Positions 1-64,000 of a stretch of DNA of 64,000 nucleotides are shown piece by piece. This DNA comes from an uncultured bacterium. Its GTDB lineage: Bacteria; Omnitrophota; Omnitrophia; Omnitrophales; Aquincolibacteriaceae. Positions within the stretch are counted from its first letter, which is position 1. Each line of letters opens with the position of its first letter. A model generated the notes under the pieces. That model was not told where the DNA came from. It saw nothing but the letters and a program-made list of their open reading frames with translations, and made no database searches. The DNA is taken from positions 5,864 through 69,863 of the forward strand of contig CAYULU010000002.1 in assembly GCA_964445745.1 (NCBI GenBank). Direction: 5' to 3'. The position numbers and the translations under genes are program-made.

Positions 1-110
1 TGACTGCCCCGAACGGACCGCCGGCGGATCTTTTGATGCCTCGGCGCGCCGAGCAAAGGGCCAATTTCATCCATTTAGAACTAGGAATATGTCTCATAAC
101 ATTTTCCTCA

Positions 111-1109
111 TCAGGATAAATCCGCAACGGTTTTTTGGATCACCTTCAACACCTTGCTGTGAAAGGAACCGTTCGTCGCCAAAATACCCGGGTTATTCTT
201 AAGGACTTCGCCGGTACCATAGTCAATGGGCTGACCGTTCAGGTCCGTCACCCGGCCTCCGGCTTCTTCGATCGCAAAAGCTCCGGGGGCAACATCCCAA
301 ATTTTCTCCCGATAGCCGGGGGTGCGTTGGGGTAAGGTTCTGAAAAAAATCTCCGCGCAACCTGCTGCGAGAACCACATGCTTAGCCTGGCTGTCCAGAG
401 AAATCGTTTTTTTTTCGATCCCCAGTTCATTCCGAATCCACTCGTTTTTTTCGTTGTTCTTGTGATCGGGGTCGTAAGAATCCAGAATGCTCGCATCACG
501 GAGTTGAGAGCATTGAGACACACTCAATTTTACCCAGTTTTCTTTGTCAAAAGACGCCGCCCAGCAACCTCTCCCCTTTTCGGCAAAAAGAATCAACCCT
601 CTTCCCAGTGTCGGATAACTGGACAACTCAAGTTCTGGGCAACCGATCGCCGCAAGAGTAACTTGCCCCTCCCGAATGAGGGCAAGGGCAGTCGCATACT
701 GCCTACCGTTGAGATATCCCTTGGTTCCGTCTATGGGATCCAGCACCCAGAATGTCCCCTGGGGGGCACCCCTGCCACGATCGATCCAATCGCAAATTTT
801 CTCAGGGGTCACATCAGATATAAATTGCTGAACATAATGAGAGATCACCTTTAATCTTGAATCCCCTGAAACCTTTCTTAACTCATCGGCATTTTCTTCG
901 GCCACAAGCTGACTATCGGGAAAATACCTCGTCAACATGGATCCTGCAAGAGCTTGAATCCCCATGTCAGCAATCGTGACGGGAGTGTGATCTTCTTTAA
1001 TGTGGGACGCGTAGGAATTCTCACCCCTTATGCGGGAGGCAAACTTCGCAGCGGCACTGATTAATTCTACAGAAAAACGTGCTTCAGAAGAATTTAGGTC
1101 AGGTTTCAC
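111..1109 (-). CDS. 3'(2'),5'-bisphosphate nucleotidase / inositol monophosphatase family (HAL2/SAL1-like)
   Basis: 332-aa ORF with the WVLDPIDGTKGY motif and the overall IMPase-family layout (TIADMG...EE...DPIDGT...WD.A). Confidence 0.8.
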   Translation of the reverse strand: MKPDLNSSEARFSVELISAAAKFASRIRGENSYASHIKEDHTPVTIADMGIQALAGSMLTRYFPDSQLVAEENADELRKVSGDSRLKVISHYVQQFISDVTPEKICDWIDRGRGAPQGTFWVLDPIDGTKGYLNGRQYATALALIREGQVTLAAIGCPELELSSYPTLGRGLILFAEKGRGCWAASFDKENWVKLSVSQCSQLRDASILDSYDPDHKNNEKNEWIRNELGIEKKTISLDSQAKHVVLAAGCAEIFFRTLPQRTPGYREKIWDVAPGAFAIEEAGGRVTDLNGQPIDYGTGEVLKNNPGILATNGSFHSKVLKVIQKTVADLS

Positions 1110-1479
1110 GCTTGAAAAATTCCTGAACTCTTCTCAAAAGCGCATCCACCGAAATAGGCTTGGGGATAAAATCATGTTTCCCAACCACGGGGTGCGCTGC
1201 AGCTTCTCGCGGCGTCATAAGGGATGTAAAAAAAATGATCGGAACCGAGCAGAGCTCCGGATCATTTCTGAGGGCGGCCGCAATATCGGTCCCATCCACA
1301 TTGGGCATAACAATATCCAGCAAAAGAAGATCCGGTTTCCATTCCCGAATCATGTCAATCGCCTGTTCACCACGATGGCAAACCCCCACCTCAAATCCCC
1401 CCTTTTCACTCAATACCATCCTCGCAAGCCGGGGGAAATCCACTTCATCATCTACAATAAGAATGGACCGCTTTTTCAT
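1099..1479 (-). CDS. Stand-alone response regulator receiver (CheY-like REC only)
   Basis: 126 aa. ILIVDDE start, DLLLLDIVMPNVDG phospho-acceptor region, KP near the C-terminus, no output domain. Confidence 0.85.
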   Translation of the reverse strand: MKKRSILIVDDEVDFPRLARMVLSEKGGFEVGVCHRGEQAIDMIREWKPDLLLLDIVMPNVDGTDIAAALRNDPELCSVPIIFFTSLMTPREAAAHPVVGKHDFIPKPISVDALLRRVQEFFKRET

Positions 1480-1574
1480 TATCGAGACACTCCTATGCTG
1501 TGCTTAGTTTGCATTTTACCATATCCAAGGCTTCTTTTTTGAAGCTATAATACGGTTTTATCAGGGAGACGGAT

Positions 1575-2282
1575 ATGTTTTTATTCGAAAAACTCGTGCT
1601 GGCACATTTGGTTGCCGACTTCATTCTTCAGTTTGAAGAATTGTATCAGCTTAAGGTCAGACATTTTCTAGGGCACCTTCTCCACGTTTTCATCCATGGG
1701 GCAGTCATGATCGTCCTCACCTTTCCCTACTTGGACAACCCGCTGATTCTTCTTTACGTTATATTTCTCGTCTTTGAGCACCTCTATCAGGATTTGATTA
1801 AATACCGTCTGACCCAAAAATTTCCACCCAAACAATTCGTTTACTATACACTGGATCAGATGCTCCACTTCGCCGTTCTCAGCCTGGTTTTGTTCTTTCC
1901 CATAGCAAGCGAAATCCGTCCTTTCCCGGGACCGATCCTTTTAAATAGGCTTTATCAGGATCCGATTATCACCCGTTTCTTTATTTTCTTCATATTACTT
2001 ACTTTCGCTGCAAACTATACATTGAATTCGTTCTACCAGAGTTATGTAAAAGGCTCACGGCCATTACACTGGATCACATCTTCTGAAATGGCGATCACCA
2101 TCCTCGAACGAAGCGTGATCGCATTGATCATGATTTTCGCTCCCAGCCTCCCTTGGATATTACTTTCCTTGATGGTCGGAACTCTCCGAATTCCCCTTAA
2201 AATTTTACGTCACTTTAAGGATTTCCTTATTAGTGCCGGATACACCCTAGCACTGACAACCGTTTTCCTGGCACTGACATGA
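1575..2282 (+). CDS. DUF3307-like polytopic membrane protein
   Basis: 235 aa and hydrophobic. The N-terminal LVLAHLVADFILQ motif is typical of DUF3307. ATGA overlap with the next gene. Confidence 0.6.
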   Translation: MFLFEKLVLAHLVADFILQFEELYQLKVRHFLGHLLHVFIHGAVMIVLTFPYLDNPLILLYVIFLVFEHLYQDLIKYRLTQKFPPKQFVYYTLDQMLHFAVLSLVLFFPIASEIRPFPGPILLNRLYQDPIITRFFIFFILLTFAANYTLNSFYQSYVKGSRPLHWITSSEMAITILERSVIALIMIFAPSLPWILLSLMVGTLRIPLKILRHFKDFLISAGYTLALTTVFLALT

Positions 2283-3583
2283 AAAAGACCTCCCGCCCCA
2301 AAAAAAGAAATTTGGTCACAAAGCGTTGCCCAGCTGACAAGGTACGAAATCTCCAAAAAATTCTGGCCCTCAACAGCGTCCTGAATTCCACGCTTGAGCT
2401 GGATCCATTACTCGCCATCATCATGAAAACCTCAGCTGAAGTCATGAAAGCAGAGGTAGCCTCCCTGCTTTTGATTGATTCGGAAACCGAGGAGCTTGTC
2501 TTCCGTGTGGCATTAGGCGGCAAGGGTTCGTCCCTGGAAGAAAAATTTCGTGTCAAAATGGGAGAAGGCATTGCCGGATCAGTCGCCAAGAGTGGGAACC
2601 CTCTCATCGCGAATGATGTGCAGAACGATCCCCGTTTCGCAAAACGTTTTGATCAATCGACCGGATTCATCACGAAAGCAATCCTTTGCGTGCCTCTTAA
2701 AGCCAAGGACAAAATCATCGGGGTACTTCAGGCCATTAATCCCGTCGGCCGCAAAGGTTTTTGTTTATCTGACCTGGATCTTTTTGAAACCTTTGCGCAC
2801 CAAGCGGCGGTCGCAATCGAAAATGCGAAGCTCCATGCCGAGATGGTCAAACAGGAAACCGCAAAACAGACATTAAAAATCGCTCATGAAATTCAGCAAA
2901 ATTTTCTTCCGGATCTAAAAAACAGAAACTACGGATTGGACCTCTACGCTAAAAGTGTGCCCGCGTTCGATGTCGGAGGTGATTTTTATGATGTTGCCGT
3001 TCTCGATAATGATCGCCTGGGAATCATCCTGGGCGATGTATCAGGGAAAGGTGTCCCGGCTGCTCTGTATATGGTTAGAGCAATGTCAGAATATCGTTTT
3101 CTGGCTCCCTCCGCCAAAGATCCGGCTGAACTTCTTACGCGACTCAATAAAAAATTGTCCGAACAAAGTTTCTTCGGTATGTTCATCACTATGGTCTGCC
3201 TCATGGCGGATAAAACCACTGGCACAATCCAGTATGCATCCGCCGGACATCTCCCCATTTTGCTGAGGCACGCCGTAGACGGTACCACCGAGCTCCTCAA
3301 AGGAACTCAAAGTGTCCCTCTGGGACTCGTGCCGGACGCCCCGTTTTTTCTTAACACGATCAAGCTCGAAAAAGGTGATGCTCTTTTCCTTTATACGGAC
3401 GGCGTTACGGAAGCACGAAACAGGCTCGGGAAAGAGTATACGATTGAAGGTCTGACTCGCCGCATTCAGGCGGGGGCCAAATCGGCGGAGGCTTATCTTG
3501 AACAAATCTTCGCAGACGTTCGTTTTTTTTCAGCCGGTGCAGACCAACACGACGACGTCACGGCACTTGCCTTAGTCATTTAA
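2279..3583 (+). CDS. GAF domain-containing PP2C/SpoIIE-type serine phosphatase (RsbU-like)
   Basis: 434 aa. GAF-like N-terminal half (IAGSVAKSGNPLIANDV..DPRF). C-terminal GGDFYD, ILGDVSGKG, TDGVTEA and DD.T motifs of the SpoIIE/PP2C family. Confidence 0.85.
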   Translation: MKKTSRPKKRNLVTKRCPADKVRNLQKILALNSVLNSTLELDPLLAIIMKTSAEVMKAEVASLLLIDSETEELVFRVALGGKGSSLEEKFRVKMGEGIAGSVAKSGNPLIANDVQNDPRFAKRFDQSTGFITKAILCVPLKAKDKIIGVLQAINPVGRKGFCLSDLDLFETFAHQAAVAIENAKLHAEMVKQETAKQTLKIAHEIQQNFLPDLKNRNYGLDLYAKSVPAFDVGGDFYDVAVLDNDRLGIILGDVSGKGVPAALYMVRAMSEYRFLAPSAKDPAELLTRLNKKLSEQSFFGMFITMVCLMADKTTGTIQYASAGHLPILLRHAVDGTTELLKGTQSVPLGLVPDAPFFLNTIKLEKGDALFLYTDGVTEARNRLGKEYTIEGLTRRIQAGAKSAEAYLEQIFADVRFFSAGADQHDDVTALALVI

Positions 3584-3650
3584 TACCCAACAGAAATTTT
3601 TAGAAGCGGTCTCAAGCATTTACCGTTGGTATCGCATATCTACGCTAAAT

Positions 3651-4760
3651 TTATTCTGGCTTTTTAAAAATGCGGGGAAATGTCAGGGTAAATTTTGTTC
3701 CAACACCCAGCTGACTTTCTACGGCCACTGTCCCTCGGTGCATATTCACCGTGCGAGAAACCACCAGTAGCCCCAGTCCCGTCCCCCGCTTCCCTTTCGT
3801 GGAAAAAAACGCTTCGAAAAGTCGGGCTCTCACTTCTTCTGGCATCCCCGCGCCATTATCTTGAACCGCAACTTCATATTTTTCTGAATCCACCAACCTC
3901 GCAAAAACTTTAATACAGGCGTCGGGCTTATTCTTAAAAGCTTCAAAGGCATTTTTAACGAGGTTAAGGATCGCTCGATAAAGAGACCGGCTATCTCCCT
4001 GCACCTCAGGAAAATCTTCTTCCGCAGAAAACTCCAGCTTTACCGAATACGCTTCTGCCCTTTCTGAAAGATCATTTTTTAATTCTTCGATCAGCACGGG
4101 GATGTTCACAGCTTCCGGTTCAAGCTGGTAGTCCTTACTCAGACTCGTAATCTCCCCAATAAAACCATCCATGTCCTTGAGGGTTTTCCCGAGCTTTTCA
4201 ACCCCGTTAGTAAGAAATTTTTCGTTTTTCTCATAGATGCCCATCCGGATCATTTCGTCGGAAAATTTTGCAAGCTGAAGAATATTTTTAATTTCATGAA
4301 CGAGCATTGCCATCGTCTGCCCGATGGCCGCGAGTCGTTCCATCTTGATGTTTTCTTCAAAAAGCAAAATGTTTTTGAGAGCTCCTGAAAATTCAGACAC
4401 AAAATCAAACCCCACTTCCAATTCCTTCGAAGTAAAATCCTCATTCCGTTCAAAACACGCCAATCCAATGGACGTGTTGCGGGCAATCATGGGAAGAAAA
4501 AGCGTTCCTTTTTGGACAGAGGGCTTTCCTGTATCAAATGCCTGTTGAGCCGATTGTAATAGTTGGGGCGAAACCTCTTTGGGACTCAAAATCGCCCCTT
4601 CGAGCCACAGCTGTTTATCGGGACCTGCAAGAAAAAGGTAGGCCTTCTGCGAAGGGATAAACTGGATGACCGTTTGGAGAAAAAACTCAATCAGGACACT
4701 TTTGTCGGTTATGGCGTCATAGATCCGACCAATCTCGTGAATCGCCTTTTCAGGTCCCAT
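3651..4760 (-). CDS. Cytoplasmic GAF-sensor histidine kinase
   Basis: 369 aa. H-box LVHEIKNIL, N-box LVKNAFEA, G-boxes DNGAGMP and GTGLGL. No transmembrane segment seen. Confidence 0.85.
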   Translation of the reverse strand: MGPEKAIHEIGRIYDAITDKSVLIEFFLQTVIQFIPSQKAYLFLAGPDKQLWLEGAILSPKEVSPQLLQSAQQAFDTGKPSVQKGTLFLPMIARNTSIGLACFERNEDFTSKELEVGFDFVSEFSGALKNILLFEENIKMERLAAIGQTMAMLVHEIKNILQLAKFSDEMIRMGIYEKNEKFLTNGVEKLGKTLKDMDGFIGEITSLSKDYQLEPEAVNIPVLIEELKNDLSERAEAYSVKLEFSAEEDFPEVQGDSRSLYRAILNLVKNAFEAFKNKPDACIKVFARLVDSEKYEVAVQDNGAGMPEEVRARLFEAFFSTKGKRGTGLGLLVVSRTVNMHRGTVAVESQLGVGTKFTLTFPRIFKKPE

Positions 4761-4920
4761 ACGAAAGAAGTTTAATCAATGCATTGTTGGATTGCAAGCA
4801 CGCTCATCCGTTCGATCTAGATCCATAGATCTTATCAAACTCATTCTCAAGCCCATCTTCGCAAAGTCAGTCATTCATCATCCCGTACCATTGTCAAACC
4901 CCATTGAAAAATCTATCGAC

Positions 4921-6348
4921 TTAATCTAACTTTGGTTTCTTCTTGTAAACACCGGTTTCCTGTTCAAAAGTATAGGCGGCACGAAAAAGGGTTGCTTCGT
5001 CAAAGAGCCGCGTCATTAGCTGAAGACCGATCGGCAATCCACCAGCCGTAAAACCACAGGGGACTGACATTGCCGGGATTCCAGCAAGATTGGCCGGTAT
5101 GGTAAAAATATCGGATAGATACATAGCAATCGGGTCCTCAGTTTTTTCTCCTATTTTAAACGCTGGCGTGGGAGACGTCGGAGAAAGAATCACGTCAACT
5201 TCTTTGAAAGCCTTTTCGAAATCCTGCCGAATCAGGGTGCGAACTTTCTGCCCTTTCAGATAAAAAGCATCGTAATAACCCGCGGAGAGGACGAACGTCC
5301 CAAGCAAAATACGTCGCTTCGCCTCCTGGCCAAAACCGCGGTTACGAGTTTCAAAATACATCTCACGAAGATCCTTAGAAGGTATCCGGAATCCGTATTC
5401 GACCCCATCAAAACGTCCGAGATTGGAACTAGCCTCTGCCACGGCCACAATGTAATAAACCGCGACAGAATATTCCGTATGCGGAAGGGAAATCATCTTG
5501 ATCTCTGCGCCAAGTTGCCTGTAAATTTCTCCCGCCTGACGTACGGCCTTTTCAACCTCGGGATCAATGCCCTCAATAAAATATTCTGTGGGCAATCCGA
5601 TTCTGAGACCTTTGACCTGACGTCTGAGCGATTGAGTAAAATCCGGCACATCCTCAGGCGCTGATGTGGAATCTTTAAGATCATGTCCACTGATCACGTT
5701 CATCAAGATGGCCGCGTCCTCGACAGTTTTTGTAATGGGACCAATTTGATCAAAACTTGAGCCAAAGGCGATGAGCCCATAACGTGACACGCGGCCGTAG
5801 GTCGGCTTCACACCCACTACGCCGCACAGCGCGGCAGGTTGACGAATGGAACCTCCGGTGTCCGAACCAAGCGCCGCCACTGTCATGTCAGCCGCAACGG
5901 CCGCCGCAGATCCGCCGCTTGACCCACCGGAAACACGATCAAAATCCCATGGGTTACGGCAAGCCCCGCAGGCTGACGTCTCACACGAGGATCCAAACGC
6001 AAATTCGTCCATGTTGCACTGATGGAAAATGGTGGCCCCTGCTGATTTGAGTTTTTCAATCACCGTAGCATTATAAGGCGGGACATGTTTCGCTAGAATT
6101 TTTGAAGCGCAAGTTACTTCCCGGCCTTCTATACAAATATTGTCCTTGATGGAAATGGGGACACCTGCCAGGGGGGCTGGAGTGCCGGGGATCACCATCT
6201 TGTCTTGGAGCGGATCAAAACGTAAAAAAGCGTTGATCCTGGGGTTGAGAGATCCCGCACGTTTCTGAAAGGCATCCAGAACCGGCTGAACCCCATTCTT
6301 TTTTGAGAATTCAATCGCTTCTTTAAGGGTGAGTTTTGTCAGATCCAT
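4921..6348 (-). CDS. gatA: Glutamyl-tRNA(Gln)/aspartyl-tRNA(Asn) amidotransferase subunit A
   Basis: 475 aa. Amidase signature [13 protein letters not shown]...[12 protein letters not shown]. Sits immediately downstream of gatC. Confidence 0.95.
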
Positions 6349-6417
6349 TTCGTCCTTCTCATCCCGGGCATTCCCGGGGTTTCAGTTGACTGCCCGATAC
6401 CAAGCGCGAGTCCGGTC

Positions 6418-6702
6418 TCAATCTCGTTGCACAATTTTGGGAACTTTAAAAAAACGCCCCTCCACATATGGCGCATGCTCAATGGCCATTTCGGCGGCAT
6501 TCGAAAGACTGGGGTCATCCTTCCGGCATACATTTTCCAGGTTGAGAACGTGACTTGTCGGCTCAATCTTTTTGGTATCAAGCTTGTCAAGTTTACTGAC
6601 ATAGCCCAGAATAGCCTCAAGATCTTTTTCAAGCTTGGGTTTTTCTTCGAGCGTAAGGTGAATCCTCGCAAGTTGCGAGATTTTATCAATATCGATGTTC
6701 AT
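6418..6702 (-). CDS. gatC: Glu/Asp-tRNA amidotransferase subunit C
   Basis: 94 aa. The pattern KISQLARIHLTLEEK...LDT..IEPT is typical of GatC. Adjacent to gatA. Confidence 0.9.
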   Translation of the reverse strand: MNIDIDKISQLARIHLTLEEKPKLEKDLEAILGYVSKLDKLDTKKIEPTSHVLNLENVCRKDDPSLSNAAEMAIEHAPYVEGRFFKVPKIVQRD

Positions 6703-6970
6703 GTTGACTCCATTTCAAATTCATGAAAAACCGTTCCGGATCTTCCGCACTTACCGGGTTTTCTTAAAGCAACCCGATACAATCTTTTCGAACCACACTC
6801 AAACCTATAGAACATCTCGAGCGGTCTGGAGAACGATTCATTATTCAACATAATGCCCGAAGGCACAAAGAGTGTCAAATGGCACAGTTCCCATCGTTTA
6901 ATTTATCGGTCTTTATTGTATCGATCTTTTAGAGCTGTCTGCATCAAACCGGAATTGCCGGTCGTAAAAA

Positions 6971-7588
6971 TCAGACCCTGCCGCTCACGATATACTCCAT
7001 CACCACATCTGCCTGCTTAGCGGCCGCGATACAAACCCGGGGGGCCACCGCAGGTGACTTTTCGACGTCCGACTTCAAATCACCCACAATCACAAGATTT
7101 TCCTTGATCCGATAAACGCGAATTTCGTCATTTGCCCCCACGCCTCCAATCCCCGAAGCCGCCACGAGCAACTTCCCGAGTGGTAAAAGCTCGGAGACAA
7201 AAAGACTTTTCATCTGGGGGCAATCCAGACATTCAACCATCACATCACAACCCGAAAAAATCCGACTGATGTTGGAAGAACCCAGTTTGACATCGAAAGA
7301 GTCTATCCGCAAATTTTTCGAAATCCTGAGAAGATTGATTTTAAGCGCCTCGACCTTTTTCATTCCAACCTGATCTTCAAAATAAGCCTGCCGATCCAGG
7401 TTAGCAACATCAACTTTATCAAAATCGGCTATCACGAAATCACGGAATCCAGCCCTCACCAACGCCACAGCACAATTCGATCCCAATCCTCCGGCACCGG
7501 CAATACCGATCTTCGCGCAAGCAATCTTCCGGAAACGATCCAGGCCAAGCTTGTCTAGAAGATTTTTATCAAAACCACTCTGTTTCAT
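6971..7588 (-). CDS. thiF: ThiS adenylyltransferase, short ThiF family
   Basis: 205 aa. Rossmann motif GAGGLGSNCAVALVRAG. Last gene of the thiS-G-H-F run, with a 4-nt overlap with thiH. Confidence 0.8.
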   Translation of the reverse strand: MKQSGFDKNLLDKLGLDRFRKIACAKIGIAGAGGLGSNCAVALVRAGFRDFVIADFDKVDVANLDRQAYFEDQVGMKKVEALKINLLRISKNLRIDSFDVKLGSSNISRIFSGCDVMVECLDCPQMKSLFVSELLPLGKLLVAASGIGGVGANDEIRVYRIKENLVIVGDLKSDVEKSPAVAPRVCIAAAKQADVVMEYIVSGRV

Positions 7589-8697
7589 AACTGCATCCAG
7601 TCTTTTAGGACCGGCTGGTAGCCCTTGGCCACAAGCATCGCCTTGATCTCCTCAACATTTCGCTCATCCGCAATCTTAAACTGCGCAGCATCTTCTTCAT
7701 CGTGACATGCAACCGTGTGCCCGCCCACTTCTGTGGTCGACCCTGCCGACATACGTGTCACCCCAAGCGGGATCAGATTTTCACGCAACTGGGAGGATTC
7801 GCGAGTCGAAAGAGTTATCCCAAGCCGGGGCAAGAACAGTCTCAGGGCCAGTATAATTTGAACAAGATCACGGTCGGACACTGGCTCAAACTCGCTAAAA
7901 TCACCTTCATGAGGTCGAATGCGAGGAACAGAAGCGCTAATTTCTACATTCGGGAATCGATCCTGCAGATACCCGGCATGCATTCCAAGAAAAAAAGATT
8001 CCCGTCTCCAGTCACTTAACCCGAGCAAAGCCCCGATGTTAACGTTCCGGAACGCACCGCGAGCCGCTCGCTCCGGCGCTCCAAGTCGAAATTGAAAATC
8101 TTTTTTAGGCCCCGCCTTATGCACGCGGTCGTAAACGGTTTCATGATAAGTTTCCTGATAGATCGTAAGACCGTCAACACCTTCGGCCGCGAGTTCAGCA
8201 TACTCCTTCTCGTTCAGGGCATAAACTTCCGCTGAGATAGAACTAAAATATTTTTTAAGAACTCTAACCGCCGACTTGATATAGGACAGCGGCGCATGAG
8301 TACGGGATCCCCCCGTCAGAATGAGGATGTGCTTCAGCCCTGTCGACGCGATATAAGCCGCTTCACGTTCAACTTCTTCCATGGTCAGAGTTTTTCGCGG
8401 GACATGATTTCGGGCGTTAAAACCACAATAAGAACACTGATTTTCACAAAAATTAGACAGATAAAGCGGTGTGTAAAGTTGAATGACCCTGCCGAATTGG
8501 CTCAACGTGATTTCATGGGCCTTGCGAGCCATCAGCTCAAGGTCATCCGATGCTTTGGGAGACAGAAGAGTCAGAAGTCTTTCCGGCGAGCGAGCTTCTG
8601 ATTCAACCGCCCGAATAACAGATTCCCTAGAAATCTGGTGAGCATCAAAATTCCGGAGACAAACCTCGCTTTTTTGAAGAGTTCTATAAAAAGTCAT
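7585..8697 (-). CDS. thiH: 2-iminoacetate synthase (radical SAM)
   Basis: 370 aa. CENQCSYCGF radical-SAM cluster motif. ThiH-like length and thi-operon context. Confidence 0.9.
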   Translation of the reverse strand: MTFYRTLQKSEVCLRNFDAHQISRESVIRAVESEARSPERLLTLLSPKASDDLELMARKAHEITLSQFGRVIQLYTPLYLSNFCENQCSYCGFNARNHVPRKTLTMEEVEREAAYIASTGLKHILILTGGSRTHAPLSYIKSAVRVLKKYFSSISAEVYALNEKEYAELAAEGVDGLTIYQETYHETVYDRVHKAGPKKDFQFRLGAPERAARGAFRNVNIGALLGLSDWRRESFFLGMHAGYLQDRFPNVEISASVPRIRPHEGDFSEFEPVSDRDLVQIILALRLFLPRLGITLSTRESSQLRENLIPLGVTRMSAGSTTEVGGHTVACHDEEDAAQFKIADERNVEEIKAMLVAKGYQPVLKDWMQL

Positions 8698-8729
8698 AAT
8701 TTTTTACAATTAAAGGTGGAGATTCCTGT

Positions 8730-9509
8730 TTATTTTTCGTCAATCAAAAAACCAGTAAGAGGCGAGGAAGCGACTCCCGACAGTCCGCCCTTTCCCGGTA
8801 TCCCGGCCCAATAGGCACGACGCCCAGCCATCACAGCATCTCTGAAAGCTAAAGCCATTTGCACCGGATTTTCCGAAATGGCAACTGCAGTATTCACTAA
8901 AACTGCCGCACATCCCATTTCCATACATTCGCATGCCTGCGACGGACTGCCGATCCCTGCATCGACAATAACGGGTATTTTAATCTCACGGACCATAATC
9001 TCGACAAGTTCGCGGGTTTTGATACCGCGATTACTTCCGATCGGAGCACCTAGCGGCATCACGGCAGCCGCCCCGGCATCTTCCATACGACGTGCCACAG
9101 AAAGATCCGGGCTCATATAGGGAAGAACCACGAACCCTTCTTTGACAAGAACTTCAACCGCCTTCAGAGTTTCAAGATTTTCCGGCAAAAGATATTTGTT
9201 ATCCTGCACCACCTCAATTTTAATCCAGTTCCCCGCTCCCCCGGCCTTGGCAAGACGGGCAATTCGGATCGCCTCGTCAGCATTACGGGCTCCGGAAGTA
9301 TTGGTCATGAGACTACATTTCGGGGGAATAAAATCCAAAATATTGTCCGCCTGAGAACCAGGATCGACACGCCGAAGGGCTACGGTAACAATATCCGAAC
9401 CCGATTCTTCGATCGCCCTTTTCATAACAGCGTAGTTTGCGAATTTTCCGGTCCCAAGCAAAAGACGACTCTGAAATTCACGTCCCCCCACTCTAAACAG
9501 ATCTTCCAT
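8730..9509 (-). CDS. thiG: Thiazole synthase
   Basis: Start trimmed to [23 protein letters not shown], 1 nt after the thiS stop. The thiS C-terminal GGAGGAGGA codons double as an RBS. Confidence 0.95.
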
Positions 9510-9510
9510 T

Positions 9511-9711
9511 TCATCCTCCTCCGACAAAACTGATAATTTCAAGTGTATCCTTCTCGGTAAGACGTACCGAACTCCAGGACGAGCGCGGCACAATCACCCC
9601 ATTATATTCAATCACAACCCGGTCAAGTTGAAGACCCTTCCCCAAAACAAGCTCCTTGAGACTGAGCGGTTGATCAATCTGCTCTTCCTTGCCATTAACT
9701 CTGATAAGCAT
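9511..9711 (-). CDS. thiS: Sulfur carrier protein ThiS
   Basis: Start trimmed to [10 protein letters not shown], with an AAGGAA RBS 7 nt upstream. Ubiquitin-like size and a C-terminal GG. Confidence 0.85.
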
Positions 9712-9821
9712 GAGTATGTTCCTTGGTGTGTCATCACGGGGAAACTTATAAACCTGAAAGACAAGTTGATTATAGCGGGAATGGCCCTGTGGCACAACCG
9801 GCTTGGAAATAGCCGGCACAC

Positions 9822-10190
9822 TTATTCAGGAAACAGGTCTGAAATAATTTCCAAAAGCTGTTCGACGTGGGGTTTGTGAATCACTCCGGTAGCTCCGGAT
9901 TCCCTGGCCATATTGTCTAATTTTCCATCTTGGGAAGCCGTGAAAAGGAAGACGGGAATATCTTTAGTTTCCTGAAGAGCTTTGAGCCGTCGACAGGTCT
10001 CAAATCCGTCGAGATCCGGCATAATCACATCCAGGAGGATAATGTCGGGATTCCACGCTTGGGCTTTCGTAATCGCTTCTAACCCGCTGGAGGCAGTCTC
10101 AACGGTAAAACCCCGCGTTTCCAGACGGGTTTTCATAAGTTTTAACACCACCGGCTCATCGTCAACAAAAATTACTTTTTTGCTCATCAT
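9822..10190 (-). CDS. Stand-alone response regulator receiver (REC only)
   Basis: 122 aa. VIFVDDEP, DIILLDVIMPDLDG and a conserved K (HKP). Confidence 0.85.
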   Translation of the reverse strand: MMSKKVIFVDDEPVVLKLMKTRLETRGFTVETASSGLEAITKAQAWNPDIILLDVIMPDLDGFETCRRLKALQETKDIPVFLFTASQDGKLDNMARESGATGVIHKPHVEQLLEIISDLFPE

Positions 10191-10336
10191 CCATTACAAC
10201 CCTTCCTAAGCTCAACCTTTCATCAATGCTAAATTCCCGCTCTTATTAAAAAGACTAGAGTCGGTTTCACCCGTATTTCCAGCTTCTTGTTTATTCAGGG
10301 GGCGATCAATAAAAAAATGGGCTTATGAAACCGCTT

Positions 10337-12103
10337 CTATATCGCTTTTTCATCTTTTTCAACACAAGTGCGATTACGACCTTGCGTTTTAGCCCTGTAG
10401 AGCGCTTCGTCAGCACGGTGAACCATTAAATCGGGAACCGTTTCAGTCGCCCCCAAGGTCGCAACCCCCAAGCTAAGCGTAAAAGGGATTTCCTTCCCTT
10501 CGAATACAAAGACCTCTTGTTCAACCCGCTTGCGAAGTTTCTCCCCAAAATTAAAAGCGGCATCAAGCAAGGAACAGTTCCTGATCAAAATGATAAATTC
10601 CTCCCCGCCGTAACGCCCGAGAGAGTAGGGCTCCTTCTTTTTCTTGGTATCCTCCGGGAACACTTCCCTCATCAGTTGGGCAAGTCTTTTCAATACAGCG
10701 TCCCCGGCAACGTGGCCGAAAGTATCATTAACTTTTTTGAAGAAATCAATGTCAAACAAGATCACAGACAACTCTGTCTTTTTCTTGTGGGATTCGATGA
10801 CCGCATCATTAAGTAACATCCGGAAGTGGCGAATGACGTAAAGACCGGTAAGCCCGTCGCGGGTCGCGAGTGTAAAAAGACGCTCCTGCTCCTTCTTTCC
10901 GATAGTTAACGTGAAGACAACGGAAGTAACAAATAGGGAAAAAATCAACAATAACGGGTTCAGTGCGAAGAACCAGACTCCTTGGGTTGAAAACATGACA
11001 AAAGCGAAAAGAATCCAGACAAACCCCCAGGCAAGCCCCATGATCAGTGAAAGAATCTGCTTAGAAAAAATAAAAATGAGCGAAGCAAAAAAACCAACCA
11101 GCAAAAGACTGATCAGGTTCGCCTTCTTGGAAGCCGGATAAACAAACTGGTTAGTAAGAATACTGTTAAGGATATTGGTCTGAACACCCACAGCAGGGTA
11201 AACCTCTTCGAGAGGATTCGCTTTGATATCCGTCAGTCCGACCGCAGTCAGCCCGATCACGCAGATTTTCCCCTTGATGCGGTCGGGGGTAATAAGCGGT
11301 GTTTCGCCCGACTTTAAAGCGGCATAACTTTTAATGAGGTCAATAAATGAAATATGATTAAATGTATCTCTCCATTTACCGGCCCAGTTAATCATCATAT
11401 TTCCATCCGAATCCGTCGGAAAAGGCAACTTTTTCGGATGAGGCATCGACTTCCCAAGTGCGTCATAGGCTACCCGCAAAGCAATATAGGGTTGGATTTC
11501 ATTGTTGTATTCCAGATAAGGGGTAATTCGCCGAAGTGTCCCGTCAGAATCCGGCACGACATTCACATGCCCCGTTCCTTTACTCAACATTTTAAATTCG
11601 GGCAAAGAATGGATCCACTCCCTTTGATCGTTGAAGGTCTCCAGAGCAGAAGGCAAATAAACCAGGCCTGATTCCTTCAGAGATTCGGCTAAAGATTCAT
11701 CATCAAAGCTGGTGCTGGGTTCACTGAATATGACATCGAAGACAACGGCCCGAGCCCCCCACTCATGAAGAATATGGGTCAGTGCCGCGTGGTTGTGACG
11801 GGGCCATGGCCATCGCCCGATCACCTGGAGGCTATCTTCAGCCATATCAATATGCGTAATCGCGGCATGCTGCGTGATCGGTGGACGCTGACGGTAAAAC
11901 AAGTCAAGAAATACATACTCCAGCCGCTGGAGTAGCCGGGAATCCATCATCATCATATGCCCCGCAATGATCGCTAGGCAAACCAGGAAATGAATCAAGT
12001 GAAGTCGGAAAGTGGTGCTGAGGTAAAAATGTATTTGCCTCTGCTTGCGACGGAAAAAATTTTCCGGTTTCAGCACCAGCCCCGAAGGAGGATTTTTTAT
12101 CAT
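10337..12103 (-). CDS. CHASE2 sensor / diguanylate cyclase (GGDEF)
   Basis: 588 aa. N-terminal transmembrane helix, periplasmic CHASE2-like region, three C-proximal transmembrane helices, then a GGDEF domain with an intact GGEEF motif (RYGGEEFIIL). Confidence 0.85.
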   Translation of the reverse strand: MIKNPPSGLVLKPENFFRRKQRQIHFYLSTTFRLHLIHFLVCLAIIAGHMMMMDSRLLQRLEYVFLDLFYRQRPPITQHAAITHIDMAEDSLQVIGRWPWPRHNHAALTHILHEWGARAVVFDVIFSEPSTSFDDESLAESLKESGLVYLPSALETFNDQREWIHSLPEFKMLSKGTGHVNVVPDSDGTLRRITPYLEYNNEIQPYIALRVAYDALGKSMPHPKKLPFPTDSDGNMMINWAGKWRDTFNHISFIDLIKSYAALKSGETPLITPDRIKGKICVIGLTAVGLTDIKANPLEEVYPAVGVQTNILNSILTNQFVYPASKKANLISLLLVGFFASLIFIFSKQILSLIMGLAWGFVWILFAFVMFSTQGVWFFALNPLLLIFSLFVTSVVFTLTIGKKEQERLFTLATRDGLTGLYVIRHFRMLLNDAVIESHKKKTELSVILFDIDFFKKVNDTFGHVAGDAVLKRLAQLMREVFPEDTKKKKEPYSLGRYGGEEFIILIRNCSLLDAAFNFGEKLRKRVEQEVFVFEGKEIPFTLSLGVATLGATETVPDLMVHRADEALYRAKTQGRNRTCVEKDEKAI

Positions 12104-12123
12104 ATTAACGCTCTTGATCCTTT

Positions 12124-12822
12124 TTAAAAATTATCTCTCGTCTTTCCCTGCTCATAAGTTTCGGAAATCCTGGCCGAATCTTTACCCGCTGAGACACATT
12201 GCTGGGCAATCTCACAATGGGGACAATCCGGCCGGCGCGCAGGGCATCGCACCCGTCCATGGTGAATGAGCAAACTTGAGAAGAGTGTCCAGTCTTTCCG
12301 GGAAACAATCTTCATCAAATCAAATTCGATTTTTACCGGATCTGTGTGGCGAGTGAAACCCAGCAAACGGTTCAGCCGGATCATGTGCGTGTCCACCGAA
12401 ATCCCCGGGATCCCAAAGGCATTTCCGAGCACCACATTCGCCGTTTTCCGTCCCACGCCGGGAATCGTCACAAGCGATTCCATCGTCCTCGGAACCTCCC
12501 CCTTAAATTTCACCAAAATCACCCGGGCGGCTTTTATAATATTTTTTGCCTTATTTCTATAAAATCCGGTGGAGCGAATGATGGATTCAAGCTGATCCGT
12601 CTGGGCTCCGGCATAATCTGGAATCTTAGGATATCTTTTAAAAAGAAGCGGGGTAACTTTATTGACTTGCTTGTCGGTACACTGGGCTGAAAGGATGGTC
12701 GCCACCAAAAGTTCCCAAGGATTCGAAAAGTGAAGTGCACACCGGATGTCAGGGTACGTTTTCCCGAGTCTCCGGACAATGCTGGAAGCCCGGATTCTTT
12801 TCTTTTCTAAGGTCTCTTTCAT
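12124..12822 (-). CDS. nth: Endonuclease III
   Basis: Start trimmed to MKETLEKK. HhH-GPD motif (LVTIPGVGRKTANVVL) and C-terminal 4Fe-4S ligands (C..6..C..C..5..C). Confidence 0.9.
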   Translation of the reverse strand: MKETLEKKRIRASSIVRRLGKTYPDIRCALHFSNPWELLVATILSAQCTDKQVNKVTPLLFKRYPKIPDYAGAQTDQLESIIRSTGFYRNKAKNIIKAARVILVKFKGEVPRTMESLVTIPGVGRKTANVVLGNAFGIPGISVDTHMIRLNRLLGFTRHTDPVKIEFDLMKIVSRKDWTLFSSLLIHHGRVRCPARRPDCPHCEIAQQCVSAGKDSARISETYEQGKTRDNF

Positions 12823-12933
12823 GGGAGAAAATATCAACAAATCCTCTGAAAGGTATAGGTTGTGATCCAAGAGAAGTGATCAAGTTAGATTATTTTTGAA
12901 TTGTCACAACTCCTGGGCCTCACAAGGACTTGC

Positions 12934-13308
12934 CTACCGGGGACCGCCAAATCGCTTTTTGCCCCGAAAACCACCGTCCTGACGATGGAAAGGTCTTCCG
13001 GAATTCCCTCTCGGACGTTCAAAAGAATTTCCCCGGTCATCACGACGTCCCTGGTTGAATCCCCCACCCTGATCATGAGAGCGGAAACCGCCCTCGCGTG
13101 GGCCACGATTGAAAGGACGGCGAAACGGCTTCCGGTGTTCCGAAAAACGCGGTCTCTCGGTTGAGGAACTAGAAGGCTTGGCCAGCAGTGTATCGATCTT
13201 TTTTTCCAGAAAACCCAGTTGTTGCTGGATTCTTTTCAGTAACCCCAAAACATCCGTTTCCTCTTCTAATTCTATATCTTCATTTTCGGTTTCGTGTTCT
13301 TTAGTCAT
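12934..13308 (-). CDS. Hypothetical small protein: acidic coiled-coil N-terminus plus RGG/RG-rich basic tail
   Basis: Start at MTKEHE with an AAAGGAG RBS 6 nt upstream. The C-terminal half is R/G/F-rich (GGFRSHDQGGGFNQGRRDDRGNSFERPRGNSGRPFHRQDGGFRGKKRFGGPR). Confidence 0.55.
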   Translation of the reverse strand: MTKEHETENEDIELEEETDVLGLLKRIQQQLGFLEKKIDTLLAKPSSSSTERPRFSEHRKPFRRPFNRGPREGGFRSHDQGGGFNQGRRDDRGNSFERPRGNSGRPFHRQDGGFRGKKRFGGPR

Positions 13309-13585
13309 CGTAACTCCTTTAAAGTGAAAAGTTAAAAAAGCGCTCACGCACACATTGTATCTTTTAAAAATTTCATCGAACCCTGGTAAGGGCCAAAATC
13401 ACTGAAATCGTCAATCCCTCAAATTAAAATTCTTAAACTTGAGCAGGCAGTATATACGTATTTCGTCCAAAAAGGTCATTTTTATGTGAATTCTCTCGAC
13501 GGGGATACCACACCTCCGCACCACGCGAGCTTTTGGCTTAACCTAGCCCGGGCAATCGAACTGGCATGTTACAAATACTGGCCCA

Positions 13586-14503
13586 CTAAAAAGCAGTTCC
13601 CGTTAATATTTTTTCAAAAGTATCCGGAAGCTCCGAGCACAATTCAATCTCCTTGCCTGTCGCGGGATGAACAAACGCAAGATAATAGGAATGCAAAGCA
13701 ATCCGTTTTACGGGGTCCATCTTTGCGCCGTACTGTTTGTCACCCACAATCGGATTCCCCATATCCGAAAGTTGCACACGGATCTGATGCTTCCGTCCCG
13801 TCCCAAGTTCCACCTCAAGAAGAGAAGCATTCTGCGTCCCCCGCAAAAAACGATAATGCGTCACCGAAAATTTCGCGTTCTCGGATTGGGACGTACTGTA
13901 TACTTTTAAAAACTTGTTTTCCCGAAGATAGCTTTTCAGAGTACCCTCCTTTGGGGAAGGGATCCCTTCCACGACCGCGTAATAACGTTTCGTCACATCC
14001 TGCCAGTTCGTCTGAAGCTGTTCCTTGATCCCCGCTGTTTTTGCAAATACAAGAAGTCCCGAAACTTCTTTATCAAGCCGATGTACCAAAAAGATTTGTT
14101 TCCCATACACTTTGAGCTGATCTGTACTCCGACACACATGATCGTTCGCGGCAAAAAAAGCAGTCCGGTTAGCAACTTTATCCGTAGAGATCGTCAAAAG
14201 TCCCGCAGGTTTATGAATGACAAGCAACCAGTCATCCTCATAAATAATTTGGATCCCAAATTTCAAGGATCCCTTCGTTTCTAATTCCTTTTGCGAAAGA
14301 ATTTGAACGGTATCTCCGGGCTTTAGCGGAAAATTAAACTGTTTTTCCATGATCCCGTTAACCCACACAGATCCAAACTTTAAATACTGCCGCACCTTGG
14401 TGCGTTTGGTATCGGAGAGAAGACTAAAAAGAGTCTCAAGCAGAGCCCCGCTATTTACAATTTTAAGTTCTCTCATGCTCGGCCTTTGGTTCGCCCGCGC
14501 CAA
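13586..14503 (-). CDS. RluA/RluD-family pseudouridine synthase with an S4-like N-terminal domain
   Basis: 305 aa. HRLDKEVSGLLVFAKT catalytic motif and C-terminal GRKHQIRVQL. The start could instead be the M at 14476. Confidence 0.85.
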   Translation of the reverse strand: MARANQRPSMRELKIVNSGALLETLFSLLSDTKRTKVRQYLKFGSVWVNGIMEKQFNFPLKPGDTVQILSQKELETKGSLKFGIQIIYEDDWLLVIHKPAGLLTISTDKVANRTAFFAANDHVCRSTDQLKVYGKQIFLVHRLDKEVSGLLVFAKTAGIKEQLQTNWQDVTKRYYAVVEGIPSPKEGTLKSYLRENKFLKVYSTSQSENAKFSVTHYRFLRGTQNASLLEVELGTGRKHQIRVQLSDMGNPIVGDKQYGAKMDPVKRIALHSYYLAFVHPATGKEIELCSELPDTFEKILTGTAF

Positions 14504-15110
14504 AAAGTTTTTTTACAAATCGCCACAAAAACCGGATCAGAAGAACCGCTAAAAAAAGAATACCAACCATGATTAATACTGCAATGACCGGATGCTGGAT
14601 AAAGAACCAGAACATACCGACGACGACCCCTTGTTCGACCGTGCTAGCGGCAATATTCGAAAAAGGCTCCGGCGAAGTATTGATCGCGAGGCGTCCTGCC
14701 GCTTTCGCCGTGTGCATATTCAGCGTTACCGTACCGGCAAGCATCGCATAGGCCGTCTGGATAGCAGGCCCATGCTCGGACCCTGCCAGATAGCCAATCC
14801 CGAATCCCCCGAGAGGTCGTATCACGGTATGCACTGAATCCCAGATGGAGTCAACCCAAGGGACTTTGTCCGCAATAAATTCGATGGAAAAGACAATAAA
14901 GGCCAGACTAAAAATCATCGGATTTGAAAAAATGCTTAGTTCCCCCGGGAGTGAGATCCAACCAAAATAACCGCACAACCCGAGAAGTCCCACCGAAAGA
15001 TACAAGCTGATCCCCGCAGCCCATGCACCAAGAATCAGGACCAGCCATTCCTTCGGAGCACTTGTCAAAAATTTCTGTAAGGAATCAATAACGGGGGCGA
15101 AGGACGGCAT
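14463..15110 (-). CDS. DUF4126-like integral membrane protein
   Basis: 215 aa with several hydrophobic helices. Its start shares one nucleotide (TGATG) with the stop of the upstream 76-aa ORF. Confidence 0.6.
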   Translation of the reverse strand: MPSFAPVIDSLQKFLTSAPKEWLVLILGAWAAGISLYLSVGLLGLCGYFGWISLPGELSIFSNPMIFSLAFIVFSIEFIADKVPWVDSIWDSVHTVIRPLGGFGIGYLAGSEHGPAIQTAYAMLAGTVTLNMHTAKAAGRLAINTSPEPFSNIAASTVEQGVVVGMFWFFIQHPVIAVLIMVGILFLAVLLIRFLWRFVKKLFGAGEPKAEHERT

Positions 15111-15340
15111 CAGTAATTGAAAAGATCGCGGTGGGCAAATCTTTCCCCTCCAGGGGTCACCGCATGAAGTGCATTCAAAATCTTGGTTTTTATATGAGGG
15201 GTCAGACGTCTTCCCCTGCGCCCTTTTTGAACCATCTTATGGGTGATTTGTTCTTTGGATGCCTCAACGAGATCATGATTGGAAAGATGAAGACGGATCA
15301 TGATCGCATCGAGCGGTTGTATTCCAAATTCTTCTGCCAT
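15110..15340 (-). CDS. Hypothetical 76-aa basic protein
   Basis: Fills the gap between rho (16 nt upstream) and the DUF4126 gene, with a TGATG overlap. No family recognised. Confidence 0.45.
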   Translation of the reverse strand: MAEEFGIQPLDAIMIRLHLSNHDLVEASKEQITHKMVQKGRRGRRLTPHIKTKILNALHAVTPGGERFAHRDLFNY

Positions 15341-15356
15341 GGGACCTCGCTCGGGG

Positions 15357-16382
15357 TCAGGCTTTCAGTTCCTTGCTGACCGCCGCAAGAAATTCTTTGT
15401 TCGTTGGAAATTTACGAAGTTGCGTGATTAAAGCCTGGATAGATTCCATCGGCTTCAACCCCGCCAATGCACCACGCATCCTTCGGACCGGCTCAAGTTC
15501 TTCCGATCCCAAAAGAAGTTCTTCTTTTCGCGTCCCGCTTTTCGAAAGGTCCACCGCCGGGTAAATCCTCTGGTTTGAAATCTCGCGGGAAAGATAGATC
15601 TCCATATTGCCCGTACCCTTAAACTCTTCAAAAATATACTGATCCATACGGCTTCCAGTATCAACAAGGATCGTTGCAAGAATCGTAAGTGATCCGCCAT
15701 GTTCAATCTTTCGTGCCGAACCAAAAATCCGGCGGGGAACCTCAAGTGCGCGCGAATCCACACCACCCGAAAGAGTCCGCCCGCTCGAAAGCCGTTCCGC
15801 GTTATGCACCCGCGCCAACCTCGTAAGGGAGTCAACAAGCACCATAACATTCGCACCCTCCAAAACTTCACGATAGACCTGTTTCATCAGGGTGTCCGCC
15901 GTTGCAATATGGTGATCATAGGATTCGTCAGAGGATGACCACCTCACCTCAGCCTTGACACTCCTTCTGAAATCGGTCACTTCTTCGGGGCGTTCATCAA
16001 TCAGCAAACAATAGATTTTTATCTCAGGATGACTTTGGGACACAGACTGACAGAGATGCTTCAGAAAAGTGGTTTTCCCTGATCCGGGAGGAGCTACAAT
16101 CAGTCCCCTCTGCCCCATCCCGATCGGCGAGACAAGATCCATCACCCGCATGGTCATCTCTTGGGAGCCATCCTCCAGCCGAATCCGGGGAGAAGGATCA
16201 ATCGCAATACTCGCCCTGAATTGCCTCGCCACCTCATCCTCTTGATTTGAGCGATGCCCCCCATGCGCTCCCGAGTCCACGCCCCCGGCTCGTCCATATC
16301 GCCGGGAAAGATCCGGCCGCCTTGGGCCGTAACTGGGACCACGATTCGACCGTGAATTTTTGTGGTGATTAAAATGCCTCAT
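15357..16382 (-). CDS. rho: Transcription termination factor Rho: ATPase core only, with an R/G/S/H-rich N-terminal tail
   Basis: 341 aa. Aligns by eye to E. coli Rho from the linker onward (Walker A GLIVAPPGSGKT, LLIDERPEEVT, Q-loop SGRTLSGGVD, R-loop TGSRMD..EEFKGTGNME, SGTRKEELL). No GFGFLR/OB-fold region is present. Confidence 0.9.
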   Translation of the reverse strand: MRHFNHHKNSRSNRGPSYGPRRPDLSRRYGRAGGVDSGAHGGHRSNQEDEVARQFRASIAIDPSPRIRLEDGSQEMTMRVMDLVSPIGMGQRGLIVAPPGSGKTTFLKHLCQSVSQSHPEIKIYCLLIDERPEEVTDFRRSVKAEVRWSSSDESYDHHIATADTLMKQVYREVLEGANVMVLVDSLTRLARVHNAERLSSGRTLSGGVDSRALEVPRRIFGSARKIEHGGSLTILATILVDTGSRMDQYIFEEFKGTGNMEIYLSREISNQRIYPAVDLSKSGTRKEELLLGSEELEPVRRMRGALAGLKPMESIQALITQLRKFPTNKEFLAAVSKELKA

Positions 16383-18196
16383 GTTTTCAATTTATCCAAT
16401 TTGGACTGAAGCGAACACCACTCATCTTCAGCTTTTTCGATTCCGATCTGCGCCGCTTTGAGGCGCAGGTTTCGCTCCTTTGAAAAATGAAGAGGATTAG
16501 CTGCCATTTCCTTGAGTAACTTGTCACGCTCTTCCGTAAAGTGTTTCATGCGCCCTTCCGCTTTCGTCATAGCCTTCTTAAGTTTTTTAACCTCTTCGTT
16601 TGTCTTCCCTTTCGGAGACTGGCCGCCCACCCAATCCTTCGAGGATACAGACAAATGTTTTGAAGCCGCCGGAACTTCCGCTATCTCCTCAGCGGGGTCT
16701 TCACGTTCTCCCCGCGCAATCTGTTCACGAAAATAAACATAATCTTCGTAACTTCCGGGATAACGCAACACCCGTCCTCGTTTCACCTCAAGGATCTTGT
16801 CCGCAACGATATTCACAAACGTGCGATCGTGGCTGATGAACACAACAGTCCCGTTGAACCTCCTCAGGGCCTGGGCAAGCGCCTCGACCGTTTCAAAATC
16901 AAGATGGTTGGTCGGCTCGTCAAGAAGAATGACGTGGCTTTTGGAAAGAAGCAATCCTGCCAGCACAAGCCTTGCCCGTTCGCCACCACTCAACACTTTG
17001 ACTTTTTTCTTAACATCATCCCCTTTAAAAAGAAAACAGCCCGCCATATTCAGAATATCCTGGCTGGTCACTTCCTCAGCACTTTCACGCAAAAGGTGGG
17101 TATAAATATCATCTTCCGGATCCAGGGTGGAGAAAACATGCTGTGCGTAGAATGCGGTCTTAAGACCTGTTCCCCAGCGAAAACTTCCACGTTTGGGGGC
17201 AAGATCTCCTGACATGGTTCTGAGCAGAGTCGTTTTGCCTTCCCCGTTATCCCCGAGCACCGCAACACGACACCCACGTTCAATTTCAAATTCGATACTA
17301 CTCGCAACATCTTTTTCCGGATATCCGATCGTCAGGCCTTCACACGAAAAGGCAATGCCGGCCTTCGATTCGACGGCGGGGATGGGGATTTTGACATGGC
17401 TCATGGGATGCGCGATCTCAATCGTCTTGAGTTTAGAAAGCTGTTTCATTTTGGACTGAGCTCGAGAAGCCGTGGAAGCTTTCGCACGGAAACGGTCGAT
17501 AAAAGCCTGGAGCTGTTCACGTTTTTTCTCCACGCCCCTGTTGTGCGATGCAATCTGGGCGGCCTGCACTTCCTTAAATTCAAAATATTCTTCAATGTCA
17601 CCTGGGTAAAGCGTAAGCTCGCCGCCTTCCACTTCAAGGGTGTGATCACATGTCCGCTTCAGAAATTCGCGATCATGGGAGACCACCAGAAACCCTCCGC
17701 GAAAATCCAGAAGAAAATTCTCGAGTAGAATAAGTGTGTTCAAATCGAGATAATTGCTGGGCTCATCAAGGATCAAAAAATTAGGATTCCCGAGAAGCAT
17801 GGCAGAAAGCTTCACACGGGTCTGATAGCCGCCCGGGAGACTGCGGACGGGGAATTCTAGCATCTCATTGGTAATATTGAACCGTGCTGATACCTGCCCG
17901 CATTCCCAATGTTCACTTCCGGTGGTTCGCATGAGGAAATCAACCACCGTTTCCTCGGGGCCAAAAGAATCGTGTTGCTCCAGATAACTGAGCCTTAAGG
18001 CGGAATTTTTTACAACGGTGCCGCTATCGGCCGTCTCATGCCCGGTAATGATTCGACAAAGGGTCGATTTACCGGCACCGTTTCTGCCAATCACACCAAT
18101 CTTTTGATCATCCCCGAAGGCCGCGGAAGCATCCTCAAGAATGACCGATGCCCCGTACGCTTTACAGACCGCGTTGATCTGGAGGAGAACTGTCAT
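16379..18196 (-). CDS. ABC-F family ATPase (two ABC domains, C-terminal coiled coil)
   Basis: Start trimmed to MTVLLQINAV, 7 nt after the ADH stop. Two Walker A motifs (GRNGAGKST, GDNGEGKTT), two LSGG signatures, no transmembrane domain. Confidence 0.9.
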   Translation of the reverse strand: MTVLLQINAVCKAYGASVILEDASAAFGDDQKIGVIGRNGAGKSTLCRIITGHETADSGTVVKNSALRLSYLEQHDSFGPEETVVDFLMRTTGSEHWECGQVSARFNITNEMLEFPVRSLPGGYQTRVKLSAMLLGNPNFLILDEPSNYLDLNTLILLENFLLDFRGGFLVVSHDREFLKRTCDHTLEVEGGELTLYPGDIEEYFEFKEVQAAQIASHNRGVEKKREQLQAFIDRFRAKASTASRAQSKMKQLSKLKTIEIAHPMSHVKIPIPAVESKAGIAFSCEGLTIGYPEKDVASSIEFEIERGCRVAVLGDNGEGKTTLLRTMSGDLAPKRGSFRWGTGLKTAFYAQHVFSTLDPEDDIYTHLLRESAEEVTSQDILNMAGCFLFKGDDVKKKVKVLSGGERARLVLAGLLLSKSHVILLDEPTNHLDFETVEALAQALRRFNGTVVFISHDRTFVNIVADKILEVKRGRVLRYPGSYEDYVYFREQIARGEREDPAEEIAEVPAASKHLSVSSKDWVGGQSPKGKTNEEVKKLKKAMTKAEGRMKHFTEERDKLLKEMAANPLHFSKERNLRLKAAQIGIEKAEDEWCSLQSKLDKLKT

Positions 18197-18203
18197 GAAC
18201 TGG

Positions 18204-19349
18204 TTATGCCCTTGAAAGGAGAATTTCAGCGACCGCGGCTGCGTCAATCGTACCGTGTTCGCCAAAAAACGCCTTGCGTTCCTTGAGCCGGGCGCCAATC
18301 TTCGCGGCAGCCTCTTCAGCAGAAATCTTGTAATGCCCCAACCGGGTCGGCATCTGCAGGGAGTGGAAAAATTCTTCGGTTTTCACAATAGCTTCTTCAG
18401 CAGTACGAATTCCCCAAACGCGCCCGGCGTATTGTTCCAGCTTCTTTTGTTTAGCCTTGACTTGATGCCTCCAGACCCCGGGAAGTACGATGGCTAGCGT
18501 TTCCGCGTGATCCAGTCCGTAGAATGCCGTCAATTCATGCCCGATCATGTGGGTGGACCAGTCCTGAGGCGCGCCGCAACTAATCAAATGGTTCAGGGCA
18601 AGAGTTGCCGACCACATAAAAGTAGCCCGGGCCTCATACTGAACCGGTTTTTTCAGTGCCGCAGGAGCTATCTCAATCAGGGTTTGAAGTAAAGACTCCG
18701 CCAGCCTGTCCTGGAGAGGCACCTTTGCAGGGTATGTCATGTATTGTTCCATCACATGCACAAAGGCATCGACAATTCCGTTCCTTACATACTTCGCTGG
18801 AAGTGAATAGGTTGTTTCGGGATCCAGAACCGAAAAAACCGGATAAACCTTCGAGGAATAGAACGGGAGTTTCTCATGGGTCGATCCCCTTGAAATCACG
18901 GAATTACCGTTGGATTCGGATCCGGTCGCCGGAAGAGTCAATATCGTTCCTATCGGGAGCGCCATTTGCACATTCGAACCACCCTCTTTCAGGATCGCCC
19001 AGGGATCTTTCCCTTTGAACGGAACGGCCGCCGCGATAAATTTCGCAGCATCAATGACGGATCCTCCGCCCACAGCGAGGATAAAACCGATTTTTTCTTT
19101 CCTGACAATTTCAACCGCCTTAAGACAAGTTTCGTAGAGAGGGTTCGGTTCCACACCCGAAAATTCAATAACCTTCCGTCCTTTTAAGGAATTGCGTACC
19201 TGCTCATAAACACCGTTTTTTTTAATGGAACCGCCGCCATAAAGAAAGAGAACTTTCAGAGAATCCGGAATCCGTCCTTTCAGCTCCGGGATCATGCCTT
19301 TCCCAAAAAGAATTTCCGTAGGATTCTTGTAAGTAAAATTGTTCATCAA
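18204..19349 (-). CDS. Iron-containing alcohol dehydrogenase (YqhD/butanol dehydrogenase-like)
   Basis: 381 aa. GGGS.ID..K motif (AVGGGSVIDAAKF) and His-rich metal site (H...HMIGHELT). Confidence 0.9.
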   Translation of the reverse strand: MMNNFTYKNPTEILFGKGMIPELKGRIPDSLKVLFLYGGGSIKKNGVYEQVRNSLKGRKVIEFSGVEPNPLYETCLKAVEIVRKEKIGFILAVGGGSVIDAAKFIAAAVPFKGKDPWAILKEGGSNVQMALPIGTILTLPATGSESNGNSVISRGSTHEKLPFYSSKVYPVFSVLDPETTYSLPAKYVRNGIVDAFVHVMEQYMTYPAKVPLQDRLAESLLQTLIEIAPAALKKPVQYEARATFMWSATLALNHLISCGAPQDWSTHMIGHELTAFYGLDHAETLAIVLPGVWRHQVKAKQKKLEQYAGRVWGIRTAEEAIVKTEEFFHSLQMPTRLGHYKISAEEAAAKIGARLKERKAFFGEHGTIDAAAVAEILLSRA

Positions 19350-19494
19350 TCACTCCTTCAGCCAATATGAACGCGATCTATTCAATGGACGCGACGGCCC
19401 TCCCCAAGCGGCAAAGGGTCAACTTAGAGATCCCGTTCGGTTCTGTTCGGTTCGGTTCTTCAATGTGGGAAATTTTACGGCTAGATTTAAACGT

Positions 19495-19536
19495 AGATAA
19501 AAAACGGGTTGTCCCTTTCCGGAACAACCCGTTTTC
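19495..19536 (-). terminator. Rho-independent terminator downstream of ahcY
   Basis: Minus strand reads AAAACGGGUUGU-uccggaaaggg-ACAACCCGUUUUUUAUC. This is a perfect 12-bp stem followed by a U-tract, directly after the ahcY stop. Confidence 0.65.
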
Positions 19537-19538
19537 GA

Positions 19539-20963
19539 TCAATACTTATAGTGTTCGGGCTTGTAGGGACCTGCCAGGGGCACGCCAATATAATCGGCCT
19601 GCTTCCTTGTTAGTTGAGTCAACTTCGCCCCGAGTTTGTCCAGATGAAGCCGAGCCACCTCTTCGTCCAATTTCTTTTCCAGGCGATAGACGCCGGGTTC
19701 ACGGCGGTTACGGACAAGGTCAATCTGCGCCAGAGTCTGGTTTGTGAAGGAATTTGACATCACAAAACTAGGATGCCCCGTCGCACACCCAAGATTGACA
19801 AGACGCCCTTGAGCCAGCAAGATGATCGAGTGGCCGTCTGGAAATACATATTTGTCGACCTGCGGCTTAATATTGACCCTTTTAATTCGAGGCCATTTTT
19901 CAAGCTGACCAACCTGAATTTCGTTATCAAAATGTCCAATATTGCAGACAATCGACTCGTCTTTCATTTTGGACATGTGCTCGGCCGTAATGACATCCAC
20001 ATTACCCGTGGTCGTCACAAAAATGTCCGCGAGGCCCAGGACGTCTTCAAGTCGTGCCACCTGAAAACCCGCCATCGCCGCCTGCAGAGCACAAATCGGA
20101 TCAATCTCCGTTACGATCACTCTTGCCTTTAATGCGGCCATGGACTGCGCACTTCCTTTTCCCACATCACCATACCCACAGATCACGACTACCTTTCCGG
20201 CGACCATCACGTCCGTCGCACGCTTAATTCCATCCGCTAAGGATTCGCGGCAACCGTAAAGGTTGTCGAACTTGGATTTTGTAACAGAGTCATTAACGTT
20301 GATCGCGGGAACAAGGAGTTTTCTTTCTTCGTGCATCTTATAGAGACGATGAACACCTGTGGTCGTCTCCTCCGAGACACCTTCCCACTCCTTCACCACC
20401 CCGTACCATTTTTTGGGATTAGCTTTAAGGTTTTGCCTCAGGATTTTATAAAGCTCTACTTCATCCTGCGTTTCAACCTTCTTATCAAGCAATTTCGGAT
20501 TTTGCTCAGACTCATATCCCAGGTGAACCATCAAGGTTGCGTCGCCCCCGTCATCCACAATCAGGTTCGGCCCTTTACCGCCCGGGAAGGTCAGCGCCTG
20601 AATCGTGCACCACCAGTATTCCGCAAGAGTTTCACCCTTCCAGGCAAACACCGGGATCCCACGTGTTGCAATCGCGGCCGCCGCATGATCCTGGGTGGAA
20701 AAAATATTACAAGAGCACCACCGGACGTCAGCCCCGAGTTCCACGAGAGTCTCAATCAAAACGGCGGTCTGGATCGTCATATGAAGACTCCCCATAATCC
20801 GTTTCCCTTTGAGCGGTTTTTCAGGCCCGTATTTCCTGCGGGTCGCCATCAAACCCGGCATTTCCTTCTCAGCCATTTCGATTTCTTTACGGCCCCAATC
20901 CGCCAGAGAAAGATCTGCCACCTTAAAATCTTTTATTTTTCCTGATACTTTTTTCTTTTTCAT
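19539..20963 (-). CDS. ahcY: Adenosylhomocysteinase
   Basis: 474 aa. Conserved [14 protein letters not shown] and [11 protein letters not shown] motif. Confidence 0.95.
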
Positions 20964-20988
20964 TTTTTTACCTTTGGTCGGGTTGTAA

Positions 20989-22176
20989 TTAACAGGACAT
21001 TGCCCCTTTGCAACAGGAACACCCCTCTTTAAGCTTCAAGACTTTCCGAAGGGCATCAACCTTGTCGGTTTTCTCCCAGGTAAATCCGGCCTCGGAGCGT
21101 CCGAAATGGCCGTAGGCGGCCGTCTTGTTATAGATCGGACGAAGAAGATCAAGTGTTTTGATAATGCCTCTCGGTGTAAAGTCAAAAACTTTTTGCACAG
21201 CATCCACGATCGCTTCCTCGCTGACCCGGCTGGTCCCAAAAGTGTCGACTCGGATCGAAACAGGTTTGGCTACACCAATCGCATAGGAAACCTGTATTTC
21301 GCAACTTCCGGCAAGACCTGCCGCCACAATATTCTTTGCCACATACCGCGCAAAATAAGCGGCAGAGCGGTCAACTTTGGACGGATCTTTTCCGCTAAAA
21401 GCACCGCCTCCGTGACGGCCCATACCTCCGTAGGTGTCCACGATAATCTTGCGGCCCGTAAGCCCCGTATCACCGTGCGGTCCACCCACTTCAAAACGTC
21501 CGGTAGGGTTGATGTAAATTTTGGTCTTTGAATCCAGCAATTCGGCTGGGATCACTTTCTTGATCACTTTTTCGGTCAAGTCCTTCTGGATGGTGGGAAG
21601 ATCCACGTCTCCGTCATGCTGGGAGGAAAGCACCACAGCCTCCACACGAACTGGTTTTTCATTTTTGTATTCAATAGTGACCTGGCTTTTTGAATCAGGC
21701 CGGAGATACTTAATCTTTCCGGATTTCCGAACCGCCGCAAGATAGCGAACCAGCTTCTGCGCCATCATGATCGGAAGCGGCATCAGTTCTTTCGTTTCAT
21801 CCGTTGCATAGCCAAACATCATACCCTGATCGCCAGCACCACCAGTGTCCACTCCCATCGCAATATCCGGAGATTGCGTATGAAGGGCAACATCAATTTT
21901 ACAGGTTTTGTAATCAAATCCGATCGTGGAATCCACATACCCAATCTTTCTGATGACATGACGGGCCACTTTTTCAGCGTCCACTTTCCCCTTACTTGTA
22001 ATTTCACCGGCAATCGTCAACCGATCCGTGGTAGCCAAACATTCGCAGGCAACACGGGAACTCGGGTCCTGTGCTAAATAAGCATCGAGAATAGCGTCCG
22101 AAACCTGGTCACAAACCTTATCCGGATGTCCCTCAGAGACCGATTCGGAAGTGAAGAAATAATTCCCTTTTTTCAT
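20989..22176 (-). CDS. metK: S-adenosylmethionine synthetase, with a short Cys-rich C-terminal tail
   Basis: 395 aa. [17 protein letters not shown] and GGGAFSGKD motifs. Ends ...[16 protein letters not shown]. Confidence 0.95.
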
Positions 22177-22232
22177 TTTGTTACTCCTTCTTAATTGAGT
22201 TGATGCCCCCAGAATGAATTTTCTGCGGGATC

Positions 22233-22970
22233 TTAATTGACGATGTCGTTCGCTTTCTGGTAGGAGGCGAGATCACCGATATCCAGCCATTTCCCCTCCA
22301 GGGGAAACGCGTAAAGGCCCGATTTCTCGGCGAGCCACCGCATATAATGCCCAGGCTGGTCCGTATTATGACCTCCCTTAATATAAGTGTCAAGAAGCCC
22401 CCAGATTTCCTTCGGGAGCCAATAGATACCGCTAGAAGCGAGTGTCGTCTTGGGTTCCTCAGGTTTTTCTTGAAACTCAACGATCTTCCCGTCCTCCCGG
22501 GTTCTCACCAATCCGTAACGTCTCGCAAGTTCTTTATCTTTTACATCATAAACAGCTATCACCCCGTGAGGCCGAACCTTGTTTCCGTATTCCATAAAAG
22601 AACCCAGATCAAAATCGAAAAAATTGTCCCCCGCAATGACCATAAGATCGTCCGGCTCAAGATTTCTCGTGCGGATCACAAACGCGAGATCCCCGATCGC
22701 ACCCAGCCGAGTCTCGTTGTTGGAGGTGTGGTCATTCACCACATCAACAGGCCAAGGGTATTGGGCATGCTTCGCCCAGGCTTCAAAATGCTCCGCAAAT
22801 TTTTCATTGCTAACGAGATGGACAGATTCAACCCCTCCCATTTTCGAAACCCGCTCGAGGATCCACTCAAGAATAGGTCGTCCGCCAACGGGCAGAAGAG
22901 GTTTCGGTTGATTCTCGGTCAACGGATAGAGTCGGGTGGCATATCCTGCGCAAAGCAAAACAACTTTCAT
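22233..22970 (-). CDS. Sugar-1-phosphate nucleotidyltransferase (NTP_transferase family)
   Basis: 245 aa. The N-terminal [29 protein letters not shown] motif is typical of the family. Sugar specificity is not determinable from sequence. Confidence 0.8.
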
Positions 22971-23069
22971 ATTCTTTTTTAACCTCGCATCAGCACTTCA
23001 AAATATTTATGGAGTTGCCGCAAATTATTTCATCCGCGATCCACCTGCAACAGTCCCACGGTCTACGTT

Positions 23070-24053
23070 CTAAACAGAGTGGACTGCTTTTTTAATCCGA
23101 TCAATAACGCATATCGCCATGGGATCAATCTTGTAGAGATTCGCGAGTTCACAGCTCGCCCAGTCTCCCAGCATGACCATAGAAAAAATTCTCCCAAGAA
23201 CACCGCTACCAGAAGCCTTGATCTCAATGGCCTCAGCACCATGTTCGCGAATGGCATGCATCGCGACTTTTTTCTTTTTCCTTAGCCAATCCGGTTCATT
23301 CTTGTCCGCAAGAAAAATGGCCACCGAACGATTCACCTTAAACCTGGGAAAGATCCACCCTTCCACCTCATGATGAAACATTTCAGGCAAAGCCTCGCAG
23401 GAAACAAGAGTTTTTGCATTTTCCGCAAATTGGGTACGCCAACGCAACGCAACCGGCTGCATCAGACCTCCGCCATAGACTACAATATTTTTCTGGAAAA
23501 GTTTTTTGGCCAGTATCTTTGCCTGACCCTTGGGATACTGTGCTGTCAGACGGATCACTTCCCGAATTTCTTGCGCGGTCACGGAAAACCACCGATAGCG
23601 TATAAAAAGGAAAAGAAGCGCAAACGTTCCGTACCCAATCGCAAATCTCGGCGGATATCCCTGGGGAAGTCTGAAAAAGGGGATCTTTCGCTGAATCGCT
23701 TCTTCGGCCAGCCGCCCCCCCGAAGCCACCAAGAGAAAATGAGCCTTCCTCGCAACGGCCTGTTTAAAAATAGATTCGACCTCATGGGTATTCCCCGAAT
23801 AACTTGAGAGGATGACAATCGTTTTAGAGTCAACCCACTGAGGAAGACGAGCCGTCCGGTTCACCGTCCAGTGGATTCGCGACCGGCTCTGTGCAATCGT
23901 CCCCAGAATATCGCCGCTGATCGCCGAGCCACCCATCCCGCAAAAAAGCACTTTGGCCGGGCGCTTGACGAAGGTGTCAGGCAGTTTGACTCCGGACGCA
24001 ATACTTTTGGCCTTCCTGATTTGATTGGAAAGATCTTTAAGATAAATTTCCAT
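23070..24053 (-). CDS. SIS-domain bifunctional phosphoglucose/phosphomannose isomerase-like protein
   Basis: Start trimmed to MEIYLKDL. SIS motif FCGMGGSAISGDIL. Length and C-terminal region resemble the PGI/PMI family. Confidence 0.75.
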   Translation of the reverse strand: MEIYLKDLSNQIRKAKSIASGVKLPDTFVKRPAKVLFCGMGGSAISGDILGTIAQSRSRIHWTVNRTARLPQWVDSKTIVILSSYSGNTHEVESIFKQAVARKAHFLLVASGGRLAEEAIQRKIPFFRLPQGYPPRFAIGYGTFALLFLFIRYRWFSVTAQEIREVIRLTAQYPKGQAKILAKKLFQKNIVVYGGGLMQPVALRWRTQFAENAKTLVSCEALPEMFHHEVEGWIFPRFKVNRSVAIFLADKNEPDWLRKKKKVAMHAIREHGAEAIEIKASGSGVLGRIFSMVMLGDWASCELANLYKIDPMAICVIDRIKKAVHSV

Positions 24054-24061
24054 GCTTTTGA

Positions 24062-25810
24062 TTATTCTTCCGCCAGGTCCCTGCAAATATCCTTGAGTTT
24101 TTCATTGAGAAATTGATCGATTTCTCTCCCAGTCGGCAGACTGAGCGCTTTTTGAGCAATCTCCCGAGCATCAGAATATTTGATCGAACGAATAGCTTTT
24201 TTGATCTTGGGCAACACAACGGGGCTCGCGCTAATCTCATCAATCCCGAGGCCAAGAAGAAGGATCGCGATTTTAGGATCCGCGGACATCTCTCCGCAAC
24301 TTCCGACCCAGATTTTGCTACGATGACCATTGTTAATAGTCATTTCAATAAGTCGCAGAATAGCCGGATGCGTAGGCTCATACAAGTAAGCAATCTTTTC
24401 GTTCATGCGGTCGATCGCAAGAACATATTGAATAAGGTCATTCGTCCCAAGGGAGAAAAAATTAACTTCTTGAGCAAGGACATCGCTCGCAAGAGCCGCG
24501 GACGGAATTTCGATCATGGCGCCAACTTCAATCTGTCTGTTAAACGGCTTTCCTTCCCGTTCCAGTTCCGCCATCGACAGATCCAACAGCTCCCTGGACT
24601 CCCGAATTTCATAAACACTCGAAATCATCGGATACATGATCTTGACATTCCCGTGAGCACTTGCACGGAGAATGGCCCGTATTTGAGTCTTAAAAATATC
24701 CTTCCGCGTCAGACAGAAACGTATCGCACGCCACCCAAGATAGGGGTTCATTTCGTGGGGGATTTCAAGGGTTGAAGCAAATTTGTCGCCGCCCAAATCC
24801 AATGTGCGAATAATCACGGCACGGGGGCTGATCGTCTCCGCCACTTTCCGGTAAGCCTCATATTGTTCTTCTTCGGTCGGGAGTGCGGTCCGGTTCATGT
24901 AAAGATATTCTGTCCGGTAAAGCCCCACCCCTTCCGCGCCATGCGAGATGACGGAAGCTACTTCGTGGTGAAACTCAATATTGGCCCCAAGCGTGATTCG
25001 CTTTCCGTCCAACGTCTCGGTCGGAAGATCCTTGAGCTTTTCCAGTTCACCGGAAATCTGGACAAACCGATTGCCCTCGGATGTAAACTTGTCCATCGTG
25101 GCCTGATCAGGATCGGCCACCACAATCCCATGGGTACCGTCAACAATCACGGTCATCCCGTTGTCAATCTCACTGATGATTTTTTCCGTCCCGACCACCG
25201 CAGGAATTTCAAGTGACCGGCCGAGAATTGCGGTATGAGAAGTCGGGCCACCAATTTCCGTCACGAACGCCAGCACCTTAGATTTATCGAGGGTCGCCGT
25301 GTCGGAAGGCGAAAGATCGTGAGAGATGATAATAACTTTTCCGGGGAACTCCTCAAGCCGCCGCTTTTCCTCACCGCAAAGATTGCCCAGAAGTCTTCGG
25401 CCAACATCCCGGATGTCCGAAATGCGTTCTTTAAGATACTCGTCGTTAATCTGGGAAAATGCCTGAAAATATCGTTGTATCACCGCGGCAAACGCGTATT
25501 CCGCAACACCTCGTTCGTTTTTAATAACCTCGATCACGTCTTCGATGAGAGTCCGGTCTTCCAGAATCAACAGATGCGCCGTAAAGATGTCCGAACTTTC
25601 ACGCCCAATCTGGTCCGAAAGTTTGCGGCGAATTCCAAGTATCTCGGTTCGTGTTCGAGTCAACGCTTCCTCAAAACGCGCAATCTCATTGGGGATCCGG
25701 TCCGGCGTAATCTCACGCTTCGGCAGATTAAATGATTCCCCGCTGTGGAGAACAAACACTTTAGCGATCGCAATCCCGGGAGATACGCCAACGCCTTTGA
25801 ACTCTTTCAT
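24062..25810 (-). CDS. ptsI: Phosphoenolpyruvate-protein phosphotransferase (PTS Enzyme I)
   Basis: 582 aa. Active-site TEIGGPTSHTAILGRSLEIPAVVG, LGTNDL and C-terminal PEP-utilising motifs. Confidence 0.95.
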   Translation of the reverse strand: MKEFKGVGVSPGIAIAKVFVLHSGESFNLPKREITPDRIPNEIARFEEALTRTRTEILGIRRKLSDQIGRESSDIFTAHLLILEDRTLIEDVIEVIKNERGVAEYAFAAVIQRYFQAFSQINDEYLKERISDIRDVGRRLLGNLCGEEKRRLEEFPGKVIIISHDLSPSDTATLDKSKVLAFVTEIGGPTSHTAILGRSLEIPAVVGTEKIISEIDNGMTVIVDGTHGIVVADPDQATMDKFTSEGNRFVQISGELEKLKDLPTETLDGKRITLGANIEFHHEVASVISHGAEGVGLYRTEYLYMNRTALPTEEEQYEAYRKVAETISPRAVIIRTLDLGGDKFASTLEIPHEMNPYLGWRAIRFCLTRKDIFKTQIRAILRASAHGNVKIMYPMISSVYEIRESRELLDLSMAELEREGKPFNRQIEVGAMIEIPSAALASDVLAQEVNFFSLGTNDLIQYVLAIDRMNEKIAYLYEPTHPAILRLIEMTINNGHRSKIWVGSCGEMSADPKIAILLLGLGIDEISASPVVLPKIKKAIRSIKYSDAREIAQKALSLPTGREIDQFLNEKLKDICRDLAEE

Positions 25811-25813
25811 CGT

Positions 25814-26125
25814 TTATTCTCCAAAGTTAGTTTCAACAAGTTTCATCAGCGCATCCACGGCCGCCGACGCGTCTTTGCCGGACGCGGTCACCTTGATCGT
25901 CGAGCCCATCTCCGCCGCCAAGGTCATAATGCCCATAATGGATTTACCGTCCACGTTCATATCATCTTTTTGAATTTCAATCGCCGCATCAAATCGATTC
26001 GCGGTTTGGACAAATAATGCCGCAGGACGAGCATGCAGACCGAGCTTGTTGGTGATCACAAGATCTTTTTCAACCCGCCCTATTTCTCTCCGCCCCTTTA
26101 AGGACTTCCGTCCCGGCATTTTCAT
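25814..26125 (-). CDS. ptsH: Phosphocarrier protein HPr/NPr
   Basis: GLHARPAA His-15 motif and GKSIMGIM Ser-46 region. About 15 aa of N-terminal extension if the 26125 start is used (ATGA overlap with yvcK). Confidence 0.85.
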   Translation of the reverse strand: MKMPGRKSLKGRREIGRVEKDLVITNKLGLHARPAALFVQTANRFDAAIEIQKDDMNVDGKSIMGIMTLAAEMGSTIKVTASGKDASAAVDALMKLVETNFGE

Positions 26126-27381
26126 CCCCTTAATTTTTTTTCATTTTTCATGTAATGATCGACAATCGATTTCATAATCTTCTCAGCGTCGTGCCGCACT
26201 TGGCCATCGGATTTCAGGACTTCATCCGTCACCAGTTCATAACCTTTGTCCAGGATTTTATCAAGATCAAGCTTCACCGGAAGCGCCCCCACCTCACGGT
26301 AGCGCTGAAAAAGCGGCTCGGGAATTTTTGCCGTATTGACATAAACCGCATCGACAATGCGCGGGTCAGTGTGCTCGATGATGGTTCGCAAATGGTCCCA
26401 CGCACTGAAATCCGCTGTCTCGCCCGGCTGGGTCATGGCATTACAGATATAAACCTTATAGGCATCCGAATTCAAAATGGAGTCCCGGATGTCTTGAATC
26501 AAAAGGTTGGGCAAAATACTCGTATAAAGACTTCCGGGGCCCATAATGACAAGATCGGCGGACGATATCGCATCCAAGGCTTCTGGGCACGCCTTGCAAT
26601 CATCTGGTTTCAGATGAATACTCCTCAGCGGCTTGCAGGCTCCCGTAATATTCGTCTCTCCTTCCTGGCGAGTCCCATCCGTGAACTCCCCCACCAAAGT
26701 GACCTTATCAATAGTGGAAGGCAGTACCCGCCCGCGAATCGCAAGCACTTTACTTGACTCAGCAATAGCTTTCTCAAAATCCCCGGTGACCATCGAGAGG
26801 GCCGTGATAAACAGGTTGCCGAAGCTGTGTCCCTTAAGCCCTTCACCCGTCACAAAACGGTACTGAAACAGATCCCGAATCAGAGGGCCAGCGTCGGCAA
26901 GCGCCACAAGACAGTTCCGGATATCACCTGGAGGTAACATATCCATTTCGTCACGAAGTCGGCCCGAGCTTCCGCCCGTGTCCGTCACTGTCACAATCGC
27001 CGTGATGTTGCTGGTAAAATGTTTAATGCCTTCCAGCATGGTACTGAGCCCCGTACCACCTCCGATCGCAACCACCCGAGGCCCGCGCAAAAGCGACTCT
27101 GCCTGACGCTTCTGGTAAACAATATCCACAAGCCGTCCATCGCGATGAAGCGGCATAAGGGCGCGGACAAAAATGCGAACCATATTTTTGATCGATGTAT
27201 AGATAAGAAAAATTCCAAAAATCAGCACCGCCGTAGCAAACGAAGCCTGAACCACACTCGTCTTTGCAATCGTCTTCACCGTCAAAAGTGCCACCATCAC
27301 AAGGAGAGTGAGACCGATCACGCATACGATGATCCAGCGCTTGATACCAATTCCGGGATAGAACCACTTGAAGAATTGCAT
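26122..27381 (-). CDS. YvcK/CofD-like gluconeogenesis-factor family protein with a transmembrane N-terminal extension
   Basis: 419 aa. VVAIGGGTGLSTML motif and a YvcK-like core, preceded by about 90 aa containing two hydrophobic helices. Confidence 0.85.
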   Translation of the reverse strand: MQFFKWFYPGIGIKRWIIVCVIGLTLLVMVALLTVKTIAKTSVVQASFATAVLIFGIFLIYTSIKNMVRIFVRALMPLHRDGRLVDIVYQKRQAESLLRGPRVVAIGGGTGLSTMLEGIKHFTSNITAIVTVTDTGGSSGRLRDEMDMLPPGDIRNCLVALADAGPLIRDLFQYRFVTGEGLKGHSFGNLFITALSMVTGDFEKAIAESSKVLAIRGRVLPSTIDKVTLVGEFTDGTRQEGETNITGACKPLRSIHLKPDDCKACPEALDAISSADLVIMGPGSLYTSILPNLLIQDIRDSILNSDAYKVYICNAMTQPGETADFSAWDHLRTIIEHTDPRIVDAVYVNTAKIPEPLFQRYREVGALPVKLDLDKILDKGYELVTDEVLKSDGQVRHDAEKIMKSIVDHYMKNEKKLRG

Positions 27382-27402
27382 TCGTGGACCTTAGGCCAGA
27401 TT

Positions 27403-27867
27403 TCAGACTTTGCGATTTTCTTCTTTGCTAATCAGTTCGAAAACATCCTTGGGGGTCTTGGCGCGGCGGAGAAGCTCGCAAAAATAAGAGTCCCGTAATA
27501 ACCTCGAAATCTGCGCAAGGGCCTTAAGATGGGGGCCTGCCGTGTCCTTCGGAGCAACCAGAAGAAAAAGAATATAGACAGGTTCACCGTCAAGGGCTTC
27601 GAAGTTCACACCTTTTTTGCTGATCCCAAGCACCGCAACCAGTCCATCGACCTTGTCGGTCTTGCCATGCGGAATGGCAATCCCCTGTCCGATTCCCGTG
27701 GAGCCGAGGTTTTCGCGCTCGATCAAAGCTTTCAGGATGGCCTTCTGATCGCCCACATCCTTGGTCTCCGCAAGAAGATCGACCATCTCGTGGAGAACAC
27801 CTTCCTTGTCCGTAGCCTCAAGCTCGAGTTTGATCCCTTTGATATTAAGAAAATCTGTGATCTTCAT
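27403..27867 (-). CDS. ptsN: PTS EIIA(Ntr)-type nitrogen regulatory protein
   Basis: Start trimmed to MKITDF, with an AAGGAGG RBS 8 nt upstream. GIAIPHGK active-site His motif. Confidence 0.85.
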   Translation of the reverse strand: MKITDFLNIKGIKLELEATDKEGVLHEMVDLLAETKDVGDQKAILKALIERENLGSTGIGQGIAIPHGKTDKVDGLVAVLGISKKGVNFEALDGEPVYILFLLVAPKDTAGPHLKALAQISRLLRDSYFCELLRRAKTPKDVFELISKEENRKV

Positions 27868-27898
27868 GCCCATGTCCTCCTTACGTACAAGTACGTTG

Positions 27899-28453
27899 TT
27901 AGAATTGCGGTTCAATAAGTCCGTGATCGCCATCCTTTCGCTGATAAAGGACGTTGACACTGTTCGTTGTAGGATTCAAAAAAACCAGAAACGATTCACC
28001 CGAGATTTCGAGCTGCAAACTGGCTTCTTCCGGCGACATCGGTTTCACAGCAAAATCTTCGGTGCTAACGATCCTCGGCCGTTTGCTTCCGAGAGCCAAT
28101 TCCGACTCCACCATTGCCTCGGCCGTGCGAACCGCACGCAAGGTGCTTTTTCCCTCTTTCTGGTGATGGTCCTTTTTCCGGGCCCAGTGTTTTTTAAGCT
28201 GTTTTACGACCCGGTCATAAGCATCATCCATGGACGCGAAAATATTTTCTTTCGACGAACCTTCTCCAAAAGCGCGCAGATCTTTGGCAAACACTGTAAT
28301 CTCGGCAACAAAAAGATATTTCACTTTTTTAAGAAAAACATGTGCTTCGATAATTTTCGGCACATATTTTTCAAGCTTGGGAAGCCGAGCCTCAAGATGT
28401 TCTTTCATACCCGTTGTGATTTTAAGATTTTGACCTGTGAAACGAATATCCAC
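27899..28453 (-). CDS. hpf: Ribosome hibernation promoting factor (long HPF)
   Basis: 184 aa. RaiA/HPF N-terminal domain (ITGQNLKIT...LEKY) plus the C-terminal dimerisation domain of long HPFs. Confidence 0.9.
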   Translation of the reverse strand: MDIRFTGQNLKITTGMKEHLEARLPKLEKYVPKIIEAHVFLKKVKYLFVAEITVFAKDLRAFGEGSSKENIFASMDDAYDRVVKQLKKHWARKKDHHQKEGKSTLRAVRTAEAMVESELALGSKRPRIVSTEDFAVKPMSPEEASLQLEISGESFLVFLNPTTNSVNVLYQRKDGDHGLIEPQF

Positions 28454-28494
28454 TGATAACCTCCTTGACGGTAATAAAAAGGAATGTTTCTAAA

Positions 28495-29220
28495 TTACGC
28501 CAGCGAGAACCTTTCGCCCAAATAAATTTCTCTCGCTTTGGCATCGTTGGCAAGAAACTCTGAGGTCCCCGAGACCTCGACCTTGCCCTCATAGAGCAAG
28601 TACGAACGGTCGGTAATCGAAAGAGTTTCCCGTACGCTGTGGTCGGTGAGAAGAATACTAAGGCCTTGAGCCTTCAATCTTTGAAGAATTTTCTGAACTT
28701 CAAAAACAGCGATCGGGTCCACCCCGCTGAAAGGCTCGTCCAGCAAAATCAGAGACGGGTTGGTGACAAGCGCCCGAGTAATCTCCAGCCGGCGACGCTC
28801 GCCCCCGGACAAGGTGTAAGCCTTGTTTTTGGCAAGGTAGGCAATGTCCAGATCATTCAGCAACCGTTTAAGACGCCGGTCGCGCTCTTCCTGCGAGATT
28901 TCCAGTGTCTCGAGGATCGCCATGATATTTTCTTCGACAGTCAATTTTCGAAAAATCGACGGTTCCTGGGAAAGATACCCGATCCCAAGTCGGGATCGCT
29001 CAAACATGGGAAGCTTCGTGATATCTTCTCCCCTAAAAAAAATTCCTCCCTCGTCGGGACGAATCACACCCACCACCATATAAAAGGTCGTCGTCTTTCC
29101 CGCTCCATTCGGGCCAAGAAGTCCCACGATCTCCCCCCGGGAGATCTGGATGTTAACACCCTTGACCACCATACGCCCCTTGTAACTTTTAACCAGTTTT
29201 CTTGTCTCAAGAAGATTCAT
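28495..29220 (-). CDS. lptB: LPS export ABC transporter ATP-binding protein
   Basis: 241 aa. GPNGAGKTT, LSGGERRRLEI and the LptB-typical C-terminus YLGERF. Confidence 0.9.
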   Translation of the reverse strand: MNLLETRKLVKSYKGRMVVKGVNIQISRGEIVGLLGPNGAGKTTTFYMVVGVIRPDEGGIFFRGEDITKLPMFERSRLGIGYLSQEPSIFRKLTVEENIMAILETLEISQEERDRRLKRLLNDLDIAYLAKNKAYTLSGGERRRLEITRALVTNPSLILLDEPFSGVDPIAVFEVQKILQRLKAQGLSILLTDHSVRETLSITDRSYLLYEGKVEVSGTSEFLANDAKAREIYLGERFSLA

Positions 29221-29223
29221 CGC

Positions 29224-30108
29224 TTAAAAAATTCCTTTCTCTAGTCCCTCCGGACTTTCACCGCCATAATAGAGAGCTTCCGTATCTCCGCCAAGAATAA
29301 TTCTTCCTTCTTCCGCAAGATAGATCACGCTGTCCGAAAATGTTTTGTTTCCGTCCGGATTTTCGATCACCACGTCTCCCACCGCGACAATCTTTGAGAC
29401 CCTGCGGCTGACTCGGTTATAGTAAACATCCATCATGTCTGCCGTGAGCTTCCCGCGACTATCCTGCGTCACGACGTTTTCCTTAAAATGAGCGATGTTT
29501 TTATCATAATCAATCACCAACGGACCGTCACAAGTAATGGTCGTAGGGCCAGAACTCTCCTCCTCGGAACTTTGGACGATCACAGTCACATTTTTTTTAA
29601 ATTTCACCTTCTTAAGCTGGGTGTCCGCGCGGGTCCCCAAACCTTCAACATTGATGTTATCTTTCTTGACCTGGGTATTAACCTCATTTTCAATGACATG
29701 CTGATCCGGATGCATGTCGAGCTCTTCGGTTAAAAGCCGCGTGCCATCTTCGGTGGTCGCCACCACGTTCTGCTCGATGTGAATGAGATTTTCCTTTTTA
29801 TCGTATCGCCCCTTGTCCGCCGTCACAGTCACAGGGACTTCTTCCGCATAAGCCTTGGCCATGACATTCATCAGATAAACCGTATCCGCCATAATGTCGG
29901 CCGAGTCGCCTTCGATCTCGATTTCTTTCTGACCTTCCGGGGTATATTTCGCAAACTGAAAGGAATAGACCTTATGAACAGAATCCTCCGCTTTTTCTCC
30001 CGTAACCTGTTTTGCTTTTTCCTGCCGGGTGATAACCACCTGAACCTGCACAAAAACCACATAAAAAGCAACAAGGGCTATAAATCCAACGATCAGTTTT
30101 TTTATCAT
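29224..30108 (-). CDS. LptC/LptA-family (OstA-like) periplasmic LPS transport protein, membrane anchored
   Basis: 294 aa. N-terminal transmembrane anchor followed by a long beta-rich region. Sits directly upstream of lptB. At about 1.5x the length of a single LptC or LptA, it may be a fused or duplicated beta-jellyroll. Confidence 0.5.
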   Translation of the reverse strand: MIKKLIVGFIALVAFYVVFVQVQVVITRQEKAKQVTGEKAEDSVHKVYSFQFAKYTPEGQKEIEIEGDSADIMADTVYLMNVMAKAYAEEVPVTVTADKGRYDKKENLIHIEQNVVATTEDGTRLLTEELDMHPDQHVIENEVNTQVKKDNINVEGLGTRADTQLKKVKFKKNVTVIVQSSEEESSGPTTITCDGPLVIDYDKNIAHFKENVVTQDSRGKLTADMMDVYYNRVSRRVSKIVAVGDVVIENPDGNKTFSDSVIYLAEEGRIILGGDTEALYYGGESPEGLEKGIF

Positions 30109-31043
30109 GTGCGGACAGCCTCTCTTTGGCTCAATTCAATCATTTCCGGAGTGGTACGCCACCGGTTGTGCATCCATCCCCATTGCTCGGGACATGCTCG
30201 AATCATCTTTTCGAAACTTTGCATCCAGATTTCTGTGTATTTTTTCACCGCCTCGTCCTTGTTTCCCCCGGCGGCAGAAGGACGTATCACATCCCCTAAA
30301 ACCAACTGGTATCGGTTTCCCGGACGCCTTACCATAAACGCAGGCAACATCGGTGAACCGCATGCCATCGCAAACTTGACCGGAGCCGTCAGGGTGTAGG
30401 CCGGTTTTCCGAAAAAATCAACGAAGACCCCCCGCGCCCTGTCAATATCCTGATCCGGTAAAAGACCTACAATCTCTCCCTTTTTAAGACAGCGATGAAC
30501 CTGTCGAACCGCCTCGGTCTGATAAATAGTCTCCACGCCCACTGACTTCCGGAGGCCGACGATCCAGTCATTATACGGCGCATAATAAATCCGGCGTCCC
30601 ACCACCGCCCCCTGAAATCCCTGGAGCCCGAAAATACCGGCCAGGAGTTCCCAGTTCCCGAAGTGAGGTGTCATTATAATGAGCCCCTTCCCTTCTTGCA
30701 AAATATCTTTACAGCGATTGTAAGAATCTCCCGTATCAATAAATGCTACAGCTTTTTCTCGTGTCAGCTTGGCGAACCTCAAGAAATCCACAAATGTCTC
30801 AAGGAGATTCCCCATGACCCCGGAAGCAATACGATGGATTTCACTCTTCGTCTTCTCCCCTGCGTAGGCAAACTCCAGGTTTTGAATAATCTTTTTTCGC
30901 TGGCGAGAAATCAGAAGATACGCCACACGCCCTGCCACACGGGCCAAAGCGAGCGCCCAATCTCTTGGCAAAATCAGCGGAATCATCGCGGCAGTTCGCG
31001 CTAACAAATAAAGCGGATAACGGTAAATTCTCTTTTTGGCCAT
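30105..31043 (-). CDS. Lipid A secondary (lauroyl/myristoyl) acyltransferase, LpxL/HtrB family
   Basis: 312 aa. MTPHFGNWELL motif and LpxL-like length. LPS context. Confidence 0.8.
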   Translation of the reverse strand: MAKKRIYRYPLYLLARTAAMIPLILPRDWALALARVAGRVAYLLISRQRKKIIQNLEFAYAGEKTKSEIHRIASGVMGNLLETFVDFLRFAKLTREKAVAFIDTGDSYNRCKDILQEGKGLIIMTPHFGNWELLAGIFGLQGFQGAVVGRRIYYAPYNDWIVGLRKSVGVETIYQTEAVRQVHRCLKKGEIVGLLPDQDIDRARGVFVDFFGKPAYTLTAPVKFAMACGSPMLPAFMVRRPGNRYQLVLGDVIRPSAAGGNKDEAVKKYTEIWMQSFEKMIRACPEQWGWMHNRWRTTPEMIELSQREAVRT

Positions 31044-31163
31044 AAAATTTATCGTATCATTCTTGAAACTCGAATCACGAAACCCGAAACAAATCCCAAA
31101 TATTAATATTCCTACTCCCCCAAACAGATTGCTTCGAATTTAGAATTTCGAAATTGATTTTCA

Positions 31164-32129
31164 TTAGACAATTCCCGCCCTCATAAGATCCTGAACATCT
31201 AACAACCCAATGACCCGCATTTTTTGATCCACCACGGGGATTTCGTCAATCCTGAGAGTTTCGAGAACGTGAAATGCCTCTTCGGCAAGCTTATCCCCTC
31301 CGATCACACGGGGATTTAAGGTCGCCACTGTTTCGATGGGACGGCTCAAAATCGATTCACCGTGCTGGCGCAGGTGACGTCTTAAATCACCATCCGTAAA
31401 AATCCCTATCAGCTGACCCTTGCGATTCACAATTGTACAACTTCCCGCACGCGCCGATGTAATCTTGATCAACACTTGCCTGACGGATGTTCCGGTCTTG
31501 ACCACGGGATTCGACTTGCCCGTACGCATAAGATCTTTCACCCGAAGCAAGCGTCTTCCAAGACTGCCACCGGGATGAAGCTCCGCAAAATCTTCACTTC
31601 GAAATTTTTTTATTTTAAGCAGGGTCAGCGCAAGCGCATCTCCCATCGCAAGAGAGGCTGTGGTCGATGCGGAAGGAGCAAGATTGAGGGGGCAAGCTTC
31701 GCGAGTGACCCCCAGATCCAGCACGACTTCAGCGTATTTTGCCAACGTTGATTTCGGGACACTGGTCATGGCGATGAGCGGCACGCCTTTTTTCTTAAGT
31801 ATTGGCATCAGCCTTACAATTTCTTCGGTTTCCCCGCTTTGAGAAATCGCGATAATCAAATCTCGGGACGTGACCATCCCGAGGTCACCGTGAACGGCCT
31901 CTGCCGGATGAAGGTAAAGGCTCGGCGTCCCCGTCGATGCCAGGGTCGCTGCAAGTTTCCTGGCAATAAAGCCGGGCTTTCCCATCCCGCTCAGAATAAT
32001 CCGGCCTTGGCAATGGGCCATCATCAGTACAGCTTTTTCAAAATTTTTACCGACCTTCCCGCGAAGCCGGGTCAGGGCTTTTGCCTCGATATCAATAATC
32101 TCCTTGCCGATGTTCTGAAGATTTTTCAT
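31164..32129 (-). CDS. kdsD: Arabinose-5-phosphate isomerase (SIS + tandem CBS)
   Basis: 321 aa. SIS motif [25 protein letters not shown] and two C-terminal CBS repeats. Confidence 0.9.
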
Positions 32130-32959
32130 GATATCATTCCTCCCGCGGCAACAACTTTCTTTAGCGCTACCAATTGTTGTAAAATTGGCCCCAGTTTTTT
32201 TAGCGCAAGGGCATTAGCACCATCCGACAGGGCCTGGGACGGATTCTCGTGAACTTCCATAAAAACAGCATCAGCGCCTGATACAACCGCGCAACGCGAA
32301 AGCGTCGGGATAAATTGAGGTGCACCGCCCGCCGAGTTCCCCTGTCCCCCCGGAATTTGGACCGAGTGAGTGGCATCAAAGACGACCGGATAATTAAACG
32401 AACGCATAACCGGAATTCCTCGAAAATCGCTCACAAGGTTGTTGTACCCGAAACTGGAACCACGATCCGTTAGAAGAATTTTTTTTGTGCCGCACTCTTC
32501 AAGCTTGTGCACAATATTTTTAACTTCCCAGGGAGAAAGAAACTGCCCCTTCTTCACGTTCACGATTTTTCCGGTTCTGGCAGCTGCAACCAGAAGGTCG
32601 GTTTGGCGACACAAAAACGCCGGAATCTGGAGGATATCCGCAACTTCTGCGGCCGGCTCTGCCTGCTCGGGAGTATGGATATCCGTCAGTACCGGAACTC
32701 CCAGATCTTTTTTGATCCTCGCAAGTATCTTGAGCCCTTCCTGCATGCCCGGCCCGCGATACGAACGGATGGAGGAACGATTGGCTTTATCATAACTCGC
32801 CTTAAAAACATACGGGAGGTTAAGCTGCGCCGTCATCTTCTGAATGGCCCTCGCAAGCTTAAAAGCCCCTTGCGCGCTTTCGATAACGCAAGGGCCGCTA
32901 ATCAGAACCAGCTGTTGGGGGTTGCCAAAAACAATTTTGCCTAAACTGACTTTATTCAT
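32126..32959 (-). CDS. kdsA: 3-deoxy-8-phosphooctulonate (KDO-8-P) synthase
   Basis: 277 aa. Conserved [24 protein letters not shown] and DATHSVQ motifs. Confidence 0.95.
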
Positions 32960-34631
32960 GGATAATCATTTTCTCCTCGCTGTCCGGACGGGTTGCAACG
33001 GGTTCAAGAGCTGATTTAGGAAAATTGGCTTTTTGATATTCCAAGGCACTTGCGATAAATTCACGAAAGAGCGGATGCGCACGGTCAGGCTTCGATTTAA
33101 ACTCCGGATGAAACTGGCAAGCTAAAAACCATGGATGGTTCTCAATTTCGACCATTTCAATCAGTTTTCCGCTCGGCGAAACTCCCGAGAATTTAACGCC
33201 GGCTTTTTGAAATTTTTCGCGGTAAGCGTTATTAAATTCATAACGGTGGCGGTGCCGTTCCGAAATTTGCTCGGTCTTATAGGCCTTCCAGGCCTTGGTG
33301 TCTTTTTTGACTTCGCAAGGATAAGCCCCCAACCTCATGGTGCCCCCAAGGTCTTTCACCTTCTCCTGTTCTTCAAGCAAACTGATCACCGGGAACGGAG
33401 TCTTCTTGTTAAACTCGGTCGAATTAGCACCTTTCATATTGAGCACATTCCTCGCAAACTCCATCACAGCGCATTGCATACCGAGACAAATGCCGAAGAA
33501 AGGGATTTTTTTCTCCCGGGCAAACTGGATTGCCAGCAGCTTCCCTTCAATTCCTCTAACACCAAATCCGCCAGGGACAAGAATGCCCGCCACCCCTTTC
33601 AAGGCCTGAAGCGAATGCGCCGTCTCAAGTTTTTCGGAATTAATCCTTTTGATAATGACCTGGCTGTCGTTGGCAATACCGCCGTGCTTTAGCGATTCAT
33701 AAATGGATTTATAAGCATCCTGAAGTTCAGTGTACTTCCCAACAACCGCTACTTTCACCGAGAAACGGGGTCGAAGCGCAATATCCACCACATCTTTTTT
33801 CCAGGCATGGAGACTTCCCGCCTTATATTCAATCCTGAGCTTCTGACAAATGACCTTGTCAATGCCTTGTTCCTTAAACGCAAGAGGAACTTCGTAAATG
33901 GAAGAAACGTCACGCGCTTCAATCACCGATTCAATGTCCACGTTACAAAATAGCGCAATTTTCGCTTTGATTGACTGCTCAATTTTTTTTTCGGTCCGGC
34001 AGAGGAGAATATCAGGCTGAATACCGATTTCACGCAACGTGCCGACCGAATGCTGGGTGGGCTTCGTTTTGAGTTCCCCCGCAGCCTTGATGAAAGGGAC
34101 AAGGGTGAGATGGATAAAAAGTGAATTTTCACGCCCCACTTCATGCCGAAACTGGCGAATGGATTCAAGGAAAGGGAGCGATTCGATGTCGCCTACCGTT
34201 CCCCCGATTTCGGTGATGACCACATCATAACGTTTTCCTTTCGACACATCCCGAATACCATCCTTGATAGTGTCCGTGATGTGCGGTACCACCTGGACCG
34301 TTCCGCCAAGATAATCACCCCTGCGCTCTTTCATGATGACTTTGTAGTAAACCTGGCCGCTCGTAAGATTATTTTCCCGTCCATAAGTACTGTGGGTGTA
34401 ACGTTCATAATGTCCCAGATCAAGATCCGTCTCCGCACCATCATCGGTCACATACACTTCCCCATGTTGATAGGGGTTCATCGTCCCGGGATCCACATTA
34501 AGATAAGGATCGAGCTTCTGGATGGCGACTTTTAATCCTTTCGCTTCCAGAATTTTTGCGATGGATGCGGCCGCAATTCCCTTACCGAGTGACGAAACGA
34601 CACCACCTGTCACAAAAATATGCTTGGGCAT
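32952..34631 (-). CDS. pyrG: CTP synthase
   Basis: 559 aa. [15 protein letters not shown]-terminus and glutaminase GICLGMQ / HRHRYE motifs. Confidence 0.95.
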
Positions 34632-34718
34632 GACAACTTCCTTTTTCTCTTTCTTCCCCTGCTATTCTAAAAATAAATATTTCAAATTTATTTTCTTCTA
34701 TGTTTGGGAAATTCGGGC

Positions 34719-35462
34719 TTATTTCGGACTTCGAGCTTGCGCGAGCCGTCGTTCAACTTCGCGCAGGTCTTCTTCCGTATCCACGCTGATAAAATCGAAA
34801 TCCGTTTCAATGACACGAATCATTCGTCCCCTCTCAAGAACCCTGAGCTGCTCAAGCTTTTCGGTCATTTCAAGGACCCCGGGGTTCCACTTAACAAACT
34901 CCAGAAGAAATTCTCGCCGGTATCCGTAGACACCAAGGTGCTTCAAAAAACTAAAACTGCGATCCTGCTCCCCCTGAGCGTACGGCACGGGAGACCGCGT
35001 AAAATAGAGGGCGCTTCCGCCCTCGTCACAAACCACTTTCACCACATTCGGATTCACGAATGCATCCCGGTCAGTCATGCGAAGGGCCAAGGTTAGCATT
35101 TCGGGAGCACGGGAAATCCGGAAAAGGTTTACCATCTCATCCAGCGCCTGTGGAGACACCAGCGGCTGATCCCCCTGGATATTGATAACGACTTCATGGT
35201 CAAGTTGTTGCATAACTTCCGCAATCCGCGACGTACCATTAGGATGATCCCGCCGGGTCATGACTGCTTGTCCGCCAAAACCTCTCACGCAGTCTGCAAT
35301 TCTCTCATCGTCACAGGCAACAATCACCCGCTCAAGGTTTTGAGCCTTCCCGGCGTTTTCCCAAACATGCTGGATCATGGGTTTCCCGGCAATCTCGCGA
35401 AGGATTTTTTCCGGAAGCCGCGTCGAGCCAAGCCGGGCAGGAATCACGCCAAGGGCTTTCAT
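34719..35462 (-). CDS. kdsB: 3-deoxy-manno-octulosonate cytidylyltransferase
   Basis: Start trimmed to MKALGVIPARLGSTRLPEKIL. The upstream 44 codons of the ORF look non-coding. Confidence 0.9.
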   Translation of the reverse strand: MKALGVIPARLGSTRLPEKILREIAGKPMIQHVWENAGKAQNLERVIVACDDERIADCVRGFGGQAVMTRRDHPNGTSRIAEVMQQLDHEVVINIQGDQPLVSPQALDEMVNLFRISRAPEMLTLALRMTDRDAFVNPNVVKVVCDEGGSALYFTRSPVPYAQGEQDRSFSFLKHLGVYGYRREFLLEFVKWNPGVLEMTEKLEQLRVLERGRMIRVIETDFDFISVDTEEDLREVERRLAQARSPK

Positions 35463-35676
35463 AAACACCCTTGAAAATCCAAAGCAAATCCAAATGACCC
35501 AATCCCAAAATTCAAAAACTTTTGTTTGATGCATTGGGACATTAGAAGCGGTTTCATAAGTTCCTTTTGCATTTTTCAACCCCTTGAGAAACAACGGGTT
35601 GAAAATACTTGTGAAACCGCCTCTAGTGTTTTGATCATGTTTCGTGTTTCGTGTTTCAAGCTTCGGATTTGTTGTC

Positions 35677-36687
35677 TCATGACTTCTTAACGGCTTCCTT
35701 CAGCTCTTCCGGACTTGCGGTCGCCGTCCCGAGTTTGCCGACCACAATTCCCGCCGCGATATTCGCGATCTTCGCAGCTTCCTTCATTTTTGCACCCGCA
35801 GCAAGAGCCAGTGCCAGAACCCCGATCACGGTATCGCCCGCGCCGGAGACATCATAAACTTCACGGGCTGACGTAGGGACACGCGTAATCTCCCCCCCTT
35901 TTTCAAAAAGCGCCATTCCGTCTTCGCCCAGTGTGATCAAAACAGAATTGAGCCGCAATTTTTTCATAAGACCCCATCCTACCTGTTCAAGGGCCGGGGT
36001 TTTCTGATGGGATCGAACCGTCCGCTCATACCCTCCGTAAGCCTCTTTGCGGTTGGGTGTTATGCAGGTCACTCCCGAATAATAGCTAAAATGTTTTTCC
36101 TTGGGATCAACGATAACGGGCTTTTTATTTTTCCGGGCCATCCTGACCACTTCACGCAAAAGAAAAGGTTGCATGACCCCCTTCCCGTAATCTTCCAGAA
36201 TGATGACATCGATCATTTTGATTTTTTGCTGAACAAATTTGAGAATTCTCAGAAGGTCAGCACGGGAAATATCTTCTGCTTTTTCACGGTCAAAGCGTAC
36301 CATTTGCTGGGAATGCGCAATCACCCGCGTTTTAACTGTGGTGGGACGTGCGGGGTCATAGATAATACCCCCGGTCTCAATCCCCTGTTGGCGCATCGTT
36401 TTAAGGAGCATCCGCCCGTAAATGTCACGCCCCACGACGCCACAGGGATAGGCCGAACCCGAAAGGGAACGGATGTTGTGTGCCACATTCAAAGAACCGC
36501 CGGGCATATACGATTCACGCTGGACTTCAACCACCGGGACGGGTGCTTCGGGGGAGATTCGGGAGACATTGCCCCAAATAAACTGATCGAGGATAAAATC
36601 ACCGATCACGAGGATATGAGCTGTCCTGAATCCGCTGATGATATCTAAAAACCGCTTTTTTTCAGCTGTCGAAAGAGTGTTATTCAC
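35677..36687 (-). CDS. D-glycero-beta-D-manno-heptose-7-phosphate kinase (RfaE/HldE domain I only, PfkB family)
   Basis: 336 aa. PfkB motifs (DVSGAGDTV) and RfaE domain I-like N-terminus (ILVIGDFILDQFIWG). No adenylyltransferase domain is attached. Confidence 0.85.
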   Translation of the reverse strand: MNNTLSTAEKKRFLDIISGFRTAHILVIGDFILDQFIWGNVSRISPEAPVPVVEVQRESYMPGGSLNVAHNIRSLSGSAYPCGVVGRDIYGRMLLKTMRQQGIETGGIIYDPARPTTVKTRVIAHSQQMVRFDREKAEDISRADLLRILKFVQQKIKMIDVIILEDYGKGVMQPFLLREVVRMARKNKKPVIVDPKEKHFSYYSGVTCITPNRKEAYGGYERTVRSHQKTPALEQVGWGLMKKLRLNSVLITLGEDGMALFEKGGEITRVPTSAREVYDVSGAGDTVIGVLALALAAGAKMKEAAKIANIAAGIVVGKLGTATASPEELKEAVKKS

Positions 36688-36984
36688 ACATGCCCTATAA
36701 AATCAGAACCCGGTGTTCCACGTTCATTTTGAGGAACTAAACACCGGGCAATGGTTGGGTGTTTCCTGATTCTGGGAAGGGCATATATTAACATCCTGCC
36801 CAAGAGGTGTCAATCGAAGGAAAAAACTTACAACTCCTTTAATTTAAAAGGGTTAGCCGTTATTTTAGGGCCGAGGGTGAGCTATTTTGCTGCGGATTCG
36901 TATCCATCAAAATATCAGGGACAAACAAAACCCAGCCAACTTGAAAAAATATTCCACCCCATGCTGAAAGATTTCCTCCGACAC

Positions 36985-39900
36985 TCAAGCAGAAATAGCC
37001 GTTACGACATAGCTATTCATTAGGTGGTTCAAGAAGGCATGGAGTGCCGCCTGAAAACGACCGGCCTTGTCATATCGGAATCCGTTCATCACGGCGAGAT
37101 CTCCGGGTTGCGATACAAGCTGTGCCAGAAAAAATCCATTTCCTCCTTCAAATGCAAAATACTCTTTGACTCCTTTCGCGAGACGCGGATTTTTTTGTGC
37201 TAATCGCATTCTGAGTTTTCCAGCCGTGTCCGTCTCCTTGTCCGAAAAACCGATCACCCTGACACCGGAACTCCTTGCGATCTCGGGAAGATCTTGGGAG
37301 ATCCGGACTCCAAGGGTCTTTAAATCTTCGAGGAACTGGCTATGGCTCCCCTCCAGCATATCCGGAACGACCAGCCAAAGATTCTTTCTATTTATCGCCG
37401 CAAACACCATCAGCTGTCGAAGTTCACTGGAGGGCATTCCCTCAATTTGTCCTTTTTCAATTACAAATACTGCCGGCTTTTCTAGCTCGGCAATATTTTC
37501 TTGCGTACTAGAAGCGGAAGATGAAAAATGTTGTCCTGGTGTCTTGCCACCTGCGCCTCGTAGTTCACCGCCTCTTTCTGTAGTAGCATCATCCGATCTC
37601 GGTAGATCATCCTCTGGCTCCCGGTTACCCGTTAACGGATCCAAATACTCTTCCTCAAGAGCGCTTTCTGATGAACGTACGGGGGATTGCGACAAGCGAC
37701 CCGAGAGCCAGTTGTACTCATCCGAACTGAGTTCTCGCCAGCTACCCGGAGCAAGATTCCCTAAAAGGATCGGACCAAAGGCGGTCCTTTGAAGCTCAAG
37801 AACCTGGTGACCCACCACTCGCAACATAGTTCGTACCTGATGAAACTTGCCTTCCGATATCACAATTTCGAGCCGAGTCAGAGGCCGTTTACCTTCCCAG
37901 AACCGTTCCAGGATTCTCAGCTCATTCGCGTGAACCAGATATTTTTTCCCTTCAGCCGAGATAATGACCCCCTGTTTGAGCCGATTGACCGAAGCTTCCG
38001 TCACATGCCCGCCAACCACTGCTTCATAGGTTTTCCGGACCTTATGATCAGGATTGCGTTTTGGGTTAAGCAGTAACTGGTTCAGTTCGGCATTTCCTCC
38101 CACCAAAAGGAGCCCGCTGGTATCTTTATCAAGCCTCCCGAGAAAATGCCTGCCGTTCTTAACATCGGGAGGTAGCAAATCCCAGGCGATGGGCGTATGC
38201 GGTGCATTCGGTTCCTGTTTTTCTGTCGTGATAAAACCCACCGGTTTATTTAGAAGAAAATACTTTCCAGTCTCTTTGGGCTGCCGCAATTCAGAACGCA
38301 AGGGTTCAAATTTCGACAAAGCCTCAAGAACAACCTGAGGCGCCCAGAGATAGAGATCATTCGGCATCCATGTGGCAAGTTGGGAGGTATCATCAGGCAC
38401 CCGCCCCGGGGCCTTGAAGGCCTGCTGACCTGCGATCCGGCTTATGGACTCCAGAAATTCCGAATGTTCCCGGGAGGAAACAAAAATGAGCTGATAAAAA
38501 AGGAGCAGGGTTCGATTGTCAGACTGACGGGTAAAGTCAAAATTACCTTGAGCGACGGTCGTCTCAAAAGCCTTTTTTTGAGCGTCCTCGTGGGAAAGAG
38601 GATTTTCTCCTGATCTTAATTCAACATATTTCGATACAAACCGCTGGAAGAGCCATCCCAAGGTATCCACTCGCTGGAGTCTTGCTTCCAACTGATCCAA
38701 ATAGCCATTCATTCTCTGGGGCGAATCAGCTACCTGCCACTTATTCTCCGCAATATCCCTGAGGCCGCGAAACAATTTGACCGTGCTAAGCAATTCAGGT
38801 TCCTGCAACCAGCGGAGCTGATTTAAACCGCGAACAACACTCAGAAAAATTTCCCTGTTATTTGAAGCCAGGGCATTCCGCAAGTTATTCAAGCGCCTTC
38901 GAATTTCCCTGTTTCGCAAAGAGACAATCTGACTCGTATCAAGAACCAAGCCGTACCGGGTATTCTGAAGGATCTGTCTCACCTCCCTTTCCCGGTCTGC
39001 CGATATGCCCTGAATTGCAAGATTATCAAATTCTGTTTCAAGGATACGCAAAACAGATCGAGCTAGACTGCGCCACTGCGAAAAACTCTGATTACGATTC
39101 CTGAGATGATACTTTCCGGCTGAATATTCAACCCGTCTTGTTTGAAGAAAAATTCCGATTCCTTGTTTTTCAATACGGCTTTCAGAGCGCGGTCCCTGCA
39201 AGTTCTTCGCATCCTCCAACCGCCCATCGGAGACAAACTCATGTACCTGGATTCTGGGGCTGACGAGACTCATCTGGGATCGAACTGGGGCATGGATCCA
39301 CTGCATATACTCAGCTAATTCTCCCTCCCCATACTCAACAATTTTCGCACCCGGTTTATTCATCGTTGTTTCAAGCGTGCGGGCAAAGGAACGAATGTCA
39401 TTCGTTCCTTTGCTAAAATAATAAACATAATCGGCCTTCTGGAAAAGCGGCTCAAAGTGTTCGCTGTTAAAATCACCCTGATGGAACTGGATGGATATTT
39501 TTCCCGGCAGCTCCTCTTGCTTGAACACTTCCAGAAGCCGCATACTTTCGTCAAAAATTTCGTCTTCAAATTCAATTCCGATCAACTCGACCTCCAGATC
39601 GGGATACCATAACTGGATCATCTTCGCTAAATAAAAAACAAGCTCTCCCTGTCCGTGTCCGGCATCCAGAATCACGGCGCGTTTACGCCCGCTAAGATCC
39701 ATGGTTCTCAGGACATTGATGGCTGTATCTGGAGCTGACGGGAAATAAACTCCTTTCCTTGTGATAAGCCCCTTCATATTCCTACGATGAATCCCCGCCT
39801 TAGAAAAAAGTAAACTCATTTTTTCCTGCAGGTCGTTTTCTGAAAAAACAACTCCTTGGGAATCCCTTAATAGCGATCCTGCTGATTCCACCCTATCAGT

Positions 39901-42900
39901 GGCCCCTGGAACAAAACGTTTTTCTTCCTGGCCATTCTCCATGGAAGACTGCCTCGTCTGCACCCCTTCTGACTGGGAACTACCCAGTCGATCGCTGATC
40001 CATGAAACCATTTCGGGATAACGCAACCGGCCCTTTTCATCTTCCGAAAAATAGCGACTCACCTGCATTCGAAAACTTCTCAAGTTCGTGTTGCTATTCA
40101 TCAAGATCATCTTATCCGCCCTTGAAATACCAAGCGACCCGGTCTCGCTTTTTCCAAAAACCGGCAGTTGGTTCATAACTTCACGCACAGCCCTCAAAAC
40201 TTTCGCATCCCCATCCTTTTCAGGATCCAGTGTTCTAAACTGCCTGGCAAAATCCCTGTCTACGGTTTCGATGTCTGATCGTACTTCCGAACGCCCTGGG
40301 ACCTCGTTCGGGTTCACACTCTCTTTTTTCCAAAACACCGATGTCGAAATTGTCCCCAACCGATCGTACCGATGGGCAAGAATCCCGGATCCCGCGATAA
40401 ACTCACGGACAATGCGAGTCTCAACATCGAGGATGCTTAAAGGATCTTCACTGCCCAGTATCGGAGCAACAAAAACACTTTCGGCTTTAAGACTTTTTTC
40501 CATTTTCGCGAGCACTTTTTCAGGAAAACTTTCCCGATCGCCCAAGGGAGGAGTGTAATAAAAGTAAATGAGATCGTAATCATCGATCTCGTGATCAAGA
40601 AGATCTTCCTGTAAAAGCTGGAGATTCGGAAGTTCGATCCCTTTGGCTATTTTTAAAAATTCCAGAAAATCCGCTCCGACCTGGAAACGGTCGGGATCCG
40701 GTTCGATGCCCACAACGTCTGCATCCGTTGCTGCGGCTAAGATGGCCGCTGTGAGACCATCGCCAAAACCGGTTTCTAAAATCTTTTTACGTTTGGTTCC
40801 AATATCAAAGTGGTGAACAAGATCCTGGATCATTTGAATATTGGAAGGACGGAACGATCCAAAAGGAGAGATCCACGGGATTTCATTTCCCTCGGAGGAT
40901 TCTATTTCCCGGAACTCTTCCATCGCATCGATAATGACCTGCATTCGTTCTTGGTTAAGTGAAGCATCGAGACTTGCCGCTAAATTGCTCCGCGACTCAG
41001 ACCGGCCCTGGGTTTCTTCTCCTTCCGCTGGCAACCCGTAAAACGGGGCCGTCACTTCCCCGATAAAAGTGGCCTCGCCTAAAGCGCCCAGAACTTCGTC
41101 CTTCTCGTCATCAGAAACGTCGTCGGCGTTCTCCACCCCTTCATAAAGCGTTTTAATTTTCTCTTGAATTTCAGGATTCGAAGAGTTAATGAGCGACATA
41201 GGCCAGGGGGATTCTGTTAGCTCCACCACAGGGTGAAGCTCTTTCATCTTTGCAAGGGATGCCGGGAACTTTCCGGTCGCCATACTCACCACCGAATACC
41301 CTGTGTAATCTTCGAGTGCCAGCAACTCGCGTAAAAGGGCGCGGCCTTTCCCATTCTTATCGTTTTCGTGCACGGGGATTGGGAAAGCCGGGAAAAACAA
41401 TAAAATACAAATGAATTTGGACTTAGGGAAAACCTGCAGGACAAAATTAGAACCTTCGAGTATCCTGCCATCCTTTTTCACCACGCCCACCCACTCATAG
41501 AAATCTTCTCCCTTCTTCTGATCCCGGCTAACATAGAGATCGTATCCTTGTTGCTTCAACTCTTCCCATGTCACGTCGGGGACTTGACTTCCCTGATGGG
41601 AAGACTGTCGGAGTTCACTGCGATTTTTCTTCCCCCCCCCCGGACGAGCGTTCCCAAGTCCTTTAGGATTTTGAGCGGTTTTTTTCAATTGACCCTTTTG
41701 GGGCTGATGCGTATTTTCCTCGAGGGTTGGAAACATCGGTTGAATAAATTCACCTGCCAACGGTTTTTTTCCATGAAAAGTTTTCTTCGAAACACCGATT
41801 TTCTGAAAATACTTTGCCAGATCCAGCTGATAGACCCTCCCCAACTGTTCCTCCGAAAGGCCATCACTCTTCAGAAATTGTTTTATTTTTTTAAGTTGCC
41901 GGGAATCTCCTATAAGAAGCGTGGGTCTCGTCCCCTTACGGTATCCCTGAGCAGGAAAGCCTACCCATCGAAAAAAACGGTCCTTTAGTTTTACATAGAA
42001 TGGAAAATGGTTGCTAAGATCTTCTCTTTTGATAAATGAAATGAGGGGGTTTTTGCTTTCCCCGCCATTTTTTTTGGTATACGCTTCTCGGGTGTGTTTT
42101 TCTTTGGCCCTGCGAATCTTAAACCGACGGTAGTTAAACGAATCTCCGATTTGGAGTTCGGCCTGATAAATGGCTTCGGTAATGTCGACAATGATTTTTT
42201 CAGTAATCCCCGGGTAGTAAGCAAGCGCCTTTTCAACCTGCCTCGAAATAAGATACCGCTCTTTAAGCGCTAGAGGCATATCGATCCCTAAAGTAGGGTT
42301 AAAAAAAAGGAAAGGCGCAAAATTGCCCGGCCCCGAAGGAACAAAGTTAACGATTAAACCTTTCCGATTAAGATGAATCAACTTGGGCCAAATCAGTTTA
42401 AAAACAGGGTAAATGAGAAAAAGCCTCACCAATCCCCCTTCCATATTGAGAAGCACCGCCGCCCCTGCGACAATGGCCACCTGCAATACCCCCAAACCGG
42501 TGGCCCTCCCCAGCCAGAGAGCCCCGGCAATGGTCGGCATTTTCACAAGGGGATAGATAAAGAAAAGGTCGATCATCCAATTGGTAATAATCATGACCGT
42601 CATTGCAAATTGCTTTTGCAAAGAAGTCCGGCCCTGAACGATAAATTTCTGGAGGTTGTTGATCCTCTGCGCCCGGTTGATCACAGGCTCGATCAGAGCA
42701 TTGTGCATTTTTTCAAACCACTTTAATTTCTCTCCATTCGCACGAGCTCGCTGAATAATTTTACGTTCCTCCTGAGAAAAAGCCTCCCATTCCTGGATCG
42801 TAGCCGGAAGATCCGTTGGCCGGATCACCTTCGTACCTTTATCATCAATCACACGCCGGGCGAACCATGCCTCAATTCGGTGAAGGCTTGATTCAATCTC

Positions 42901-45900
42901 TTTAGCTTCCTCAAATAACTCCAGAAGCAAAGGGTCTGAACCTCCGGAATAGGCCTTACCATTAACAGATAGAATCATCTCCAGTAACTGTCCGGTACGT
43001 TTCAGTTTTCCTTGCTCGTATGCTTGCCGGGCCGGCCTTAAGAGAAATTCATCTAACCGCTGAATTAAATCAGGGGCCGTCATCACCTTGGCAGAAAGTG
43101 GAAAACCGATTTCCTCAATTTGGCGGCAAAGGTCACTGAGAAACTTTCGAGCAAGGCTTGGAAGACATTCGCGAATCTTGTCCTGTTTGCCGCTATCAGA
43201 GATCCTGGGATCCAGCACTACCGTTAAAAGAGATCTTATGCTTTCATCCTCGGGATACCGGCCAGGGATCTTGTAGGATTCCAGTAGCATTTTCACTCGA
43301 TTTAAAATTTCCGGGAAGTCCGGATCTTGCGAAATCTGAAATGTATCAGACTCCACCTGGGGACCTTCCTGATTTTCAGCCTGAAGAACACCCTCCGGAG
43401 GATCGTTAAGGGATGAACGAATTTCCGAGCGAGGCTCAAAAAGCACGTCGGTGCCTTGCCGACCAAACCTCATTCCTTTTAGTTGAATGCCTTCAACAAG
43501 CACTTGAGAAATCGCCTCGTCCCGGCGAGGCGCCATGCCCGCCGGCAGGTCCATATAATCCCTAACCTTAGCCAAATACTTTTCTGAAATACTGATATGG
43601 AAAGCAATCGGCTGAATTTCAGATTCAAAAACAGCTCGTAAGAAAGACTGAATTCTCTCTTCTACCTCTTTTAGCGAGACGGTGCGCTCATCCGAAGAAC
43701 CGAGAAAATCAAGATCCAGCGTGATAATCGCAGGCCCGGACAAATGCCCTTTAAGTTGATCGGCCCCGTCCTTAAAAATATTTTCTTTGAGACTTCCGTA
43801 CCCGTGTTTCAATTCATCCGGCCACATCCCCCGCAAGGTCGGTTCATAAGCCTTCCCCCGTACCCAAACCATACGCCCCTTACTGATCACGCTCCCAGTT
43901 TTACGTTCCGGTTCGCGAATCCAGTAAACCCAACTCCCTTCGTGCAAATTCTCGTAAACAGTATCCGGGTGAGCATCAAAATTCACGAGCGTCGTTTCCG
44001 GGGTGGCAATACCTTGTTTCTGAAGCGACTTGATCCACTCAATAATTTCATGATGTTTTTGAGTCACAGAGACGGGTATTTTGCGGCCATCGGTTAATCG
44101 AAGTTCCTCCATCGAACGAAATCGTTCCATGGGAAAGAAACTTTTTCCCATTTTCGGGAAATCAGACCGAAGCTCGGAACGGGGCGACAAACCTCCGCTC
44201 GTAATGGCCTTTTGGACAAGAGTGAGGGTTGCTTGAATCTCTTCCATCGTCAGCTTGACCCGTGCGGGTTCGTTCTTTCGAAGGACCGAGAGATCATGGT
44301 CCAGATCCCCCAGTTCATCGATTTTCCCGCGAGCAGACTCTGCCACAAAAACATCCGGGTGAAGGACCCGAAGAATTTGCGGATCGGAAGCCCAAAGAAT
44401 CGCGTATGAAATATTTTTAAACCCAAGCCTCTTAAAAATCATTTTTAACATTCCTGTCTTGAAGCCGGTCGACATTAAAGTGTCAATGAAAACAAGTTTC
44501 CCCTCTTTGAAATCAATGAGTTGTTTTCTTCCGTCCGGAGACTTTTTTCCATCGATAAGCTCTTTCGCCCGATTCAAAAACTTACTTTGCTCCTCCGGCG
44601 TGTCCGTACCAAAAGCGTGTACAGCCGCCCAATCGCGATAAAGCCTGCTATTTTCCTGTCCATCAAAAACAAACTGCAAAGGAAATGGCTCGTCCGGGTA
44701 AAGGGTTTGCCAAGCCGTCGTTACAAGTCGAAGGGGGATCTCCGCGCTGTCGCCGGACGCAAGCACCGCATGGAAATCGTTATCGTGAAGATACCGGGTA
44801 AGTCGGAGAGAAGCATCGGCAAGCGATGCGATAAACTCGCCCTTGTCTCGAAGTTCTTGTTGCGTGCGAACTTCAGAGCGTGAATCACGGGCCCCATCCG
44901 AAGAAATCCAAACTGGCTTAAGTTTTCTTTCTTCAAAGTTAACTGAGAATCCTCCCAATTCCTGTCCCGACATCACCGCGTGGTTAAAATTGTGTGGGGT
45001 TGTTTCAATTTCAACCAAATGGCCGTTCACATTGGTGTAGTAAGTCTCGGCAAACGACGGGGTTCCGTCTAAACGTCCTCCTTTGAGAGCAAGAATCCCT
45101 CCCATTTCAGTCAACTTCCCGTGCTCATCAGCCTTCCCCTCTTTAAGCGATTTGGCCAGTTTTTCAAGAAAAGGAAGCTTCTCCGCCTGCGGAATATGCT
45201 GAATGACATTAAACACGGTCATCAGCCGAACATCCCGCACTCCCGCACTCCAGGGATTGTCTGTCACGACAAGCTTCACACCCGCCTTTTCAAGCATGTT
45301 ACGAACAGGATCCAGCTCCACGGAAATACCATCAAAGGTCCCGCTCACTCCTTGCGACAGAGCGTAACGGATTTTCTCAGGACCCAAAAATTCGATCATC
45401 TCTTTAAGCAAATCTCCCTGCCGTCCCTTATAGAACCGCTCTAAACTCAAATAAGGGATTTCTTGGCTGATCGCTACATCTCTGTAATGGGTTCCATTTT
45501 CCGAATCAAAACTCGCAAACGCGCCTGTCACTTCTTTTTTGCCATTAATCGTCAACGTGATAGCTTTGAGATCCCACCTGCGAAGAGACTCTTCCATAGG
45601 CCTTTCACTCAATCGAAACCTAAATTTATCCACGAACTTTTCCGCCGTAAGCCCTTCCGCCGTAATATGCGCGTAAGGAACCGCTTCGGGAATCTCGATC
45701 CCAATCATTTCGATCCTCCCGGTACTGATCGCCCCGGAGATTTCTTTCTGAAATCTTTCAGCCATTTCAACCGTCGTCACAGGTAACGCACCGACCCCGA
45801 CATCCACAACCCTGTGCTCCCCTTGCGAAAAATCAAGCCCGAGAACCTTTGGGAAAAATAAGTACCTAAACAATTGGTTTAAAAAATACCAGTGACGAGC

Positions 45901-48900
45901 CCTGCTTGTGTTTTTAGGCGTAACAGCTCTGATTTCCGCAAGGGCCGGGAGCTGGGGCGTTTTCTGAGATCTGTCGGGGGCTTCCGGGAGCAAGGCTTCT
46001 TTCAAGATCGCCGCCTCGTAAACTTTACGAAAAGCGTCAAAAAAACTCAGCTCCTGTCCGGACACGCGAACTTTCTTTTCAGGATTTTTTTCGAGAAAAA
46101 GGCTGTCAAACCGGTCAAAAACAGACGCGCCTGGACGGACTGCTGCTCCTCTGGCTACATTCAAAATGACCAGGGCCGTTCCGTTTTTGTCTAGGGTCGT
46201 CTTGATCGCCTGGAAGGATCCGGGACTTTCCTCAAACACAATCGCCGTACCTTTTTCACCTGCTTTCACAATTTCCTGGGCCCCTGACAACGAGCGACTG
46301 CTGTGATCGATCATAAGGACAGGCGCCTTAAGTTTTTCCCCCAATAGCTTAATGTCTTTGACGAGCCACAACACCAACGAAGAATCCCATTCCTCCTCCG
46401 GAGATCCGTCGTAGGAGGACCCTTCAGAAGGAAAACTGGAAGGGACTTTGTCTTTGATCAATAAATACCGACTGGCTGTAATCTCCCCCGGGATCGGATT
46501 GGGACTATAAGCCAAATGGCGATATTGTTCTTTCGTCAGTTCGAGGATCCCGAAGCTCTTCTTTATTTCCGGCCCGAGATAAGGATATAACTCACCCAGC
46601 CGCATATTTTGCCAAATAACCAACGGCACATTTTCTTTCCCGTTACGGTCCATCCACCCACGAAGTTGCATCATCTTTTCAAATGCAAAACGAGCCGCCG
46701 GCAATTCAGATTCCAAAGTATCTTTGACCGAGATAGTCTTTCCATTTTGTTCGCCAATATTGATTGTCTCAAAATCTGGCCACTCCCGATCCAGAAAAGC
46801 GACTACATCCTGAAGCTCACGGCCCTGGATCCTGTGCGTAGTCAAAGCAGGAGCACCCTCCTCCATTTCCCCGAGCTGGTTTCTCGTTTCTGAGCGGTTG
46901 GGGGCAATTCCCAAAACAAAGTCGAAGCGGCCAATCTTTTCGCCGCTTCGATAGTAGGCTTTCGCGGCATCAAAATGGATCCAGCCGCCGACATTGTCAT
47001 CATTGACATCCTGTGATTCAGTGACCCACCCTTGCGGAGTAAATTGCGAAGGATCCATGGACTCAGCCAACCGGATATAAGTCGTGGGATTATTACGCCC
47101 GCTCACGGGGTTCTTGTTTTTGAGATAAAAAGTTCTCGCCGGACCGAGGGGCCTCGGTTCGGAGAAAATAAACTGGTTTTTATTTTCCAGTTTTGTTTCG
47201 ATCCTCTCGCCCGTCTCGTCCTCGTACTCAGCCGTATCTGCATCATGCACGGAGCCAACATTCATGGAACTAAACATGGAACTAAACTGCGCGAACCTGA
47301 ATCCATCATGATTTCTGAGCCGTTCCTGGTCCAGGGTAAAATCTTTTTTAGCCTTCATCGTAAACGAAACCTTCATAAGAGCTTCCCCCCGGGGGGCTGT
47401 TGAAAAAACAACTTCAAAATCATCCGCCACAAAATTTCCATTTTGATCTTCAAAAACCCCTTTCAGGCGAAGTTCACCTTTTTCATCAAGATCAAAACTG
47501 GCGTGAGTAATCCTGGGATTGTGAAAATAACGCCCCTGGCTCCAGTAGCCCGGCAGGACAAAACTTGTACCCCAATCCATCCCGGGGAGCGTCCCTCTCA
47601 GAAATCCATTGCCTTTGACCGAAAAAATCTGGTGCCGACCATTTACAATTTTAATTTCGGAATGCAACCCGGCCGAAGTGCGGATCTTTTCCGAAGCCGG
47701 TCCGGTATCCCGGGTGCCAAGCACGTTCCAGCTACCTTGACGAAAAATCGTCCTCTCGATCGAGGGTTGAGCGCCCCCTACATGAGCCATTGAGAACAAA
47801 CCTACCGCAAAAAATAGTAGCCCCATCTTGAGCAAACTGTGCCGGCTCATTTGAAAAAGTGAATTTCGTTTTTTACCGTCAGCTTCGCCTCGAACTTCAG
47901 ACCGTCGATCAACCTTTTCCAATGTCCTCGTCGGCTTCACAACCTCTTGAATGCTTTCGAGCGCCGGACTTATCTCCCTTGCAATGCTCCCTGGGTCCGT
48001 TGAATCCAAATGCCGCTCCCATGTTTCAGGATGATTGGGATAGCGAATCGCGGCCTCATAAACAGCACGGATTTCGGCGCGAGCAACCTGGGGATCCAAA
48101 TTCAAAAGAGTCGGTTGGCTAGCGGCAGTGCGAAGTAGAAATGGAAGTTCAAATTTATGAAAACCATCGGTCATGAGCTGCTTGTAATAGGCTTCATGGC
48201 GAGGGCTGGGTTGGGTAATCCTGGGACTAACCACAACATAGGAAATACCTTTTGCCTCAAGAATGCGTTTGATGTTTTCCTTATGGAACCCGCCATACAC
48301 CAAAATTGCCGGTTTCACGCCGGACAATTTTGAGTACTGAGTACTCTGGTCAGCTGGAAAATATTTGCCGAGTGCGGTGGATAGTGCATTATCTCGCTGA
48401 AGTGCGATCTCGTAAAATTTGACCGCGTCCTGAATATTCCGCTCCCATTGTTTTGACAAGACAAGCGGTTTTTTTGTTTGCGAATGGATGAATTCCGCAA
48501 GGCATTGGGTGCTCACCTCGAGATGGTACGGAGCCTCCCTAAACGGAGTGTCGTGCCGGACGCCGGACGCCGGAGGCTGTACCAAAAGCGCCGCGTACTC
48601 CTCCTGAGTCACTTCAAGACTGTTGAGACGTTTCAAAAGCTGAAGAGTTTTGTAATGATCATAAAGCTGAAGATCAGCGTTCAGATCCATCATTCTGCTC
48701 CGCGCCTCAAAAGGACGGGTTCCGCCTTCCCCATCCGCCAGATAAGTTTCCGCTATCATCTGCTCCAGCTTCAAGAGTTCAGCAAACACCTCCCGGGCAT
48801 CAATATGCTTGGCCTTCTCCAAAACGACAGGGTTATTTGAACGGACAGCTTCCAAAATAAACCGAAGCAAAGGGGTCGCCGCATCGGGGGTAAACGGCAA

Positions 48901-49872
48901 GCGATTAGCATTAAGATCCGCCTGTTTTTCGTTTATCGCTTGACGCTTACCGCCTAACACGAGCGGAAGCGTTCGTTCCAAATACGTGAACAGATCCAGT
49001 TTTTTCGCATCAAACTGCTCTTTGACCTTCATCCATTCCCTGAATTCCTTCGGAAATCGGCGGGCGGCAAGAAGTTTTAATTCTTTCTCAATCGCGCTGA
49101 GATCTCGTCCAATGGTTTCCTTTTTTTCTGCGGATAGTCGGTACTGATCGATATTGTCTTGGTGAAGTTTTAGGCTGTCAGCACCGATAAGCGTCCAATC
49201 CAGTCCATGATCCATAGTCCGCGGCCCACTGATGGAGTGTGTGATTTGACTAAGGTCTGTGGACTGTCGCCCGTGGGCTAATCCGCTTTGCCGATTGATG
49301 TGTGCATACTCAGCACCCCGCAACCGAAGCTTATCCAGAAAAAAATAGGAAATTTTTTCTTTCAGGGCGGGATCTTCAATGAACCTGAAAAGGTCATCCG
49401 TCGGAACTGGCCCCTCATATCCCTCCTGAAAGACAGTTGCGACTCCGTAGCGTTCTGTAAGCAAGCGAATAATCTTTGCTATATTTTCCTGCCCTTCAAG
49501 TGAGTCGTGAGCATCTTGAATGAACACAATCATGCGGTCATTTCGAGGAATAGGTAATGATGGACGTTGACCGCTTGCGTTATCCGTTTCACCGTTATCA
49601 GAACCTGTCGCCTGTTCCCCGTTCCCCGGGGCGCGGTAAACTTCGTTTATCGAGCCCAGTTCGGGAGGGAGCCAGCCGTTTTCATAAAGGGGTTGGCTTT
49701 GAAATCCGGCAAGGCTCTCCCCTCCCTGAACTATGGATGATGAGGGTATCTGGCCGAGGGCCTGTGAAGGGAAAAAGAGGATATCAGTAAAAAGAAAGAG
49801 CACCGCAACGAACACTGCGGTGCTCTTAATTGCCGTCCCTTTTTTAGCTTTATAATGAGATAGATTCTGCAT
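36985..49872 (-). CDS. Giant 4,295-aa membrane-anchored mosaic protein (polyprotein-like chain of about 12 modules separated by R-S-E-x-R motifs)
   Basis: Single stop-free 12,888-nt ORF. AAGGGG RBS 9 nt upstream of the ATG. N-terminal hydrophobic anchor. Several modules have recognisable enzyme motifs (listed below). Confidence 0.9.
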   Translation of the reverse strand: MQNLSHYKAKKGTAIKSTAVFVAVLFLFTDILFFPSQALGQIPSSSIVQGGESLAGFQSQPLYENGWLPPELGSINEVYRAPGNGEQATGSDNGETDNASGQRPSLPIPRNDRMIVFIQDAHDSLEGQENIAKIIRLLTERYGVATVFQEGYEGPVPTDDLFRFIEDPALKEKISYFFLDKLRLRGAEYAHINRQSGLAHGRQSTDLSQITHSISGPRTMDHGLDWTLIGADSLKLHQDNIDQYRLSAEKKETIGRDLSAIEKELKLLAARRFPKEFREWMKVKEQFDAKKLDLFTYLERTLPLVLGGKRQAINEKQADLNANRLPFTPDAATPLLRFILEAVRSNNPVVLEKAKHIDAREVFAELLKLEQMIAETYLADGEGGTRPFEARSRMMDLNADLQLYDHYKTLQLLKRLNSLEVTQEEYAALLVQPPASGVRHDTPFREAPYHLEVSTQCLAEFIHSQTKKPLVLSKQWERNIQDAVKFYEIALQRDNALSTALGKYFPADQSTQYSKLSGVKPAILVYGGFHKENIKRILEAKGISYVVVSPRITQPSPRHEAYYKQLMTDGFHKFELPFLLRTAASQPTLLNLDPQVARAEIRAVYEAAIRYPNHPETWERHLDSTDPGSIAREISPALESIQEVVKPTRTLEKVDRRSEVRGEADGKKRNSLFQMSRHSLLKMGLLFFAVGLFSMAHVGGAQPSIERTIFRQGSWNVLGTRDTGPASEKIRTSAGLHSEIKIVNGRHQIFSVKGNGFLRGTLPGMDWGTSFVLPGYWSQGRYFHNPRITHASFDLDEKGELRLKGVFEDQNGNFVADDFEVVFSTAPRGEALMKVSFTMKAKKDFTLDQERLRNHDGFRFAQFSSMFSSMNVGSVHDADTAEYEDETGERIETKLENKNQFIFSEPRPLGPARTFYLKNKNPVSGRNNPTTYIRLAESMDPSQFTPQGWVTESQDVNDDNVGGWIHFDAAKAYYRSGEKIGRFDFVLGIAPNRSETRNQLGEMEEGAPALTTHRIQGRELQDVVAFLDREWPDFETINIGEQNGKTISVKDTLESELPAARFAFEKMMQLRGWMDRNGKENVPLVIWQNMRLGELYPYLGPEIKKSFGILELTKEQYRHLAYSPNPIPGEITASRYLLIKDKVPSSFPSEGSSYDGSPEEEWDSSLVLWLVKDIKLLGEKLKAPVLMIDHSSRSLSGAQEIVKAGEKGTAIVFEESPGSFQAIKTTLDKNGTALVILNVARGAAVRPGASVFDRFDSLFLEKNPEKKVRVSGQELSFFDAFRKVYEAAILKEALLPEAPDRSQKTPQLPALAEIRAVTPKNTSRARHWYFLNQLFRYLFFPKVLGLDFSQGEHRVVDVGVGALPVTTVEMAERFQKEISGAISTGRIEMIGIEIPEAVPYAHITAEGLTAEKFVDKFRFRLSERPMEESLRRWDLKAITLTINGKKEVTGAFASFDSENGTHYRDVAISQEIPYLSLERFYKGRQGDLLKEMIEFLGPEKIRYALSQGVSGTFDGISVELDPVRNMLEKAGVKLVVTDNPWSAGVRDVRLMTVFNVIQHIPQAEKLPFLEKLAKSLKEGKADEHGKLTEMGGILALKGGRLDGTPSFAETYYTNVNGHLVEIETTPHNFNHAVMSGQELGGFSVNFEERKLKPVWISSDGARDSRSEVRTQQELRDKGEFIASLADASLRLTRYLHDNDFHAVLASGDSAEIPLRLVTTAWQTLYPDEPFPLQFVFDGQENSRLYRDWAAVHAFGTDTPEEQSKFLNRAKELIDGKKSPDGRKQLIDFKEGKLVFIDTLMSTGFKTGMLKMIFKRLGFKNISYAILWASDPQILRVLHPDVFVAESARGKIDELGDLDHDLSVLRKNEPARVKLTMEEIQATLTLVQKAITSGGLSPRSELRSDFPKMGKSFFPMERFRSMEELRLTDGRKIPVSVTQKHHEIIEWIKSLQKQGIATPETTLVNFDAHPDTVYENLHEGSWVYWIREPERKTGSVISKGRMVWVRGKAYEPTLRGMWPDELKHGYGSLKENIFKDGADQLKGHLSGPAIITLDLDFLGSSDERTVSLKEVEERIQSFLRAVFESEIQPIAFHISISEKYLAKVRDYMDLPAGMAPRRDEAISQVLVEGIQLKGMRFGRQGTDVLFEPRSEIRSSLNDPPEGVLQAENQEGPQVESDTFQISQDPDFPEILNRVKMLLESYKIPGRYPEDESIRSLLTVVLDPRISDSGKQDKIRECLPSLARKFLSDLCRQIEEIGFPLSAKVMTAPDLIQRLDEFLLRPARQAYEQGKLKRTGQLLEMILSVNGKAYSGGSDPLLLELFEEAKEIESSLHRIEAWFARRVIDDKGTKVIRPTDLPATIQEWEAFSQEERKIIQRARANGEKLKWFEKMHNALIEPVINRAQRINNLQKFIVQGRTSLQKQFAMTVMIITNWMIDLFFIYPLVKMPTIAGALWLGRATGLGVLQVAIVAGAAVLLNMEGGLVRLFLIYPVFKLIWPKLIHLNRKGLIVNFVPSGPGNFAPFLFFNPTLGIDMPLALKERYLISRQVEKALAYYPGITEKIIVDITEAIYQAELQIGDSFNYRRFKIRRAKEKHTREAYTKKNGGESKNPLISFIKREDLSNHFPFYVKLKDRFFRWVGFPAQGYRKGTRPTLLIGDSRQLKKIKQFLKSDGLSEEQLGRVYQLDLAKYFQKIGVSKKTFHGKKPLAGEFIQPMFPTLEENTHQPQKGQLKKTAQNPKGLGNARPGGGKKNRSELRQSSHQGSQVPDVTWEELKQQGYDLYVSRDQKKGEDFYEWVGVVKKDGRILEGSNFVLQVFPKSKFICILLFFPAFPIPVHENDKNGKGRALLRELLALEDYTGYSVVSMATGKFPASLAKMKELHPVVELTESPWPMSLINSSNPEIQEKIKTLYEGVENADDVSDDEKDEVLGALGEATFIGEVTAPFYGLPAEGEETQGRSESRSNLAASLDASLNQERMQVIIDAMEEFREIESSEGNEIPWISPFGSFRPSNIQMIQDLVHHFDIGTKRKKILETGFGDGLTAAILAAATDADVVGIEPDPDRFQVGADFLEFLKIAKGIELPNLQLLQEDLLDHEIDDYDLIYFYYTPPLGDRESFPEKVLAKMEKSLKAESVFVAPILGSEDPLSILDVETRIVREFIAGSGILAHRYDRLGTISTSVFWKKESVNPNEVPGRSEVRSDIETVDRDFARQFRTLDPEKDGDAKVLRAVREVMNQLPVFGKSETGSLGISRADKMILMNSNTNLRSFRMQVSRYFSEDEKGRLRYPEMVSWISDRLGSSQSEGVQTRQSSMENGQEEKRFVPGATDRVESAGSLLRDSQGVVFSENDLQEKMSLLFSKAGIHRRNMKGLITRKGVYFPSAPDTAINVLRTMDLSGRKRAVILDAGHGQGELVFYLAKMIQLWYPDLEVELIGIEFEDEIFDESMRLLEVFKQEELPGKISIQFHQGDFNSEHFEPLFQKADYVYYFSKGTNDIRSFARTLETTMNKPGAKIVEYGEGELAEYMQWIHAPVRSQMSLVSPRIQVHEFVSDGRLEDAKNLQGPRSESRIEKQGIGIFLQTRRVEYSAGKYHLRNRNQSFSQWRSLARSVLRILETEFDNLAIQGISADREREVRQILQNTRYGLVLDTSQIVSLRNREIRRRLNNLRNALASNNREIFLSVVRGLNQLRWLQEPELLSTVKLFRGLRDIAENKWQVADSPQRMNGYLDQLEARLQRVDTLGWLFQRFVSKYVELRSGENPLSHEDAQKKAFETTVAQGNFDFTRQSDNRTLLLFYQLIFVSSREHSEFLESISRIAGQQAFKAPGRVPDDTSQLATWMPNDLYLWAPQVVLEALSKFEPLRSELRQPKETGKYFLLNKPVGFITTEKQEPNAPHTPIAWDLLPPDVKNGRHFLGRLDKDTSGLLLVGGNAELNQLLLNPKRNPDHKVRKTYEAVVGGHVTEASVNRLKQGVIISAEGKKYLVHANELRILERFWEGKRPLTRLEIVISEGKFHQVRTMLRVVGHQVLELQRTAFGPILLGNLAPGSWRELSSDEYNWLSGRLSQSPVRSSESALEEEYLDPLTGNREPEDDLPRSDDATTERGGELRGAGGKTPGQHFSSSASSTQENIAELEKPAVFVIEKGQIEGMPSSELRQLMVFAAINRKNLWLVVPDMLEGSHSQFLEDLKTLGVRISQDLPEIARSSGVRVIGFSDKETDTAGKLRMRLAQKNPRLAKGVKEYFAFEGGNGFFLAQLVSQPGDLAVMNGFRYDKAGRFQAALHAFLNHLMNSYVVTAISA
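37417..37431 (-). other. Degenerate junction-like motif J11, SSELR (aa 4148-4152)
   Basis: Codons tcc agt gaa ctt cga. Context IEGMP-SSELR-QLMVF, to compare with J6 and J10 RSELR-Q. Confidence 0.5.
37693..38265 (-). other. Giant ORF module 11: RsuA/RluB/E/F-family pseudouridine synthase catalytic domain (no S4 domain)
   Basis: YFLLNKPVGFITT, catalytic GRLDKDTSGLLLV, KTYEAVV, and EGKFHQVRTMLRVVGHQVLELQRTAFGP..LG.L.PG.WREL. Confidence 0.85.
38284..38298 (-). other. Junction motif J10, RSELR (aa 3859-3863)
   Basis: Codons cgt tct gaa ttg cgg. Context KFEPL-RSELR-QPKET. Confidence 0.9.
39175..39189 (-). other. Junction motif J9, RSESR (aa 3562-3566)
   Basis: Codons cgc tct gaa agc cgt. Context NLQGP-RSESR-IEKQG. 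Confidence 0.9.
39301..39783 (-). other. Giant ORF module 9, C-terminal part: class-I SAM-dependent methyltransferase
   Basis: Motif I RAVILDAGHGQGELV, post-I VELIGIEFEDE, then IQFHQGDF and ADYVYYFSKG. Confidence 0.65.
40279..40293 (-). other. Junction motif J8, RSEVR (aa 3194-3198)
   Basis: Codons cgt tcg gaa gta cga. Context NEVPG-RSEVR-SDIET. Confidence 0.9.
40294..40989 (-). other. Giant ORF module 8 (232 aa): class-I SAM-dependent methyltransferase
   Basis: Motif I KKILETGFGDGLT, post-I DVVGIEPDPD, and later DYDLIYFYY. Confidence 0.7.
40990..41004 (-). other. Junction motif J7, RSESR (aa 2957-2961)
   Basis: Codons cgg tct gag tcg cgg. Context EETQG-RSESR-SNLAA. Confidence 0.9.
41005..41607 (-). 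other. Giant ORF module 7 (201 aa): possible GNAT-like acetyltransferase
   Basis: ILLFFPAFPIPVHENDKNGKGRALLRELLAL resembles GNAT motif A (beta4-alpha3, x-x-G-x-G/A). Tentative. Confidence 0.3.
41608..41622 (-). other. Junction motif J6, RSELR (aa 2751-2755)
   Basis: Codons cgc agt gaa ctc cga; Ser here uses the AGY codon family. Context GGKKN-RSELR-QSSHQ. Confidence 0.9.
41632..41641 (-). repeat. G10 homopolymer (C10 on the plus strand) inside the giant ORF
   Basis: Minus strand ccg ggg ggg ggg aag encodes P-G-G-G-K (aa 2744-2748). It ends 9 nt upstream of junction J6. Confidence 0.95.
42373..42612 (-). other. Giant ORF module 6: internal cluster of 3-4 transmembrane helices (aa ~2421-2500)
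   Basis: FAMTVMIITNWMIDLFFIYPLV...IAGALWLGRATGLGVLQVAIVAGAAVLL...LVRLFLIYPVFKLIWPKL. Confidence 0.6.
43417..43431 (-). other. Junction motif J5, RSEIR (aa 2148-2152)
   Basis: Codons cgc tcg gaa att cgt. Context VLFEP-RSEIR-SSLND. Confidence 0.9.
43432..44166 (-). other. Giant ORF module 5 (245 aa): UPF0489/arginase-fold-like module
   Basis: HHEIIEW...TLVNFDAHPDT...GSW...AIITLDLDFLGS matches the DxHxD / DxD metal-site pattern of the ureohydrolase-related UPF0489 family. Confidence 0.5.
44167..44181 (-). other. Junction motif J4, RSELR (aa 1898-1902)
   Basis: Codons cgt tcc gag ctt cgg. Context GGLSP-RSELR-SDFPK. Confidence 0.9.
44182..44865 (-). other. Giant ORF module 4 (228 aa): unknown, weak PRTase-like loop
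   Basis: GKLVFIDTLMSTGFKTG resembles the hydrophobic-D-x-x-x-TG PRPP loop of type I phosphoribosyltransferases. Weak evidence. Confidence 0.25.
44866..44880 (-). other. Junction motif J3, RSEVR (aa 1665-1669)
   Basis: Codons cgc tct gaa gtt cgc. Context GARDS-RSEVR-TQQEL. Confidence 0.9.
45004..45906 (-). other. Giant ORF module 3, C-terminal part: class-I SAM-methyltransferase-like region with a large insertion
   Basis: Motif-I-like HRVVDVGVGALPVTT, post-I IEMIGIEIPEA, and a later DVRLMTVFNVIQHIP. Assignment is tentative. Confidence 0.4.
46882..46896 (-). other. Junction motif J2, RSETR (aa 993-997)
   Basis: Codons cgc tca gaa acg aga. Context IAPN-RSETR-NQLGE. Confidence 0.9.
47770..47850 (-). 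other. Giant ORF: internal Sec-type signal-peptide-like segment (aa 675-701)
   Basis: MSRHSLLK-MGLLFFAVGLFSM-AHVGGA-QP has an n/h/c-region layout. It begins with Met, 14 residues after J1. Confidence 0.6.
47890..47904 (-). other. Junction motif J1, RSEVR (aa 657-661)
   Basis: Codons cgg tct gaa gtt cga. Context EKVDR-RSEVR-GEADG. Confidence 0.9.
49765..49824 (-). other. Giant ORF: N-terminal signal-anchor/transmembrane helix (aa 17-36)
   Basis: STAVFVAVLFLFTDILFFPS, preceded by the basic KAKKGTAIK. Confidence 0.7.
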
Positions 49873-49990
49873 CTAGCCAACCCCTTGACTATAGTAAATT
49901 CTTTTTAAATGTTCTTCGCTCCAAAAGTTAACACTTTTAAATGTTTAGTCAAATGATGGGGTTCCCAAAAGCGGGATAACAATCAGAATG

Positions 49991-50020
49991 TTATAAATTG
50001 CTATATATTGTCACTGTCAA
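49991..50020 (-). promoter_or_regulatory. Candidate sigma-70-type promoter for the giant ORF
   Basis: Minus strand reads TTGACA-18 nt-TTATAA inside an AT-rich 266-nt spacer, about 120 nt upstream of the ATG. Confidence 0.3.
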
Positions 50021-50138
50021 AATCGGTAGAGAATCGGCAGATTTATTAAATTCTGATTGGCAATCAAAGAGTAGCCGGCGGATCCACCTTGTCGGGATCG
50101 AGCACCCGCTACAGAAGGAATGAAAAAAGATCGCTTTT

Positions 50139-51665
50139 TTATCCGTCGTAAAGGTTTTGGGTAGCAAACTCAGGATCGCTCGTAAAATGAATCCGGAGTT
50201 TTCGAAGGGCTTTTTCATCGCCCGGAGTCGGAATATGGGTGATGTGCATTGGCCGGTCTCGCAAGGCCGTCAAACTCTCCATAGCCTTTTGTGCGGTCGG
50301 ATTCGTGGTGGCGCTCATACTCAGGGCAATAAGAATTTCTTCCAGATCAAGACTGACTGCTTTACTCCCAAACACATCCTGCTTAAGCTCTCCGATCGAC
50401 TGGATAACATTGGGCGACAAAATATGGATATCTTCCGGCAGACCGGCAACAGCCTTGACAGCATTCAGCACCGCACTCGAAGCCGCGTGCATCAGCGGGG
50501 TATTCTTTCCAGTGACAATCGTTCCGTCGGACAATCCAAGCGCCGCACCGCAGTAAATCCCCTGATTCCCTTTCCCTTTTTTCTGCGCCTCCTTGGCTGC
50601 CTGGCGCGCCGGCTCCACCACGGGCCGATGTTCGGGTTTCACCTCAAGGTCCTCCATTAAAAGACCGGCTTTTTCGACCACCTCTTTTTCCACATAACCC
50701 ATCCGGTAATCACAGGCACATTGGAAATACCGTGCGATCACCTCCTGCACCGCAGCTTTTTTCACAATCTCATCATCTACAATTCCAAATCCCGCGCGAT
50801 TAACCCCCATATCCGTCGGGGATTCGTAATAAGACTCACCCCCCGTAATCTTTTTCAAAATTCGTTTAAGCACGGGGAACACTTCAACATCGCGATTGTA
50901 ATTGACGGTTGTTTTTTGGTACGTCTCAAGATGGAACGGATCAATCATGTTAAAATCCATGAGATCCGTCGTTGCCGCCTCATACGCAATATTCACGGGA
51001 TGCTTCAGGGGAATATTCCAGATCGGGAAGGTTTCGAATTTCGCGTAGCCGCTCGCGAGCCCCTGCTTGTGGTCATGATAAAGCTGGGACAGACAAGTCG
51101 CCAATTTACCACTGCCGGGACCCGGGCCTGAAACGATGACGAGCGGCTTTTTCGTCACAATGTACTCGTTAGCACCGTACCCTTCATCGCTGACAATCGT
51201 ATCCACATCGGTTGGATAACCCTTGGTAAACCGGTGGGTGTAGGTCCTGATCCCGCGACGCTCAAGTTTGTTTTTAAAAATTTTAGCGGCCGGTTGCTCC
51301 GAAAAACGCGTAATCACGACCGCCGCCACATCAAGCTCCCACCCGCGGTATTCATCAATCATGCGAAATATGTCGGCATCATACGTAATTCCGAAATCCG
51401 CCCGCATTTTTCGCCGTTCAATATCACCCGCGTGAATACACATGACAATTTCAGCCTTGTCACGGAGTTTGTGAAGAAGCCGCATTTTCACGTTAGGATC
51501 AAAGCCCGGGAGGACTCGCATCGCATGATAATCACCAATAATCTTCCCCCCAAATTCAAGGTAAAGCTTATCGCTAAATCGCTCAACACGTTCCAGGATG
51601 GCAGCCGACTGCTCGTTGAGGTATTTAAGATTATCAAAACCCGTATTCTTCACCACCGCCTGCAT
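50139..51665 (-). CDS. DUF1846/UPF0371 family protein
   Basis: Start trimmed to MQAVVKNTGFDNLKYL. Family-typical length of about 500 aa and motifs (GFD..KY..EQ...I..R, GPGPGSGKLATCLSQLYHD). Confidence 0.75.
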   Translation of the reverse strand: MQAVVKNTGFDNLKYLNEQSAAILERVERFSDKLYLEFGGKIIGDYHAMRVLPGFDPNVKMRLLHKLRDKAEIVMCIHAGDIERRKMRADFGITYDADIFRMIDEYRGWELDVAAVVITRFSEQPAAKIFKNKLERRGIRTYTHRFTKGYPTDVDTIVSDEGYGANEYIVTKKPLVIVSGPGPGSGKLATCLSQLYHDHKQGLASGYAKFETFPIWNIPLKHPVNIAYEAATTDLMDFNMIDPFHLETYQKTTVNYNRDVEVFPVLKRILKKITGGESYYESPTDMGVNRAGFGIVDDEIVKKAAVQEVIARYFQCACDYRMGYVEKEVVEKAGLLMEDLEVKPEHRPVVEPARQAAKEAQKKGKGNQGIYCGAALGLSDGTIVTGKNTPLMHAASSAVLNAVKAVAGLPEDIHILSPNVIQSIGELKQDVFGSKAVSLDLEEILIALSMSATTNPTAQKAMESLTALRDRPMHITHIPTPGDEKALRKLRIHFTSDPEFATQNLYDG

Positions 51666-51791
51666 CACGCCTCCCTGTTTTTTTGTCGCGCAACGCCCCA
51701 CGAACCGCGCACAACAATTCGGCTTGAAATCTTCGTAATCCGTTAACCATTATACATCACGTAGTCGTTTGAGTTTTGAAATGACCGGTCG

Positions 51792-52067
51792 CTAGCTTTT
51801 TGCCGGGCATGACTTGCAGGCACCCGAACAAACCGGAGCTGAAGTCGGCGCCTTATCCTTCTTCGCGGATTCTTTGTACCCTTTGGAGCGATAATCCGTC
51901 TGATAAAATCCGCTTCCCTTGAATAGAACTCCGGCCCCGCCCGAGATCATACGCTGCACCTTTTTTTTCCCGCAGGCCGGACATTTCCGGATCGGCTGGT
52001 CGTTCATCGATTGAAATTTTTCAAACTGGTGCCCGCAGGCACTACATTCATATCCGTACGTAGGCAT
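51792..52067 (-). CDS. FmdB-family zinc-ribbon protein (CxxC..CxxC)
   Basis: 91 aa. MPTYGYECSACGHQFE...KCPACG N-terminus typical of the family. The C-terminal tail carries a further CSGACKSC. Confidence 0.8.
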   Translation of the reverse strand: MPTYGYECSACGHQFEKFQSMNDQPIRKCPACGKKKVQRMISGGAGVLFKGSGFYQTDYRSKGYKESAKKDKAPTSAPVCSGACKSCPAKS

Positions 52068-52236
52068 ATTTTCTAATCCCTCTCTTTTTCTTTGAAGCGC
52101 CGATTATAGAGAAAAAAAACTCCAGGGGTACTATTTTTTACGAAAGACCATTTCATAAACATTGCCAGCCCGTTATCTCCCAAGAGACTGAAAAATAGAA
52201 TTCTAAAACTGATTTCAGAAAACCCGCTCCACCAGC

Positions 52237-53025
52237 TTACGATTGATATTCAATAACGGTCGCGGTCACATCTCCCAAAACAGGCACTTTCACTTTAAGC
52301 TTCAGGGGAATCCGCCGCTCATCCATACTCATCCAGCCGCGAACTTTCCCGCGTCGCACAAAAAAACCTTCGAACATGATGATGGGTTCTATCTCGACAG
52401 CTTGGAAAGTACCCATTCCGTCAATCTTCATTTCTTCAATGTCATGCGCCAAAACCTCGAGCTCCCAGTTCTTCTCATCCGCGTTTACGGGAATAACCGC
52501 TTTCGTTCCCGGCTTAACATCCAGCGTCCGGTAATAATATCCACACGAGATCTGATCCTGGACATTCTTCGGAATCAACATTTCTTTGCGGCTATTGTCT
52601 TTTTTAGAAAAAAATCTTCCCACGTTTTTCGACGGATCATACTCCATCACCTCGTCCGTCCAGTAACGTCCTTCATGAAGGATCTTTTCGTAGCGCAACG
52701 AATGAAGTTTTTCAACATCGATATAAGAATGGTGCGTGTCGCGAACTTTGTAGATCCAGTCCAATACAGATTTAGAGCGGATATTAATCTCAACGTGATA
52801 GGCATCACGACCGTTGATCCGGACAATCTCCTTGACCCAGGATTCGGCTTCGCCCACAGTAATCCCCGCGTAAGACACTTTGAATTTGATCTTCTCCCCG
52901 AGGGAAAACGCGCCCGACGGTTTTTCGGAGACCGGAAATATTTTTTCGGAATCGCCAGCCTGAACCCCCGTCGTAAGCAAACAAAAAAACAAAACTCCTG
53001 ACCCCAAACAGCTATTAATTTTCAT
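52237..53025 (-). CDS. DUF3108-like secreted/outer-membrane-associated protein
   Basis: 262 aa. Signal peptide (CLLTTGVQA), beta-rich, with the pattern GITVGEAES.V.....NGRDAYH.......S....IYKVRD...SY.D. Confidence 0.5.
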   Translation of the reverse strand: MKINSCLGSGVLFFCLLTTGVQAGDSEKIFPVSEKPSGAFSLGEKIKFKVSYAGITVGEAESWVKEIVRINGRDAYHVEINIRSKSVLDWIYKVRDTHHSYIDVEKLHSLRYEKILHEGRYWTDEVMEYDPSKNVGRFFSKKDNSRKEMLIPKNVQDQISCGYYYRTLDVKPGTKAVIPVNADEKNWELEVLAHDIEEMKIDGMGTFQAVEIEPIIMFEGFFVRRGKVRGWMSMDERRIPLKLKVKVPVLGDVTATVIEYQS

Positions 53026-53056
53026 CGCATTTCCATTTCAAAAAAGTGATTAAAAT

Positions 53057-53311
53057 TCATGATCGGATCGAGCCTTTAAGACCAGAGGCAGTTTCACAAG
53101 TATTTCCAACCCGTTGTTTCTCAATGGATTGGAAAATGCAAAAGGGACTTATAAAACCGCTTCTCATTACTACCTTTTGGATCGGGAGCTTTCTCCCTGC
53201 AAGATCCAGGATTCCCGCACAATATTCCAGAGGCCCGAACAACACGGAACTTCCATCATCGCAACCGCTACAGGAACCCCTGTCAATCTCGATAATTTTT
53301 CGCTTTAGCAT
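53057..53311 (-). CDS. Hypothetical 84-aa protein (uncertain)
   Basis: Fits the gap between the GT9 gene (stop 6 nt upstream) and the DUF3108 gene. No family recognised, weak RBS, and competing plus-strand ORFs. Confidence 0.3.
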   Translation of the reverse strand: MLKRKIIEIDRGSCSGCDDGSSVLFGPLEYCAGILDLAGRKLPIQKVVMRSGFISPFCIFQSIEKQRVGNTCETASGLKGSIRS

Positions 53312-53317
53312 CTTGTT

Positions 53318-54415
53318 TTAACCTTGGGACATCGTTTGAAGTAAAGGCTCCATCTGCTTGAAAGCCTCTTCAGGCGCCAGGGTTTTCAGACAAGCAATCG
53401 TGGGACAATCGTTTTGGAACCGAAATTTATGATAACAAGGGCGACAAGCAAGATCCTGTTTGAAAAGGGCAATTGCATTTTCAGCCCTTGGATAAGGCCC
53501 GTAAATTTCGGGGGGAACGGGCCCATAAAAAGCCGCAAGAGGAACTTCAAGAGCCCGGGCCAAATGAACCAGACCTCCATCGTTTCCGATAAAAAGCGAA
53601 CTCATTTCCAGAATCGTAGCCGTCTCTGCCAGAGAGGTCTCCCCGGCCAGCATGAACGACGGAATCCTCAAAGAATCTTTAAGCTCCTGACAAAGTTCAA
53701 CCTCGGACTTGGCACCCATGATACAAACCCCTTTGAAACCAACCTTCATCTGTAGACGTCCAATCAGCTCCGCAAAATACTTGACGGGCCATCGTTTAAA
53801 CACAGCCTCCTTTCCCCAGGAATCTCCCCCCCCGGGACTGACGGTAATAAAATTTTCCCCGATTCCGGCAAGCCGGTCTTTTATTTTTATTTCGATTTCT
53901 CTTTTCTCACGGGGTGGGAAGTAATACTCGAGAAACCGGTCACGAACCGGTATTCCGGCAAGTTCCGCAAGCCCCGCATAAAAATCCGCAGCGTGCTGTC
54001 GAGAGTAACCTTCAGGAAGCGGATAACGGATATTATGAAAAATACCGCGACGTTTATAAGCAAACCCTGCACGTTTCGAAATCCCCAGAAAGAAAAACGA
54101 CCAGAAGGCGTTTTCGGGGCGAAGTGAAAAATCGAGGAGGAGATCATACCGTTTGGCACGCAGTTTTAGCCCCAAATCCAGGAGCTCACGGAAATTTTCG
54201 AAACGAGTCTGGCGGCGCAGTTTGTCCTTATCAAGGACAAAAATTTCGTTGACGTGCGGATTGTACTCCACCACTTCTCTTGTCCGGGACCCCAGAAGAA
54301 GATCCACCGTTCCGACTGTGGGGAGCAAGCGTAACGCCCTGAGAACAGGCGTTACAAAAAGCAAATCCCCGATCCCATAAGGATGGACGATTAAAACACT
54401 ACGAATTTCTTTCAT
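53318..54415 (-). CDS. Glycosyltransferase family 9 (LPS heptosyltransferase-like), copy 1
   Basis: 365 aa. N-terminal VLIVHPYGIGDLLFVTPVLRAL and C-terminal GNDGGLVHLA motifs. Contains a G8 tract. Confidence 0.85.
   Translation of the reverse strand: MKEIRSVLIVHPYGIGDLLFVTPVLRALRLLPTVGTVDLLLGSRTREVVEYNPHVNEIFVLDKDKLRRQTRFENFRELLDLGLKLRAKRYDLLLDFSLRPENAFWSFFFLGISKRAGFAYKRRGIFHNIRYPLPEGYSRQHAADFYAGLAELAGIPVRDRFLEYYFPPREKREIEIKIKDRLAGIGENFITVSPGGGDSWGKEAVFKRWPVKYFAELIGRLQMKVGFKGVCIMGAKSEVELCQELKDSLRIPSFMLAGETSLAETATILEMSSLFIGNDGGLVHLARALEVPLAAFYGPVPPEIYGPYPRAENAIALFKQDLACRPCYHKFRFQNDCPTIACLKTLAPEEAFKQMEPLLQTMSQG
53826..53833 (-). repeat. G8 homopolymer inside GT9 copy 1
   Basis: Minus strand ccc ggg ggg gga encodes PGGG. 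Confidence 0.9.
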
Positions 54416-54469
54416 TCAACCTCCCCCCTCCACGAACCCGTTCCCACACCCGGTGTGTTAACAATGCCC

Positions 54470-55522
54470 TTATTGTCCAACCGGGCGGGTCAAGAGATCC
54501 CGTACCGCTGCGTAAACCTCGTCAACGGTAATTTCATCAATGTAAGTAAATTTTCTTTCGTCACAAGGAACCTTAGAAATATCTTTAACCACAATACGGC
54601 CGTTCCGGCCCAGAGGCCGCCAGCGCTTTGGCCCAAGCCCGGGCTCATAACGCCCGAAAATCGACACGACCGGACAACCCACCGCAGACGCAATGTGTAC
54701 CGGCCCGGAATCGTTAGAAATCAGGATGGTGGATTTCTTCAGAAGAGCGGCCAACATTCCGAGAGTCAGTCTGCCCCCCAGGTCCACGATCGGTACATTA
54801 CTTTTTTCTCTGACGCTTTCCACGACCGGCTTGTCTTTGGCAGAGCCGATCGCCATAACAATTCCGTCCATATCTCGCTGAATTCGCGCGGCAAGCTCTG
54901 AAAATTTCTCAGCCGGCCACATTTTCGTCACATCGCTGGCGGAAGGGCTCAGGATAACCCACGGTTTCCCTTGTGGTATTTGGAGATGAAACATCAGATG
55001 GTCAAAGGAGCGTTTCGCGCGATCCGTCACAGGGAAAAAGCTCTCAAGGATCTCAGGTCTGGTAATCCCCAACGGGGTCAGCAAATCAAACAGGTATTCG
55101 GTTTCTTGTTTTTCTCCGAATTTTTTATCATACTGCTTAACATGGGTCAGTGCCCAGGGCGCGCGACGATCATAACCGATGCGCACCGGTATACCCGCTA
55201 ACCATGCGGCAAGATGCATCCGGTTCGTACCATGACAATGGATGACAAGATCAAATTTCTTTTTGCGAATTCGCCCCGCAAATCCGAGCTGCCCCCAAAT
55301 GCTTTTTTCAAGGCCTTGTTTGTCATAAAGGATCACTTCATCAAGAAAAGGATTTCCCTCAACCACCTCTCGATGCCCAATAAAAACAAGCGCCGCAATC
55401 CGGGCCTTTGGAAATTTATCCCGAAGCGCCTTAAAAACGGGGGTCGTAAGCACAAGATCCCCGATCCGGTCGGTCCTTGTCACAAGAATGCTTGGAGAAT
55501 CAGGGAGCGTGATATTCTTCAT
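54470..55522 (-). CDS. Glycosyltransferase family 9, copy 2
   Basis: 350 aa. ILVTRTDRIGDLVLTTPVFKAL and SNDSGPVHIA. Confidence 0.85.
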   Translation of the reverse strand: MKNITLPDSPSILVTRTDRIGDLVLTTPVFKALRDKFPKARIAALVFIGHREVVEGNPFLDEVILYDKQGLEKSIWGQLGFAGRIRKKKFDLVIHCHGTNRMHLAAWLAGIPVRIGYDRRAPWALTHVKQYDKKFGEKQETEYLFDLLTPLGITRPEILESFFPVTDRAKRSFDHLMFHLQIPQGKPWVILSPSASDVTKMWPAEKFSELAARIQRDMDGIVMAIGSAKDKPVVESVREKSNVPIVDLGGRLTLGMLAALLKKSTILISNDSGPVHIASAVGCPVVSIFGRYEPGLGPKRWRPLGRNGRIVVKDISKVPCDERKFTYIDEITVDEVYAAVRDLLTRPVGQ

Positions 55523-56538
55523 AGCTGGCTAGCAGGGGCATCCCGGTTTAAAAGCTCATCGCACAAACAAAGTACTTTCTCGGAAGTCAGGCCGTGGAAA
55601 CAACTGCGTTCGGCATAAGGCAAAAGATGGGAATTACAGTGACACTTTGCAGAGTCTTCCCGTGCGATCCTGAAACTCGGATGAAAATGCCCGTATTTTT
55701 CATGATCCGTCGGACCAAAAATTCCGACCGTGGGGGTTTTTATTTCAAAACCAAGATGCATGATCGCACTGTCATTGGAGACCACTAGCGACGATTTTGA
55801 AACAAGAAAGGCCGTTTCCGACAACGACGTTTCACCCGCCAGGATTTTGACAGAAGCCGGCATCCCTCTGGCAACGACCTCAGCAATCGGACGCTCGTCC
55901 CTTGATCCCATGAGAAAAATGTCCTTGTGGGTTCGTAAAGCAAGGTCCCGCACCACTTCACGAAACAATTCGGGCGGCCACCGTTTGCGTGCACTCGCGG
56001 CCCCGGGCGCGACAAGAATCCATCCTGACTTTTCCTGAACCCCGATTGATCCCAGCTTGGAAGAGATTGAAATCTCATCTGCTAAATTGAAGAATTGAAA
56101 ATTGGGCAACCGGGTATTTTCTGAAAAGAAAGTTTCCTCGCCTTTCGTCCCGTTTTTTATCCCCGCCATCCTTAGCACTTCAAGATGCCGCTCCCGCATG
56201 TTGATCCTTGTGTAAGTGCGGAAAAGCGGGCTCCTTTTGCGGGCAAAAACAAGGAACGGGATCGCCGTGTTGCGAAGATCCACCACCATATCGTAACGAT
56301 CTTTCCAAAGTTCACGCAAGAATGCCCCTTTCCCGAGAAGAGGCGCTTTTTTGTCATAGACGATAATCCGCGAAATATCACCGCTTTTCTCAAGCACGGG
56401 CTTCGCCTTGGGCCCAACCACCACTGTCATTTTTGCGGCAGGAAATTTTAGGCGAAGCGCCACCATCACCGGTGTCGTCAATATTACATCGCCGATATTA
56501 CTCAATGTCACAACGAGGATACTCCTGGGATTCTTCAT
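55519..56538 (-). CDS. Glycosyltransferase family 9, copy 3
   Basis: 339 aa. ILVVTLSNIGDVILTTPVMVAL and SNDSAIMHLG. 4-nt overlaps on both sides. Confidence 0.85.
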   Translation of the reverse strand: MKNPRSILVVTLSNIGDVILTTPVMVALRLKFPAAKMTVVVGPKAKPVLEKSGDISRIIVYDKKAPLLGKGAFLRELWKDRYDMVVDLRNTAIPFLVFARKRSPLFRTYTRINMRERHLEVLRMAGIKNGTKGEETFFSENTRLPNFQFFNLADEISISSKLGSIGVQEKSGWILVAPGAASARKRWPPELFREVVRDLALRTHKDIFLMGSRDERPIAEVVARGMPASVKILAGETSLSETAFLVSKSSLVVSNDSAIMHLGFEIKTPTVGIFGPTDHEKYGHFHPSFRIAREDSAKCHCNSHLLPYAERSCFHGLTSEKVLCLCDELLNRDAPASQL

Positions 56539-57602
56539 AAATTTTGCCTCGATCGAGGTGGAAACGCACCCAGTTGATCCACGGCTTCAAACACTTCCTC
56601 GGGGGTTATTTTTGAAAGCCAGCCCTCTTCGGGAAGTTCTTCCCCAAAAAACGGTACAGAATACCCGGAGGGGACATACTGGAGGACTCTATCTTCCCCA
56701 ATTCCGCGGGGCCCGGTCAACCGGGGATCGGTGGGACCAAAAAGAGCCACGACTCGCGCACCGGCACCTGAGGCCATATGCATCGGACCGGAGTCACCTG
56801 TGACCAGGCACGTGGCATTTTTATAAATCCAGGCGGAAATCCGAAGGGCCGTTTTTCCGACAAGATCCACGACTGCAGAATCGAGCCCCCGGTCTCCTAT
56901 CAAACGTCCGATTTCGGCTCGGAAGGATTCAAACAGAGTCCGATCCCCCACCGATCCTGTGACCACGATGGGAATACCCCACTCCCCGTAAATTTTAACG
57001 GCAAGCTTTGCAAAGTGAGACACGGGCCATCGCTTGGGTTCCCAATTCGCCCCTAGATGGAAGCAGATGTATCTCGCCCCTTTCGCAAGACCTTCCTGAC
57101 TCAGCATTTTGAGCGCCTGGACTTCATCTTCTTCTCGAAAATAGAAACGGTATTTCGGGCAGATAGGGATCTGGTAACCAGCACCTTTCATAAGCTCCAT
57201 AAAATAATCAAGTTGATGAAGTTTCTCCAGCGGTTCCTTGACCGATTCTGTCAAAAAAAACTTTCTCCCTCGTCCAAACCCAATTCGATTTTTGACGCCC
57301 GCAAGCCAAAGGAGAGCGGCGCGAGACCGGGAACGGTGAAAAAGATAACCTTCTTGCCAGGGGCCCAGTTTTCTCAGATGAAAAACAAACCCGATCCGGT
57401 GGAACCAAAACCGGTGCGTGGATTTTTCATCAAATGCGATAAAACCCGAAACCGCCGGATTCGCCTCCAGAATTTCCCGGCACCGTTCCGGAGCTACGCA
57501 AAAAATTTCTGCGGAAGGATATTTTTGTTTGATCAGATCAAGCGCCGGCATCTGAAACAAAAGGTCGCCCAGCCAGTTTTTCATCACGACTAGTATTTTC
57601 AT
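56535..57602 (-). CDS. Glycosyltransferase family 9, copy 4
   Basis: 355 aa. ILVVMKNWLGDLLFQMPALDLI and TGDSGPMHMA. Confidence 0.85.
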   Translation of the reverse strand: MKILVVMKNWLGDLLFQMPALDLIKQKYPSAEIFCVAPERCREILEANPAVSGFIAFDEKSTHRFWFHRIGFVFHLRKLGPWQEGYLFHRSRSRAALLWLAGVKNRIGFGRGRKFFLTESVKEPLEKLHQLDYFMELMKGAGYQIPICPKYRFYFREEDEVQALKMLSQEGLAKGARYICFHLGANWEPKRWPVSHFAKLAVKIYGEWGIPIVVTGSVGDRTLFESFRAEIGRLIGDRGLDSAVVDLVGKTALRISAWIYKNATCLVTGDSGPMHMASGAGARVVALFGPTDPRLTGPRGIGEDRVLQYVPSGYSVPFFGEELPEEGWLSKITPEEVFEAVDQLGAFPPRSRQNL

Positions 57603-57693
57603 AAATTCAACCGATTCCCCGCGGAAAGATTGAACACGCTTTTAAAAACCGGAATCATTGAGACCGAAACAATCCCTCTCTTGCTTTCACTTT

Positions 57694-59790
57694 TCACAAA
57701 TCCAAAAACCTCTGGGCCGCGTCAAAAACCTCATCCACTGAAACATGATTCAGACAGCCCATCCTTTCTTTTTCCTTACACTCTCCCTGATAACACGGTT
57801 GGCAGGGTAAATTTTTTATGAAAATTGCAATTTTTTTGGATGGCGGCACGTGGCGTTTTGGATCTGTCGGGCCAAAAATCGCGGCCGTCGGAACATGCAT
57901 GGCCGCCGCGACATGAAGTAACGCTGTATCTCCGGAAACCACAAAATGAAGTTTTTGAAAAAAAGCGGGGAGATCTTCAAGGGCCGTCTTTCCGATCAGA
58001 TTCACAACACGATCCGGATCAAAATCACGAAAGACATCCGCCAGCCCTTCCTCCCCAGGCGAACCCAACAGAAGAATCCTTGCGTCATAATGATTAAAAA
58101 TTTTTTCCGCGAGTTTTTTAAAAAAATGTGGATTCCATCGTTTGGTCGGCCATTTCGGACTCGACCCCATAACAAATCCGATCATCCGGGTATCCGCCTT
58201 GAGATCCAGGGCAAGAAGCGTTTGTTCCGCTTTTTCAATCTGCTCTTTCCTGGGCCACAACTCAAGCTCATCCTCAAAGTCCTGAACACCCGCTTTGGCA
58301 AGCACCCGGAACTGGTGACGGACCGGAGTATCAGCGAGCTCAAACGTCTTGTCGGGCCGATTAAGAAGTCCTCCCCAGAACCCTCTCGCAAATCCGCATC
58401 GCTGAACCACCCCCCCCAGATAAGCCAAGAGATGGGTATACTTGTTGTTGTGGAGATCCACCGACACATCAAAATTCTCCTGCCGGATTCGTCGCGCGGT
58501 CTTGAGCAGATAGAGCGGGTTCCCGAGTTTTTTTCTGTCGACCAAAATGAGATCATCCAGATAAGGACAGTTCGAGATGATGGGCGCAAGTTTCTTATCC
58601 ACCAAAATCGAAATCGAAGAATTCGGGTATCGGTTTTTGAGCATTCTCAAACTCGGCACCACCAAAACCAGATCCCCCATGGCTCCAAGCTTGATCACAA
58701 GTATCCTTTTTTTCTTCCGTACCTCTTGGTACACCTCCAGCGTTTTTCTGACCATCTGCTCAACATTGAATTTTTCTTCAATCTTTTTCCGAAGCGCGAT
58801 CGCATACTCCTTCGCCCGCGAGCGATCCGTAAGCATCGCATACATCGCTTCTGCCATTGCCGGGATATTCTTCGGGGGGAACAGATAACCATGCCGGCCA
58901 TGATCAATAATATCGGGGACACCCCCCAGCCACGTCGCGGCCACGGGGGTTCCGACCGCCCCGGCTTCGATAATCACTCTCCCAAACGGCTCCGGCAAGG
59001 TGGAAGAAAGAACGAGAAGGTCCGACTCGGCAAGGAGCCCCGGAATATTTCGCGACGGCCCAAGCACCTTCACACAAGCATCGAGCCCAAACTGTTCAAT
59101 CGTTTGATGGATCAATTTCGTATACTGGGTCCTGCCCCGATTTTCTGCGCCGACAATTAAAACTTCAAAATTGGGAAACCGGCTTCTCAAAAGGTGCACC
59201 GCCTTGAGAAATTCCACCTGTCCTTTATTCGGCGAAAAACGTCCGACGTGAATGATCCGGAACCGTTTAGGTTTTTCTTCAAACCGTTTCAAAGAAAAAA
59301 CAAACTGGGACAGATCGACACCTCGGGGAATCAGCCGGATCCGGTCTTGAGGCACTCGAAACTCGTCAATCATCCTTCGTCCGATCGCATTGGAGATGAC
59401 AATCACACGCTTTCCGTACCCCATCACAAAACTCATCGGATGAACGGAATAATGTCCATGACAAGTGGTAATAAAAGGGATCCCCGTTTTCCGAGAGGCT
59501 AGCCATCCAATCCAGGCGGGGACCCGGCTTCGGGCATGAATAATATCGATCCGTTCCCGCTCAATGATTTTCACAAGTTGATCAACCAGCAATAAAGAGA
59601 CGATCGACTTTTGATGAACCGGGAGTCCGTAATGAGGAACTCCCATGCGCTGGAGTTCGGCGACCAAGACCCCGCCGGAAGAAACAACGACGGTCTCATG
59701 CCCTTCCCCTTTTAAAGCGCGGGCCATATCCACCACCCCGCGTTCTACACCACCGATCTCAAGCGCCGGTAGCAATTGAAGTATTTTCAT
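57694..59790 (-). CDS. Fusion protein: GT4 glycosyltransferase (aa 1-~360, nt 58711-59790) + GT9 heptosyltransferase-like domain (aa ~361-698, nt 57694-58710)
   Basis: N-terminal half: KILQLLPALEIGGVERGV and EPFGRVIIEAGAVGTPV (GT4 E-x7-E region). C-terminal half: ILVIKLGAMGDLVLVVPSLRML and SGDTALLHVA (GT9). Confidence 0.85.
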   Translation of the reverse strand: MKILQLLPALEIGGVERGVVDMARALKGEGHETVVVSSGGVLVAELQRMGVPHYGLPVHQKSIVSLLLVDQLVKIIERERIDIIHARSRVPAWIGWLASRKTGIPFITTCHGHYSVHPMSFVMGYGKRVIVISNAIGRRMIDEFRVPQDRIRLIPRGVDLSQFVFSLKRFEEKPKRFRIIHVGRFSPNKGQVEFLKAVHLLRSRFPNFEVLIVGAENRGRTQYTKLIHQTIEQFGLDACVKVLGPSRNIPGLLAESDLLVLSSTLPEPFGRVIIEAGAVGTPVAATWLGGVPDIIDHGRHGYLFPPKNIPAMAEAMYAMLTDRSRAKEYAIALRKKIEEKFNVEQMVRKTLEVYQEVRKKKRILVIKLGAMGDLVLVVPSLRMLKNRYPNSSISILVDKKLAPIISNCPYLDDLILVDRKKLGNPLYLLKTARRIRQENFDVSVDLHNNKYTHLLAYLGGVVQRCGFARGFWGGLLNRPDKTFELADTPVRHQFRVLAKAGVQDFEDELELWPRKEQIEKAEQTLLALDLKADTRMIGFVMGSSPKWPTKRWNPHFFKKLAEKIFNHYDARILLLGSPGEEGLADVFRDFDPDRVVNLIGKTALEDLPAFFQKLHFVVSGDTALLHVAAAMHVPTAAIFGPTDPKRHVPPSKKIAIFIKNLPCQPCYQGECKEKERMGCLNHVSVDEVFDAAQRFLDL
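58410..58417 (-). repeat. G8 homopolymer inside the GT9 half of the GT4-GT9 fusion
   Basis: Minus strand ctg ggg ggg gtg encodes LGGV. Confidence 0.9.
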
Positions 59791-60038
59791 ACCATGATCT
59801 CTGAATCCATGTTGTCTGTTTCTAGGTTCACTTAAAGAGAATCAACCGTCCCTCGCAATGTTAAACTGAAAATCCAGGAGCTCCCCGACACAAAATCATA
59901 AATATAAGTGACCCCTCGGGTTTTTTTTTCCGAGGGAGTCGTCCTGTCTACGACCCAGAGGGTCTTCAGACCCGTTGGGGCGAAATCGAAAGATCTCATT
60001 AAGGAGACTCTTCGATACCGCACCCCTTCGTTCTTATT

Positions 60039-61988
60039 TTATAACAGAGATCCGAGTTTCTGTAAAAGTGAGTTTCGCTCACGATCCAGCATGGGGGGCA
60101 CTTCTTTTTTTATGAGTTCAACCACAGTTTTATCCAGATCTTCAAGGCCGCTCATCGTGACGAGACCCCGTTGAATCAGAACTTGATGAAACCGGTAATG
60201 TTTGGCCGGAAGTTCACCCTCTCCAAGGTGCAGGACAATCACTTTTTTTTCTGCCCCCACCGCTTCGGAAATCATCGCAAGGCTGTCTTCCGTCACAATC
60301 ACAAGATCCGCGAGCTGCATCATCCCCCCCGCGGCAAAGGGTGGATTGTCTTCATTCGCAATCACAAGGTAACGGCAGGCGGGATCCTGGGCAAGCACGC
60401 TTTTAAGAAACTGTTCAATCATTCGACTCGTTCGCCGGGAAGTCGTCAGCATGTACTCGGTAGATTTCCGGCAAATCCGCTTGAGGATCATGGCAATCTT
60501 TTCCGCGTCCGGAACCGTAATATCAAATCCGCGGGTTTTGCCACCGAGGAACACGGCAATCCTTACCTTTTCTGTTTCTCCGATCTGGGTCCTGAGGATC
60601 GCCGCGTCCCCCGAGCGGTCAGGGGCCCGGTATCCGCTCGGCATAATGACGCACCGCATGGAATTTTTGGGAAGGATCCCGCCATCGTGAGCAGGAACCA
60701 CGGCCAGATCATAGGTCATCAAGGAATATGGAAACGGAGGTTTCATAATGACAACGGTTTTTGCTCCGGTTTCCCTCGCGAGAATCTGCTGAACGGGGGC
60801 CAGACCGGAACCTGCCGCAATGATGAAATCGGCAGTCACATTTTCAACCGCCTGATGACATTCCGGTTTTAAAAATATCCAGAGCCATTCGATTCGCCCC
60901 TGGATCCAAGGCTTCAGGAATGGTGCCATCAAAAAGAGAAGAACGCGATGGATAGAAGACCGGTATTCAATATGAATTTTTTCAGTTTGGAATTCGAGCC
61001 CCGCCCTGCCGTGAAACTCCGTGAGAGAGGACATCATCTCTGCGACGACATCCGATTGCTTAAAATGCCCGGCCTTTCCATCCGAAAGAATCACGATTTT
61101 CCGGGACCAGCTGTATTTCCATCTTTTGTTCTCCCAAAGCCACTGCCCTGGATACCGGCTAATAAAATGCTCCAGGGAATCAAGGTACTGGCGCGCCAGT
61201 AATCGCACTCTGGATTCAGTATCTGCGGAAGGGTCATCCCGAAGTGTTTCCTCAACAAAAATTTCATGATGCGACCGATTGGTTCGGACCATATACGAAG
61301 GCATCAACAGTGAGTCAGTCCGGATCGCAAGTTCAAAAGCACCGGTCGGAACCGAAGTCTTCTTCCCGAAAAAAGGAAGGATCATGCCTTCCATTTTTCC
61401 GGCAGACTGATCCCCGAGAACACCGATCAGTTTTTTCTCCCGGAGCGCCTTGATCAAGGCGCGGACTCCAACCCCACGGCCAACGGCCACCGATCCATGT
61501 GTCTCACGAAGTTGGTTAAGAAGCTCGTTCACTTTCGGAAATTTCTGGTCACGGGCAAGTACATAAATGGGCGTCCCGCGTAAACCGGCCACAACCTGGA
61601 GAAGTTCCCAGTTACCAAAGTGTCCCGTGAGAAGCACGCCGCCTCGCCCTGATTTTAAAAGGCCCTCAAACCGCTCCAGATGGTGAATTTTGATATGATC
61701 TTCAATGTGCTTGGAAGTCAGTTTCGGGAAACTCATCACCTCCACGATATTCTGTCCGATATGCCCATAGTGATCCCGAACCGCTTTCCATCGTTGTCGG
61801 GGAGTCAGTTGGGTCCCCAAGGTGTTTTTGAGATTAATGTAGGCTACCCGCCGTTTTTTCGAAAAATAAAAAACAACTTTTCCGATTGCGTCACCGATCC
61901 CTAGGCTTGTTTCGATCGAGATTTTCCCGAAAAGAAAAATCAGGAAGCGTGCCGCCCCGTAAGCGATCAGGTCGAGAATTCTTTCCAT
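60039..61988 (-). CDS. Fusion protein: LpxL-type lipid A acyltransferase (nt 61104-61988) + ELM1/DUF1022-like predicted glycosyltransferase domain (nt 60039-61103)
   Basis: N-terminal half: LTGHFGNWELL and an LpxL-like fold length. C-terminal half: ILSDGKAGH..Q, AAGSG.AP, DL.VVPAHD, FLGGKT.GF, TTSRRT, VTEDSLAMISEA (ELM1/DUF1022 pattern). Confidence 0.75.
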   Translation of the reverse strand: MERILDLIAYGAARFLIFLFGKISIETSLGIGDAIGKVVFYFSKKRRVAYINLKNTLGTQLTPRQRWKAVRDHYGHIGQNIVEVMSFPKLTSKHIEDHIKIHHLERFEGLLKSGRGGVLLTGHFGNWELLQVVAGLRGTPIYVLARDQKFPKVNELLNQLRETHGSVAVGRGVGVRALIKALREKKLIGVLGDQSAGKMEGMILPFFGKKTSVPTGAFELAIRTDSLLMPSYMVRTNRSHHEIFVEETLRDDPSADTESRVRLLARQYLDSLEHFISRYPGQWLWENKRWKYSWSRKIVILSDGKAGHFKQSDVVAEMMSSLTEFHGRAGLEFQTEKIHIEYRSSIHRVLLFLMAPFLKPWIQGRIEWLWIFLKPECHQAVENVTADFIIAAGSGLAPVQQILARETGAKTVVIMKPPFPYSLMTYDLAVVPAHDGGILPKNSMRCVIMPSGYRAPDRSGDAAILRTQIGETEKVRIAVFLGGKTRGFDITVPDAEKIAMILKRICRKSTEYMLTTSRRTSRMIEQFLKSVLAQDPACRYLVIANEDNPPFAAGGMMQLADLVIVTEDSLAMISEAVGAEKKVIVLHLGEGELPAKHYRFHQVLIQRGLVTMSGLEDLDKTVVELIKKEVPPMLDRERNSLLQKLGSLL

Positions 61989-63034
61989 CAGCGTTTAATC
62001 CCCAAAAGTCGCAACAACCGGTCCGTCAAAATTTCCTCCCCGGAACGAATTCGAAGCCTTGCCGCCAACACAAGAGGATTCAGGACTTGTGTGATTAAAT
62101 CCCGGGAACGGTAAAAATCCTTTTCCGTCGTGATAATCTCGTCAACGCCTGCCGAGCGACTGATTTCCTTGATTTCCTTCAGTTCCGATTCTTTATATTC
62201 ATGGTGATCCAGAAACTCAAAATTTCGAACCGTCTTGATCAAAGCGCGTTGCAACACCAGCTGAAACGAGCGCGGGGTACCAACCGCCGCAAACGTGGCG
62301 ACTTTTTTATGCTGCATTTTTTCAAGGGAAACCCGGGAACGATTCTTGGCGCGATAAAGAAAAAGCGGTTCCATATACGCTTCCACAAAATGAGCCTGGG
62401 GCGAAAGGCTCTGGACCTGCTCCCGAAGGCTCTTTAACTGTTCGGGAGTCACGAGGTTGACGTGGGTCAGGACTACCACCGTCGCCCTTTTCAAAACGCT
62501 CATAGGCTCACGAAGAATACCGCGCGGGATGAGGTTCTGGTTGCCGAACGGGTTAAGGGAGTTAACAACAATAATCTCCACGTCCCGTTCGACCGCTACC
62601 TGCTGAAGCCCATCGTCTAAAATCGCAACGTCCACCCGTTTTTCTTTTACAATGTCCAAGGCCGTCTTCACACGATCACGGCCAACACCAATGATCACCG
62701 TCGGCATGTGATGCTGAAATTCTTCAATTTCGTCGTGATTATACCCGCGCGTGAGAATCAGCGGAGTTTTGCGAATCGCAGAGATTTTTCGGGCAAAGAA
62801 CTCCACAAGCGGCGTTTTTCCTGTTCCACCCCAAGTGAGATTTCCGACACTGATAACGGGGAACGGCAGTTTCGAACGTTTCAGATACTTTTTTTCATGT
62901 GCCCATCGCAATCCCCTAACCCCCACCCCGTAAACGAACGATGCGGCACTAAGTAGGGGGCATAAGCAAAAAGAGACTGTATCACGGCATTTTCCCTCGG
63001 CCACCAATCGAAAATAGTTTTTGAGATTCTCCAT
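61988..63034 (-). CDS. lpxK: Tetraacyldisaccharide 4'-kinase
   Basis: 348 aa. VISVGNLTWGGTGKTP P-loop in the LpxK-typical position. Confidence 0.9.
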   Translation of the reverse strand: MENLKNYFRLVAEGKCRDTVSFCLCPLLSAASFVYGVGVRGLRWAHEKKYLKRSKLPFPVISVGNLTWGGTGKTPLVEFFARKISAIRKTPLILTRGYNHDEIEEFQHHMPTVIIGVGRDRVKTALDIVKEKRVDVAILDDGLQQVAVERDVEIIVVNSLNPFGNQNLIPRGILREPMSVLKRATVVVLTHVNLVTPEQLKSLREQVQSLSPQAHFVEAYMEPLFLYRAKNRSRVSLEKMQHKKVATFAAVGTPRSFQLVLQRALIKTVRNFEFLDHHEYKESELKEIKEISRSAGVDEIITTEKDFYRSRDLITQVLNPLVLAARLRIRSGEEILTDRLLRLLGIKR

Positions 63035-64000
63035 CGGTTTTCATCCTTTCTGACGTCATCCGGGACGCGAGGAACATCAACACCCATCCTGCCTGGCGTT
63101 TGCTCGCCCCCTTAAGACGATTGACGATCTGATTCGCTTTCACACCCGCCTCACGGCGCAGGGCCGGATCCGATAGAAACTTCTCTGACATAGCCTTTAG
63201 GTCTCCCGGTTCCCGTACAAGAAAAGCCCCGCCGCCCTGATCGAGCTCGCGGTAGATCATGTTGAAATTAAAGACATGCGATCCGTGCATCACGGCCCGG
63301 TCAAAGCGTGCCGATTCCACCGGATTTTGTCCGCCGTGCGGGACCAAGCTTCCGCCCATAAACACAAGATCCGCAATTTGATATAGCTCTTTTAAAATGC
63401 CAAGTTGGTCCAGCATCAAAACATCAAAACTTCCGGGCACGGGTTTTCGGGATGCCAAAACGGTTCGACACGAACCCGTGGAAAGATTCCTCACTAACTT
63501 TTCGGAACGTTCAATGTGGCGGGGTGCCACAATCATCTTGAGAGCGGGAAATTTCTTTCGAAGTTCTAAAAAAACATCCGTAAGAACCTTTTCTTCTCCC
63601 GGGTGCGTACTGCCGGCTACAAAAACAAGATCTTCCCCGTTCACCCCAAGACGTTTCCTGATCAAATCGGGCGACAGACCTTTATCCTGTTCCAGCTCCA
63701 CTTGATCAAATTTCATATTCCCCATTTCCCGGACCGATTCTTCAAAAACCCCCAATTCACGAAATCGCTGAGCATCTTCCCGTGTCTGAGCAAGCACAAA
63801 ATCTATCTTTTTCCAAAGCCCGGACAAAAGGAAACCCGCGGCACGGTACCGTTTAAACGACCGCTCCGATAACCGCGCATTGACAACACCCACGGGAATA
63901 TCTCGCCGCTTCGATTCAATCAGGAGATTCGGCCAAATCTCGGTTTCAGCAAGGACGACGGCCACCGGCCGAATCTCATCCAGAAAACGCCGAACCACAA
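62982..64000 (-). CDS. waaA: 3-deoxy-D-manno-octulosonic acid (Kdo) transferase, 5'-truncated by the window edge
   Basis: The ORF is open to the window end. ETEIWPNLL, GGSLVPHGGQNPVE motifs. About 340 of an expected ~420 aa are visible. Confidence 0.85.
   Translation of the reverse strand, partial: VVRRFLDEIRPVAVVLAETEIWPNLLIESKRRDIPVGVVNARLSERSFKRYRAAGFLLSGLWKKIDFVLAQTREDAQRFRELGVFEESVREMGNMKFDQVELEQDKGLSPDLIRKRLGVNGEDLVFVAGSTHPGEEKVLTDVFLELRKKFPALKMIVAPRHIERSEKLVRNLSTGSCRTVLASRKPVPGSFDVLMLDQLGILKELYQIADLVFMGGSLVPHGGQNPVESARFDRAVMHGSHVFNFNMIYRELDQGGGAFLVREPGDLKAMSEKFLSDPALRREAGVKANQIVNRLKGASKRQAGWVLMFLASRMTSERMKTDGESQKLFSIGGRGKMP

Follow-up and report, generated by a model that had tools for sequence, protein, structure and literature searches.

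The DNA analysed here, a stretch of 64,000 nucleotides from an uncultured bacterium of the Omnitrophota (the window), encodes a Rho protein of only 341 amino acids in which the connector and the RecA-type motor are intact but the N-terminal RNA-binding domain is missing (Table 1). In place of the missing domain, the protein carries a cationic tail that is predicted to be disordered. The reading we favour, with a probability of roughly 55%, is that this short Rho is a functional hexameric RNA translocase of the Rho family and the standard Rho of Candidatus Omnitrophota, in which the N-terminal domain has been replaced by a disordered, Arg-rich tail of ~ 30–50 amino acids starting with M-[RK]-x-[FY], and that these tails, perhaps together with NusG, capture RNA non-specifically.

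The sole Pfam match of the protein was PF00006 (E 1.5e-20). The Rho equivalog model NF006886 scored 376.8 bits (cut-off 315), with profile positions 130–412 of 413 alone being matched, and TIGR00767 scored 365.1 bits (cut-off 509.45), with positions 132–414 of 415 matched. Rho chains in the PDB were found with E-values down to 1e-89 and aligned from query residue ~ 62, which corresponds to E. coli ~ 140, onward; the NCBIfam and the PDB alignments both begin C-terminal to the OB-fold. Identity to E. coli Rho (P0AG30) was 49% across 272 aligned residues and T. thermophilus Rho (8HSJ) matched with 304 bits. In the AlphaFold2 model, which was calculated for the monomer, residues 50–341 had pLDDT values > 90 except for the Q-loop region, where lower values are expected because the loop is flexible; Foldseek superimposed the core on Rho structures with 1.6–2.0 Å over ~ 283 residues. 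K103/T104, E130, R131, D184, R285 and the Q- and R-loop residues are invariant or nearly so in 75 family members, the alignment of which has more than 100 invariant columns, and in the connector F55, P63, R66, L69, E70 and G72 are invariant. The P-loop has an invariant G100 where E. coli has K181. In the secondary RNA-binding site, changes with respect to E. coli are limited to K to R and T to S: the Q-loop reads SSGRTLSGGVD (K283 to R, T286 to S) and the R-loop TGSRMD is conserved. The bicyclomycin pocket, as listed in PMC11347177, is identical in 11 of 11 residues (P180, K184, D210, E211, R212, D265, S266, R269, L320, T323 and G337). The initial annotation had recognised the motor of Rho, starting at the connector; the Pfam match and the NCBIfam matches to the C-terminal part confirm that residues 48–341 are an intact Rho connector and RecA-type motor.

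Table 1 Features of the short rho gene, its product and the flanking genes, in positions of the window
Feature	Position	Strand	Basis and remarks
ABC-F ATPase, YheS/EttA-like, with C-terminal coiled-coil extension	16379..18196	-	Pfam ABC_tran x2 and ABC_tran_Xtn; NCBIfam ABC-F models; upstream of rho
Short rho gene, 341 aa and stop	15357..16382	-	ORF list; codes for the cationic disordered tail, the connector and the RecA-type motor of Rho
N-terminal motif M-R-H-F (family consensus M-[RK]-x-[FY])	16371..16382	-	Family tails
Tail, residues 1-47, Arg/Gly/Ser/His/Asn-rich, predicted disordered	16242..16382	-	AF2; no Pfam match; replaces Rho N-terminal domain
Connector, residues 48-77, ~ E. coli Rho 126-156; helix 50-57	16152..16241	-	NCBIfam/PDB alignments begin here; AF2 pLDDT > 90
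RecA-type ATPase core (PF00006), residues 78-282	15537..16151	-	Pfam; Foldseek against Rho structures
Walker A/P-loop APPGSGKT; K103, T104	16071..16094	-	Pairwise mapping to E. coli Rho; family invariants
LLIDERPEEV; catalytic Glu E130, Arg valve R131	15978..16007	-	Mapping and family invariants
Walker B and bicyclomycin-pocket residues VMVLVDSLTR; D184, S185, R188	15819..15848	-	Mapping and family invariants
Q-loop of secondary RNA-binding site, residues 197-209; R202, S205, G206, G207	15756..15794	-	Mapping; invariant in family
R-loop of secondary RNA-binding site, D241-T-G-S-R245	15648..15662	-	Mapping and family; E. coli K326 to R
Arginine finger R285 (E. coli R366)	15528..15530	-	Mapping and family invariants
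C-terminal helical subdomain, helices 293-307, 311-323, 328-340	15360..15506	-	AF2 model; aligns to Rho C-terminus
orf76, 76-aa gene directly downstream of rho, small Xre/Cro-like helix-turn-helix	15110..15340	-	Homologues, synteny, AF2, Foldseek

The first 82 residues gave no Pfam match even at E ≤ 10, and neither the Rho_N helical bundle (PF07498) nor the OB-fold with its RNP1 motif GFGF (PF07497) gave a signal in the 341-aa protein; PF07497 was detected in the control Rho proteins of loci L012 and L015. The helical bundle and the OB-fold, i.e. the primary binding site, are therefore missing, as had been proposed from the sequence at first sight.

The tail comprises 47 residues, of which 10 are R or K, 2 D or E, 5 H, 8 G and 6 S, giving a net charge of +8 plus 5 His. 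Most of residues 1–44 (segments 1–3, 11–15 and 18–44) had a pLDDT < 50 and no secondary structure was predicted before residue 50. The initial annotation described a tail of ~ 55 aa rich in R, G, S, H and N; a basic, disordered tail is indeed there, but pLDDT and composition set its length to 47 aa. Compared to an orthologue with 93% identity, 16 of 47 positions differ in the tail and 8 of 294 in the core, so that the tail evolves at ~ 12 times the rate of the core while length and charge are retained. Family tails contain 20% R, 14% P, 11% H and 10% S and have a median net charge of +7. Of the 92 family members whose tails have at least 20 aa, 68 carry the motif M-[RK]-x-[FY], 60 of them at position 1, and it is kept where the upstream gene is a different one (L010, L011, L022). 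The tail is thus selected for its composition, not its sequence. Tails of less than 20 aa were called in 29 of 121 family sequences, at least some of which are start-calling errors or fragments; in one seemingly tail-less member, a mis-called start had hidden an MRKF tail.

The best 120 homologues listed are 66–93% identical to the short Rho and have the same OB-less architecture, the M-[RK]-x-[FY] N-terminus and a tail that evolves fast while its composition is conserved; the named members among them are mostly Candidatus Omnitrophota. The OB-less architecture is far beyond chance and, since the best 120 homologues listed share it, not a truncation artefact. In an exhaustive search, the closest OB-bearing Rho had an identity of only ~ 54–56%. 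Similar OB-less Rho proteins with Arg-rich tails are found in Binatia/Methylomirabilota, Hydrogenedentes and other MAGs: seven OB-less cluster representatives were examined, of which six have an Arg-rich tail (net charge +9 to +17) and the seventh, P0205, has a tail of only 9 aa with a net charge of +3. Judged from these sequences, the OB-less form is not peculiar to one genome; it seems to be the conserved Rho form of Omnitrophota and recurs in other lineages. A scan of the genome contigs for rho loci with very specific peptide patterns revealed only orthologues and Planctomycete Rho, with at most one locus per genome. In a bootstrapped tree, the OB-less Rho proteins were recovered as one clade in 0 of 200 replicates, which does not support a single origin of all of them; as the deep nodes are poorly resolved, the number of independent losses is uncertain. 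Since the OB-less lineages never formed one clade, the tree suggests that the OB-fold was lost recurrently.

A literature search revealed neither a paper pairing Omnitrophota or Omnitrophica with Rho nor one on a Rho without RNA-binding domain. With canonical Rho (E. coli P0AG30, T. thermophilus 8HSJ; Type 1 of Moreira et al. 2024) the short Rho has both the connector and the complete RecA-type C-terminal domain in common, including Walker A and B, the catalytic Glu, Arg valve and Arg finger, the Q-loop, the R-loop and the pocket for bicyclomycin, but the canonical N-terminal domain (~ E. coli 1–125) is exchanged for the 47-aa tail. Type 4 or “Group B” Rho and the proteins of NF041509 (“Rho, short form”, paralog_Rho2) are likewise shortened (~ 330–390 aa), lack the helical bundle and occur, like the short Rho, in PVC-related and other phyla; however, the OB-fold is kept there (PMC11347177) and is absent from the shorter protein of the window. 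The latter scored 332 bits against NF041509 (cut-off 628) and matched positions 74–359 only, leaving positions 1–73, which are the OB-fold as shown by a Phycisphaerae protein from L015, unmatched; membership in the “short form” Rho2 or Type 4 was therefore rejected. The initial view that Rho varies mostly by insertions and not by loss of the N-terminal domain has to be amended: Type 4/“Group B” and the NCBIfam “Rho short form” are without the helical subdomain, although the OB-fold is kept in them (PMC11347177). IDR-bearing Rho (Type 2: the M. tuberculosis NID, the Bacteroides thetaiotaomicron IDR, Planctomycetota L012–L019) has, like the short Rho, an Arg/Gly-rich IDR N-terminal to the motor, but there 100–500 aa are added to an intact OB-fold, whereas the short Rho has the IDR alone (~ 45 aa). 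The IDR of M. tuberculosis Rho is critical for Rut engagement (1759 versus 47 sites, PMC13650167).

According to the main text of the survey by Moreira et al. 2024 (PMC11347177), Rho counts as functional only if the RNA-binding domain is kept; ATPase-only sequences are tallied as non-functional “Rho-like” and receive no analysis in that text, from which Omnitrophota are absent, so they were apparently not sampled. With only the ATPase detectable, the short Rho fits the “Rho-like” class as described there (one of three Rho domains detectable), which is defined as non-functional, but the short Rho is phylum-wide and highly conserved, its motor is intact and its tail motif is conserved. As cited in the same survey, RNA binding was abolished in E. 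coli Rho without the first 27 N-terminal residues. On the other hand, recognition by the primary binding site (PBS) can be largely compromised in E. coli in vivo with NusG assistance (PMC4150792). The suggestion of the initial annotation that a basic tail might take over rut-site binding gains some indirect support from this partial dispensability of the PBS, from the role of the M. tuberculosis IDR in Rut engagement and from the pairing of OB-fold loss with an Arg-rich tail in the six representatives. The PBS mutants for which NusG compensates (Shashni et al. 2014, PMC4150792) resemble the short Rho in that primary RNA binding is crippled or absent and loading is helped via the C-terminal domain. 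They are, however, laboratory point mutants which retain a folded N-terminal domain, whereas the short Rho is a natural, complete deletion in which NusG would presumably act.

To our knowledge, the current models of Rho-dependent termination (catch-up and stand-by) all begin with the N-terminal domain. In the catch-up model, C-rich rut RNA is captured by the OB-fold and in the stand-by model, the N-terminal face of Rho docks on RNA polymerase and NusA. For the short Rho, we infer hexamer formation, RNA binding by the tails, assistance by NusG and a role in termination as follows. Six protomers would assemble into the usual ring through their intact C-terminal domains, which in Rho contain the hexamer-cohesion motifs (PMC12360218), and the six cationic tails would then lie on the face normally occupied by the N-terminal domains. 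By electrostatic attraction, they could trap nascent RNA that is exposed and not being translated, without the selectivity of the OB-fold for YC dinucleotides, and hand it to the intact secondary site of Q-loop and R-loop. Loading of the secondary site would close the ring and start translocation in 5'→3' direction towards RNA polymerase, driven by ATP; NusG probably helps in this step, as it does at rut-poor terminators in E. coli. A wider version of this model is tentative: Omnitrophota and, independently, Binatia/Methylomirabilota, Hydrogenedentes and others might have the OB-less protein as their only Rho and terminate natively without a PBS, with RNA being captured by six disordered Arg-rich tails, perhaps aided by a short N-terminal docking motif and NusG, in place of sequence-selective OB-folds.

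The main rival, which we regard as rather unlikely, is that the short Rho is a specialised paralogue beside a canonical full-length rho, which forms mixed hexamers that tune Rho, removes R-loops, remodels RNPs or acts as a secondary terminator dependent on NusG or another partner. Of 2730 surveyed genomes, 116 have two rho genes, particularly those of the PVC group, with the second copy being the reduced one, but every described second copy retains the OB-fold (PMC11347177). OB-less clades lie near Type 4-like short forms in the trees and the identity of the C-terminal domain to E. coli Rho is fairly low (49%), which would fit a paralogue; against it stand the very strong conservation within the family seen in the 75 aligned sequences, the use of the name Rho by those database sources that give one and the lack of a close OB-bearing relative. 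A related OB-less family of Binatia-like organisms resides in genomes of 4.4–4.9 Mb, which leave easy room for a second copy, whereas the short rho belongs to a housekeeping operon in a genome of ~ 1.8 Mb. It is located in a housekeeping neighbourhood and translationally coupled to an ABC-F gene, the true start of which is likely M35 of the listed 639-aa ORF (the orthologue in L001 has 605 aa); ABC-F and rho are syntenic in L001 and L003–L009.

An improbable alternative is a split or adaptor-dependent Rho, in which RNA is recognised in trans by a partner docking on the motor, possibly via M-[RK]-x-[FY]; candidates are an NTD-only “Rho-like” protein, a cold-shock/OB protein, NusG, and the co-transcribed ABC-F or 76-aa protein. 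NTD-only Rho-like proteins are described for some bacteria, Baekduia and Conexibacter for example (PMC11347177), and a short, conserved, strictly N-terminal motif on a variable tail resembles a docking motif. However, tblastn of the window and of ~ 200 kb of orthologous Omnitrophota loci, with the E. coli N-terminal domain and Planctomycete and Type-4 OB-folds as queries, revealed no coding sequence for an OB-fold or N-terminal domain, while every control locus was detected; a separate gene for the domain in the window or these loci was therefore rejected. The order ABC-F, rho, orf76 is kept in eight orthologous loci, which would suit a partnership, but both ABC-F and orf76 are missing near rho in L010, L011, L022 and other OB-less lineages. 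Orf76 itself has 55 homologues in all, of which the few with an organism name are Omnitrophota/Omnitrophica, and is syntenic in L001–L009. Its structure, predicted from database homologues, has five helices (pLDDT 86.8) and was matched weakly by Foldseek to C.AhdI, 434 Cro and ClgR (TM 0.5–0.67); with such a small Xre/Cro-like HTH in the model and no RNA-binding OB-fold, orf76 was rejected as a surrogate RNA-binding module. Further, the cationic tail is the only N-terminal feature common to most OB-less lineages examined.

That the Rho-derived motor was repurposed for a substrate other than RNA, or is a translocase no longer, is very improbable: a change of substrate could accompany the loss of the substrate-selecting domain, but the T3SS/FliI/F1 ATPase models scored ~ 300 bits below the Rho models, and an ATPase of the FliI/T3SS or F1/V1 beta type was rejected with at best 79 bits against cut-offs > 380 and no folded N-terminal (beta-barrel crown) domain. 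An artefact in which a normal rho is masked by a wrongly called start, by 5' truncation to a pseudogene or by faulty assembly is effectively refuted. Gene callers do misplace starts in the short-Rho family, in both directions, but here the ATG of rho (ORF list) overlaps the stop codon TGA of the ABC-F gene upstream in a tight ATGA (context ...AAA ACA TGA GGC...) and an in-frame TAA is located four codons 5' of it, so no N-terminal extension is possible. The initial annotation had already argued from the overlap that there is no space for an upstream exon, and an in-frame upstream start restoring an OB-fold, of which it had seen none, does not exist. In the orthologues, stops or other genes are found directly 5' of the rho start, which likewise speaks against an alternative start or a missing exon. 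Moreover, the identical architecture of the best 120 homologues listed comes from independent assemblies, including a contig of 1.78 Mb, and exactly the same protein is encoded on five further contigs.

The short Rho has consequences for annotation: surveys that require PF07497 would score the OB-less lineages as being without a functional Rho, and the start of this family is often misplaced by gene callers. A Rho that is conserved throughout a phylum, with a perfect motor and a disordered cationic tail of ~ 45 residues, is a natural deletion experiment, for which the intact bicyclomycin pocket provides a ready chemical probe. If the short Rho terminates transcription, the primary binding site would be dispensable, RNA could be selected by electrostatics, accessibility and cofactors, and disordered regions of Rho, which have been implicated in M. 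tuberculosis and Bacteroides, could suffice instead of being merely auxiliary. If the OB-less protein is indeed the only Rho of these lineages, the OB-fold would be no universal requirement and “rut” specificity an add-on to a more basic sensing of naked RNA.

The initial annotation had described the product of the short rho gene as a Rho protein without the N-terminal RNA-binding domain, and domain searches, structure alignments and modelling show that this is correct. PF00006 (residues 78-282) was the sole Pfam match, residues 1-82 gave no Pfam match even at E<=10, and the identical search recovered the Rho OB-fold (PF07497) in two control Rho proteins (Planctomycetota and Phycisphaerae loci). 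The NCBIfam Rho models matched only the C-terminal two-thirds: NF006886 was aligned over profile positions 130-412 of 413 with 376.8 bits (cut-off 315), while TIGR00767, with 365 bits, stayed under its cut-off (509). Alignments to solved Rho structures begin at residue ~62, which corresponds to E. coli residue ~140, and continue onward. In an AlphaFold2 model based on an alignment of 75 family members, residues 50-341 had a pLDDT >90 save for the flexible Q-loop region, residues 1-44 were mostly at pLDDT <50 and secondary structure was predicted only from residue 50. The modelled core superimposed on Rho of E. coli, M. tuberculosis and T. maritima with 1.6-2.0 Å over about 283 residues. The disordered tail described before is present, but it comprises 47 and not ~55 aa.

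The ATG of short rho and the stop codon (TGA) of the ABC-F gene upstream of it share bases (…AAA ACA TGA GGC…), confirming the overlap noted earlier, and the two genes are translationally coupled via this ATGA. No alternative upstream start had been seen and, indeed, an in-frame TAA is located four codons 5' of the ATG. Since the next in-frame ATGs (codons 76 and 78) fall within family-invariant positions, no start other than the annotated one makes sense. An artefact can practically be dismissed. A tblastn search for Rho NTD/OB coding sequence, which found all positive controls, revealed none in the window or the Omnitrophota loci.

Judged by residue mapping, the motor of short Rho is intact. 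The alignment to the E. coli reference (419 aa) agrees with the PDB alignments. Equivalents of Walker A K184/T185, the catalytic E211, the Arg valve R212, Walker B D265 and the Arg finger R366 (E. coli numbering) were found, and the Q-loop (K283->R, T286->S) and the R-loop (K326->R, shared with Rho chain 8HSJ) are kept. All 11 residues of the bicyclomycin pocket, as listed by Moreira et al. (PMC11347177), are identical. The mapped motor and pocket positions are invariant or nearly so among 75 family members, and the position of E. coli K181 is an invariant Gly, a family-specific change.

A homologue search in 5.8 billion protein clusters yielded 8000 scored matches. The best 120 of these all had 261-380 aa, 66-93% identity and PF00006 alone; those with a named organism came nearly always from Candidatus Omnitrophota/Omnitrophica and were annotated as "transcription termination factor Rho" ("hypothetical protein" in one older record). 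Gene callers mis-call starts in this family both ways, and the database lengths therefore overstate the real variation: extended calls run into the 3' end of the upstream gene (the 'VEFSGKENGKTS-MRNF…' forms upstream of rho in the orthologous loci L007, L008 and L009), and the tail is trimmed in P0063, which was called from an internal ATG (locus L022, 9929..10000). Five database contigs carry a protein identical to short Rho, and on a 1.78 Mb contig of GCA_040767405.1 the orthologue is 93% identical in the same gene order. Directly upstream of the orthologues in GTDB representative genomes (L003-L011) are stops or another gene. Short Rho is no accident but a form shared throughout the Omnitrophota lineage. 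In an exhaustive HMMER search of 1.84 billion 50%-identity representatives, OB-bearing Rho proteins reached at most about 54-56% identity; the OB loss is, therefore, ancestral to the whole short-Rho clade.

Tail statistics were based on the 92 of 121 sequences with a called tail of at least 20 aa. The tails contain 20% R, 14% P, 11% H, 10% S, 8% G and 8% N; their median net charge is +7, and 13% of their residues are hydrophobic (core, 39%). Between short Rho and its 93%-identical orthologue, 16 of 47 tail but only 8 of 294 core residues differ. The pattern is that of a disordered region under selection for composition and length. The motif M-[RK]-x-[FY] occurs in 68 of the 92 tails, in 60 of them at position 1, and is a protein-level feature since it is also kept in L010, L011 and L022, which have a gene other than ABC-F upstream. 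Some "tail-less" family entries are start-calling errors; in P0063 an in-frame ATG upstream of the called start gives MRKFTPSSRNDQGRRRYSPSASRP.

Short forms of Rho have been described before. A survey published in 2024 (2730 genomes; PMC11347177) distinguishes Types 1-4, of which Type 4/"Group B" lacks the helical Rho_N alone and keeps the RNA-binding domain; "functional Rho" has RNA-binding and ATPase domains there, and single-domain proteins are relegated to the supplement as "Rho-like". The NCBIfam "Rho, short form" also includes the OB-fold (positions 1-73, as seen with a Phycisphaerae Type-4-like protein). In contrast, short Rho has no OB-fold and matched only positions 74-359 of this model, far under the cut-off, which makes it shorter than the short forms known so far. 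A literature search found no paper tying Omnitrophota to Rho and none on a Rho lacking the RNA-binding domain.

OB status was also judged, by a jackhmmer OB profile and Pfam, in the 150 nearest 50%-identity cluster representatives. The OB-fold is missing in seven (P0121, P0124, P0132, P0143, P0155, P0162 and P0205), six of which have N-terminal tails that are rich in Arg, 37-146 aa long and carry a net charge of +9 to +17; the called tail of P0205 has just 9 aa (net +3). Source names include Candidatus Hydrogenedentes and Candidatus Sericytochromatia. The P0162 family comprises about 75 clusters, and its source names point to MAGs of Candidatus Binatia, Methylomirabilota and "Deltaproteobacteria", some of the hosts having circular genomes of 4.4-4.9 Mb; in its loci L023-L028, rho stands alone between divergently oriented neighbours. 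Together with P0155, P0143, P0124 and P0132 it represents separate OB-less, Arg-rich-tailed families outside Omnitrophota, hosted by Binatia/Methylomirabilota-labelled MAGs, Hydrogenedentes and unnamed lineages. In a neighbour-joining tree of C-terminal domains (200 bootstraps), Omnitrophota, P0121 and P0205 grouped together (96%), P0143 joined an OB-bearing protein (68%) and deeper nodes lacked resolution. The OB-less sequences formed a single clade in 0 of 200 bootstraps, which points to several independent OB losses without proving them; most would be coupled to a disordered cationic tail. P0205 (MEZ0371657.1, 301 aa) is labelled Candidatus Sericytochromatia; since Cyanobacteria proper are not known to have Rho, it either was acquired horizontally, reflects a binning error or is an interesting relic.

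Short rho lies among housekeeping genes (metK, ahcY, Fe-ADH, nth, thiamine genes, gatCA), and the order ABC-F, rho, orf76 was found in 8 orthologous loci; both neighbours are missing beside short rho in L010, L011 and L022, and also in the other OB-less lineages.

Features in and around the short rho locus
Feature	Coordinates	Strand	Remarks
139-aa ORF	12934..13353	-	acidic helical N-terminal half; R/G/F-rich (RGG-like) C-terminal half
RluA-type pseudouridine synthase gene	13586..14503	-	also in L004, L005
orf76, 76 aa	15110..15340	-	directly downstream of rho; syntenic in 8 loci
short rho	15357..16382	-	ORF of 341 aa
ABC-F ORF as listed	16379..18298	-	TTG start; overlaps Fe-ADH gene
giant ORF, 4295 aa	36985..49872	-	two Pfam domains only

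The ABC-F protein is YheS/EttA-like with a Lys/Glu-rich coiled-coil extension at its C-terminal end; its real start is probably Met35 (18196), since the orthologue has 605 aa. The product of orf76 has only 55 homologues, the few with an organism name from Omnitrophota/Omnitrophica, is highly conserved (12 invariant columns) and matched no Pfam or NCBIfam family; since its predicted structure is a five-helix HTH of the Xre/Cro kind, it was rejected as OB surrogate. The 139-aa ORF, a second Arg/Gly-rich disordered protein near short rho (C-terminal half including …GGFRSHDQGGGFNQGRRDDRGNSFERPRGNSGRPFHRQDGGFRGKKRFGGPR), had no family match; it is conserved in L001 and L003 and, less well, in L004 and L005. 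In L001 (11880..12027) and L003 (7703..7850), 93%-identical relatives, remnants of about 25 codons of the RluA-type gene indicate its recent deletion between close relatives. The giant ORF has a pseudouridine synthase domain (3870-4017) and a methyltransferase domain (about 3027-3136), with ~3900 residues outside any Pfam match. Nearly all long ORFs of the window are on the minus strand, and plus-strand GC skew is uniformly negative (about -0.07 to -0.17) apart from one near-zero bin at 48-50 kb. Canonical Rho favours a C>G bias, the opposite of the G-rich short rho mRNA (30% G vs 22% C).

The observed anatomy and conservation are best read as those of a working Rho ring, for which we infer RNA binding by the tails, hexamer formation and termination; the interpretation given in the initial annotation is thereby supported in part. 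Six cationic tails would replace the OB crown, capture RNA non-specifically and feed it to the intact secondary site, probably assisted by NusG. The Rho CTD bears the motifs for hexamer cohesion, ATPase and translocation (PMC12360218), Rho of M. tuberculosis depends critically on its disordered insertion to engage Rut productively (PMC13650167) and in E. coli, primary-site recognition in vivo can be largely compromised if NusG aids isomerisation (PMC4150792). That short Rho is a specialised paralogue in genomes that also carry a canonical Rho seems rather unlikely, but it stays a serious rival because genomes of the PVC group commonly carry a second rho (PMC11347177); an adaptor acting in trans is the weaker alternative. 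The OB-less, IDR-tailed Rho is the conserved form in Omnitrophota and recurs in other lineages, and the finding would gain in interest if short Rho were the sole Rho of these organisms.
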